From assembly GCF_009931435.1 (NCBI RefSeq), contig NZ_CP043414.1: a stretch of DNA of 64,000 nt, one strand, 5' to 3'. Shown here one piece after another: positions 1-64,000 of the stretch (position 1 is its first letter; each line of letters begins with the position of its first letter). The position numbers and the translations under genes were made by a program. The notes beneath the pieces were generated by a model, which saw only the letters and a program-made list of their open reading frames with translations, made no database searches and was not told where the DNA came from. Origin of the DNA: Escherichia coli. GTDB taxonomy: Bacteria; Pseudomonadota; Gammaproteobacteria; Enterobacterales; Enterobacteriaceae.

Positions 1-1
1 T

Positions 2-310
2 CCCCAAATTTACTGGCCGTTCTCACGGAGTGCCGCACGTTATGACGTTTTGGCAAAATGGTGGGCGGATGTCGTTAAACCGACCAGGACCCGCCTGTAT
101 ATCGGTATCGCCTTCTATAAAGTGGGTGAACCTTCAAAGATAGAGCCAGACTGGATGATTAACGGTGGCGTACCGGAACTGAAAAAGCAGCTCGATCTTA
201 ACGATGCTGTACCAGAAATCAGCGGCACAATCTTGTTCCGTGAGGACTATCTGAACAAACCTCAGACTCAACAAGCGGTCAGCTATTTGCAAAGTCGTTG
301 GGGCAGTTAA
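2..310 (+). CDS. yddW: 3' end of upstream gene (YddW-like lipoprotein), 5'-truncated by window edge
   Basis: Open frame runs from window start (phase from nt 2) to stop at 310; position immediately upstream of dosC matches K-12 gene order; identity by synteny from memory only. Confidence 0.5.
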   Translation, partial: PQIYWPFSRSAARYDVLAKWWADVVKPTRTRLYIGIAFYKVGEPSKIEPDWMINGGVPELKKQLDLNDAVPEISGTILFREDYLNKPQTQQAVSYLQSRWGS

Positions 311-673
311 ACTTGTAACATGGCCGGTGCTTTACTCACCGGCTTGTTATCCTCTTGAAATATCCCACTAATAATCATGCTTATTTAAGCCAAATTAACC
401 ACGCAATTAACCACTCTTAGTTTAATAGCCATAAAACCCCTAATAAAAATGTATGAATATGAAAACCCTACGGTATTCGCTGTTTCCGAAAAATAATTAC
501 GATGGGCTATACTCTTCTGAAGAACAGTAGCGTAGATTGAAACTGTCCTAAGTCGCTTATTTCTTTTCAGTATATCTTCATATTTCAGGAGAATATGTGC
601 AGTTAGTCGATCTCGCACGTTGCGTTTCGTTTTTGATTCCGTCTGCTTTCCCAGCCTTATAAGGGTGTGAATT

Positions 674-2056
674 ATGGAGATGTATTTTAAAAGAATGAAA
701 GATGAGTGGACCGGGCTTGTCGAACAGGCAGATCCGCTCATTCGTGCCAAAGCCGCGGAAATTGCCGTTGCGCATGCCCATTACCTGAGCATTGAGTTTT
801 ACCGAATTGTCCGTATCGACCCGCATGCCGAAGAATTCTTGAGTAATGAACAAGTTGAGCGGCAGCTGAAAAGTGCGATGGAACGCTGGATTATTAATGT
901 GCTTTCTGCCCAGGTTGACGATGTTGAAAGGCTAATACAAATCCAGCATACCGTCGCAGAAGTGCATGCCCGCATCGGCATTCCAGTAGAAATTGTCGAG
1001 ATGGGGTTTCGGGTGCTGAAAAAAATCCTCTATCCGGTCATCTTCTCTTCGGATTATTCCGCCGCAGAAAAACTTCAGGTCTACCATTTCTCTATTAACA
1101 GTATTGATATCGCGATGGAAGTGATGACCCGCGCGTTTACCTTTAGTGACAGTAGTGCCTCAAAGGAAGATGAAAACTATCGTATCTTCTCGTTACTGGA
1201 AAACGCCGAAGAAGAAAAAGAACGGCAAATAGCCTCAATACTTTCATGGGAAATAGATATTATCTATAAAGTCTTGCTGGATTCTGATTTAGGCAGTAGT
1301 TTGCCTTTAAGCCAGGCTGATTTTGGCCTGTGGTTTAACCATAAAGGTCGACATTATTTTAGCGGCATTGCCGAAGTGGGTCATATCTCCCGCCTGATTC
1401 AGGATTTCGACGGTATTTTTAATCAAACCATACGTAATGCAAAAAATTTGAGCAACAAAACTCTACGGGTGAGATTTTTATTACAGATAAGAAATACCGT
1501 ATCGCAAATTATTACCTTGCTGCGTGAATTATTTGAAGAAGTATCTCGCCACGAAGTGGGTATGGATGTACTGACAAAATTACTTAACCGCCGCTTCCTG
1601 CCGACCATCTTTAAACGCGAAATTGCCCATGCCAACCGGACCGGAACCCCCCTGTCAGTGCTGATTATTGACGTTGATAAATTCAAAGAGATCAACGATA
1701 CGTGGGGCCATAACACCGGTGATGAAATTTTGCGTAAAGTTTCTCAGGCCTTTTACGACAACGTCCGCAGTAGTGATTATGTTTTTCGTTACGGGGGAGA
1801 TGAATTTATCATTGTCCTGACTGAAGCTTCTGAAAACGAAACGTTACGTACCGCAGAACGTATTCGCAGTCGGGTGGAGAAAACCAAACTGAAAGCCGCA
1901 AACGGCGAAGATATTGCCCTCTCACTGTCCATCGGCGCAGCTATGTTTAATGGTCATCCTGACTATGAGCGCCTCATTCAAATAGCCGATGAAGCTCTGT
2001 ATATCGCCAAAAGACGAGGTAGAAACCGTGTTGAACTCTGGAAAGCCAGTCTTTAG
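674..2056 (+). CDS. dosC: Diguanylate cyclase DosC (globin-coupled heme sensor, GGDEF domain)
   Basis: 460 aa ORF; C-terminal GGDEF signature (RYGGDEF) visible in translation; N-terminal sensor domain; followed by dosP. Confidence 0.92.
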   Translation: MEMYFKRMKDEWTGLVEQADPLIRAKAAEIAVAHAHYLSIEFYRIVRIDPHAEEFLSNEQVERQLKSAMERWIINVLSAQVDDVERLIQIQHTVAEVHARIGIPVEIVEMGFRVLKKILYPVIFSSDYSAAEKLQVYHFSINSIDIAMEVMTRAFTFSDSSASKEDENYRIFSLLENAEEEKERQIASILSWEIDIIYKVLLDSDLGSSLPLSQADFGLWFNHKGRHYFSGIAEVGHISRLIQDFDGIFNQTIRNAKNLSNKTLRVRFLLQIRNTVSQIITLLRELFEEVSRHEVGMDVLTKLLNRRFLPTIFKREIAHANRTGTPLSVLIIDVDKFKEINDTWGHNTGDEILRKVSQAFYDNVRSSDYVFRYGGDEFIIVLTEASENETLRTAERIRSRVEKTKLKAANGEDIALSLSIGAAMFNGHPDYERLIQIADEALYIAKRRGRNRVELWKASL

Positions 2057-2080
2057 ATGCGCCAGGATGCAGAGGTAATC

Positions 2081-4480
2081 ATGAAGCTAACCGATGCGGA
2101 TAATGCCGCCGATGGCATTTTTTTCCCCGCCCTTGAGCAAAATATGATGGGCGCGGTGTTAATTAACGAAAATGATGAAGTGATGTTTTTCAACCCCGCC
2201 GCAGAGAAGCTCTGGGGATACAAACGTGAAGAAGTCATTGGCAAAAACATTGATATGCTGATTCCGCGGGATTTGCGTCCTGCGCATCCTGAATATATCC
2301 GTCACAACCGTGAAGGCGGTAAAGCGCGCGTCGAGGGGATGAGTCGGGAGCTGCAGCTGGAGAAAAAAGACGGCAGTAAAATCTGGACCCGTTTTGCGCT
2401 ATCGAAAGTGAGCGCCGAGGGTAAAATTTATTACCTGGCGCTGGTACGTGATGCCAGCGTAGAAATGGCGCAAAAAGAACAGACCCGACAATTGATTATT
2501 GCTGTTGACCATCTCGACCGACCGGTGATTGTCCTCGATCCGGAACGCCATATTGTGCAGTGCAATCGCGCATTTACCGAAATGTTTGGTTACTGCATTA
2601 GCGAAGCCAGCGGTATGCAGCCCGATACACTCCTGAACATTCCAGAATTCCCTGCTGATAACCGCATTCGTTTACAACAGTTGCTATGGAAAACCGCCCG
2701 CGATCAGGACGAATTTCTGCTGTTGACGCGCACCGGTGAAAAAATCTGGATCAAAGCCTCTATCAGCCCGGTCTATGATGTGCTCGCACATCTGCAGAAC
2801 CTGGTAATGACTTTCTCGGATATCACCGAAGAACGGCAAATCCGCCAGCTTGAAGGCAATATTCTCGCCGCCATGTGCAGCAGCCCGCCATTTCATGAAA
2901 TGGGGGAAATCATTTGTCGTAACATCGAATCTGTTCTCAACGAATCGCATGTTTCGCTGTTCGCGCTGCGCAACGGGATGCCGATACACTGGGCGTCATC
3001 TTCGCACGGTACAGAAGTTCAAAATGCGCAAAGCTGGTCAGCGACCATTCGTCAGCGTGATGGCGCACCGGCGGGGATCCTGCAAATTAAAACCTCGTCA
3101 GGAGCAGAAACCAGCGCCTTTATCGAACGTGTGGCAGATATCAGCCAGCATATGGCCGCGCTGGCGCTGGAACAGGAAAAAAGCCGTCAGCATATTGAAC
3201 AACTCATCCAATTTGATCCGATGACCGGTCTGCCAAATCGCAATAACCTGCACAATTACCTCGATGACCTGGTCGACAAAGCCGTCTCTCCGGTGGTCTA
3301 TCTCATCGGTGTTGACCATATTCAGGATGTGATTGATAGCCTTGGCTATGCGTGGGCCGATCAGGCATTGCTGGAAGTGGTCAATCGCTTTCGTGAAAAA
3401 CTCAAACCGGATCAGTATCTCTGTCGTATCGAAGGTACGCAGTTTGTCCTCGTGAGCCTGGAAAACGACGTCAGTAACATTACCCAAATCGCCGATGAGC
3501 TACGGAATGTGGTCAGCAAGCCGATAATGATTGACGATAAACCATTCCCGCTCACCTTGAGCATTGGCATCAGCTACGACGTGGGTAAAAACCGCGATTA
3601 CCTGCTCTCCACTGCTCACAATGCAATGGATTTTATTCGCAAAAATGGCGGTAACGGCTGGCAGTTCTTCAGCCCGGTGATGAACGAAATGGTGAAAGAA
3701 CGATTGATATTAGGCGCAGCGCTGAAAGAAGCGATTAGCAATAACCAACTGAAACTGGTTTACCAACCACAAATCTTCGCAGAAACGGGTGAACTGTATG
3801 GTATCGAAGCCCTTGCTCGCTGGCACGATCCTCTGCATGGTCATGTGCCCCCTTCACGGTTTATTCCTCTCGCAGAAGAGATTGGCGAAATCGAAAATAT
3901 TGGGCGCTGGGTCATCGCGGAAGCTTGCCGTCAGTTAGCAGAATGGCGTAGCCAGAATATTCATATTCCAGCGTTATCCGTTAACTTGTCTGCGCTGCAC
4001 TTCCGCAGTAATCAGCTGCCTAATCAGGTGTCTGATGCAATGCAAGTCTGGGGCATTGACGGCCACCAGCTAACGGTGGAAATCACCGAAAGCATGATGA
4101 TGGAACACGATACGGAAATTTTTAAGCGCATCCAGATCCTGCGCGATATGGGCGTGGGTTTATCGGTAGATGATTTTGGCACGGGCTTTTCCGGATTATC
4201 CCGCTTAGTCAGTCTTCCGGTAACGGAAATCAAAATTGACAAAAGTTTTGTTGATCGTTGTCTGACGGAAAAACGCATCCTTGCCTTACTTGAAGCCATT
4301 ACCAGCATTGGGCAAAGCCTCAATTTAACCGTCGTGGCGGAAGGCGTCGAAACCAAAGAGCAATTTGAGATGCTACGTAAGATCCACTGTCGCGTTATTC
4401 AGGGATATTTCTTTTCCCGGCCCCTTCCCGCCGAAGAAATTCCAGGCTGGATGAGCAGCGTGTTACCGCTGAAAATCTGA
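2081..4480 (+). CDS. dosP: c-di-GMP phosphodiesterase DosP (PAS heme sensor + GGDEF-like + EAL)
   Basis: Track ORF 2057-4480; start placed at internal ATG 2081 (MKLTDADNA...) giving 799 aa; EAL region (QPQIFAETGELYGIEALARW) in translation. Confidence 0.92.
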   Translation: MKLTDADNAADGIFFPALEQNMMGAVLINENDEVMFFNPAAEKLWGYKREEVIGKNIDMLIPRDLRPAHPEYIRHNREGGKARVEGMSRELQLEKKDGSKIWTRFALSKVSAEGKIYYLALVRDASVEMAQKEQTRQLIIAVDHLDRPVIVLDPERHIVQCNRAFTEMFGYCISEASGMQPDTLLNIPEFPADNRIRLQQLLWKTARDQDEFLLLTRTGEKIWIKASISPVYDVLAHLQNLVMTFSDITEERQIRQLEGNILAAMCSSPPFHEMGEIICRNIESVLNESHVSLFALRNGMPIHWASSSHGTEVQNAQSWSATIRQRDGAPAGILQIKTSSGAETSAFIERVADISQHMAALALEQEKSRQHIEQLIQFDPMTGLPNRNNLHNYLDDLVDKAVSPVVYLIGVDHIQDVIDSLGYAWADQALLEVVNRFREKLKPDQYLCRIEGTQFVLVSLENDVSNITQIADELRNVVSKPIMIDDKPFPLTLSIGISYDVGKNRDYLLSTAHNAMDFIRKNGGNGWQFFSPVMNEMVKERLILGAALKEAISNNQLKLVYQPQIFAETGELYGIEALARWHDPLHGHVPPSRFIPLAEEIGEIENIGRWVIAEACRQLAEWRSQNIHIPALSVNLSALHFRSNQLPNQVSDAMQVWGIDGHQLTVEITESMMMEHDTEIFKRIQILRDMGVGLSVDDFGTGFSGLSRLVSLPVTEIKIDKSFVDRCLTEKRILALLEAITSIGQSLNLTVVAEGVETKEQFEMLRKIHCRVIQGYFFSRPLPAEEIPGWMSSVLPLKI

Positions 4481-4491
4481 CAAATTCCTCT

Positions 4492-4516
4492 CGCCCGCAC
4501 TCGCGGGTTTTCATTT
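4492..4516 (+). terminator. Rho-independent terminator after dosP
   Basis: GC stem cccgc/gcggg followed by ttttcattt just after dosP stop. Confidence 0.5.
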
Positions 4517-4737
4517 AACGTGACACTGTCACTTAAATACTGTGATTTCAGCTACGATTCCGGGAGATTCCTTCCTTAACTTCCCCTCTTGCACCAAAAC
4601 TGCACTACGCTGCACAAATGTTGATCAAAAGTTAAAAAATATAACTTTAAGCCAGCATTCTGGCGCTTATCCCGGCATGGCATGAGATCTGCATAAGCGG
4701 AAAGCGCAGCAATTTTTGTCTTATACAGGAACCGTTT

Positions 4738-5319
4738 ATGTCGGATACCACCGAACTGGTTGATTTAGCCGTGATCTTCCCTGATCTGGAGATCGAATTG
4801 AAATACGCCTGCGCTGATAACATCACAGGTAAAGCTATTTATCAGCAAGCGCGTTGTCTGTTACACAAGGATGCGATTACCGCGCTGGCGAAAAGTATCA
4901 GTATCGCCCAGCTGTCAGGCTTACAACTGGTGATTTACGATGCGTATCGCCCACAACAAGCACAGGCGATGTTGTGGCAAACCTGCCCAGACCCGCAATA
5001 TGTTGTTGATGTGACGGTCGGTTCTAATCACAGCCGTGGCACCGCGATCGACCTGACGCTTCGTGATGAGCACGGGAACATCCTCGATATGGGCGCAGAG
5101 TTCGATGAAATGCACGAACGTTCCCATGCTTACCATCCTTCCGTCCCGCCCGCCGCTCAGCGCAATCGCCTGTTGCTGAATGCGATTATGACTGGCGGTG
5201 GCTTTGTCGGTATCCCGAGCGAATGGTGGCACTTCGAATTACCCCAGGCAGCGAGTTACCCACTACTCGCTGATCAATTCACCTGTTTTATATCCCCTGG
5301 CACACAGCACGCCAGTTAA
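4738..5319 (+). CDS. ddpX: D-Ala-D-Ala dipeptidase
   Basis: 193 aa ORF, VanX-like sequence, first gene of ddp cluster. Confidence 0.9.
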   Translation: MSDTTELVDLAVIFPDLEIELKYACADNITGKAIYQQARCLLHKDAITALAKSISIAQLSGLQLVIYDAYRPQQAQAMLWQTCPDPQYVVDVTVGSNHSRGTAIDLTLRDEHGNILDMGAEFDEMHERSHAYHPSVPPAAQRNRLLLNAIMTGGGFVGIPSEWWHFELPQAASYPLLADQFTCFISPGTQHAS

Positions 5320-5332
5320 TCAGGAAACTGTC

Positions 5333-6883
5333 ATGAAGAGATCGATTTCGTTTCGTCCTACATTGCTCGCGATCGTCCTTGCCACAACAATGCCGGTTGC
5401 GCACGCCGCCGTACCGAAAGATATGCTGGTGATCGGTAAAGCTGCCGACCCACAAACCCTCGACCCGGCGGTGACAATTGATAATAACGACTGGACAGTG
5501 ACCTACCCGTCTTATCAGCGACTGGTTCAGTACAAAACGGACGGTGATAAAGGCTCAACAGACGTTGAAGGCGATCTGGCGAGTAGCTGGAAAGCGTCTG
5601 ACGATCAAAAAGAGTGGACGTTCACCCTGAAGGACAATGCTAAATTTGCCGATGGCACACCCGTCACTGCCGAAGCAGTAAAACTCTCTTTTGAGCGGTT
5701 ACTAAAAATCGGTCAGGGGCCAGCAGAAGCATTTCCCAAAGATTTAAAGATTGATGCTCCCGACGAACATACGGTGAGGTTTACCCTTAGCCAGCCATTC
5801 GCACCGTTCCTCTACACGCTGGCGAATGACGGTGCATCCATTATCAATCCGGCGGTCTTAAAAGAACATGCGGCCGATGATGCCCGTGGTTTCCTCGCGC
5901 AAAATACCGCTGGCTCCGGACCGTTTATGCTGAAAAGCTGGCAAAAAGGTCAGCAATTAGTTCTGGTGCCAAATCCGCATTACCCCGGCAATAACCCGAA
6001 CTTCAAACGGGTATCGGTAAAAATTATCGGTGAAAGTGCCTCCCGTCGCCTGCAGCTCTCCCGTGGCGACATTGACATTGCCGATGCGCTGCCGGTGGAT
6101 CAACTCAACGCCCTGAAGCAGGAAAACAAAGTCAACGTGGCAGAGTATCCGTCACTGCGCGTCACCTATCTGTATCTCAATAACAGCAAAGCGCCACTTA
6201 ATCAGGCGGATCTGCGTCGGGCCATTTCCTGGTCTACCGATTATCAGGGTATGGTTAACGGCATTCTGAGTGGTAACGGAAAACAAATGCGCGGCCCGAT
6301 TCCGGAAGGCATGTGGGGATACGATGCGACGGCAATGCAATACAACCATGACGAAACGAAAGCCAAAGCCGAATGGGATAAAGTGACGAGCAAACCCACC
6401 AGCCTGACGTTTCTCTACTCCGATAACGACCCAAACTGGGAGCCTATTGCTCTGGCAACACAATCCAGCCTCAACAAGCTGGGCATCAATGTGAAGCTGG
6501 AAAAGCTGGCGAACGCCACCATGCGCGACAGAGTGGGTAAAGGTGATTACGACATCGCGATTGGCAACTGGAGTCCGGATTTTGCCGACCCGTATATGTT
6601 TATGAATTACTGGTTTGAGTCCGACAAAAAAGGTCTGCCGGGTAACCGCTCGTTCTATGAAAACAGTGAGGTCGATAAGTTACTGCGCAATGCGCTAGCG
6701 ACCACCGACCAGACGCAGCGTACCCGGGACTACCAGCAGGCACAGAAAATCGTCATTGATGACGCTGCTTATGTGTACCTGTTCCAGAAAAACTACCAAC
6801 TGGCGATGAACAAAGAGGTGAAAGGCTTTGTGTTCAATCCCATGCTGGAACAGGTCTTCAATATCAATACCATGAGTAAATAA
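5333..6883 (+). CDS. ddpA: Periplasmic D,D-dipeptide-binding protein (ABC transporter)
   Basis: Track ORF 5198-6883; start moved to ATG 5333 (MKRSISFRPTLLAIVLATTMPVAHA signal peptide), 516 aa. Confidence 0.9.
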   Translation: MKRSISFRPTLLAIVLATTMPVAHAAVPKDMLVIGKAADPQTLDPAVTIDNNDWTVTYPSYQRLVQYKTDGDKGSTDVEGDLASSWKASDDQKEWTFTLKDNAKFADGTPVTAEAVKLSFERLLKIGQGPAEAFPKDLKIDAPDEHTVRFTLSQPFAPFLYTLANDGASIINPAVLKEHAADDARGFLAQNTAGSGPFMLKSWQKGQQLVLVPNPHYPGNNPNFKRVSVKIIGESASRRLQLSRGDIDIADALPVDQLNALKQENKVNVAEYPSLRVTYLYLNNSKAPLNQADLRRAISWSTDYQGMVNGILSGNGKQMRGPIPEGMWGYDATAMQYNHDETKAKAEWDKVTSKPTSLTFLYSDNDPNWEPIALATQSSLNKLGINVKLEKLANATMRDRVGKGDYDIAIGNWSPDFADPYMFMNYWFESDKKGLPGNRSFYENSEVDKLLRNALATTDQTQRTRDYQQAQKIVIDDAAYVYLFQKNYQLAMNKEVKGFVFNPMLEQVFNINTMSK

Positions 6884-6884
6884 C

Positions 6885-7907
6885 GTGACCTTCTGGAGTA
6901 TTTTACGCCAACGCTGCTGGGGGCTGGTGCTCGTGGTGGCGGGCGTCTGCGTGATTACGTTTATTATCTCGCACCTGATCCCCGGCGATCCGGCGCGGTT
7001 ACTGGCGGGTGACCGCGCCAGCGATGCTATCGTGGATAATATTCGCCAGCAACTGGGACTGGACCAGCCACTGTACGTACAGTTTTACCGCTACGTCAGC
7101 GACCTGTTTCAGGGTGACCTGGGAACATCCATTCGTACCGGGCGTCCGGTGCTGGAAGAGTTGCGCATATTTTTCCCGGCGACGCTGGAACTGGCATTTT
7201 GCGCTCTGCTGCTGGCACTCCTGGTTGGTATCCCGCTGGGCATACTCTCTGCAGTCTGGCGAAATCGCTGGCTGGATCATCTGGTGCGAATAATGGCCAT
7301 TACTGGAATCTCCACACCTGCGTTCTGGCTTGGGCTGGGCGTCATTGTGCTGTTTTATGGTCATCTGCAAATTCTTCCCGGCGGCGGAAGGCTTGATGAC
7401 TGGCTGGATCCACCAACGCACGTTACCGGCTTTTATCTGCTCGATGCGCTGCTTGAAGGCAACGGTGAAGTCTTCCTCAATGCGCTGCAACATCTCATCT
7501 TACCGGCATTAACGCTGGCGTTCGTTCACCTGGGGATTGTCGCTCGCCAGATCCGCTCAGCTATGCTGGAACAATTGAGTGAAGACTACATTCGTACCGC
7601 CCGGGCCAGCGGCTTGCCCGGCTGGTATATCGTTTTATGTTATGCGCTACCCAATGCGTTGATCCCCTCGATTACCGTATTGGGGCTGGCGCTGGGCGAT
7701 TTGTTGTATGGCGCAGTGCTCACCGAAACCGTTTTTGCCTGGCCCGGAATGGGTGCATGGGTAGTAACATCAATACAGGCGCTCGACTTCCCGGCAGTGA
7801 TGGGCTTTGCCGTCGTGGTTTCATTTGCTTATGTGCTGGTCAACCTGGTGGTGGATTTGCTCTATTTGTGGATTGATCCGCGTATCGGACGTGGAGGTGA
7901 TGAATGA
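6885..7907 (+). CDS. ddpB: D,D-dipeptide ABC transporter permease
   Basis: 340 aa ORF, GTG start, multiple TM segments, DppB-like. Confidence 0.9.
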   Translation: MTFWSILRQRCWGLVLVVAGVCVITFIISHLIPGDPARLLAGDRASDAIVDNIRQQLGLDQPLYVQFYRYVSDLFQGDLGTSIRTGRPVLEELRIFFPATLELAFCALLLALLVGIPLGILSAVWRNRWLDHLVRIMAITGISTPAFWLGLGVIVLFYGHLQILPGGGRLDDWLDPPTHVTGFYLLDALLEGNGEVFLNALQHLILPALTLAFVHLGIVARQIRSAMLEQLSEDYIRTARASGLPGWYIVLCYALPNALIPSITVLGLALGDLLYGAVLTETVFAWPGMGAWVVTSIQALDFPAVMGFAVVVSFAYVLVNLVVDLLYLWIDPRIGRGGDE

Positions 7908-8800
7908 TGCTAAGCGAGGAAACGTCCGTCGTACGCCCACCAAAACAAACGCGATTTAACGGTGCAAAACTGGTATGGATGCTGAAAGGCAGTCCGCTCA
8001 CCGTGACCGGCGCAGTCATCATTGTATTAATGCTACTGATGATGATTTTTTCACCGTGGCTGGCGACGCATGATCCCAACGCCATTGATTTAACTGCCCG
8101 CCTTTTGCCGCCTTCTGCGGCGCACTGGTTTGGCACCGATGAAGTGGGACGCGATCTGTTTAGCCGCGTACTGGTCGGCAGTCAGCAATCAATTCTCGCC
8201 GGATTAGTGGTGGTCGCCATTGCGGGTATGATGGGTTCGCTACTCGGGTGTCTATCCGGTGTGCTTGGCGGACGCGCAGACGCGATCATCATGCGCATCA
8301 TGGACATTATGCTGTCGATTCCTTCGCTGGTGCTGACAATGGCGCTGGCTGCCGCACTTGGACCGAGTTTGTTTAACGCCATGCTGGCGATTGCTATCGT
8401 GCGAATCCCGTTTTATGTGCGCCTGGCGCGGGGGCAAACATTAGTTGTCCGCCAGTACACTTACGTTCAGGCGGCGAAAACCTTTGGTGCGTCACGCTGG
8501 CATCTGATCAACTGGCATATTTTACGTAACTCCCTGCCGCCGCTGATTGTGCAGGCATCGCTGGATATTGGTAGCGCGATTTTAATGGCCGCCACGTTGG
8601 GATTTATTGGCCTGGGTGCTCAACAACCGAGTGCTGAATGGGGGGCGATGGTGGCGAATGGTCGCAACTATGTGCTCGATCAATGGTGGTATTGCGCATT
8701 TCCGGGGGCAGCGATTTTGCTTACCGCCGTCGGGTTCAATCTCTTTGGTGATGGTATTCGCGATCTGCTTGACCCGAAAGCAGGAGGAAAGCAGTCATGA
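7904..8800 (+). CDS. ddpC: D,D-dipeptide ABC transporter permease
   Basis: 298 aa ORF overlapping ddpB stop by 4 nt; DppC-like. Confidence 0.9.
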   Translation: MMLSEETSVVRPPKQTRFNGAKLVWMLKGSPLTVTGAVIIVLMLLMMIFSPWLATHDPNAIDLTARLLPPSAAHWFGTDEVGRDLFSRVLVGSQQSILAGLVVVAIAGMMGSLLGCLSGVLGGRADAIIMRIMDIMLSIPSLVLTMALAAALGPSLFNAMLAIAIVRIPFYVRLARGQTLVVRQYTYVQAAKTFGASRWHLINWHILRNSLPPLIVQASLDIGSAILMAATLGFIGLGAQQPSAEWGAMVANGRNYVLDQWWYCAFPGAAILLTAVGFNLFGDGIRDLLDPKAGGKQS

Positions 8801-9783
8801 CCCAACCCGTTCTGGACATTCAACAGCTGCATTTGAGTTTCTCCGGTTTTAACGGCGACGTTCACGCGCTCAACAATGTGTCATTGAAAATCAACCGCGG
8901 TGAAATTGTCGGTCTGGTGGGAGAATCCGGCTCGGGTAAATCAGTCACTGCAATGTTGATTATGCGTCTGTTACCGACGGGCAGTTATTGCGTACATCGG
9001 GGACATATTTCACTGCTGGGAGAAGATGCTCTTAACGCTCGGGAAAAACAGCTTCGTCAGTGGCGCGGCGCACGAGTGGCGATGATCTTTCAGGAACCGA
9101 TGACCGCCCTAAATCCGACACGTCGAATAGGTCTTCAGATGATGGACGTGATCCGCCATCATCAACCAATAAGTCGTCGGGAAGCCAGAGCTAAAGCGAT
9201 TGCCCTGCTGGAAGAGATGCAAATCCCGGATGCCGTGGAAGTTATGTCGCGCTATCCGTTTGAGCTTTCAGGTGGTATGCGCCAGCGGGTAATGATTGCG
9301 CTGGCATTCTCCTGCGAGCCGCAATTGATTATTGCCGACGAACCGACTACGGCGCTGGACGTCACGGTACAGTTGCAGGTACTGCGTCTGCTTAAACATA
9401 AAGCCCGCGCCAGTGGAACTGCGGTACTGTTCATCAGCCATGATATGGCCGTGGTGTCGCAACTGTGCGATAGCGTTTACGTGATGTATGCCGGAAGCGT
9501 GATCGAGAGCGGTATGACGGCAGACGTTATCCATCATCCCCGGCATCCGTATACCATTGGTTTGCTGCAATGCGCACCGGAACATGGAATACCACGCCAG
9601 CCATTACCCGCCATTCCAGGGACGGTACCAAACCTCACCCATTTGCCTGATGGCTGCGCTTTTCGCGATCGTTGCTATGCGGCAGGTACACAGTGTGAAA
9701 ACGTCCCGGCGCTGACAGCGTGTGGTGACAACAACCACCGCTGCGCCTGTTGGTATCCTCAGCAGGAGGTCATTAGTGTCTGA
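8797..9783 (+). CDS. ddpD: D,D-dipeptide ABC transporter ATP-binding protein
   Basis: 328 aa; Walker A GESGSGKS and signature LSGGMRQR. Confidence 0.9.
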   Translation: MTQPVLDIQQLHLSFSGFNGDVHALNNVSLKINRGEIVGLVGESGSGKSVTAMLIMRLLPTGSYCVHRGHISLLGEDALNAREKQLRQWRGARVAMIFQEPMTALNPTRRIGLQMMDVIRHHQPISRREARAKAIALLEEMQIPDAVEVMSRYPFELSGGMRQRVMIALAFSCEPQLIIADEPTTALDVTVQLQVLRLLKHKARASGTAVLFISHDMAVVSQLCDSVYVMYAGSVIESGMTADVIHHPRHPYTIGLLQCAPEHGIPRQPLPAIPGTVPNLTHLPDGCAFRDRCYAAGTQCENVPALTACGDNNHRCACWYPQQEVISV

Positions 9784-10702
9784 CACGTTATTAACGTTAC
9801 GCGACGTCCATATCAATTTCCCGGCCCGAAAAAACTGGCTTGGTAAAACTACGGAACATGTTCATGCCATCAATGGTATTGATTTACAGATCCGTCGTGG
9901 TGAAACCTTAGGGATCGTCGGTGAGTCAGGCTGCGGCAAAAGCACCCTCGCACAGCTTTTAATGGGTATGCTGCAACCGAGCCACGGGCAGTACATCCGT
10001 TCAGGATCACAACGCATTATGCAGATGGTGTTTCAGGACCCGCTCTCTTCGCTTAATCCGCGCTTACCGGTGTGGCGCATCATCACGGAACCGCTCTGGA
10101 TTGCTAAGCGTAGTAGTGAACAACAGCGGCGAGCGTTGGCAGAGGAGCTGTCTGTGCAGGTGGGTATTCGTCCGGAGTATCTCGACCGCTTGCTTCATGC
10201 GTTCTCAGGCGGGCAGCGGCAACGTATCGCCATTGCCAGAGCACTCTCTTCGCAGCCTGACCTGATTGTGCTTGATGAACCCACCTCGGCGCTGGATATC
10301 TCCGTGCAGGCGCAGATCCTCAATTTACTGGTAACGCTACAGGAAAATCGCGAGCTGACTTATGTGCTGATTTCACACAATGTCTCGGTGATACGTCATA
10401 TGAGCGATCGGGTGGCGGTGATGTATCTCGGACAGATTGTGGAACTAGGAGACGCGCAACAGGTGCTGACAGCTCCGGCACATCCATACACCCGATTATT
10501 GCTGGATTCCCTCCCCGCCATTGATAAACCGCTGGAGGAAGAATGGGCATTGCGTAAAACGGATCTACCAGGAAACCGCACGTTGCCACAAGGCTGTTTT
10601 TTCCGTGAACGTTGCCCTCTGGCAACCCACGGATGTGAAGTCCGGCAATCATTAACAATAAGGGAGGACGGACGTGAGATCCGGTGCTGGCGGGCGCTGT
10701 AG
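9776..10702 (+). CDS. ddpF: D,D-dipeptide ABC transporter ATP-binding protein
   Basis: Track ORF 9722-10702; GTG start at 9776 (V/MSDTLLTLRDV) gives 308 aa; Walker A GESGCGKS, signature FSGGQRQR; overlaps ddpD by 8 nt. Confidence 0.85.
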   Translation: MSDTLLTLRDVHINFPARKNWLGKTTEHVHAINGIDLQIRRGETLGIVGESGCGKSTLAQLLMGMLQPSHGQYIRSGSQRIMQMVFQDPLSSLNPRLPVWRIITEPLWIAKRSSEQQRRALAEELSVQVGIRPEYLDRLLHAFSGGQRQRIAIARALSSQPDLIVLDEPTSALDISVQAQILNLLVTLQENRELTYVLISHNVSVIRHMSDRVAVMYLGQIVELGDAQQVLTAPAHPYTRLLLDSLPAIDKPLEEEWALRKTDLPGNRTLPQGCFFRERCPLATHGCEVRQSLTIREDGREIRCWRAL

Positions 10703-10712
10703 AGACGCTAAC

Positions 10713-10755
10713 AACGCATCAGGCAATCACGCGCCTGACGCGTCATCCGGCAACG
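10713..10755. repeat. REP-like palindromic element between convergent ddpF and osmC
   Basis: gcgcctgacgcgtcatccggca resembles REP consensus (GCCGGATG...). Confidence 0.35.
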
Positions 10756-10757
10756 CT

Positions 10758-11189
10758 TTACGATTTCAACTGGTAATCAAGCGTAATTTCAGCTTTCAGT
10801 ACCTGAGAAACCGGGCATCCTGCTTTTGCTTTCTGGATAATGCCGTCAAAAGTAGAGGCATCAATACCCGGCACCGCAACTTCGCTCTTCAGTGCGATTT
10901 TAGTAATCGCAAACCCGGCATCCACTTTATCCAGCGACACATCGGCGGTGGTATCAATCGATGTGGGCGTGAATCCTGCTTCCCCCAGCATTAATGAAAG
11001 CGCCATTGAGAAACATGCTGCATGCGCCGCGCCAATTAGTTCTTCAGGGTTAGTTCCTTTTTCGCCTTCAAAACGCGTATTAAATCCATACGGCTGTTGG
11101 TTCAGTACGCCGCTCTCGGTGGAAACGGTTCCCTTCCCGCGTTTGATATCGCCTTCCCAGTGTGCCTGACCTTTCTTATGGATTGTCAT
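10758..11189 (-). CDS. osmC: Osmotically inducible peroxiredoxin OsmC
   Basis: 143 aa ORF MTIHKKGQAHWEGDIKRGKG... Confidence 0.92.
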   Translation of the reverse strand: MTIHKKGQAHWEGDIKRGKGTVSTESGVLNQQPYGFNTRFEGEKGTNPEELIGAAHAACFSMALSLMLGEAGFTPTSIDTTADVSLDKVDAGFAITKIALKSEVAVPGIDASTFDGIIQKAKAGCPVSQVLKAEITLDYQLKS

Positions 11190-11532
11190 TGTTGCTCTCC
11201 TGTGGGCTTAAAAAGGAAATTATAGACTACGTGAGAAACAGCATGAGGATAAGCGGGATATTCCGAATAGAATCCGGCGAAAATATTATCTATGTACTTA
11301 AATAAAATTTCCACAATAGATAACCGGGAATATATAACTCAAGAGATATTGCATCAATATCAATCAACTCACACCAATAATATTCCCATTAATATCATGG
11401 AGTTAAAATATAAAAATCATCAACCAGGACTAATCTTAACAACGAAGCGGCAAATATTTGCCATGCTGAATGTGCTTTATAAATCTGCGATCCGTAGCAG
11501 ACACCATAAATACACAGACACGGAGAATCACT

Positions 11533-11748
11533 ATGTTTACTTATTATCAGGCAGAAAATTCAACAGCAGAACCCGCTCTGGTTAATGCCATTGAGCAAGG
11601 CCTTCGGGCAGAACACGGTGTTGTCACTGAAGATGACATTCTCATGGAGCTGACCAAATGGGTGGAAGCTTCTGATAACGACATCCTCAATGATATCTAC
11701 CAGCAAACGATCAATTATGTGGTCAGTGGCCAGCACCCTACGCTTTAA
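11533..11748 (+). CDS. bdm: Biofilm-dependent modulation protein
   Basis: Track ORF 11470-11748; internal ATG 11533 (MFTYYQAENSTAEPALV...) gives 71 aa. Confidence 0.8.
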   Translation: MFTYYQAENSTAEPALVNAIEQGLRAEHGVVTEDDILMELTKWVEASDNDILNDIYQQTINYVVSGQHPTL

Positions 11749-11849
11749 GGTGCTATGCTTGATCGGCAACCTAATTTAGGGGTTTAGCACGTGTTTCTTC
11801 GCTACGGCGATGTTGTCCTTAAAACTAGCAACAGGATTGAGGAGTTAAA

Positions 11850-11987
11850 ATGAAATCGAACCGTCAGGCACGTCATATTCTTGGACTGGACCATAAAATT
11901 TCTAACCAGCGCAAAATAGTTACCGAAGGTGACAAATCCAGCGTGGTAAATAACCCAACCGGCAGAAAACGCCCCGCTGAAAAGTAA
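11850..11987 (+). CDS. sra: Stationary-phase ribosome-associated protein Sra (RpsV)
   Basis: 45-codon ORF (below track cutoff) hand-translated [45 protein letters not shown]; SD ggag upstream. Confidence 0.8.
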
Positions 11988-12143
11988 TTCATAACCATCA
12001 GTCCTCAATGACGATTAAACACCATTGCCTGCGCAATGGTGTTTTTGTTTTTAACTGCTTTATACTTGGAGCCGACGCCCTGGCGGTAAAGCAAAGACGA
12101 TAAAAGCACCCCAGGGATGGATATTCAAAAAAGAGTGAGTGAC

Positions 12144-13841
12144 ATGGAACCAAAAACAAAAAAACAGCGTTCGCTTTATATTCCTTACGCTGGCCCTGTA
12201 CTGTTGGAATTTCCGTTGTTGAATAAAGGCAGTGCCTTCAGCATGGAAGAACGCCGTAACTTCAACCTGCTGGGGTTACTGCCGGAAGTGGTCGAAACCA
12301 TCGAAGAACAAGCGGAACGCGCATGGATCCAGTATCAGGGATTCAAAACCGAAATCGACAAACACATCTACCTGCGTAACATCCAGGACACCAACGAAAC
12401 CCTCTTCTACCGTCTGGTAAACAATCATCTTGATGAGATGATGCCTGTTATTTATACCCCAACCGTCGGCGCAGCCTGTGAGCGTTTTTCTGAGATCTAC
12501 CGCCGTTCACGCGGCGTGTTTATCTCTTACCAGAACCGCCACAATATGGACGATATTCTGCAAAACGTGCCGAACCATAATATTAAAGTGATTGTGGTGA
12601 CTGACGGCGAACGTATTCTGGGGCTTGGTGACCAGGGCATCGGCGGGATGGGCATTCCGATCGGTAAACTGTCGCTCTATACCGCTTGTGGCGGCATCAG
12701 CCCGGCGTATACCCTTCCGGTGGTGCTGGATGTCGGGACGAATAACCAACAGCTGCTTAACGATCCGCTGTATATGGGCTGGCGTAATCCACGTATTACT
12801 GACGACGAATACTATGAATTCGTTGATGAATTTATCCAGGCTGTGAAACAACGCTGGCCGGACGTGCTGTTGCAGTTTGAAGACTTCGCACAAAAAAATG
12901 CGATGCCGTTACTTAACCGCTATCGCAATGAAATTTGTTCTTTTAACGATGACATTCAGGGCACCGCGGCGGTAACGGTAGGCACGCTGATCGCAGCAAG
13001 TCGCGCGGCAGGTGGTCAGTTAAGCGAGAAAAAGATTGTCTTCCTCGGCGCAGGTTCAGCGGGATGCGGCATTGCCGAAATGATCATTGCCCAGACTCAG
13101 CGTGAAGGATTAAGCGAGGAAACGGCGCGGCAGAAAGTCTTTATGGTCGATCGCTTTGGTCTGCTCACCGACAAGATGCCGAATCTGCTGCCTTTCCAGA
13201 CTAAACTGGTGCAGAAGCGCGAAAATCTCAGTGACTGGGATACTGACAGCGATGTGCTGTCACTGCTTGATGTGGTGCGCAATGTCAAACCGGATATTCT
13301 GATTGGCGTCTCAGGACAGACCGGGCTGTTTACGGAAGAGATCATCCGTGAGATGCACAAACACTGTCCGCGTCCGATCGTGATGCCGCTGTCTAACCCG
13401 ACTTCACGTGTGGAAGCCACACCGCAGGACATTATCGCCTGGACCGAAGGTAACGCGCTGGTCGCCACCGGCAGTCCGTTTAATCCGGTGGTATGGAAAG
13501 ATAAAATCTACCCCATCGCCCAGTGTAACAACGCCTTCATTTTCCCTGGCATCGGGCTGGGTGTTATTGCTTCCGGCGCGTCACGTATCACCGATGAGAT
13601 GCTGATGTCGGCAAGTGAAACGCTTGCTCAATATTCGCCGCTGGTCCTGAACGGCGAAGGTCTGGTACTGCCGGAACTGAAAGATATTCAGAAAGTCTCC
13701 CGCGCAATTGCGTTTGCGGTTGGCAAAATGGCGCAGCAGCAAGGCGTGGCGGTGAAAACCTCCGCCGAAGCTCTGCAACAGGCCATTGATGATAACTTCT
13801 GGCAAGCCGAATACCGCGACTACCGCCGTACATCCATCTAA
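12144..13841 (+). CDS. maeA: NAD-dependent malic enzyme
   Basis: Track ORF 12117-13841; start at ATG 12144 ([18 protein letters not shown]...) gives 565 aa. Confidence 0.93.
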
Positions 13842-13847
13842 GCCTGC

Positions 13848-13879
13848 GCCCGGTAGTGACTGCTACCGGGCAATTTTCC
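13848..13879 (+). terminator. Rho-independent terminator after maeA
   Basis: gcccggtag-loop-ctaccgggc followed by aattttcc. Confidence 0.6.
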
Positions 13880-13974
13880 TCTTCCTTTTTCAGATCTCAT
13901 CCATACTGGGTAGTGGCGAATAAATCTCATTTGCCTCACCTGCTATGCAGAACATCATCCGAAAAGGAGGAACT

Positions 13975-14985
13975 ATGAAGGCTGCAGTTGTTACGAAGGA
14001 TCATCATGTTGACGTTACAGATAAAACACTGCGCTCACTGAAACATGGCGAAGCCCTGCTGAAAATGGAGTGTTGTGGTGTGTGTCATACCGATCTTCAT
14101 GTGAAGAATGGCGATTTTGGTGACAAAACCGGCGTAATTCTGGGACACGAAGGTATTGGTGTGGTGGCAGAAGTTGGCCCCGGCGTTACCTCATTAAAAC
14201 CAGGCGATCGCGCCAGCGTGGCGTGGTTTTACGAAGGTTGCGGTCATTGCGAATACTGTAACAGTGGTAACGAAACGCTCTGCCGTTCAGTTAAAAATGC
14301 CGGATACAGCGTTGATGGCGGCATGGCGGAAGAGTGCATCGTGGTCGCCGATTACGCGGTTAAAGTGCCCGATGGCCTGGACTCCGCGGCGGCCAGCAGC
14401 ATTACCTGCGCGGGTGTCACCACCTACAAAGCAGTAAAACTGTCAAAAATTCGTCCAGGACAGTGGATTGCTATCTACGGTCTTGGCGGTCTGGGCAACC
14501 TCGCCCTGCAATACGCGAAAAATGTCTTTAATGCAAAAGTGATCGCCATTGATGTCAATGATGAGCAGTTGAAACTGGCAACCGAAATGGGTGCAGATTT
14601 AGCGATTAACTCACGCACCGAAGACGCCGCCAAAATTGTGCAGGAGAAAACCGGTGGCGCTCACGCAGCGGTGGTGACAGCGGTAGCTAAAGCTGCGTTT
14701 AACTCAGCGGTCGATGCCGTTCGTGCAGGCGGTCGTGTTGTGGCTGTCGGTCTGCCGCCGGAGTCTATGAGCCTGGACATCCCACGGCTGGTGCTGGATG
14801 GTATTGAAGTGGTCGGTTCGCTGGTCGGCACGCGCCAGGATCTCACCGAAGCCTTCCAGTTTGCCGCCGAAGGTAAAGTGGTGCCAAAAGTTGCCCTGCG
14901 TCCGTTAGCGGACATCAACACCATCTTTACTGAGATGGAAGAAGGCAAAATCCGTGGCCGTATGGTGATTGATTTCCGTCGCTAA
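13975..14985 (+). CDS. adhP: Alcohol dehydrogenase, propanol-preferring (Zn-dependent)
   Basis: Track ORF 13945-14985; start ATG 13975 ([12 protein letters not shown]...) gives 336 aa; GHEGIG zinc-ADH motif. Confidence 0.93.
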
Positions 14986-14994
14986 GAGGCCTTT

Positions 14995-15030
14995 GCTGCG
15001 ACTGCCATGTTTGAGTCGCAGCCTGTTTTG
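14995..15030 (+). terminator. Rho-independent terminator after adhP
   Basis: gctgcgact ... agtcgcagc stem followed by ctgtttt. Confidence 0.5.
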
Positions 15031-15170
15031 CGAGACGCTTTCCGCAATTTCACTCTTCTTCTTTTCCTCCCCCATCTTTCCTCTCACAATTCACGAAAAC
15101 GTAGCGAAATTTGTTGCGCTGCACGGAACAACAGTGATAGTGTTCCTTTCGAAGGAACAAGGATGAAGAG

Positions 15171-15449
15171 ATGATAATGAATTTCAGACACAAGGGATTG
15201 CGTGACTTGTTTCTTCTCGGCAAAACCTCCGGCGTTATACCGACGCAAATCAAACGATTACGCCACCGACTCGCTGTGATTGATGCAGCAAGCTGTCTTG
15301 CTGATCTCGATATGCCCGGTTACCGACTACACCCGTTAAGCGGCGATCGTGATGGAATTTGGGCGATATCTGTCTCGGGCAACTGGCGAATCACATTTGA
15401 ATTCGTCAATGGCGATGCATACATACTGGATTACGAGGACTATCACTGA
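15171..15449 (+). CDS. HigB-family (plasmid-maintenance killer type) toxin
   Basis: 92 aa; sequence pattern ([10 protein letters not shown] ... [20 protein letters not shown]) typical of HigB toxins; stop overlaps start of downstream HTH gene. Confidence 0.7.
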
Positions 15450-15733
15450 TGAAAATGGCCAATCATCCCCGCCCGGGGGACATTATTCAGGAATCACTGG
15501 ACGAACTTAATGTCAGCCTGCGCGAGTTTGCCAGAGCAATGGAAATTGCGCCCTCAACGGCAAGCCGATTGCTGACCGGAAAAGCCGCGTTGACGCCAGA
15601 AATGGCGATTAAACTTTCCGTGGTGATCGGCAGTTCGCCGCAAATGTGGCTGAATCTACAAAACGCCTGGAGTCTGGCAGAGGCAGAAAAAACGGTAGAT
15701 GTGTCGCGATTACGCCGTCTGGTTACGCAATAA
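15449..15733 (+). CDS. yddM: HigA-family HTH (XRE-type) antitoxin / putative regulator
   Basis: 94 aa; HTH region [34 protein letters not shown]; toxin-first HigBA arrangement; gene symbol from K-12 synteny (memory). Confidence 0.7.
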
Positions 15734-15785
15734 AAAAATGGCACCTTATAAAGCGCCATTTGAAACTGATGGCAAACGCAACATT

Positions 15786-15885
15786 GCCTGATGCGCTACG
15801 CTTATCTGACCTACACGTTCACTGCAATCTATTGGATTTGAACGGTTTGTAGGCCGGATAAGGCGTTCACGCCGCATCCGGCATG
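15786..15885. repeat. REP/BIME palindromic element cluster
   Basis: gcctgatgcgctacgcttatc... and gtaggccggataaggcgttcacgccgcatccggca match the classic REP consensus. Confidence 0.65.
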
Positions 15886-15913
15886 AATAAAGCCTACGTT
15901 GTCTACAATATGA

Positions 15914-15939
15914 AAATGGCGCCTTTTACAGCGCCATTT
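15914..15939 (-). terminator. Rho-independent terminator downstream of fdnI
   Basis: aaatggcgc-loop-gcgccattt hairpin; on minus strand followed by T-run. Confidence 0.5.
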
Positions 15940-15961
15940 TCAGCTTAAAGTTCAAAAGAGA

Positions 15962-16615
15962 TTATATCCCTTCTTCACTCTCTTTTTTCGCTTCTGCCTT
16001 TTCGATTTCACGATACCAGCGTGGATGGTGTTTCTTCGCCCAACGACGGCTCACCTTCCCTTCGATCATCCCTTTAATCGACCCTTTCACCCAGAATGCC
16101 ATATACATATGGATCAGGATGGCGTGGATCAGGATGATACCCGCAGCCGCGTGAATAAACAGGCTATAACGGACAACCTGTATCGGGAAGTACTGCGCAA
16201 AGTACGGACGCCAGATAATCACCCCGGTTACCAGCAGCACGAAAATCATGCTCATGATCGACCAGAACATCATCTTTTGCCCGGCGTTGTACTTACCAAC
16301 ATCCGCCACTTTGTGTTCATTGCCTTTTAATACTTCGACAATGTTCAACAGCCACGGAATATCTTTCTTATCCGGGATGTTGTGATGCACAAAACGCACA
16401 AACATAAACATCAGCGCGACGAAAATCGCAATGCCGAAGAACGGGTGCAAAATGCGTCCCATCTGCGGCGTACCGAAGGTTTGTGTCAGCCATTGCAGCG
16501 TCGGGAAGAAGAACGAAATCCCGGACAGCGCTACCAGGAAGAAGCAAATCACCACGGTCCAGTGACAGGCGCGATCAATAAACTTGGTGCGCACAATCAT
16601 TTTCGACTTACTCAT
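15962..16615 (-). CDS. fdnI: Formate dehydrogenase-N gamma (cytochrome b556) subunit
   Basis: Track ORF 15962-16657; start ATG at 16615 ([19 protein letters not shown]...) gives 217 aa; overlaps fdnH stop. Confidence 0.9.
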
Positions 16616-17492
16616 GATGATCCTCCTCGTCATCGTCCACTTCCTTATTCGGGCCAATACCGATGTAGTGGAAAATTAACCCGGCAAAAGTGGCGATAAA
16701 GCCAGCCGCTGCCAGCGGTTTCAACGCGCCTTTCCACAGATTTACCGATGTATCGATCTTCGGATCTTTCGGCAGACCGTGATACAGCTCCGGCTGATCG
16801 GCGTGATGCAGCACGTACATGACGTGCGTACCACCGACCCCTTCCGGATTGTAGACACCAGCATGTTCGTAACCACGCGCTTTCAGTTTCGCCACGCGCT
16901 GTTCCGCCAGCTCCAGCATCTCCTTCTTGGTGCCGAAGTGGATAGCCCCGGTCGGACAAGTTTTCACACAAGCCGGTTCCTGACCAACGCTGACGCGATC
17001 GACGCAGAGTGTGCATTTATATACCCGGTTATCCTCTTTGTTGAGGCGTGGAATATTAAACGGACACCCGGCAATGCAGTAACCACAGCCGATGCAGTTT
17101 TCCGACTGGAAATCGACAATCCCGTTAGCGTACTGAATGATCGCACCAGCAGACGGGCACGCCTTCAGGCAGCCCGGATCTTCACAGTGCATACAACCGT
17201 CTTTACGGATCAGCCACTCCAGCTTGCCGTTCTGTTCGGTTTCGCTAAAGCGCATCACCGTCCAGGACTTGGCGCTCAGATCGGCGGGGTTATCATAAAC
17301 CCCGACGCAGTGCCCCACTTCATCACGGATATCGTTCCACTCCGAACACGCCACCTGACAGGCTTTACAGCCGATACAGGTGGAAACGTCGATAAGTTTC
17401 GCGACTTCTGCTTTGTAATCACGCACCTGAGAAGGCGGCGTGATGGAGTTAGTTGCGGACCTTTTGATAATGTCCTGCGTTTCCATAGCCAT
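16608..17492 (-). CDS. fdnH: Formate dehydrogenase-N beta (4Fe-4S) subunit
   Basis: 294 aa; multiple CxxCxxCxxxCP ferredoxin motifs. Confidence 0.93.
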
Positions 17493-17504
17493 CTGTTCGC
17501 CCCC

Positions 17505-20500
17505 TTACGCCTTCTCGATGTTGACTAAGAACGCTTTATATTCCGGCGTTTGCGAGTTTGCATCACCGACATTCGGCGTCAGAGTGTTAGCGATATAACC
17601 TTTACGCGCGACACCCTCAAAGCCCCAGTGGATTGGAATACCCACCGTTTCAACCTGCTGACCGTTTACATTCAGTGGTTTCAGACGGCGCGTTACCACA
17701 GCCACCGCGCGGATAAAGCCACGCTTGCTGGAGACAGTGACACGATCGCCATTGGCAATGCCTTTCGCCGCCGCCAGCGTTTCGCTGATTTCCACAAACT
17801 GTTCCGGCTGAGCAATTGCGTTGAGCAACGCGTGCTTGGTCCAGGTGTGGAAGTGCTCGGTCAGACGGTAGGTCGTACCCACATACGGGAACTGCTCTTT
17901 TTTACCCATCCGCAGCGCGTCTTGTTCATACAGACGAACCACCGGGTTAGACACCACGTTCGGATGCAGCGGGTTAGTGCCCAGCGGCGTTTCAATTGGC
18001 TCGTAGTGTTCCGGGAACGGACCTTCCGCCATTTTGTTGATGGCAAACAGGCGTCCCATCCCTTCCGGCTGCATGATAAACGGCCCGGTTGGCGTACCCG
18101 GTGCGGCATTGCCGAAGTCCGGAATATCGTTACCCGTCCACTTGCTGCCGTTCCACTGGATCAGCATCCGTTTCGGATCCCAAGGTTTACCGTTGATATC
18201 CGCCGAAGCACGGTTGTACAGCACGCGACGGTTGAGCGGCCACGCCCAGGCCCATCCCAGCGTATTCCCCAGACCGGACGGGTCGGAGTTATCGCGGTTG
18301 GCCATCTGGTTGCCCTGCTCTGTCCAGCTACCGGTGTAGATCCAGCAAGAAGATGCGGTTGTACCGTCATCACGCAGATGCGCAAAGCTACTCAGCAACT
18401 GCCCTTTCTTCGCAATCAGTACGCCATTAGCGTCATAGAGATCTTCCAGCGCATAGCCGTTATTCTCTTTCGCCACTTCGTCAGACTGCGGTTCGTGCGG
18501 CTGCTTGTAGTTCCAGCTCATCTTCATCAGCGGTTCTACGCCTTTACCACCTTCGGCCTGGTACAGCTCGCGCAGATGATGGTAGATACCCGCCAGAATT
18601 TCGCCGTCATTACGCGCTTCGCCCGGCGCATCCTGACCTTTCCAGTGCCACTGCAACCAGCGACCGGAGTTAGCGATAGAACCATCTTCTTCGGCAAAGC
18701 AGGTCGAAGGCAGACGGAATACTTCAGTCTGAATAGACGCCGGATCGACATCGTTCGACTCGCCGTGGTTCTGCCAGAAGGTGGAGGTTTCAGTCACCAG
18801 CGGATCGATAACCACCATGTACTTCAGCTTGCTCAGGCAGCTCACCACTTTGTTTTTGTCCGGGAAGGACGCAACCGGGTTAAAGCCCTGGCAGAAATAA
18901 CCGGTGACTTTACCTTCATCCATCATGTTGAAATACTTGATGACGTCGTAGGTCTGGTCCCACTTGGGCAGCCAGTCGTAGCCCCAGTTGTTCTCTTTCT
19001 GCGCAGCATCGCCGTAGAAAGATTTCATCAGGCTAACGAAGAACTTCGGATAGTTGCTCCAGTAGTTCACCTGATCAGCCAGCGTCGCTTTCGGCGTGTT
19101 CGCTTCCAGATACGACTGCAAATCAACCTGTTTTTCTGACGGCAGCGTCAGATAACCCGGCAGGCTGGTAGAGAGCAGACCTAAGTCAGTCAGGCCCTGA
19201 ATGTTGGAGTGACCACGCAATGCGTTCACGCCGCCACCAGCCATACCCATGTTACCGAGCAGCAACTGGATCATCGCCATAGTACGGATGTTCTGCGCAC
19301 CCACGGTGTGTTGGGTCCAGCCCAGCGCGTACAGGAAGGTGGTTGTGCGATCCGGCGCGCTGGTGGAGGCCAGCACTTCACATACTTTCAGGAAGTCAGC
19401 TTTTGGCGTACCGCAGATGTTTTCTACTACGTCCGGCGTGTAACGGGAAACGTGCGCTTTCAGCAAGTTCCACACACAGCGCGGATGGGTCAGTGTTTCA
19501 TCGCGTTTCGCATAGCCATTTTCATCGAACTGATAGTTCCAGGACGACTTATCGTACTGACGTTTTTCAGCGTCATAACCGCTGAACAGGCCGTCTTCAA
19601 AAGTAAAATCATCACGCACCAGCAGGCTGGCGTTGGTGTAATGCTTAACGTATTCGGCGTTGATCTTGTTGTTTTCGATCAGGTAGCGCAAAACGCCAGA
19701 CAGGAACGTAATGTCCGTACCGGAACGAATAGGTGCGTAGATATCCGCCACAGAAGCGGTACGCGTAAAACGGGGATCGACAACGATCAAGGTTGCATCG
19801 TTGTTGTTTTTCGCTTCCATCGCCCAGCGAAAACCGACGGGATGCGCTTCAGCAGCGTTACCGCCCATCACCATTACGACGTTAGCGTTTTTGATATCCA
19901 CCCAGTGGTTGGTCATTGCACCGCGACCAAATGTTGGAGCAAGACTTGCTACCGTTGGTCCGTGTCAGACGCGCGCCTGGTTGTCTACCGCCAGCATCCC
20001 GAGGGAGCGGGCAAATTTCTGTGTCAGCATCCCGGTTTCGTTGCTGGCACCGGAAGCACACAGCATACCGGTAGAAAGCCAACGGTTTACCGTTACGCCC
20101 TGCTCATTCTTTTCAATAAAGTTAGCGTCACGGTCTGCCTTCATCAGCTTCGCAATGCGGGAGAATGCTTCTTCCCAGCTAATGCGCTGCCATTTGTCAG
20201 AACCTGGCGCACGATATTCCGGGTAGCGCAGACGGTTTTCGCTGTTGACGTAATCCAGCAATCCGGCCCCTTTCGGGCACAGCGCACCACGGCTTACCGG
20301 ATGATCCGGGTCACCTTCAATGTGATAAATCGCTTCTCTGGCGTTTTTCGCGCCATCACCCAGGCTATACATCAATAGCCCGCAACCTACGGAACAGTAT
20401 GTACAAGTGTTACGGATCTCTTTCGCGCGTAATAATTTGTAGTTTCGCGCCTGAGCCAGTGCTTGCTTCGGGGCAAAGCCCAATGCCGCGACTGTTGTTC

Positions 20501-20552
20501 CCGCCATACCGCCCGCGCAGATTTTAAAAAATTGTCTGCGACTGACGTCCAT
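17505..20552 (-). CDS. fdnG: Formate dehydrogenase-N alpha subunit (selenocysteine-containing molybdoenzyme)
   Basis: Two in-frame track ORFs (19965-20552 and 17505-19916) joined through an in-frame TGA at 19965-19967; Tat signal MDVSRRQFFKICAGGMAG; total 1015 codons including Sec. Confidence 0.93.
19917..19967 (-). promoter_or_regulatory. Selenocysteine UGA codon with immediately downstream SECIS-like hairpin region in fdnG mRNA
   Basis: In-frame TGA flanked by conserved ...VDNQARV-U-HGPTVASLA... context; palindromic agcaag/cttgct immediately 3' of UGA. Confidence 0.6.
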
Positions 20553-20616
20553 TGCTTTCCTCTTTTTTCAGGGGTATTACTGCGCGAGGAAACTAACAGT
20601 AAAATTCTGAATCTTT

Positions 20617-20630
20617 TTGCGCGAAATCAA
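20617..20630 (-). promoter_or_regulatory. Candidate FNR box in fdnG promoter
   Basis: Minus-strand TTGAT-TTCG-CGCAA resembles FNR consensus TTGAT-N4-ATCAA, about 65-80 nt upstream of fdnG start. Confidence 0.4.
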
Positions 20631-20783
20631 AAAGAACAGCTGTTTGCCACAAAATAATCCGCCTGCGCAAATTGACCTACCTCAATAGCGGTAGAAAAAC
20701 GCACCACTGCCTGACAGGCCAGTTAAAAAAATGCTATAAAATTCAGCTTAATTTTTAACGGCAAGAGAGACAAAACAGCGAGC

Positions 20784-21665
20784 ATGACACGACAAAAAGC
20801 AACGCTCATAGGGCTAATAGCGATCGTCCTGTGGAGCACAATGGTAGGATTGATTCGCGGTGTCAGTGAGGGGCTCGGCCCGGTCGGCGGCGCAGCTGCT
20901 ATCTATTCATTAAGCGGGCTGCTGTTAATCTTCACGGTTGGATTTCCGCGAATTCGGCAGATCCCGAAAGGCTATTTGCTCGCCGGGAGTCTGTTATTCG
21001 TCAGCTATGAAATCTGTCTGGCGCTTTCCTTAGGGTATGCGGCGAGCCGTCATCAGGCGATTGAAGTAGGTATGGTGAACTATCTATGGCCCAGTCTGAC
21101 AATTCTCTTTGCCATTCTGTTTAATGGTCAGAAAACCAACTGGCTGATTGTACCTGGATTATTATTAGCCCTGGTCGGTGTCTGTTGGGTGTTAGGCGGT
21201 GACAATGGGTTACACTATGATGAAATCATCAATAATATTACCACCAGTCCATTAAGTTATTTCCTGGCGTTCATTGGCGCTTTTATCTGGGCAGCCTATT
21301 GTACAGTAACGAATAAATACGCACGCGGATTTAACGGTATTACCGTTTTCGTCCTGCTGACAGGAGCAAGTTTGTGGGTTTACTATTTTTTAACGCCGCA
21401 ACCGGAGATGGTATTTAGCACACCCGTCATGATTAAACTCATCTCTGCGGCATTTACCTTAGGATTTGCTTACGCTGCGTGGAACGTTGGCATTTTACAT
21501 GGCAACGTCACCATTATGGCAGTAGGTTCGTATTTTACGCCCGTACTTTCGTCGGCGCTTGCTGCGGTACTGCTTAGTGCTCCGCTATCGTTCTCATTCT
21601 GGCAAGGCGCACTGATGGTCTGCGGCGGTTCCCTGCTCTGCTGGCTGGCGACACGTCGTGGATAA
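20784..21665 (+). CDS. yddG: Aromatic amino acid exporter (DMT superfamily)
   Basis: 293 aa, about 10 TM segments. Confidence 0.88.
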   Translation: MTRQKATLIGLIAIVLWSTMVGLIRGVSEGLGPVGGAAAIYSLSGLLLIFTVGFPRIRQIPKGYLLAGSLLFVSYEICLALSLGYAASRHQAIEVGMVNYLWPSLTILFAILFNGQKTNWLIVPGLLLALVGVCWVLGGDNGLHYDEIINNITTSPLSYFLAFIGAFIWAAYCTVTNKYARGFNGITVFVLLTGASLWVYYFLTPQPEMVFSTPVMIKLISAAFTLGFAYAAWNVGILHGNVTIMAVGSYFTPVLSSALAAVLLSAPLSFSFWQGALMVCGGSLLCWLATRRG

Positions 21666-21924
21666 AATTATTGTCGGGTCATAGCACCCGGCAGTTAACC
21701 CGCTAAATTACGACAATAATAAAAAATAAATTTCAAATACCAGTAATTCACCTTATATCTCATTTCGACTTCGATCACATATCGACAAATAATATTATTT
21801 CATCTAGTATTCTCATTGTTTTTAATCACCATTCTATTTTAAAAACAGTATGTCATTTGTAAATGACGCCGTTTAAAATTCGTTTAGAAAATAGGTTTAA
21901 CGATAATTAAAAGGATACTGTTAA

Positions 21925-32849: not shown

Positions 32850-33544
32850 TGCAGATCCTCAAAGTGATCGGCCTGTTGATGGAGTACCCGGACGAGCTGT
32901 TGTGGGAGTGTAAGGACGACGCGCTGGCATTAATCCGCCGCGACGCGTCGATGCTCACCGATTTTGCACTCGACCTGCTCAACGCGCCGCTGCTGGATAA
33001 ACAGGCCGAATGGTGTGAAGTGTTCGACCGCGGGCGCACCACGTCGCTGCTGCTGTTCGAACATGTTCATGCCGAATCCCGCGATCGAGGCCAGGCAATG
33101 GTGGACCTGCTGGCGGAGTATGAAAAGGTCGGTCTGCAACTGGATTGTCGGGAACTGCCCGATTATCTGCCGCTGTACCTGGAGTACTTAAGTGTGCTGC
33201 CGGACGATCAGGCAAAAGAAGGATTACTCAACGTTGCGCCGATCCTCGCCCTGCTTGGCGGACGCTTAAAACAACGCGAGACACCGTGGTACGCGTTATT
33301 TGACGCCCTTTTGCAACTGGCAGGAAGTCCCCTGTCAAGTGACAGTGTCACAAAACAAATTCGTAGTGAAGAGCGTGACGACACCCGCCAGGCGCTGGAT
33401 GCGGTGTGGGAAGAAGAACAGGTGAAGTTTATTGAAGATAACGCCACGGCGTGTGACAGCTCGCCGCTTAATCAATATCAGCGACGTTTTAGCCAGGATG
33501 TCGCGCCGCAGTACGTCGACATCAGTGCGGGAGGTGGGAAATGA
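32849..33544 (+). CDS. narW: Nitrate reductase 2 assembly chaperone (delta)
   Basis: 231 aa, NarJ-like. Confidence 0.9.
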
Positions 33545-34221
33545 TTCAGTATCTGAACGTCTTTTTTTACGATATCTACCCGTACATTTGTGCGACGGTG
33601 TTTTTCCTTGGCAGCTGGCTGCGCTATGACTACGGGCAGTATACCTGGCGCGCCTCCTCGAGCCAGATGCTCGATAAACGCGGGATGGTGATATGGTCGA
33701 ATCTGTTCCATATCGGCATTCTGGGGATCTTCTTCGGTCATCTGTTCGGCATGTTAACACCGCACTGGATGTACGCGTGGTTTTTACCAGTGGCAGCGAA
33801 ACAACTGATGGCAATGGTGCTCGGCGGTATTTGCGGCGTGTTGACGTTGATTGGCGGTGCAGGACTGCTGTGGCGCAGGCTGACAAATCAGCGTGTGCGT
33901 GCTACTTCCACCACGCCGGATATCATCATCATGAGCATATTGCTGATCCAATGTTTGTTGGGGCTAAGTACCATACCGTTTTCAGCACAGTATCCTGATG
34001 GTAGCGAAATGATGAAACTGGTGGGTTGGGCGCAAAGTATCGTCACTTTCCGTGGAGGATCGTCAGAAATGCTTAACGGCGTAGCGTTCGTCTTCCGCCT
34101 GCATCTGGTATTGGGAATGACCATCTTCCTGCTCTTTCCGTTCACCCGACTGGTGCACGTGTGGAGCGCGCCTTTTGAGTACTTTACTCGTCGGCACCAG
34201 ATTGTGCGCTCGCGGCGATAA
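33541..34221 (+). CDS. narV: Respiratory nitrate reductase 2 gamma (cytochrome b) subunit
   Basis: 226 aa, 5 TM segments, overlaps narW by 4 nt. Confidence 0.92.
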
Positions 34222-34300
34222 TTCTCCCCCTGGCCGGATAGCCCTTCGCTCTCCGGCCACTTGCAGGCTATGATAGTTCTCCAGCCACAGGAGAACGTTA

Positions 34301-35194
34301 ATGAAACCGCAGGTGTACCACGTCGATGCTTTTACCGCTCAACCGTTTCGCGGCAATTCTGCCGGTGTTGTTTTTCCCGCCGATAAACTTAGCGAAGCGC
34401 AAATGCAGCTTATCGCCCGCGAATTAGGTCATTCGGAAACTGCTTTTCTGCTGCACAGCGACGACAGCGATGTGCGCATTCGCTACTTTACGCCAAAGGT
34501 TGAAGTGCCAATTTGCGGTCACGCAACGGTGGCTGCGCACTATGTACGTTCAAAGGTATTAGGTTTGGGAAATTGCACGGTCTGGCAAACGTCGCTGGCA
34601 GGAAAACATCGCGTGACTATCGAAAAGCACAACGATGATTATCGTATTTCGCTGGAACAAGGTACGCCGGGCTTTGAGCCACCGCTGGAAGGTGAAACAC
34701 GTGCGGCGATTATCAACGCATTGCATCTTACCGAAGACAATATTCTGCCGGGTTTGCCAATCCAGGTGGCAACCACAGGACACTCAAAAGTGATGATTCC
34801 GTTGAAACCAGAAGTGGATATCGATGCCCTTTCGCCTGACCTTGCTGCGCTGACCGCAATCAGCAAGCAGATTGGCTGCAATGGTTTCTTCCCGTTCCAG
34901 ATCCGCCCAGGCAAAAACGAAACCGATGGTCGTATGTTCTCGCCTGCCATTGGTATTGTGGAAGATCCGGTGACCGGCAATGCCAATGGCCCGATGGGTG
35001 CATGGTTGGTACATCACAACGTATTGCCCCACGATGGCAACGTGTTGCGTGTTAAAGGCCATCAGGGGCGCGCATTGGGGCGTGACGGCGTGATTGAAGT
35101 GACGGTGACAATTCGCAATAACCAACCGGAGAAAGTCACCATTTCCGGCACGGCGGTGATTCTTTTCCATGCTGAATGGGCCATTGATTTTTGA
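34301..35194 (+). CDS. yddE: PhzF-family isomerase-like protein
   Basis: 297 aa ORF. Confidence 0.85.
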   Translation: MKPQVYHVDAFTAQPFRGNSAGVVFPADKLSEAQMQLIARELGHSETAFLLHSDDSDVRIRYFTPKVEVPICGHATVAAHYVRSKVLGLGNCTVWQTSLAGKHRVTIEKHNDDYRISLEQGTPGFEPPLEGETRAAIINALHLTEDNILPGLPIQVATTGHSKVMIPLKPEVDIDALSPDLAALTAISKQIGCNGFFPFQIRPGKNETDGRMFSPAIGIVEDPVTGNANGPMGAWLVHHNVLPHDGNVLRVKGHQGRALGRDGVIEVTVTIRNNQPEKVTISGTAVILFHAEWAIDF

Positions 35195-35201
35195 TACCGT
35201 T

Positions 35202-35277
35202 GCCTGATGCGCTTCGCTTATCAGGCCTACAACCGGGCTAATGTGGGCCGGTTGTAGGCGTTTACGCCGCATCCGGC
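35202..35277. repeat. REP/BIME element between convergent yddE and nhoA
   Basis: gcctgatgcgcttcgcttatcaggcctac and gtaggcgtttacgccgcatccggc match REP consensus. Confidence 0.65.
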
Positions 35278-35289
35278 CCCTGGCACAAA

Positions 35290-36135
35290 CTATTTCCCCG
35301 CCTCCGGATGCGTATCAAACGCCGCCATCACCAACGCCAGTTCATCCACAGTAAAGCCATGCTTTGCGTCATCTACGCCCAGACCAAACTGCTCCTGCAT
35401 CACGGCATATAACGACGCCACATCCGCTAGATTTCGCTGCTCCACTGCATGTCCATTTTCATAATGGGTGAAATGAAAATTGGTCAGTGTCAGTTTTCCA
35501 CCGTCCGGCAAATGGCGGCACATCAGCAAATGATGGCGAAAATGCGATTGCGGCCAGTGCGCCGACCAGAAATTACCCATCACATAATCACTTTGTTGTT
35601 GTTCACAGAGATCAAAACGGTACATCGACTGCCAGTGCTGATGATGATTAAACTGCAAAATCCAGTCGTTCCCTTCCTGTAACAGCCGATATTCGCCATG
35701 TGGCGTTGTTTGCGCGATATCCGCCACTAAACGAATCGGCGCAGTCAAAGTCTGCCCACCGAAACCGACATCGGCAATCCAGTGTTCGCCTTCCAGCTCC
35801 ACCAACAACAAACGATGGGTACGCGGCGGTAATGCTGGCGGATTAGATAACACTACGCGCCCTAACAGACTGCGTACCTGAAAACCCAGCTCGCGTAACA
35901 CCCGCTCAAACACGCCATTCTGCTCAAAGCAGTAACCACCACGCCGGGCGAGCACCAATTTCTCTTCCAGCGATTGATCATCAAGCTGCATTTCTCTCGG
36001 CAGCAAAACATCGAGATTTTCAAATGGAATGGTGCAATTGTGTTTCAGGTGTAATGCGCGCAGCGTTTCGATATTGACCGCAGCCGCTCCCGACCAGTTA
36101 ATGCGGGTAAAATAGTGATTCAGAATGGGCGTCAT
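35290..36135 (-). CDS. nhoA: Arylamine N-acetyltransferase (N-hydroxyarylamine O-acetyltransferase)
   Basis: 281 aa ORF MTPILNHYFTRINWSG... Confidence 0.9.
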   Translation of the reverse strand: MTPILNHYFTRINWSGAAAVNIETLRALHLKHNCTIPFENLDVLLPREMQLDDQSLEEKLVLARRGGYCFEQNGVFERVLRELGFQVRSLLGRVVLSNPPALPPRTHRLLLVELEGEHWIADVGFGGQTLTAPIRLVADIAQTTPHGEYRLLQEGNDWILQFNHHQHWQSMYRFDLCEQQQSDYVMGNFWSAHWPQSHFRHHLLMCRHLPDGGKLTLTNFHFTHYENGHAVEQRNLADVASLYAVMQEQFGLGVDDAKHGFTVDELALVMAAFDTHPEAGK

Positions 36136-36309
36136 CAGGCGTTTCCGTTTGTGGTTTTCTCAATTTATAACCTGGAATAGACGCCGCACCGGCTATTTTG
36201 TGCGATCGCGGACATGCATCACGTTCGCAAATCGCCAATCCCGTTAATTTCGTTACTTATTGCGTTACGAGCTACGCTTTTAAAACAACCTTCTTAGCGA
36301 GGCGATACC

Positions 36310-36879
36310 GTGAGCCGATTCATCCCCGTCGAATTACACCATGCCAGCCGTCTGTTAAACCACGGCCCCACCGTTTTGATAACAACTTTTGATGAAAAAT
36401 CACAGCGACGTAATGTGATGGCTGCGGCCTGGTCGATGCCGGTGGAGTTTGAACCGCCACGCATAGCGATTGTGGTAGATAAATCGACATGGACCAGGGA
36501 GTTGATTGAGCGTAACGGTAAATTTGGCATCGTTATCCCGGGCGTTGCGGCAACTAACTGGACGTGGGCGGTGGGAAGTGTGTCGGGTCGTGAAGAAGAT
36601 AAATTTAATTGCTATGGCATTCCGGTTGTGAAAGGTCCGGTGCTTGGATTGCCGCTGGTTGAAGAGAAATGTCTGGCATGGATGGAGTGTCGATTGCTAC
36701 CAGCGACTTCTGCGCAAGAAAAATACGATACGCTATTTGGCGAAGTGGTATCGGCAGCGGCAGACGCACGAGTATTTGTCGAAGGCCGCTGGCAGTTTGA
36801 TGATGATAAACTCAATACGTTGCATCATTTAGGTGCTGGCACGTTTGTTACCAGCGGGAAGCGAGTTGCCGCGGGGTAA
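36310..36879 (+). CDS. yddH: Flavin reductase-like protein
   Basis: 189 aa, GTG start. Confidence 0.85.
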   Translation: MSRFIPVELHHASRLLNHGPTVLITTFDEKSQRRNVMAAAWSMPVEFEPPRIAIVVDKSTWTRELIERNGKFGIVIPGVAATNWTWAVGSVSGREEDKFNCYGIPVVKGPVLGLPLVEEKCLAWMECRLLPATSAQEKYDTLFGEVVSAAADARVFVEGRWQFDDDKLNTLHHLGAGTFVTSGKRVAAG

Positions 36880-37270
36880 AGAATCATATGCAGCAACCAA
36901 GTTGCTTAAGCAATGTTTCCATATGAGTTAAAAGATATTTTATCTCACGATTGCATATTTTTAGTGAAGATTAATTTATCCTCACCAACATCATAGTAAT
37001 TGCGTATTATCGCCTCATTGATAAAGCCCTATTTTGTATAAAATGCGCGGGCGGCACTAAAATCGATATGGCTAGAGATCTCTACTAAAAGTAGTCTTGC
37101 GTGATTGGGACAGGTCAAGAAAAAGCAGTTTTGCAGTTTTTTATTTCAGGGCGCAGTTGCGAAAATTGAATACCGTATGGACTAATGTGAGAAAATTCCG
37201 AGGTACGACTGTTTTGATATAGTGGACAATCAAGCGTCTCGAATTAACAATGAATTTCAGGTGCCAAGCC

Positions 37271-37993
37271 TTACAATTTGTAGCATGACGGATATAGGAC
37301 AACATTAGGAAATCGGACAGAAAATTCATTATAATAAAATGACAACTTATCTCTTTCTCTCACGTTCTGTGAAATTTCACAAAAGTATAAACTGAGCCAA
37401 TATGCCTTTATATATAAAAAATACTCATGTTTATTATTATCGGAAAAAGCCAAGATTTGATTAAGGCCATCAAAAATATCTTTCTCATGATCTATATGTA
37501 CTCTTGATGATTTTACAATATCTTTTAATTCGCGGTAAATCTTATTAAATAGCGCAACCGATTCACTGTTATTGAATCCATAGTTGATAAAAAGACATGA
37601 TTTAACATCCGATATTAGCAAGTCGTCATAATTCATCTCTATTTCAGACAATTTCACGATATACTCAGCTATAGTATTACTTTGTAAGGACTCAACAACT
37701 GACAGTAAAACAGATGGATGCAATAATATTTCAAGAAGACTTTTATCGATATTTTTATACACATTTATTGCAAATTCATCATTCGTCCCATCGATGGTGT
37801 CAGATATTGAAAAAAATACATAATCGGGGAGTTCATACCACATATTAATTTTAATAATATCACGACACATATCTTCTAATTGTTGTAATCTATTACCTTT
37901 ATTCATAACAACCTTAATATTATATGGAATCTTTGGCGGAATCTTCTTAACTCTGAGGAATTTTACTAAACCTTTGTTAGAGAAAATATGCAT
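37271..37993 (-). CDS. Hypothetical protein, AT-rich orphan ORF (no recognisable domain)
   Basis: 240 aa ORF, very low GC, no signal peptide or motif recognised; directly downstream of ISAs1 remnant. Confidence 0.45.
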   Translation of the reverse strand: MHIFSNKGLVKFLRVKKIPPKIPYNIKVVMNKGNRLQQLEDMCRDIIKINMWYELPDYVFFSISDTIDGTNDEFAINVYKNIDKSLLEILLHPSVLLSVVESLQSNTIAEYIVKLSEIEMNYDDLLISDVKSCLFINYGFNNSESVALFNKIYRELKDIVKSSRVHIDHEKDIFDGLNQILAFSDNNKHEYFLYIKAYWLSLYFCEISQNVRERDKLSFYYNEFSVRFPNVVLYPSCYKL

Positions 37994-38069
37994 ATCACTG
38001 ACAGCGTGTTATTAATTCACTCTGGTGTTATATAACAAAAATATCCCCTCCTGTTTTCACCTCTTTGTA

Positions 38070-39280
38070 TTCATGATAGTTAAGGGGAGTGCTAACTTAA
38101 TATAAACACCCAGGGCAAGATTACGAAAGCCCGCTCCCCGCAAGGACTGACGCCAGATACTTTCTGTCCATGGTTGCTTTTCGCATCTTACGTCTTAACC
38201 CTGCTTGAATACCTCATCATTCGTCAAAATATTAATAGCGATGTGCCGTATCCCTGAAAATAATTCTGCTGCATTTCCTCTTCTTATTTTGCAGTCGTCT
38301 TCATTCATTACCACGTCCAGACGCCAGTGCAGCTTATTCTCCACGTGCCAGTGGTTTCGGATTGCTGTGGCGAACTTCTCTGCGGTTAAATCAGCAGAAC
38401 TGATATAATATCTGACCGTCATTTCTGGCTCTTTCTTTTGTTCTGCTATTATTGACCGAAAGGAGACTGCCACGCATAATTTCTTCAGACCTTTCCATTC
38501 AAACGTGAAATCAATAAGTTCATCAGGGACATCGCAAACAATGTGAAGACGGATTTCTTCTCTGCCGTGACTCTTTTCACTAATTGCGTAACTGTCATGC
38601 TCTGGATTATTTAATTCTTTCAGCGGAAATTTTTCCTCGAAGCCTTTATTTAGCCGCCCCTGGTTTCCTTTTACAGCGAATAAATAATCACCTCCCTGTT
38701 TTTGTATCTTCTCTGCAATATCTTTCTGGCAACCCATCGCATCAGTTGTGATGATTTTTCCTTTAATATCCAGCATGTTAAGAAGTTCTGGGATAGCTGT
38801 AATCTCATTGGATTTCTCATCCGTCTTGATCTGTCCGATGACCAGACTGTGCATTGTTGAGAACGCACTAATGACATGAATCGCTCCCCTGCGGCGACTC
38901 TTGTCATAAGAGTGCCGGAGCGTTTTTCCATCAATTGCAATGACGTCTTTATCATCTGAAGAATGGCAGTCACGCATCCAGTTAATAAAGCACTCATGAA
39001 ATTTTGCAGGACTGATACAGGATACAACTTTGGCAATGATATCGTGAACAGGAATACCATTTTCAAAATCACCATATCACTTCAAAAAATCGAGATGTGT
39101 TTCCCAAAAATTCGCTATATTTTCCTATCCTTCTGCACCAAAAATAACGGCACAAATAGCCAACAGTAGAATATCCGATAATTTATGCTCCACTTTCCAG
39201 GCTTGTCTGTAATCGGGGATAACAGAAATATGTTCCATCAATTTTTTAAGTACCATTTTGTTCTCCTTAATTATGTAAGG
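38070..39280 (-). mobile_element. ISAs1-family (H-repeat) insertion sequence, boundaries approximate
   Basis: Transposase-homologous sequence flanked by imperfect inverted repeats (about 38073-38087 atgatagttaagggg vs 39263-39277 ctccttaattatgta). Confidence 0.5.
38195..39238 (-). pseudogene. ISAs1-family transposase (H-repeat-associated protein) inactivated by two in-frame nonsense codons
   Basis: Hand translation from ATG 39238: [37 protein letters not shown]-stop-ENIANFWETHLDFLK-stop-YGDFENG..., continuing in frame into track ORF 38195-38977 ([11 protein letters not shown]...). Confidence 0.8.
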
Positions 39281-39562
39281 AGTATTTGATCATGTATAAG
39301 CAATAAAAAACAGCTTCAGGTAATGAGGAATATCTCAATTTTTAAACATAAAATGCGAATTGTTTAGTACAAAAAGTGTACTTCTGATGATCTTTCCCTG
39401 CCTATCAGCCCCCCTGCTGAACCCTGCACAATATCCAGTCCCTTGCGGGTCATGTCACCCTGCCGCGCCGCCGGTTTTCCGCTCATGGTTTATTCCTTTT
39501 CTTTTACCTTACATGTCCATACAAATAGTTACCTATACTGTCTTTGAATATTGCCCTACCAT

Positions 39563-40012
39563 TTAAAGCCCACCTATTTCTTGCGACAGAAAAGGGATTT
39601 CTTTTTTAATCCAATCTATCATTTCATTTTTTTCAAAACATACGTTAATGCCATTCACACTGCCACATTCACCAAAACCATCAAAATAAATTTCACATTT
39701 ATTATTTTTATTCGAAACAATGTCAACCCCCCATCTTATATCGTTATTCTCCTCCTTCCTGAAATACTTCATTTGCAATAAATCAATTATCTCACCAGCA
39801 TAAAAATCGCTAACCCCATTCACCACCACTTTATGTTTGTATATTCTCTTGAGACCTTCCTTGCTAAGCGGGGTTAAGGTGGTAACATATGCTGGAAGAT
39901 TAATTATTTCTATCGTTTTCACACTATCTATTCCACACAATTCATTCACTCGCCCCATCCCCAATACCGAAGCAGAAAATAGAGACAATAAAACCATCAA
40001 ATATTTCATCAT
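39563..40012 (-). CDS. Candidate Rhs immunity protein with N-terminal signal peptide
   Basis: 149 aa; starts 12 nt after Rhs stop; hydrophobic N-terminus MMKYLMVLLSLFSASVLG; AT-rich. Confidence 0.5.
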   Translation of the reverse strand: MMKYLMVLLSLFSASVLGMGRVNELCGIDSVKTIEIINLPAYVTTLTPLSKEGLKRIYKHKVVVNGVSDFYAGEIIDLLQMKYFRKEENNDIRWGVDIVSNKNNKCEIYFDGFGECGSVNGINVCFEKNEMIDWIKKEIPFLSQEIGGL

Positions 40013-40024
40013 AAAAAAATCTCA

Positions 40025-43000
40025 CTATTCTGGCGTGCCATTTATTGTTGCCGTCTGCGTTGGTGTATTCACACGATAATACACTCCATTATATGCTGTT
40101 CTGGTACACTCACCTAAAGTTTTCGCCGCATGCTGTTCAATTAAAGTGATAACTCTCGCCTCTTCTTTATTTTTATATTGTTCATCCGCACGTCTCACAA
40201 GCCCCATATAACCATCCTTATCAATAAGATATAAGTGCGCATGAGCAAACTCATGCCCCAAACCTAATGCAGGTGATTGTGATTTCGATTTTAAATCAGT
40301 TGAACAAAATAAAGCCGCCTTACCATTCCAATATATAGTCATTTTATCCGGGTCAAATCTAACGTCGGTTTCATCAATATACTCTATCTTTATGGTTTCT
40401 TCAGAGCTTGATAAAAAATCTATAGCTTCTTTCATTCGTGAATCTTGTTTTAAATACTCAACAGCCTGATTAAAATCACTTGGATCACCGTTAACATGGA
40501 ATTTTAAACCCAAAGAATCTATAAACCGAACAGGGTTTAATGGATATTTATACAGATTCCATTCACCTCTTAGCCCGATTGGATCCTGGGTGATATACCT
40601 CCCCTGTAGCGGGTCATAGTACCGGTTCCGGTTATAATACAGCCCCGACTCCTCATCGTGTTGCTGCCCTGGCAGACGGTACGGCTGGTGCATGTGATGC
40701 GAGTTTTCCTCATTCAGCAGGTTTCCCCACTCATCATACTCCCCGCTCCACGCCGTATTGCCGTCTTCGCTGATGAGCGCCAGCGGCAGGCCCCGGTGGT
40801 CGCAGTGATACAGATGCAGCGTGCGTGCCGGTGTGTATTCCGGCTCCACCTGTCTGGCCAGTTGCTCCACCGTCAGCCCGCACTGCGCAAGCCACGCCCG
40901 GCTTTCACTGCTCACGCGGTCTGCCCGGATTTCTTCCTCCAGCCTGTCCAGCATCCTCACAAGTTCTGCCGGGAACACCACACCGTGCCCGTCCTCACTC
41001 CCTTCCTGCTGCAGCTTCTCCGCCAGGCTCCGGCGCTGCGCTTTCTCCCGCTCGCCGTTCTCTGTTTCGATGCGGATGAGCGGCGTGAAGCTCCCAGGCT
41101 GGTAGACCGTCTGGATACGTGTGGTGTCGGTCTGTACCGTCGTCAGCCGGTCACCGTCCCACCCGTACCACGTTACCTCCGGTTTACGCGACAGCGACAT
41201 CCACCCCGTCAGGTCACGCTCCCGCCGCCATACCCGTTTCGCCATTCGCCGTCCCAGCGGGTCGTAGAGGTAGCGGCTCTCGACCAGTGGCTCGCCATGC
41301 TGTATCCGCGTGTAGAACACCAGGCGTGCTGGCTGTCGTAGTGGTAGTGGTGGGTCCGCTCGTCGTCCGTCCGTATCACACCCGCCGGGATGCGGTCCGT
41401 CTTCTCCGTCAGCCTGCCGTATTCATCGTGGCGGTAGACATAGTGCGCATCCTCCGCGATGCGGTTATCCGGCCACACTGTGAGTGTACTGTCCGGGTGC
41501 AGCTCCGGGTCCGGCAGCCGGTTGCCCGCCGGGTCCGTGGCATACGGGATGCGGATGTCCAGGTCCGGTGCGAGGGTGCGCACGCTCTCCAGCCTGCCCG
41601 TGGCACTGTAGCCGTATTCCCGCGTCTGTCGCGGGCCGCTGATGCGCACCAGGTCGCCGTTGTCATTCCACCCGTAGTCACGGTCATACACCAGGCTGTT
41701 CAGGTGCTGACTCTGTAACTGACCTGCGGGGGTGTATGTGCTGGTCAGTTCGTATGCGGAATTACTGCCTGCCATGCTGCCGAAGCTGCGCACCGTCTCA
41801 CGGTGCAGCCTGTCCCGCGTATACTCGACCAGCGGCGTCCCGCCCAGCTTCATTCCCGCCAGGTAACCGCTGCCATACGTCAGCCACTCCACCGGCGGCA
41901 GGCTGTCCGGCGTGACGCGGTTTGCCAGCCCCTGTTCGTTGTATGCCTGTTTCGTCTCATGCTGCCAGAGCAGTTCCTCCGTCTCCGGGTTATGCACCGT
42001 CTGGCGCTCGCCAGTCAGACGGCCCTTGTCGTCATAGCCATAGTGGACGGCAACACGGTGGCCTTCGCTCAGGTGGCTGATTTCTCTCAGCCAGCCGTGG
42101 CCATCATACTGCCACTGCTCTGCCGGTTCGCCGTTCACCGTGCGGTGCGTGATGCGGTCCGATTCGTCGTAGTGCCAGAGGGTGACAAGCCCCTCATCTT
42201 CACTCTGCGTGAGTTTTCCGGTCAGGTCATAGTGGTAACGTTGCGTCCGCCCGTCAAAGCCGCGCTGCTGTACCAGCCGGTCCAGCGCATCGTAGGTAAA
42301 CTCACTTCGGCTGCCGTTCTCGTTAGTCAGCGTGGTGACACGTCCGGCAGCATCATACTCCATACTGCGCGTCAGCCCGCCCTGCGTGGTACTGACCGCC
42401 TTTCCCCACGCATCGTACTGTGTCTCACTCCGGTTGCCATCCGGGGTGATGACGGCGGTCAGGTCGCCTGCGGCGTTGTACTCATACTGCGTTTCACGGC
42501 CCTGTGCGTCTTTCACCGAGGTTAACCGGCCACGGTTGTCATAGCGGCGGTAAAGGCTGATACCTTCCTCGCGGTGAACCGCCGTCATCTGGCCGAAGCG
42601 GTCGTATTCATAGCGGGTCTGGTAGCCCGAGCAGTCGGTGAAGGCCAGCAACTGCCCGTAGCGGCTCCAGGTCATCTGCCGGGTGCTGCCCGTCGCATCC
42701 GTTGTCGTCGCCGGTAACTCACTGTGCGGATTATCATAAGCATACCGGATGACGTCCCCGCTGCGCGATGTCTCCGTTACCAGCCTGTCCCGCTCATCAT
42801 ACGCCCGGCGGCTCTCCAGCCCGTCCGGGGACACCACCGCCGTTAACTGGTTCCCGTCGTTATAGTAAAATTTCGTCTCCCGCCCGTCCGGCGTGGTGAT
42901 ATCCGTGATATCGCCGGACACCACATTCAGGCCGTACTCTGTCCGCCGTCCCGCCGCGTCCGTCTGTGCCGTGAGCCTTCCTGCCGCGTCATACCCGCTG

Positions 43001-44277
43001 TGCGTGACGCTGCCGTCCGCCAGTTCTTTTTTCACCACCCGCTTCAGCCCGGCCCCGCCTTCTGTATGCAGCACCTCTCGCCGGTTCAGGCTGTCCGTGA
43101 TGGTGATGCGGTCCTGCTCATAAAGATAGCGATAGCTTAACCCTGCCGGGTTCAGCTGCTCCACCACCCGCCCGGTATCGTCGTAGCGGTAGCGCATCTC
43201 CGGCCTTCCCGCATAACGGTGCCCCACCATCCGGCCCGGGTGCTGCGCGTCATACGTGAAAGCGCGCACCTGCGTATTGCTGCGGTCATATACCGCCAGC
43301 AGTTCACCGGCTTCCGTATACGTGTAACGCGCCAGTGGCGCACCGGGCAGATTCTCCGGGTATGCCGGGTCGTGCATCAGCCACACCGCCGAAAGACGGA
43401 TGCCCCTGTCGGGGCCGTATTCCGTACCGGGCAGTGTGTCGGGGAACGCTGAGGCTGAGAGAGGGCGGGAACGGTCAGAAGAAGATAGCGAAGAGGTGCG
43501 GGCCTCTTCCGCACGCTGCGCCTGCGTGGTCAGCACCAGACGGAACTTCCGCCCGGCACCGTCCGTCACGCTGGTGATTTCCCCAGCCAGGTCACCGGCG
43601 GCCTCACGCCGGTACGTCAGCGTCCGCCCGAAGCGGTCCGCCAGCCCGGTAAGCACCCGGTACGGCGGCAGCGGCGCTGGCAGTACGTCCTCAGCACCCG
43701 GCACCCGCTCACTCCACCCCAGTATCCACCACGACCCCTGTGCGCTGTTGGTCGCCAGGTAAAGATGCGGGCTTAACCGGATATCCGGCGGCAGCGCCCC
43801 CCACAGTCGCGCCAGCGTGTGGCCGTCCGGCTGCGCTGCCTTACCACCGCGCACCAGCCACATTGACTCGCTGCGGCTGTACACCGCCTCCCCCGGCAGC
43901 AGCGGCTCAAAGTGAATGCTCCGCCCGCCGTTGTCGTTGAGTATCAGTGCGTCATCACGTAGCTGTAAGCGGATATCCGAAGGCGCTTTCCAGCCGGGGC
44001 CGAAAACGCCCACCGGGGCAGGCGTCCTCGTCCGGTAGCTGCTGTAGGTGCGGGAGAGAATGAACGGCAGCGGGCCGGGCAGCGCAAGGTCCGTCTCGCC
44101 GGGCAGCACCTTCGCCCCCAGCAGCGGATTTACCGGGTTGCCCGAAGTCATCCCGCCCGGACACACCGAGCACGCCACGCCGGTGGGCGCGCCAATTCTT
44201 ACACCTGCCGAACCCTGGACAATGGGACCGCCATACTGAGTCATATCTCCCTGACGCGCTGCTGGTTTTCCGCTCAT
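40025..44277 (-). CDS. Rhs-family polymorphic toxin (PAAR-like N-terminus, YD-repeat shell, variable C-terminal tip), interrupted by an apparent -1 frameshift near 41325
   Basis: Track ORFs 41209-44277 (1022 aa) and 40025-41320 (431 aa) overlap in different frames; YD repeats throughout; DPIGL core-end motif; C-terminal tip contains HEFAH. Confidence 0.85.
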
Positions 44278-44343
44278 GATTCAATTCCTTCTTCTGTTTA
44301 TTTTTAATGCTTGTTTGTTACTGAATACCGAACAGGTACGGGA

Positions 44344-46452
44344 TCAGTACTCTCTCATATCCGGCGTATCCTGCTTTTCATCAGGGGTCTTCGGTGGGGA
44401 TTTCGAGGCTGCACAGTTCCAGTTAATCAACAGTGAGTCACCATTAACCTGCTCCTTACCCTGCAAATGAATTTTTGTGCCGTTGAGAAAAATTTGTCCG
44501 TCCTTAGTCAGCACCAGCCTTGCCTTACCACAGCAGAGTTCCAGATGCTCACCGGCGGAGTAAATCGCGGTCTGCCCGGTATCATCCTTTTTCGTTTTAC
44601 CAACGGTGAAGGTAACGTTATTTCCGACTTTGACGTCATAACCCAGCCCGACCATCAACGATTTATGCAAACCGATCTGCGAGGACTGCATCAGGGCCAC
44701 CGAGGTGTTCATAATGCCACCTACCGTCGTCTGATACGCCACGCCCACAGTCAGCGCACGAACAAGTCCAATCGTTTCCACCTGAACAGAGCCCACTTTA
44801 ATGATCTGGTTACTGCCCACCGTCTCTATCTGGTTAACGCCCACCGTCTGTATCTGATTGTTGGTAACCGCAATCACCTGATTGTTGCCGATGGTCTCAG
44901 CATGGTTGTTTATCACATCCGTGGTGCGGTTATTCAGCACCTCGGTGTTCATGTTCTTCTGCGCGTGGATGTAGACCTGTTCTTTCCCTGTCGCATCGTC
45001 AAACTTCAGTTCATTAAACCCGCTGCCCTTATAGGTTTTCGAACGAATGGTCATCTGCGTCTTTGTTCCCGGCAGGCTGCCGGGGGTGCGGTTTTCCTGG
45101 TGGTAGGTACGCCCCATAATAATCGGCTGGTCCGGATCGCCGTTGAGGAAGTCCACAATGACCTCCTGACCCACACGCGGTATCGCCAGGTTACCAAACC
45201 CGGTGCCTGCCCACGCCTGTGCCACACGGATCCAGCATGAACTGTCCTGGTTTGACGGGTTATAACGGTCCCAGTTAAATTTCACCCGCACGCGGCCATG
45301 TTCATCACAGAAGATTTCTTCTCCTGCCGGTCCCGTCACGACGGCGCTCTGCGGGCCATCCACCAGCGGTTTCAGCAACGGCTGTGGCCGCCATGTTCTG
45401 TCTGCCGGTATTACCGCAAAGTGGTTATTCAGCGTGGTACCTGAACCCCTGCGTCCCGGCACCGCCTGCGGCTGCTCGCCGTGCAGTTCACTTGCCACCA
45501 CCTGCCATTCCCGGTTCAGGTTCGCCTGCGGATGCCCCGTCAGCGCAATTCGCCGTCCCGGCCATATCTCCGGAGAACGGCTTGTTCCGCGCGCCACTTC
45601 TGCGTTGTTTCGCCAGCCATCCATCTGCCAGCGGGCAAAGTTCTGCCCGTGGGCACCCTTGAAACGTCCGGGGTAGTCATACACTTCATACTGTGTGCGC
45701 TGGTAATCCTGGTACTGGCCTTCCTGATCAAAACGCCCTGCCCAGCCGGGTCGTTTAAAGGTGTAGTCCTTGGTCACCACGGAAGAAGGGCGGATTTGTG
45801 CGCTGTAGCGGAACTGGCTGATGCATAGGGTGCTCACCTCGGTACGGGTGTTCGGATTCCAGGGGATCTCAAAGGACTCCGGCAGATAACGCACGGTGTC
45901 GCACAGGACCAGGCTCTGGTCGGTACTTTTTTGCGCGTGCTCCTCATAAAAGAAGATGCCTTCCTCCGCCGCCATCCGGCACAGGAAATCGTAATCGGTT
46001 TCGCCGTACTGGACACAAAACTCACGGGAAGGATGCGGCTCGCTGAACAGCGGACTCCACTCGGTCACCCCGTTTTCTTTCAGGATCGTCGCGAGTATGC
46101 TTTCGATGTCCTCATTCTGGAAGATACGGAAGTTCTGGCGCAGCCCTGTGCGCCACAGCGGTGGGCACACCTTCATGCTGTACAGCATCTGGTTTTTGTC
46201 GTTCTCCCCCAGTTCAAACCAGGTCACCACACCTTTTACCCGGCGCTGTACGTCATCGCCCTGCCATACCGTCAGGTAGGCCATTTTGTCGAGGATCTGC
46301 GGAAATTCAAGGGAAAGAAACTGCTGACTGACCAGAGAAAGGTCGAGGGAAAAAAGTGAAGAGAGTGACTGGGTGAGATGAAAGGAAACCACCGCAAACG
46401 CGTCCGGTGGCAGGCCGTCCACTTCCAGCGTGAAACGTAATCCGGTTGACAT
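44344..46452 (-). CDS. vgrG: VgrG-type T6SS spike protein
   Basis: Track ORF 44344-46488; start at ATG 46452 (MSTGLRFTLEVDGLPPDAF...); gp27/gp5-like; Val-Gly repeats (VGVNQIETVGSNQIIKVGSVQVETIG). Confidence 0.9.
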   Translation of the reverse strand: MSTGLRFTLEVDGLPPDAFAVVSFHLTQSLSSLFSLDLSLVSQQFLSLEFPQILDKMAYLTVWQGDDVQRRVKGVVTWFELGENDKNQMLYSMKVCPPLWRTGLRQNFRIFQNEDIESILATILKENGVTEWSPLFSEPHPSREFCVQYGETDYDFLCRMAAEEGIFFYEEHAQKSTDQSLVLCDTVRYLPESFEIPWNPNTRTEVSTLCISQFRYSAQIRPSSVVTKDYTFKRPGWAGRFDQEGQYQDYQRTQYEVYDYPGRFKGAHGQNFARWQMDGWRNNAEVARGTSRSPEIWPGRRIALTGHPQANLNREWQVVASELHGEQPQAVPGRRGSGTTLNNHFAVIPADRTWRPQPLLKPLVDGPQSAVVTGPAGEEIFCDEHGRVRVKFNWDRYNPSNQDSSCWIRVAQAWAGTGFGNLAIPRVGQEVIVDFLNGDPDQPIIMGRTYHQENRTPGSLPGTKTQMTIRSKTYKGSGFNELKFDDATGKEQVYIHAQKNMNTEVLNNRTTDVINNHAETIGNNQVIAVTNNQIQTVGVNQIETVGSNQIIKVGSVQVETIGLVRALTVGVAYQTTVGGIMNTSVALMQSSQIGLHKSLMVGLGYDVKVGNNVTFTVGKTKKDDTGQTAIYSAGEHLELCCGKARLVLTKDGQIFLNGTKIHLQGKEQVNGDSLLINWNCAASKSPPKTPDEKQDTPDMREY

Positions 46453-47272
46453 AGCAACCTCCGTGAAAATGAATAATAATCCGCACATATTGCATGTACA
46501 ACATGTCGGACGGATGAGATAAGCGAGTCGACATCTGGCGTTACCGGGGAATATCAGAAAAATGTCATGGTTATGTGATGATTTAGTCTGGGATTTTACT
46601 TCAGAGAAACGGGTGTCTGTTTAGTCAACAAAATAATCACAAACGCAACGGATGGGTTCTCGACGTTATTCACGACAGGCTCGTACATTACAGCGAGTAA
46701 TAAAAAACCTGATATGCAAAGTCAAACCAATATTCATAATGTCTTTTTATTCACAAAAATAAATAATTCAATAACAATCATTGAAATGAATGATGGTTTG
46801 TATAAGGAATATACGCTACCGCCCCACCCTGATAACATGATCTGCACATTGCCATCTTAACGTCGTTAAACACTGGCTTAATAGTGGATATTTCAAATTA
46901 GGAATTTATTAAATTCACCTGATGAATATCATAAGCAAATAGCATAGAAAATAATGACAACTCCCCCGAGGGGACCATTTCCAAAGCACTGCAACACCAC
47001 CTGGTGCCCGGATGATCTTGCTTCAGTGGTAAGAGTACCTGATTCATTGTTCCCAAAATGGTGTTTTCCCCTGCCCCTCCAATAACGTGCAGCTCTCACG
47101 TGATAATCTATTGATTAGGTTATATTAAGAATCAATATTTGAAATACATCCATTTTCTTGAATAAATCAACATATTTATTTATCAATTGCTGTTTTAGCT
47201 CTGACTCATCAAACTCTCCATATTTTTCCTACAGAAAATCGCGAATAAATACAGAGAACGCCATTTATCCTT

Positions 47273-47485
47273 TTAGCATACCTGCCGGATATTTTTATTT
47301 GTATTAATATTAATTGCATCTCCAACTCCGAGCATATCCATTATTAAAGACATTTTGAGATTATAGAATGCCTGTGATAACAACTGAAACATCTGCACAA
47401 TGTGAATAGTTAGTTTCTTTTCAGAGGAAATGAAATAGACAAGCTGAATGAAAGGGAGAGTGATATAAATTAAAAAACATAACAT
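47273..47485 (-). CDS. Small hypothetical protein (YncH-like by position and length)
   Basis: 70-codon ORF in AT-rich region; only ORF in the 1 kb gap; identity by position only. Confidence 0.3.
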   Translation of the reverse strand: MLCFLIYITLPFIQLVYFISSEKKLTIHIVQMFQLLSQAFYNLKMSLIMDMLGVGDAININTNKNIRQVC

Positions 47486-47560
47486 GAATCTAATTAATTA
47501 CGTCCATCATTGTGGATAAAGTTACTGAATAATAAATAACATAATATTCTGGTATCCCAC

Positions 47561-48178
47561 TCAAATAATTTCATTCCTTTTTAATACTTCTTGTAATTTC
47601 GGTAACTGACATACAGCATCAGCGATCGCACTGATATTCGTGGCATTATCCTGAAACCATTCATGCCCAGGCCCCCATGTGCGCATAGTGCAAAGATAAC
47701 AGTCCACCAGCGTTAGTTGCTCACCAAACGCATAAGGTTCAGCGGTCAATTGTGAATTCAGCCAGATATAAAGCGATTTACGATATTCAATAACATTCTT
47801 CTTTAACTGTTCGGGTGCGTCAGGAGCCCAACGCTCAGGGTAATCGGCGAAAGTGAATGTTGGATAGACATTAGCAACCAGCCAGACCAATAGCCGTTGA
47901 AACTGCTGACGTTCGGCGCGCCTAACCGGTGGCGCAAGGTCCGGGCGACGATCGAGAACCATCAATGCAATCGCCGCTGTCTCCGTCATAATCTCGTCAT
48001 TTTCCAGCGCCAGTGTCGGAATCTGACACAACGGGTTCAGGGTTTTCAATAACTCGCGTGAAGTTCCCTCGTGGTCAAAACCACTGACATCAACGAACTG
48101 ATAAGGAATATCAGCCAGTGATAGCATCAGCTCACTGATTGTAGAGCCCCATCCGGGTACGCCATACACCTTAATCAT
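47561..48178 (-). CDS. yncG: Glutathione S-transferase homologue
   Basis: 205 aa ORF MIKVYGVPGWGSTISELMLSLADIPYQF... Confidence 0.85.
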   Translation of the reverse strand: MIKVYGVPGWGSTISELMLSLADIPYQFVDVSGFDHEGTSRELLKTLNPLCQIPTLALENDEIMTETAAIALMVLDRRPDLAPPVRRAERQQFQRLLVWLVANVYPTFTFADYPERWAPDAPEQLKKNVIEYRKSLYIWLNSQLTAEPYAFGEQLTLVDCYLCTMRTWGPGHEWFQDNATNISAIADAVCQLPKLQEVLKRNEII

Positions 48179-48444
48179 ATGCCCCTCACAATCTTTTAAA
48201 GATTAAGTGTAGGACAGTACACAGGTTAACCAGCAAAAGGATTTGTCATTTTTTCGTCAGTTGTATTATTCCCCTTCAGGATTGTAAGGGGATGTTTTGC
48301 ATCGTTTATCGATAACGGGTAGGATGCTGCGCCGATAGTTTTATACCCATAAAGAATAATGGTGATAACTATCATCGCCAGGATGAATAAACATTGTTCA
48401 TGGCAACTTATATGACTTTTTCATTAAAGCAATCAGGGAGAGCA

Positions 48445-49944
48445 ATGAGTAAACACGACACCGACACTTCAGATCAACACGCCGCGAAACGTCGCTGGCT
48501 TAATGCCCACGAAGAGGGGTATCACAAAGCGATGGGCAATCGCCAGGTACAGATGATCGCCATTGGCGGCGCGATTGGCACCGGCTTGTTTTTAGGTGCA
48601 GGAGCCCGACTGCAAATGGCGGGGCCAGCACTGGCACTGGTCTATTTAATCTGCGGCCTGTTTTCATTTTTTATTCTGCGTGCATTGGGTGAGCTGGTGC
48701 TACACCGCCCTTCCAGTGGCAGTTTTGTCTCTTATGCCCGTGAGTTTTTGGGTGAGAAAGCCGCTTACGTTGCTGGCTGGATGTACTTCATCAACTGGGC
48801 GATGACCGGGATTGTTGATATTACCGCTGTCGCTCTGTATATGCATTACTGGGGCGCGTTTGGCGGCGTGCCGCAGTGGGTCTTTGCGCTCGCTGCGCTG
48901 ACCATCGTTGGCACCATGAATATGATCGGTGTGAAATGGTTTGCGGAGATGGAGTTCTGGTTTGCGCTTATTAAAGTGCTCGCCATTGTGACCTTTTTGG
49001 TCGTGGGTACAGTGTTCCTCGGTAGTGGTCAGCCGCTGGATGGCAACACCACTGGCTTTCATTTAATCACCGATAATGGCGGCTTCTTCCCCCATGGTTT
49101 GCTACCTGCGCTGGTATTGATTCAGGGCGTAGTGTTTGCTTTTGCCTCCATTGAAATGGTGGGTACAGCTGCCGGAGAATGTAAAGATCCGCAGACCATG
49201 GTGCCTAAAGCGATTAACAGTGTGATTTGGCGTATTGGCCTGTTTTACGTCGGCTCCGTGGTGTTGCTGGTTATGTTATTGCCGTGGAGCGCGTATCAGG
49301 CGGGGCAAAGTCCGTTCGTGACGTTTTTCTCTAAACTGGGCGTGCCTTACATCGGCAGCATTATGAACATTGTGGTGCTGACCGCTGCCCTCTCCAGCCT
49401 GAACTCAGGTCTGTACTGCACCGGACGTATTCTGCGCTCAATGGCGATGGGCGGTTCCGCACCGAGTTTTATGGCGAAAATGAGTCGTCAGCATGTGCCG
49501 TATGCCGGGATTCTGGCGACACTAGTTGTGTATGTCGTCGGCGTATTCCTCAACTATCTGGTGCCGTCGCGCGTATTTGAAATTGTGTTGAATTTCGCGT
49601 CGCTGGGAATCATCGCATCATGGGCGTTTATCATTGTTTGCCAGATGCGCCTGCGTAAAGCGATTAAAGAAGGCAAAGCAGCGGATGTCAGTTTTAAACT
49701 GCCTGGCGCGCCCTTCACTTCCTGGCTGACATTACTGTTTTTGCTGAGCGTCCTGGTGCTGATGGCGTTCGATTACCCGAACGGAACTTATACCATTGCG
49801 GCGCTGCCGATTATCGGTATTCTGCTGGTTATAGGCTGGTTTGGTGTGCGCAAACGCGTTGCTGAAATTCACAGCACTGCGCCAGTCGTCGAGGAAGATG
49901 AAGAACAACAGGAAATTGTGTTTAAGCCAGAGACGGCGAGTTAA
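48445..49944 (+). CDS. ansP: L-asparagine permease (APC family)
   Basis: Track ORF 48394-49944; start ATG 48445 (MSKHDTDTSDQHAAKRRWLNAHEEGYHKAM...) gives 499 aa, SD gggagag upstream. Confidence 0.9.
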   Translation: MSKHDTDTSDQHAAKRRWLNAHEEGYHKAMGNRQVQMIAIGGAIGTGLFLGAGARLQMAGPALALVYLICGLFSFFILRALGELVLHRPSSGSFVSYAREFLGEKAAYVAGWMYFINWAMTGIVDITAVALYMHYWGAFGGVPQWVFALAALTIVGTMNMIGVKWFAEMEFWFALIKVLAIVTFLVVGTVFLGSGQPLDGNTTGFHLITDNGGFFPHGLLPALVLIQGVVFAFASIEMVGTAAGECKDPQTMVPKAINSVIWRIGLFYVGSVVLLVMLLPWSAYQAGQSPFVTFFSKLGVPYIGSIMNIVVLTAALSSLNSGLYCTGRILRSMAMGGSAPSFMAKMSRQHVPYAGILATLVVYVVGVFLNYLVPSRVFEIVLNFASLGIIASWAFIIVCQMRLRKAIKEGKAADVSFKLPGAPFTSWLTLLFLLSVLVLMAFDYPNGTYTIAALPIIGILLVIGWFGVRKRVAEIHSTAPVVEEDEEQQEIVFKPETAS

Positions 49945-49952
49945 TTGCAAAA

Positions 49953-49980
49953 TTGCCCGGCTATGTGCCGGGCAAATTCA
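49953..49980 (+). terminator. Rho-independent terminator after ansP (shared with convergent yncE)
   Basis: ttgcccgg-ctatgt-gccgggcaa hairpin; adjacent REP-like gccggatgcggcgtga. Confidence 0.55.
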
Positions 49981-50056
49981 GATTAGAAACGAGGGTGCCG
50001 GATGCGGCGTGATAAAAGTCAGGCAAGTCTCTCAGTTTTCACCCTCGCCATATCTA

Positions 50057-51118
50057 TTACAACGCAATACGAATCACATCGTCCGGCTGAGTAGCTTCCT
50101 GCTGTTTAGTAGATTTTTGTTTCACACTGACATACAGCGTTTTGCCATCGGCAGACAGCGCCAGGCTGTTCGGATGGGTCGGCGTATCGAACGTTTTCAC
50201 CACTTTATAGCTTTTCGCGTCAATCACACTGACTTTACCTGCCTGACGATGCGTTACGTAGGCTTCATTACGCGCTGGGTTAAACAGCACAGCCAGTGAT
50301 TCCGGTGCCGCAACCTTCGCCAGAATATTGCCATTACGGGTATCGACCACTAGCACTTCTGCCGCTTTAGAATCGGTGATAAATGCACGCTGCCTGGCGG
50401 TATCGAGGCTGATGTTGATAAAGAAGTGCTCTTTGCCATCATCCAGCAGCTTTTTACGGCTGAGGATTTTATTGTCGGCGGTGTCGATGGTAATCAATTC
50501 ACCATCGGCATTAGTGGTGTAAAGACGTTTGCCTTTGCTATCCAGCGCCAGACCGGTACTCATTTTACCGGTGTTCTGGATGGCGGTTTTCAGTTTGATA
50601 TTCTCGCCATCAACGACCCAAATCACGCTCTCTTTACCAATACCACTGATGTAAACGGTGTTCGTGGCATCATCAGCTACCAACTCACGCGGTTGCAGCG
50701 GGCGCACCTCTTCCGTGCTCTTACGATCATCCAGCACCAGACGGCCTTTCACTTCGCCCGTTTTGGCATCTATCGCCGTGACCGCGCTGTTTACGGTGTT
50801 ACCAAACCACAACGTCTGAGTCGTGTTATTGATGGTGGCACCAAACGGCTTGAGATCGTTATGGATCGCCTGCGTCACTTCCAGAGTGACCGGATCAAGA
50901 CGATAAACCACGCCACCTTTATCCAGTTTGCGGCTTTGCGAAGTGGCGAGCCACAGCGCGTTTTCTTGCTGGCTATAAGCCATTTCGTAGGCACCTTTAC
51001 CTACCGCTTTACGCAGCATTTCTTCTGCGGCCTGCGTACTGAATGATGAAGCAACAAGCAATGAACCTAACAGTAATGAACCACGCAGGCGCGATGAAAA
51101 CAGATGACGTAAATGCAT
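50057..51118 (-). CDS. yncE: Beta-propeller protein YncE (secreted)
   Basis: 353 aa ORF with signal peptide. Confidence 0.88.
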   Translation of the reverse strand: MHLRHLFSSRLRGSLLLGSLLVASSFSTQAAEEMLRKAVGKGAYEMAYSQQENALWLATSQSRKLDKGGVVYRLDPVTLEVTQAIHNDLKPFGATINNTTQTLWFGNTVNSAVTAIDAKTGEVKGRLVLDDRKSTEEVRPLQPRELVADDATNTVYISGIGKESVIWVVDGENIKLKTAIQNTGKMSTGLALDSKGKRLYTTNADGELITIDTADNKILSRKKLLDDGKEHFFINISLDTARQRAFITDSKAAEVLVVDTRNGNILAKVAAPESLAVLFNPARNEAYVTHRQAGKVSVIDAKSYKVVKTFDTPTHPNSLALSADGKTLYVSVKQKSTKQQEATQPDDVIRIAL

Positions 51119-51359
51119 GACGACTCCCTTTGATGAACCGATATTTTTGCTGCTTCACAATGCTTCGCTAAGCGTAATCATCGTTACGCTCTTGTTATAA
51201 ATGGGAATGATAATCATTATTTTCTCAAATGTGGAGCATTTCTTGCCGTTACGACTACAATTTTCTCAATTACTTAACGTATTGTGCCGTTTCATTTTCC
51301 ATAAATTTACAATTTCATTACCATGACGGCGTTTTCCCATTCTTAACCTGGCTTTTTTC

Positions 51360-53462
51360 ATGAAGATTTTTTCCGTCCGACAGACCGTTTTGCCCGCACT
51401 GCTTGTCCTTTCCCCCGTTGTTTTTGCCGCTGATGAACAGACTATGATTGTCAGTGCCGCACCGCAGGTGGTTTCAGAACTGGATACCCCAGCAGCAGTA
51501 AGCGTGGTGGATGGCGAGGAGATGCGTCTGGCAACACCGCGCATTAACTTGTCCGAATCACTGACCGGCGTGCCTGGTTTGCAGGTACAAAACCGGCAGA
51601 ACTATGCGCAAGATTTACAGCTGTCGATTCGCGGATTTGGCTCCCGCTCCACTTACGGTATTCGCGGTATTCGCCTGTATGTCGACGGTATTCCCGCCAC
51701 AATGCCCGACGGGCAAGGGCAAACATCCAACATCGATTTAAGCAGTGTACAAAATGTGGAAGTGCTGCGTGGCCCCTTTTCTGCCCTGTATGGCAACGCG
51801 TCTGGCGGTGTAATGAATGTCACCACCCAGACCGGGCAACAGCCACCAACCATTGAATCCAGTAGTTACTATGGCAGTTTTGGCAGCTGGCGCTATGGGC
51901 TGAAAGCAACGGGCGCAACGGGAGACGGCACACAGCCCGGCGATGTTGATTACACCGTCTCAACCACGCGTTTTACGACCCACGGCTATCGTGATCATAG
52001 TGGCGCACAGAAAAATTTAGCCAATGCCAAACTGGGCGTTCGCATTGATGACGCCAGCAAATTAAGCCTGATTTTCAATAGTGTGGATATCAAAGCAGAT
52101 GACCCAGGTGGGCTAACCGAAGCAGAATGGAAGGCGAATCCGCAACAAGCGCCACGCGCTGAACAGTACGACACGCGAAAAACCATCAAGCAAACTCAGG
52201 CTGGGTTGCGCTATGAACGTAGCCTGAGTTCGCAGGATGATATGAGTGTGATGATGTATGCCGGAGAACGAGAAACGACCCAGTACCAGTCAATCCCAAT
52301 GGCCCCGCAACTTAACCAATCGCATGCGGGCGGCGTGATTACTCTGCAACGCCATTATCAGGGGATAGACGGCCGCTGGACACACCGTGGCGAACTGGGT
52401 GTTCCGGTCACGTTCACTACCGGCCTGAACTACGAAAACATGAGTGAAAACCGTAAAGGCTACAACAACTTCCGCCTGTATAGCGGCGTGCCGGAATACG
52501 GGCAAAAAGGTGAGTTGCGCCGCGACGAACGCAATCTGATGTGGAACGTCGATCCTTATTTACAAACGCAGTGGCAGCTGATCGAAAAACTGTCGCTGGA
52601 TGCTGGCGTGCGCTACAGCTCCGTATGGTTTGATTCCAACGATCATTACATTACTCCGGGTAACGGCGATGACAGTGGTGATGCCAGTTATCACAAATGG
52701 CTACCAGCCGGATCGTTAAAATATGCAATGACCGATGCCTGGAATATCTATCTGGCAGCCGGGCGTGGTTTTGAAACGCCGACGATTAATGAGCTGTCTT
52801 ATCGTGCTGACGGTCAAAGCGGTATGAACTTTGGTTTAAAACCATCCACCAACGATACAATTGAGATCGGCAGTAAAACGCGTATTGGTAATGGGCTGCT
52901 TAGTCTCGCATTGTTCCAGACCGACACCGATGATGAAATTGTTGTCGATAACAGTAGCGGTGGGCGTACGACTTACAAAAATGCCGGAAAGACCCGTCGT
53001 CAAGGCGCTGAACTGGCATGGGATCAACGTTTCGCGGGAGATTTTCGCGTAAAAGCGTCCTGGACCTGGCTTGATGCGACCTATCGCAGCAATGTGTGCA
53101 ATGAACATGATTGTAACGGTAACCGGATGCCAGGGATCGCCCGTAATATGGGCTTTGCGTCGATAGGTTATGTACCGGAAGATGGCTGGTATGCAGGTAC
53201 GGAAGCGCGTTATATGGGCGATATTATGGCCGATGATGAAAATACGGCCAAAGCGCCGTCTTATACTCTCGTCGGCTTATTCTCCGGGTATAAATACAAT
53301 TTCCACAATTTAAGTGTGGATTTATTTGGTCGTGTCGATAATTTATTCGATAAAGAATACGTTGGTTCTGTCATTGTCAATGAGTCAAACGGGCGATATT
53401 ACGAACCTGCGCCCGGGCGAAATTATGGTATCGGCGTGAATGTTGCGTGGCGATTTGAGTGA
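51360..53462 (+). CDS. yncD: TonB-dependent outer-membrane receptor
   Basis: 700 aa; signal peptide; C-terminal ...VNVAWRFE beta-barrel terminus with aromatic residue. Confidence 0.9.
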   Translation: MKIFSVRQTVLPALLVLSPVVFAADEQTMIVSAAPQVVSELDTPAAVSVVDGEEMRLATPRINLSESLTGVPGLQVQNRQNYAQDLQLSIRGFGSRSTYGIRGIRLYVDGIPATMPDGQGQTSNIDLSSVQNVEVLRGPFSALYGNASGGVMNVTTQTGQQPPTIESSSYYGSFGSWRYGLKATGATGDGTQPGDVDYTVSTTRFTTHGYRDHSGAQKNLANAKLGVRIDDASKLSLIFNSVDIKADDPGGLTEAEWKANPQQAPRAEQYDTRKTIKQTQAGLRYERSLSSQDDMSVMMYAGERETTQYQSIPMAPQLNQSHAGGVITLQRHYQGIDGRWTHRGELGVPVTFTTGLNYENMSENRKGYNNFRLYSGVPEYGQKGELRRDERNLMWNVDPYLQTQWQLIEKLSLDAGVRYSSVWFDSNDHYITPGNGDDSGDASYHKWLPAGSLKYAMTDAWNIYLAAGRGFETPTINELSYRADGQSGMNFGLKPSTNDTIEIGSKTRIGNGLLSLALFQTDTDDEIVVDNSSGGRTTYKNAGKTRRQGAELAWDQRFAGDFRVKASWTWLDATYRSNVCNEHDCNGNRMPGIARNMGFASIGYVPEDGWYAGTEARYMGDIMADDENTAKAPSYTLVGLFSGYKYNFHNLSVDLFGRVDNLFDKEYVGSVIVNESNGRYYEPAPGRNYGIGVNVAWRFE

Positions 53463-53469
53463 TTATATT

Positions 53470-53500
53470 GATGCCCGGTATTTGCCGGGCATTTAATTTA
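53470..53500. terminator. Bidirectional hairpin terminator between convergent yncD and mcbR
   Basis: tgcccgg-tatttg-ccgggca flanked by A/T runs on both sides. Confidence 0.6.

Positions 53501-64000: not shown

Follow-up and report, generated by a model that had tools for sequence, protein, structure and literature searches.

The AT-rich spacer upstream of an RhsE-type vgrG-rhs operon in Escherichia coli: a probable composite of cargo-linked and locus-specific DNA

Promoters of horizontally acquired islands that are silenced by H-NS, including that of the EHEC T6SS main cluster, are placed in AT-rich DNA and are bound by H-NS. A spacer of this kind has been listed in K-12, between yncH and rhsE (b1455-b1456, 738 bp), where a gSELEX table carries the entry 'yncH > HNS > rhsE, TTGACT-17-TATTAC' (Shimada et al., PMC3946193), the HNS mark denoting a spacer that contains H-NS gSELEX sites (PMC3946193). 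The RpoD holoenzyme and H-NS binding recorded there are in vitro K-12 data, and the operon of K-12 is truncated (PMC3946193). The annotated gene yncH and the published binding of RNA polymerase and H-NS in K-12 are what is already known of this DNA. Additionally, yncH and ydcD were among the K-12 genes with low Tn5 insertion by TraDIS (PMC5821084), transposon insertion is reportedly biased by H-NS (PMC4999555), and an ASKA clone of yncH stands in an oxidant-resistance hit list (PMC8228696). A further described class is that of the taxonomically restricted orphan ORFs found in AT-rich, H-NS-bound E. coli DNA.

How orphan vgrG islands are regulated in E. coli is a recognized gap in knowledge. 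In EHEC, an operon of the paralogous, cusS-side type has been reported as transcriptionally silent, and replacement of the vgrG1 promoter still gave no VgrG1, leading to the suggestion of post-transcriptional repression (PMC13141884). The EHEC vgrG1 is probably the paralog at the cusS locus, an equation of vgrG1-rhsF/G with the cusS-adjacent island that rests on the metallopeptidase annotation of the Rhs protein. Workers on EHEC, having reported silent operons, suspect extra layers of control. The DNA addressed here lies upstream of a vgrG-rhs operon next to yncH.

The window, meaning the whole stretch of 64,000 nucleotides (64 kb) that was analysed, is a segment of E. coli chromosome with the gene order pqqU(yncD)-yncE-ansP-yncG-yncH-vgrG-rhs. 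A preliminary description, made from the sequence, had drawn attention to an AT-rich, ORF-poor kilobase upstream of vgrG, and this picture is borne out. The GC content amounts to 0.351 over 46489-47560 and to 0.498 over the whole 64-kb window; only 5% of the 1072-bp windows have a GC content equal to or below this value, and the minimum, 0.30, lies at 47100-47550. The ORF list contains one ORF of at least 60 codons wholly within 46489-47560, at 47273-47485 on the minus strand (70 aa), while a 75-aa frame at 46307-46534 only overlaps the vgrG start and is not wholly inside the stretch. The earlier count of a single 70-codon frame was right, but the frame had not been recognized as the annotated gene yncH (Pfam DUF5445, RefSeq). 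The start of vgrG had been placed at an in-frame ATG at 46488 and needs to be moved, the RefSeq start being the ATG at 46452 (MSTGLRF...), with GGAGG at 46458-46462, 5 nt before the ATG. Given that yncH is annotated and that vgrG starts at 46452, the DNA truly devoid of annotation amounts to 46453-47272 (820 bp) and the 75-bp spacer between yncG and yncH (47486-47560, minus strand).

The Pfam domains agree with the names given earlier to the flanking genes: vgrG contains Phage_GPD, Gp5_trimer_C and Phage_base_V, and yncG encodes a GST-family protein. As in an RhsE, or vgrG-rhs, T6SS cargo island, an Rhs core gene comes after that for VgrG at the locus of yncG and ansP, with the Rhs ORFs at 40025-44277, and the same flanking genes are found in the window and around the rhsE of K-12, with which it is collinear. 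The rhs gene is frameshifted by the loss of 1 nt near 41327. With a GC content of 0.35 against 0.50, and with the adjoining vgrG-rhs cargo genes at 0.55-0.70, the stretch has the A+T richness expected of a target of xenogeneic silencing, and in this, with 30-36% GC beside cargo genes of 55-68% GC, it resembles the H-NS-silenced island promoters; H-NS binding, the second point of likeness, is reported for the K-12 homologue only, in vitro, and the reported silence of the paralogous operon in EHEC is a third. The stretch is in sum an ordinary, essentially already catalogued spacer in front of an RhsE element.

Of 5426 complete E. coli genomes, 3551 contain the full stretch, in most cases at 95-99% identity, the nearest complete genome being NZ_CP027579.1 (99.1% across the stretch). 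It had been proposed that K-12 carries a truncated version, and this proved correct: homology runs from 46520 to yncG at 97.5% identity and is fused to the rhsE pseudogene, a deletion having brought the 3' part of the rhsE core up against position 46520. The K-12 spacer is the same DNA as that of the window, with the published promoter motif present in both, whereas in the window the vgrG that follows the spacer is intact and rhs is full-length (frameshifted). Between yncG and rhsE, the annotation of NC_000913.3 contains yncH alone. In the strain PSS-12, an IS5-associated deletion has removed 46875-47178.

The preliminary description treated the stretch as one piece and missed that it is a composite, in which two different things are joined at about 46957. 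A vgrG copy adjacent to cusS is 84.6% identical over 46001-46957, and this homology ends at 46957. By this comparison, 46453-46957 travels with vgrG, while 46958-47560 is specific to the yncG-vgrG locus and single-copy. The region upstream of the cusS-adjacent vgrG-DcrB-rhs operon is collinear with the window from vgrG, via the leader and a conserved block, to 46957, and it has the same Shine-Dalgarno context and the same core. It differs by a leader that is 24% divergent, by an 8-bp deletion within the spacer of the published promoter, which ruins the K-12-type spacing and disrupts it, by further indels, and by its flanking gene, which is cusS where the window has yncH. The suggestion of a horizontal-acquisition junction gains support from this, as the homology to the cusS-side vgrG module stops at about 46957 and at least five different cargo islands are found behind one conserved block. 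We therefore regard it as likely that the intergenic region consists of a cis-regulatory half belonging to vgrG-rhs and an AT-rich, locus-specific half with yncH.

In this model, 46453-46957, which moves together with vgrG, would regulate the vgrG-rhs (RhsE) type VI secretion cargo operon in cis from its 5' side. One or more sigma-70 promoters within it would read toward vgrG and give a leader no longer than a few hundred nucleotides, with a strong Shine-Dalgarno sequence at its end. Like other AT-rich acquired DNA, this vgrG-proximal half would be coated by H-NS and silenced under laboratory conditions, and its most conserved part, a 118-bp block at 46810-46927, would act as an upstream control site. 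In the other half, 46958-47560, a hairpin would stop read-through from yncG and yncH, followed by 300 bp of featureless spacer and then by yncH.

The sigma-70 promoter predicted for K-12 rhsE (PMC3946193, Table 3) was located by sequence at 46725-46697 of the window on the minus strand, with TTGACT at 46725-46720 and TATTAC at 46702-46697 separated by 17 nt, 245 nt upstream of the vgrG ATG. The leader, a candidate long 5' UTR of vgrG delimited by sequence and the RefSeq vgrG start, would occupy 46453-46699 on the same strand. A second TTGACT, a -35-like hexamer at 46623-46628, is kept in both paralogs and lies in the best-conserved patch of the leader, a 50-bp segment at 46645-46596 (minus strand; TTGTGATTATTTTGTTGACTAAACAGACACCCGTTTCTCTGAAGTAAAAT) defined by the alignment of the window with the cusS locus. 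No convincing -10 hexamer accompanies this TTGACT, so that a promoter role of the patch is put forward only as a suggestion. A promoter-like pair of hexamers, TTATCA-16 nt-TATATT, was also returned by the consensus scan within the core of the conserved block (46835-46808, minus strand); it is kept in the cusS-locus copy and not in the type iii loci described below. Since the scan found three promoter-like sites where shuffled sequence gave 5.8, and hence fewer than the shuffles, this pair argues only weakly for a promoter.

A scan with the high-affinity H-NS motif TCGATAAATT gave four sites with two mismatches in the stretch and is uninformative. The proposal of an H-NS-silenced promoter is supported for the vgrG-proximal half, mainly by the published in vitro promoter and H-NS marks of K-12 and by comparative mapping, and it is from these that we infer promoter choice in vivo and silencing in the present strain. 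The low Tn5 insertion at yncH and ydcD, together with the H-NS bias of insertion, provides indirect hints in vivo of H-NS coating.

A leader of potentially 240-350 nt, depending on the promoter, also raises the question of function as RNA. In that alternative, vgrG would be under the control of a small regulatory RNA encoded in the stretch, or of a structured leader that acts in cis, for instance as a riboswitch or thermosensor. It could draw on the post-transcriptional repression suggested by the EHEC authors for vgrG1 (PMC13141884), on a hairpin with a U-rich tail at 46974-46950, and on two GGA motifs near the Shine-Dalgarno sequence that are kept in both paralogs and, judging from their sequence, might suit CsrA. 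The structural evidence, however, points the other way. Rfam has no match at E<=1 over 46000-48300, the folding z-scores of +0.57 (leader), +0.61 and -0.80 place the leader and block no better than shuffled sequence, and for the block the consensus fold has an energy of -3.9 kcal/mol, its covariation term being -0.14, in other words no consensus structure and essentially no covariation. Moreover, the leader is 24% divergent from that of the cusS-locus paralog, with indels and with conservation in patches only, compared with 18% at the third positions of vgrG. It thus diverges between paralogs at about the synonymous rate, which confines long-term constraint to the patches. A control by RNA is accordingly rated as very unlikely, and the small RNA envisaged earlier finds no support.

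The small proteins that had been envisaged for this DNA fare no better, as the short ORFs are lost, or differ only by nonsynonymous changes, between the paralogous copies. Two candidates were rejected individually: a small ORF in the core of the block (MCRSCYQGGAVAY...) and a 30-codon ORF at 46688-46596 are both open in the paralog, yet their differences are nonsynonymous or frame-breaking.

Nucleotide diversity offers a separate view of constraint in the two halves. It was estimated from 35 distinct window-type sequences, mostly metagenome contigs chosen by the core pattern and so independently of yncH. The lowest value is that of the promoter region between ansP and yncG (0.0116), closely followed by the leader (0.0146) and by the hairpin and block (0.0151). 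The AT stretch between block and leader (0.0250), spacer B, which is the segment at 46975-47272 (0.0258), all sites of yncG (0.0265), the yncG-yncH spacer (0.0267) and yncH (0.0280) form a higher group, and the third codon positions of yncG reach 0.0445. The identity classes across genomes agree with these figures, at least 99% identity to the window being found for 46453-46950 in 2587 genomes and for 46975-47272 in one. The vgrG-proximal half thus shows about twice the conservation of the yncH half, much the same as a bona fide promoter region. The lower diversity of the vgrG-proximal half could stem from recombination history and not from function. A previous estimate from five sequences, in which 0.8% of leader sites were variable against 10% for vgrG, used loci chosen by their YncH protein variant; it is superseded by the roughly two-fold difference seen with 35 sequences.

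The 118-bp block (46810-46927, without assigned strand), drawn from alignment, has some match in 5291 of the 5426 complete E. coli genomes. Where both of its flanks are unalignable, the block is still 74-77% identical. It includes a 37-bp core at 46811-46847, which is 94.6% identical in clone D i14, and a perfect 7-1-7 palindrome, GAATTTAtTAAATTC, at 46902-46916. In the comparisons with the cusS locus and with type iii, the block holds no reading frame that is consistently open or evolves synonymously. At least five alternative cargo islands are found behind it. In type i, that of the window, the block precedes vgrG-rhs, and in type ii it precedes the vgrG-DcrB-rhs island adjoining cusS. In type iii (strains EC554, M8 and Escherichia sp. 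E1V33) it stands before orf176-orf118-vgrG-DcrB-rhs, at loci devoid of yncH and with a trace of yncG at 68% identity. In type iv, represented by clone D i14, the 37-bp core is followed by a remnant of an ISAs1 end and by PAAR-vgrG-DUF4123-effector, and in type v (ST131) the block is cut by an ISEc1 element at ATCAGGG. On the metagenome contig L136, the core stands before an array of small AT-rich ORFs.

Within the vgrG-proximal half, the most probable role of the block is that of an upstream control site. A more specific reading would make the block and core (46810-46927) a cis-element common to interchangeable T6SS cargo islands, either (a) as the operator of a regulator dedicated to co-ordinating orphan cargo operons, or (b) as a constant homology anchor or junction where one cargo island is exchanged for another. 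What speaks for it is the variety of what follows the block, namely the vgrG-rhs of the window, the vgrG-DcrB-rhs of cusS, orf176-orf118-vgrG-DcrB-rhs, PAAR-vgrG-DUF4123-effector and the array of small ORFs, along with the persistence of the core where both flanks cannot be aligned, the match in nearly all complete genomes, the palindrome, and a diversity about half that of the neighbouring spacer. Ends of the ISAs1 family also abut the block, at two different positions in two lineages. Against it, the block has no known binding protein, the far end of the island lacks another copy within the 64-kb window, and no integrase is annotated in the islands of the inspected loci. The lack of a second copy in the window means that the block is not a flanking att-like repeat, and neither this nor the integrase annotation has the look of att-like site-specific recombination. 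Furthermore, when one genome per species was scanned with the core-derived pattern ATGTGCAGATNANGNTATCAGGG, which is fairly strict and may miss diverged copies in other genera, a single match was obtained, in Escherichia sp. E1V33, and all matches of the core pattern in metagenome contigs fall within the same few locus types. Common descent at one locus and one duplication to cusS are on this showing a sufficient explanation of why the block has been retained.

We accordingly hold it to be possible, though rather improbable, that the block is such a shared cis-element. With similar doubt, the block with its core GTGCAGATCATGTTATCAGGGTGGGGCGGTAGC and palindrome GAATTTAnTAAATTC might be viewed as a dedicated 'address' placed ahead of type VI cargo islands that are interchangeable; equally tentative is the range of cargo that it would then address, comprising vgrG-rhs, PAAR-vgrG-adaptor-effector, effector/immunity-vgrG-rhs and immunity arrays. 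If this were true, orphan cargo operons would be regulated jointly with the secretion machine by a factor acting through the block, or cargo cassettes would be exchanged there. The occurrence of the block before alternative cargo is only mildly new, and no description of it was met in the literature searched. The block and the conserved patches of the leader present small targets for work on the regulation of orphan vgrG islands. A Fur box lying over the GATC in the core was considered and rejected, by eye only, as its hexamers resemble GATAAT/ATTATC and their spacing is wrong.

The end of the vgrG module at about 46957/46958, given by the end of paralog homology, coincides with a GC-rich hairpin (46958-46974, minus strand). 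The hairpin itself, TCCCCTCGGGGGA at 46974-46962, was found by the scan and has a 5-pair stem with four G-C pairs and a 3-nt loop, and it forms in the MFE fold. Its tail, GUUGUCAUUAUUUUCU, becomes U-rich only after 8 nt. It is the one match of a terminator-like scan in the stretch, for which shuffled sequences give a mean of 1.1, and 1 of the 17 positions of the boundary and hairpin (46958-46974) is variable in 12 sequences. The hairpin is a plausible candidate for the terminator of yncG/yncH read-through.

Beyond the hairpin lies spacer B (46975-47272, without assigned strand), which is locus-specific, single-copy and free of any assignable feature by genome search, diversity and Pfam. It is found solely at the present locus, in 3575 genomes, and only one of these carries it at 99% identity or above. 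Its GC content of about 0.38-0.43 exceeds that of the surroundings, and a GC-richer segment of this kind might be read as a sign that the stretch is what decay has left of one or several earlier genes. Decay does occur at this locus: types iii and v, which are B2-type, keep yncG only as a trace of about 100 bp, and in clone D i14 (type iv) yncG is a frameshifted pseudogene with an internal stop. The sequences searched do not bear this out for the stretch itself, as its four intergenic ORFs (48, 43, 56 and 49 aa) have no Pfam match, tblastn with the genes found at the same position in other island types returned nothing, and a protein search with the 56-aa ORF of spacer B recovered nothing but its own copies in E. 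coli. Descent from the effector/immunity genes of type iii or from PAAR was likewise set aside, tblastn giving no match. The preliminary description had named a simple decayed gene as the outcome that would overturn it; Pfam and tblastn with the proteins of neighbouring islands were blank, the protein search gave only E. coli self-hits, and we regard a gene remnant as extremely unlikely.

The remaining element is yncH (47273-47485, minus strand), a 70-codon ORF annotated in K-12 and by PGAP/RefSeq. It could be argued that yncH is a genuine small-protein gene, possibly for a membrane protein in view of its hydrophobic N-terminal third, and that much of the stretch represents its 3' and 5' flanks. 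YncH matches Pfam DUF5445 strongly over residues 19-70 (130.7 bits at a cut-off of 25, E=1.6e-38), 33 of 35 distinct sequences keep its frame open, and the oxidant-resistance hit (PMC8228696) and the low transposon insertion index (PMC5821084) would be in keeping with a function. The family, however, is restricted to Escherichia, which turns the Pfam match into self-recognition: in a database of 5.8 billion proteins all 158 relatives are Escherichia-like, and the best 120 of the 158 are at least 84% identical.

The pattern of substitution is that of non-coding DNA. Among single-step codon variants in the 35 sequences, yncH has 5 synonymous to 20 nonsynonymous, the neutral expectation, compared with 40:29 for yncG; its variable sites are spread over the codon positions as 9:10:9, compared with 25:10:34 in yncG; and against Escherichia sp. 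E4742 the pN/pS is about 2 for yncH and 0.21 for yncG. No Shine-Dalgarno-like sequence precedes the yncH ATG in the 75-bp yncG-yncH spacer. Nor is the start stable, as the common YncH forms of 81 and 100 aa carry a 1-nt indel in a T-run, through which the annotated ATG is no longer in frame, and the start is ACG in another allele. Finally, yncH is absent from the inspected loci of types iii, iv and v, the B2-type (L005, L006, L008, L010). Purifying selection, codon periodicity, a stable start and a ribosome-binding site, the marks of protein-coding behaviour, are all wanting: yncH carries no sign of protein-level selection and evolves like non-coding DNA.

A genuine small-protein gene is for these reasons doubtful, and yncH may be a young or spurious gene within the locus-specific half of the composite. 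With a GC content of about 30%, it resembles the restricted orphan ORFs of AT-rich, H-NS-bound DNA in being short, Escherichia-only, neutral and devoid of a Shine-Dalgarno sequence. It differs from them in having its own Pfam family, DUF5445, and in being open in most strains, which is why databases treat it as a real gene. Its appearance in lists of genes 'essential by TraDIS' and of overexpression hits, although it has no sign of protein-level selection, probably reflects AT-rich DNA coated by H-NS and not the function of a protein.

Some further gSELEX peaks quoted for this part of K-12 were placed by converting coordinates, those of U00096.2 being about 1976 lower than those of NC_000913.3. 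The RpoN peak 'yncH>ydcD' (1527534) was rejected as a sigma-54 promoter of the present region, since its converted position is within the rhsE pseudogene, about 410 bp ahead of ydcD; nor does the conserved block contain the GG-N10-GC spacing. The RpoS peak (1528272) quoted for 'yncH>ydcD' falls inside ydcD after conversion. A weak FlhDC gSELEX peak lies about 60 bp downstream of yncH.

Part of the species can do without the yncG-yncH pair, which is in decay there, since yncG persists only as a trace or as a frameshifted copy and yncH is missing. At four loci of an alternative island type (L005, L006, L007 and L010), which is without yncH, all that remains of yncG is a trace of about 100 bp, matching window 47898-47999 at 68% identity, and in clone D i14 the gene is a frameshifted pseudogene. 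The K-12 genes yncH and ydcD, which flank the rhsE pseudogene on its two sides, have been listed as "essential only by TraDIS", and this listing rests on a low insertion frequency (PMC5821084 Table 2). Because both genes sit in AT-rich, H-NS-bound DNA, insertion bias is a more likely explanation of the listing than essentiality. The start of yncH is itself variable, as a T run directly after the annotated ATG (window 47470-47485) differs in length among alleles, which accounts for the database forms of "YncH" with 81, 93, 95 and 100 aa and upstream starts.

Mobile elements have reached the conserved block (window 46810-46927). In two B2 lineages it is abutted by ISAs1-family (ISEc1/H-repeat) ends, at two different positions (L006, ~4001-4023; L008, 4940-5000). 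In ST131, an intact ISEc1 begins at a CAGGG belonging to the block, and in clone D i14 an IS-end remnant of about 110 bp begins 25 bp beyond the ST131 ISEc1 position; the block may be a hot spot for insertion, or the placement may be coincidental. Natural insertions also occur within the stretch at 46489-47560. Strain PSS-12 (L003, 5387-6583) carries IS5 in place of window 46875-47178, with vgrG truncated, and in EC590 (hit H27) an annotated IS1 adjoins yncH. Part of the block and of spacer B (window 46975-47272) can therefore be lost.

In the island type without yncH, two genes lie 5' of vgrG (L007, 6262-7145; L010, 2863-3752), one for a 176-aa product that contains an HEMMH (HExxH) motif, the other for a product of 118-120 aa that contains a lipobox (LSGC). 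Pfam gives no match for either, and together they look like an uncharacterised pair of metallopeptidase effector and lipoprotein immunity protein. A metagenome contig (L136, 1-3100) provides a further context of the conserved core (window 46811-46847), in which five small AT-rich ORFs of 90-195 aa take the place of vgrG after the yncG end and the core; these ORFs may represent an orphan immunity-gene array.

On the other side of vgrG, the rhs core gene (3' of vgrG, minus strand) is split into two overlapping ORFs, 40025-41320 and 41209-44277, by a 1-nt deletion at window ~41327 (CCAGGCG-TGCTGG) relative to the intact rhs homologue of NZ_CP027579.1. This deletion is either a real frameshift, making rhs a pseudogene, or a sequencing error. 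Elsewhere in the window, two further 1-kb stretches (23050-23650 and 36900-37050) have 31.5-32.6% GC and are AT-richer than 46489-47560.
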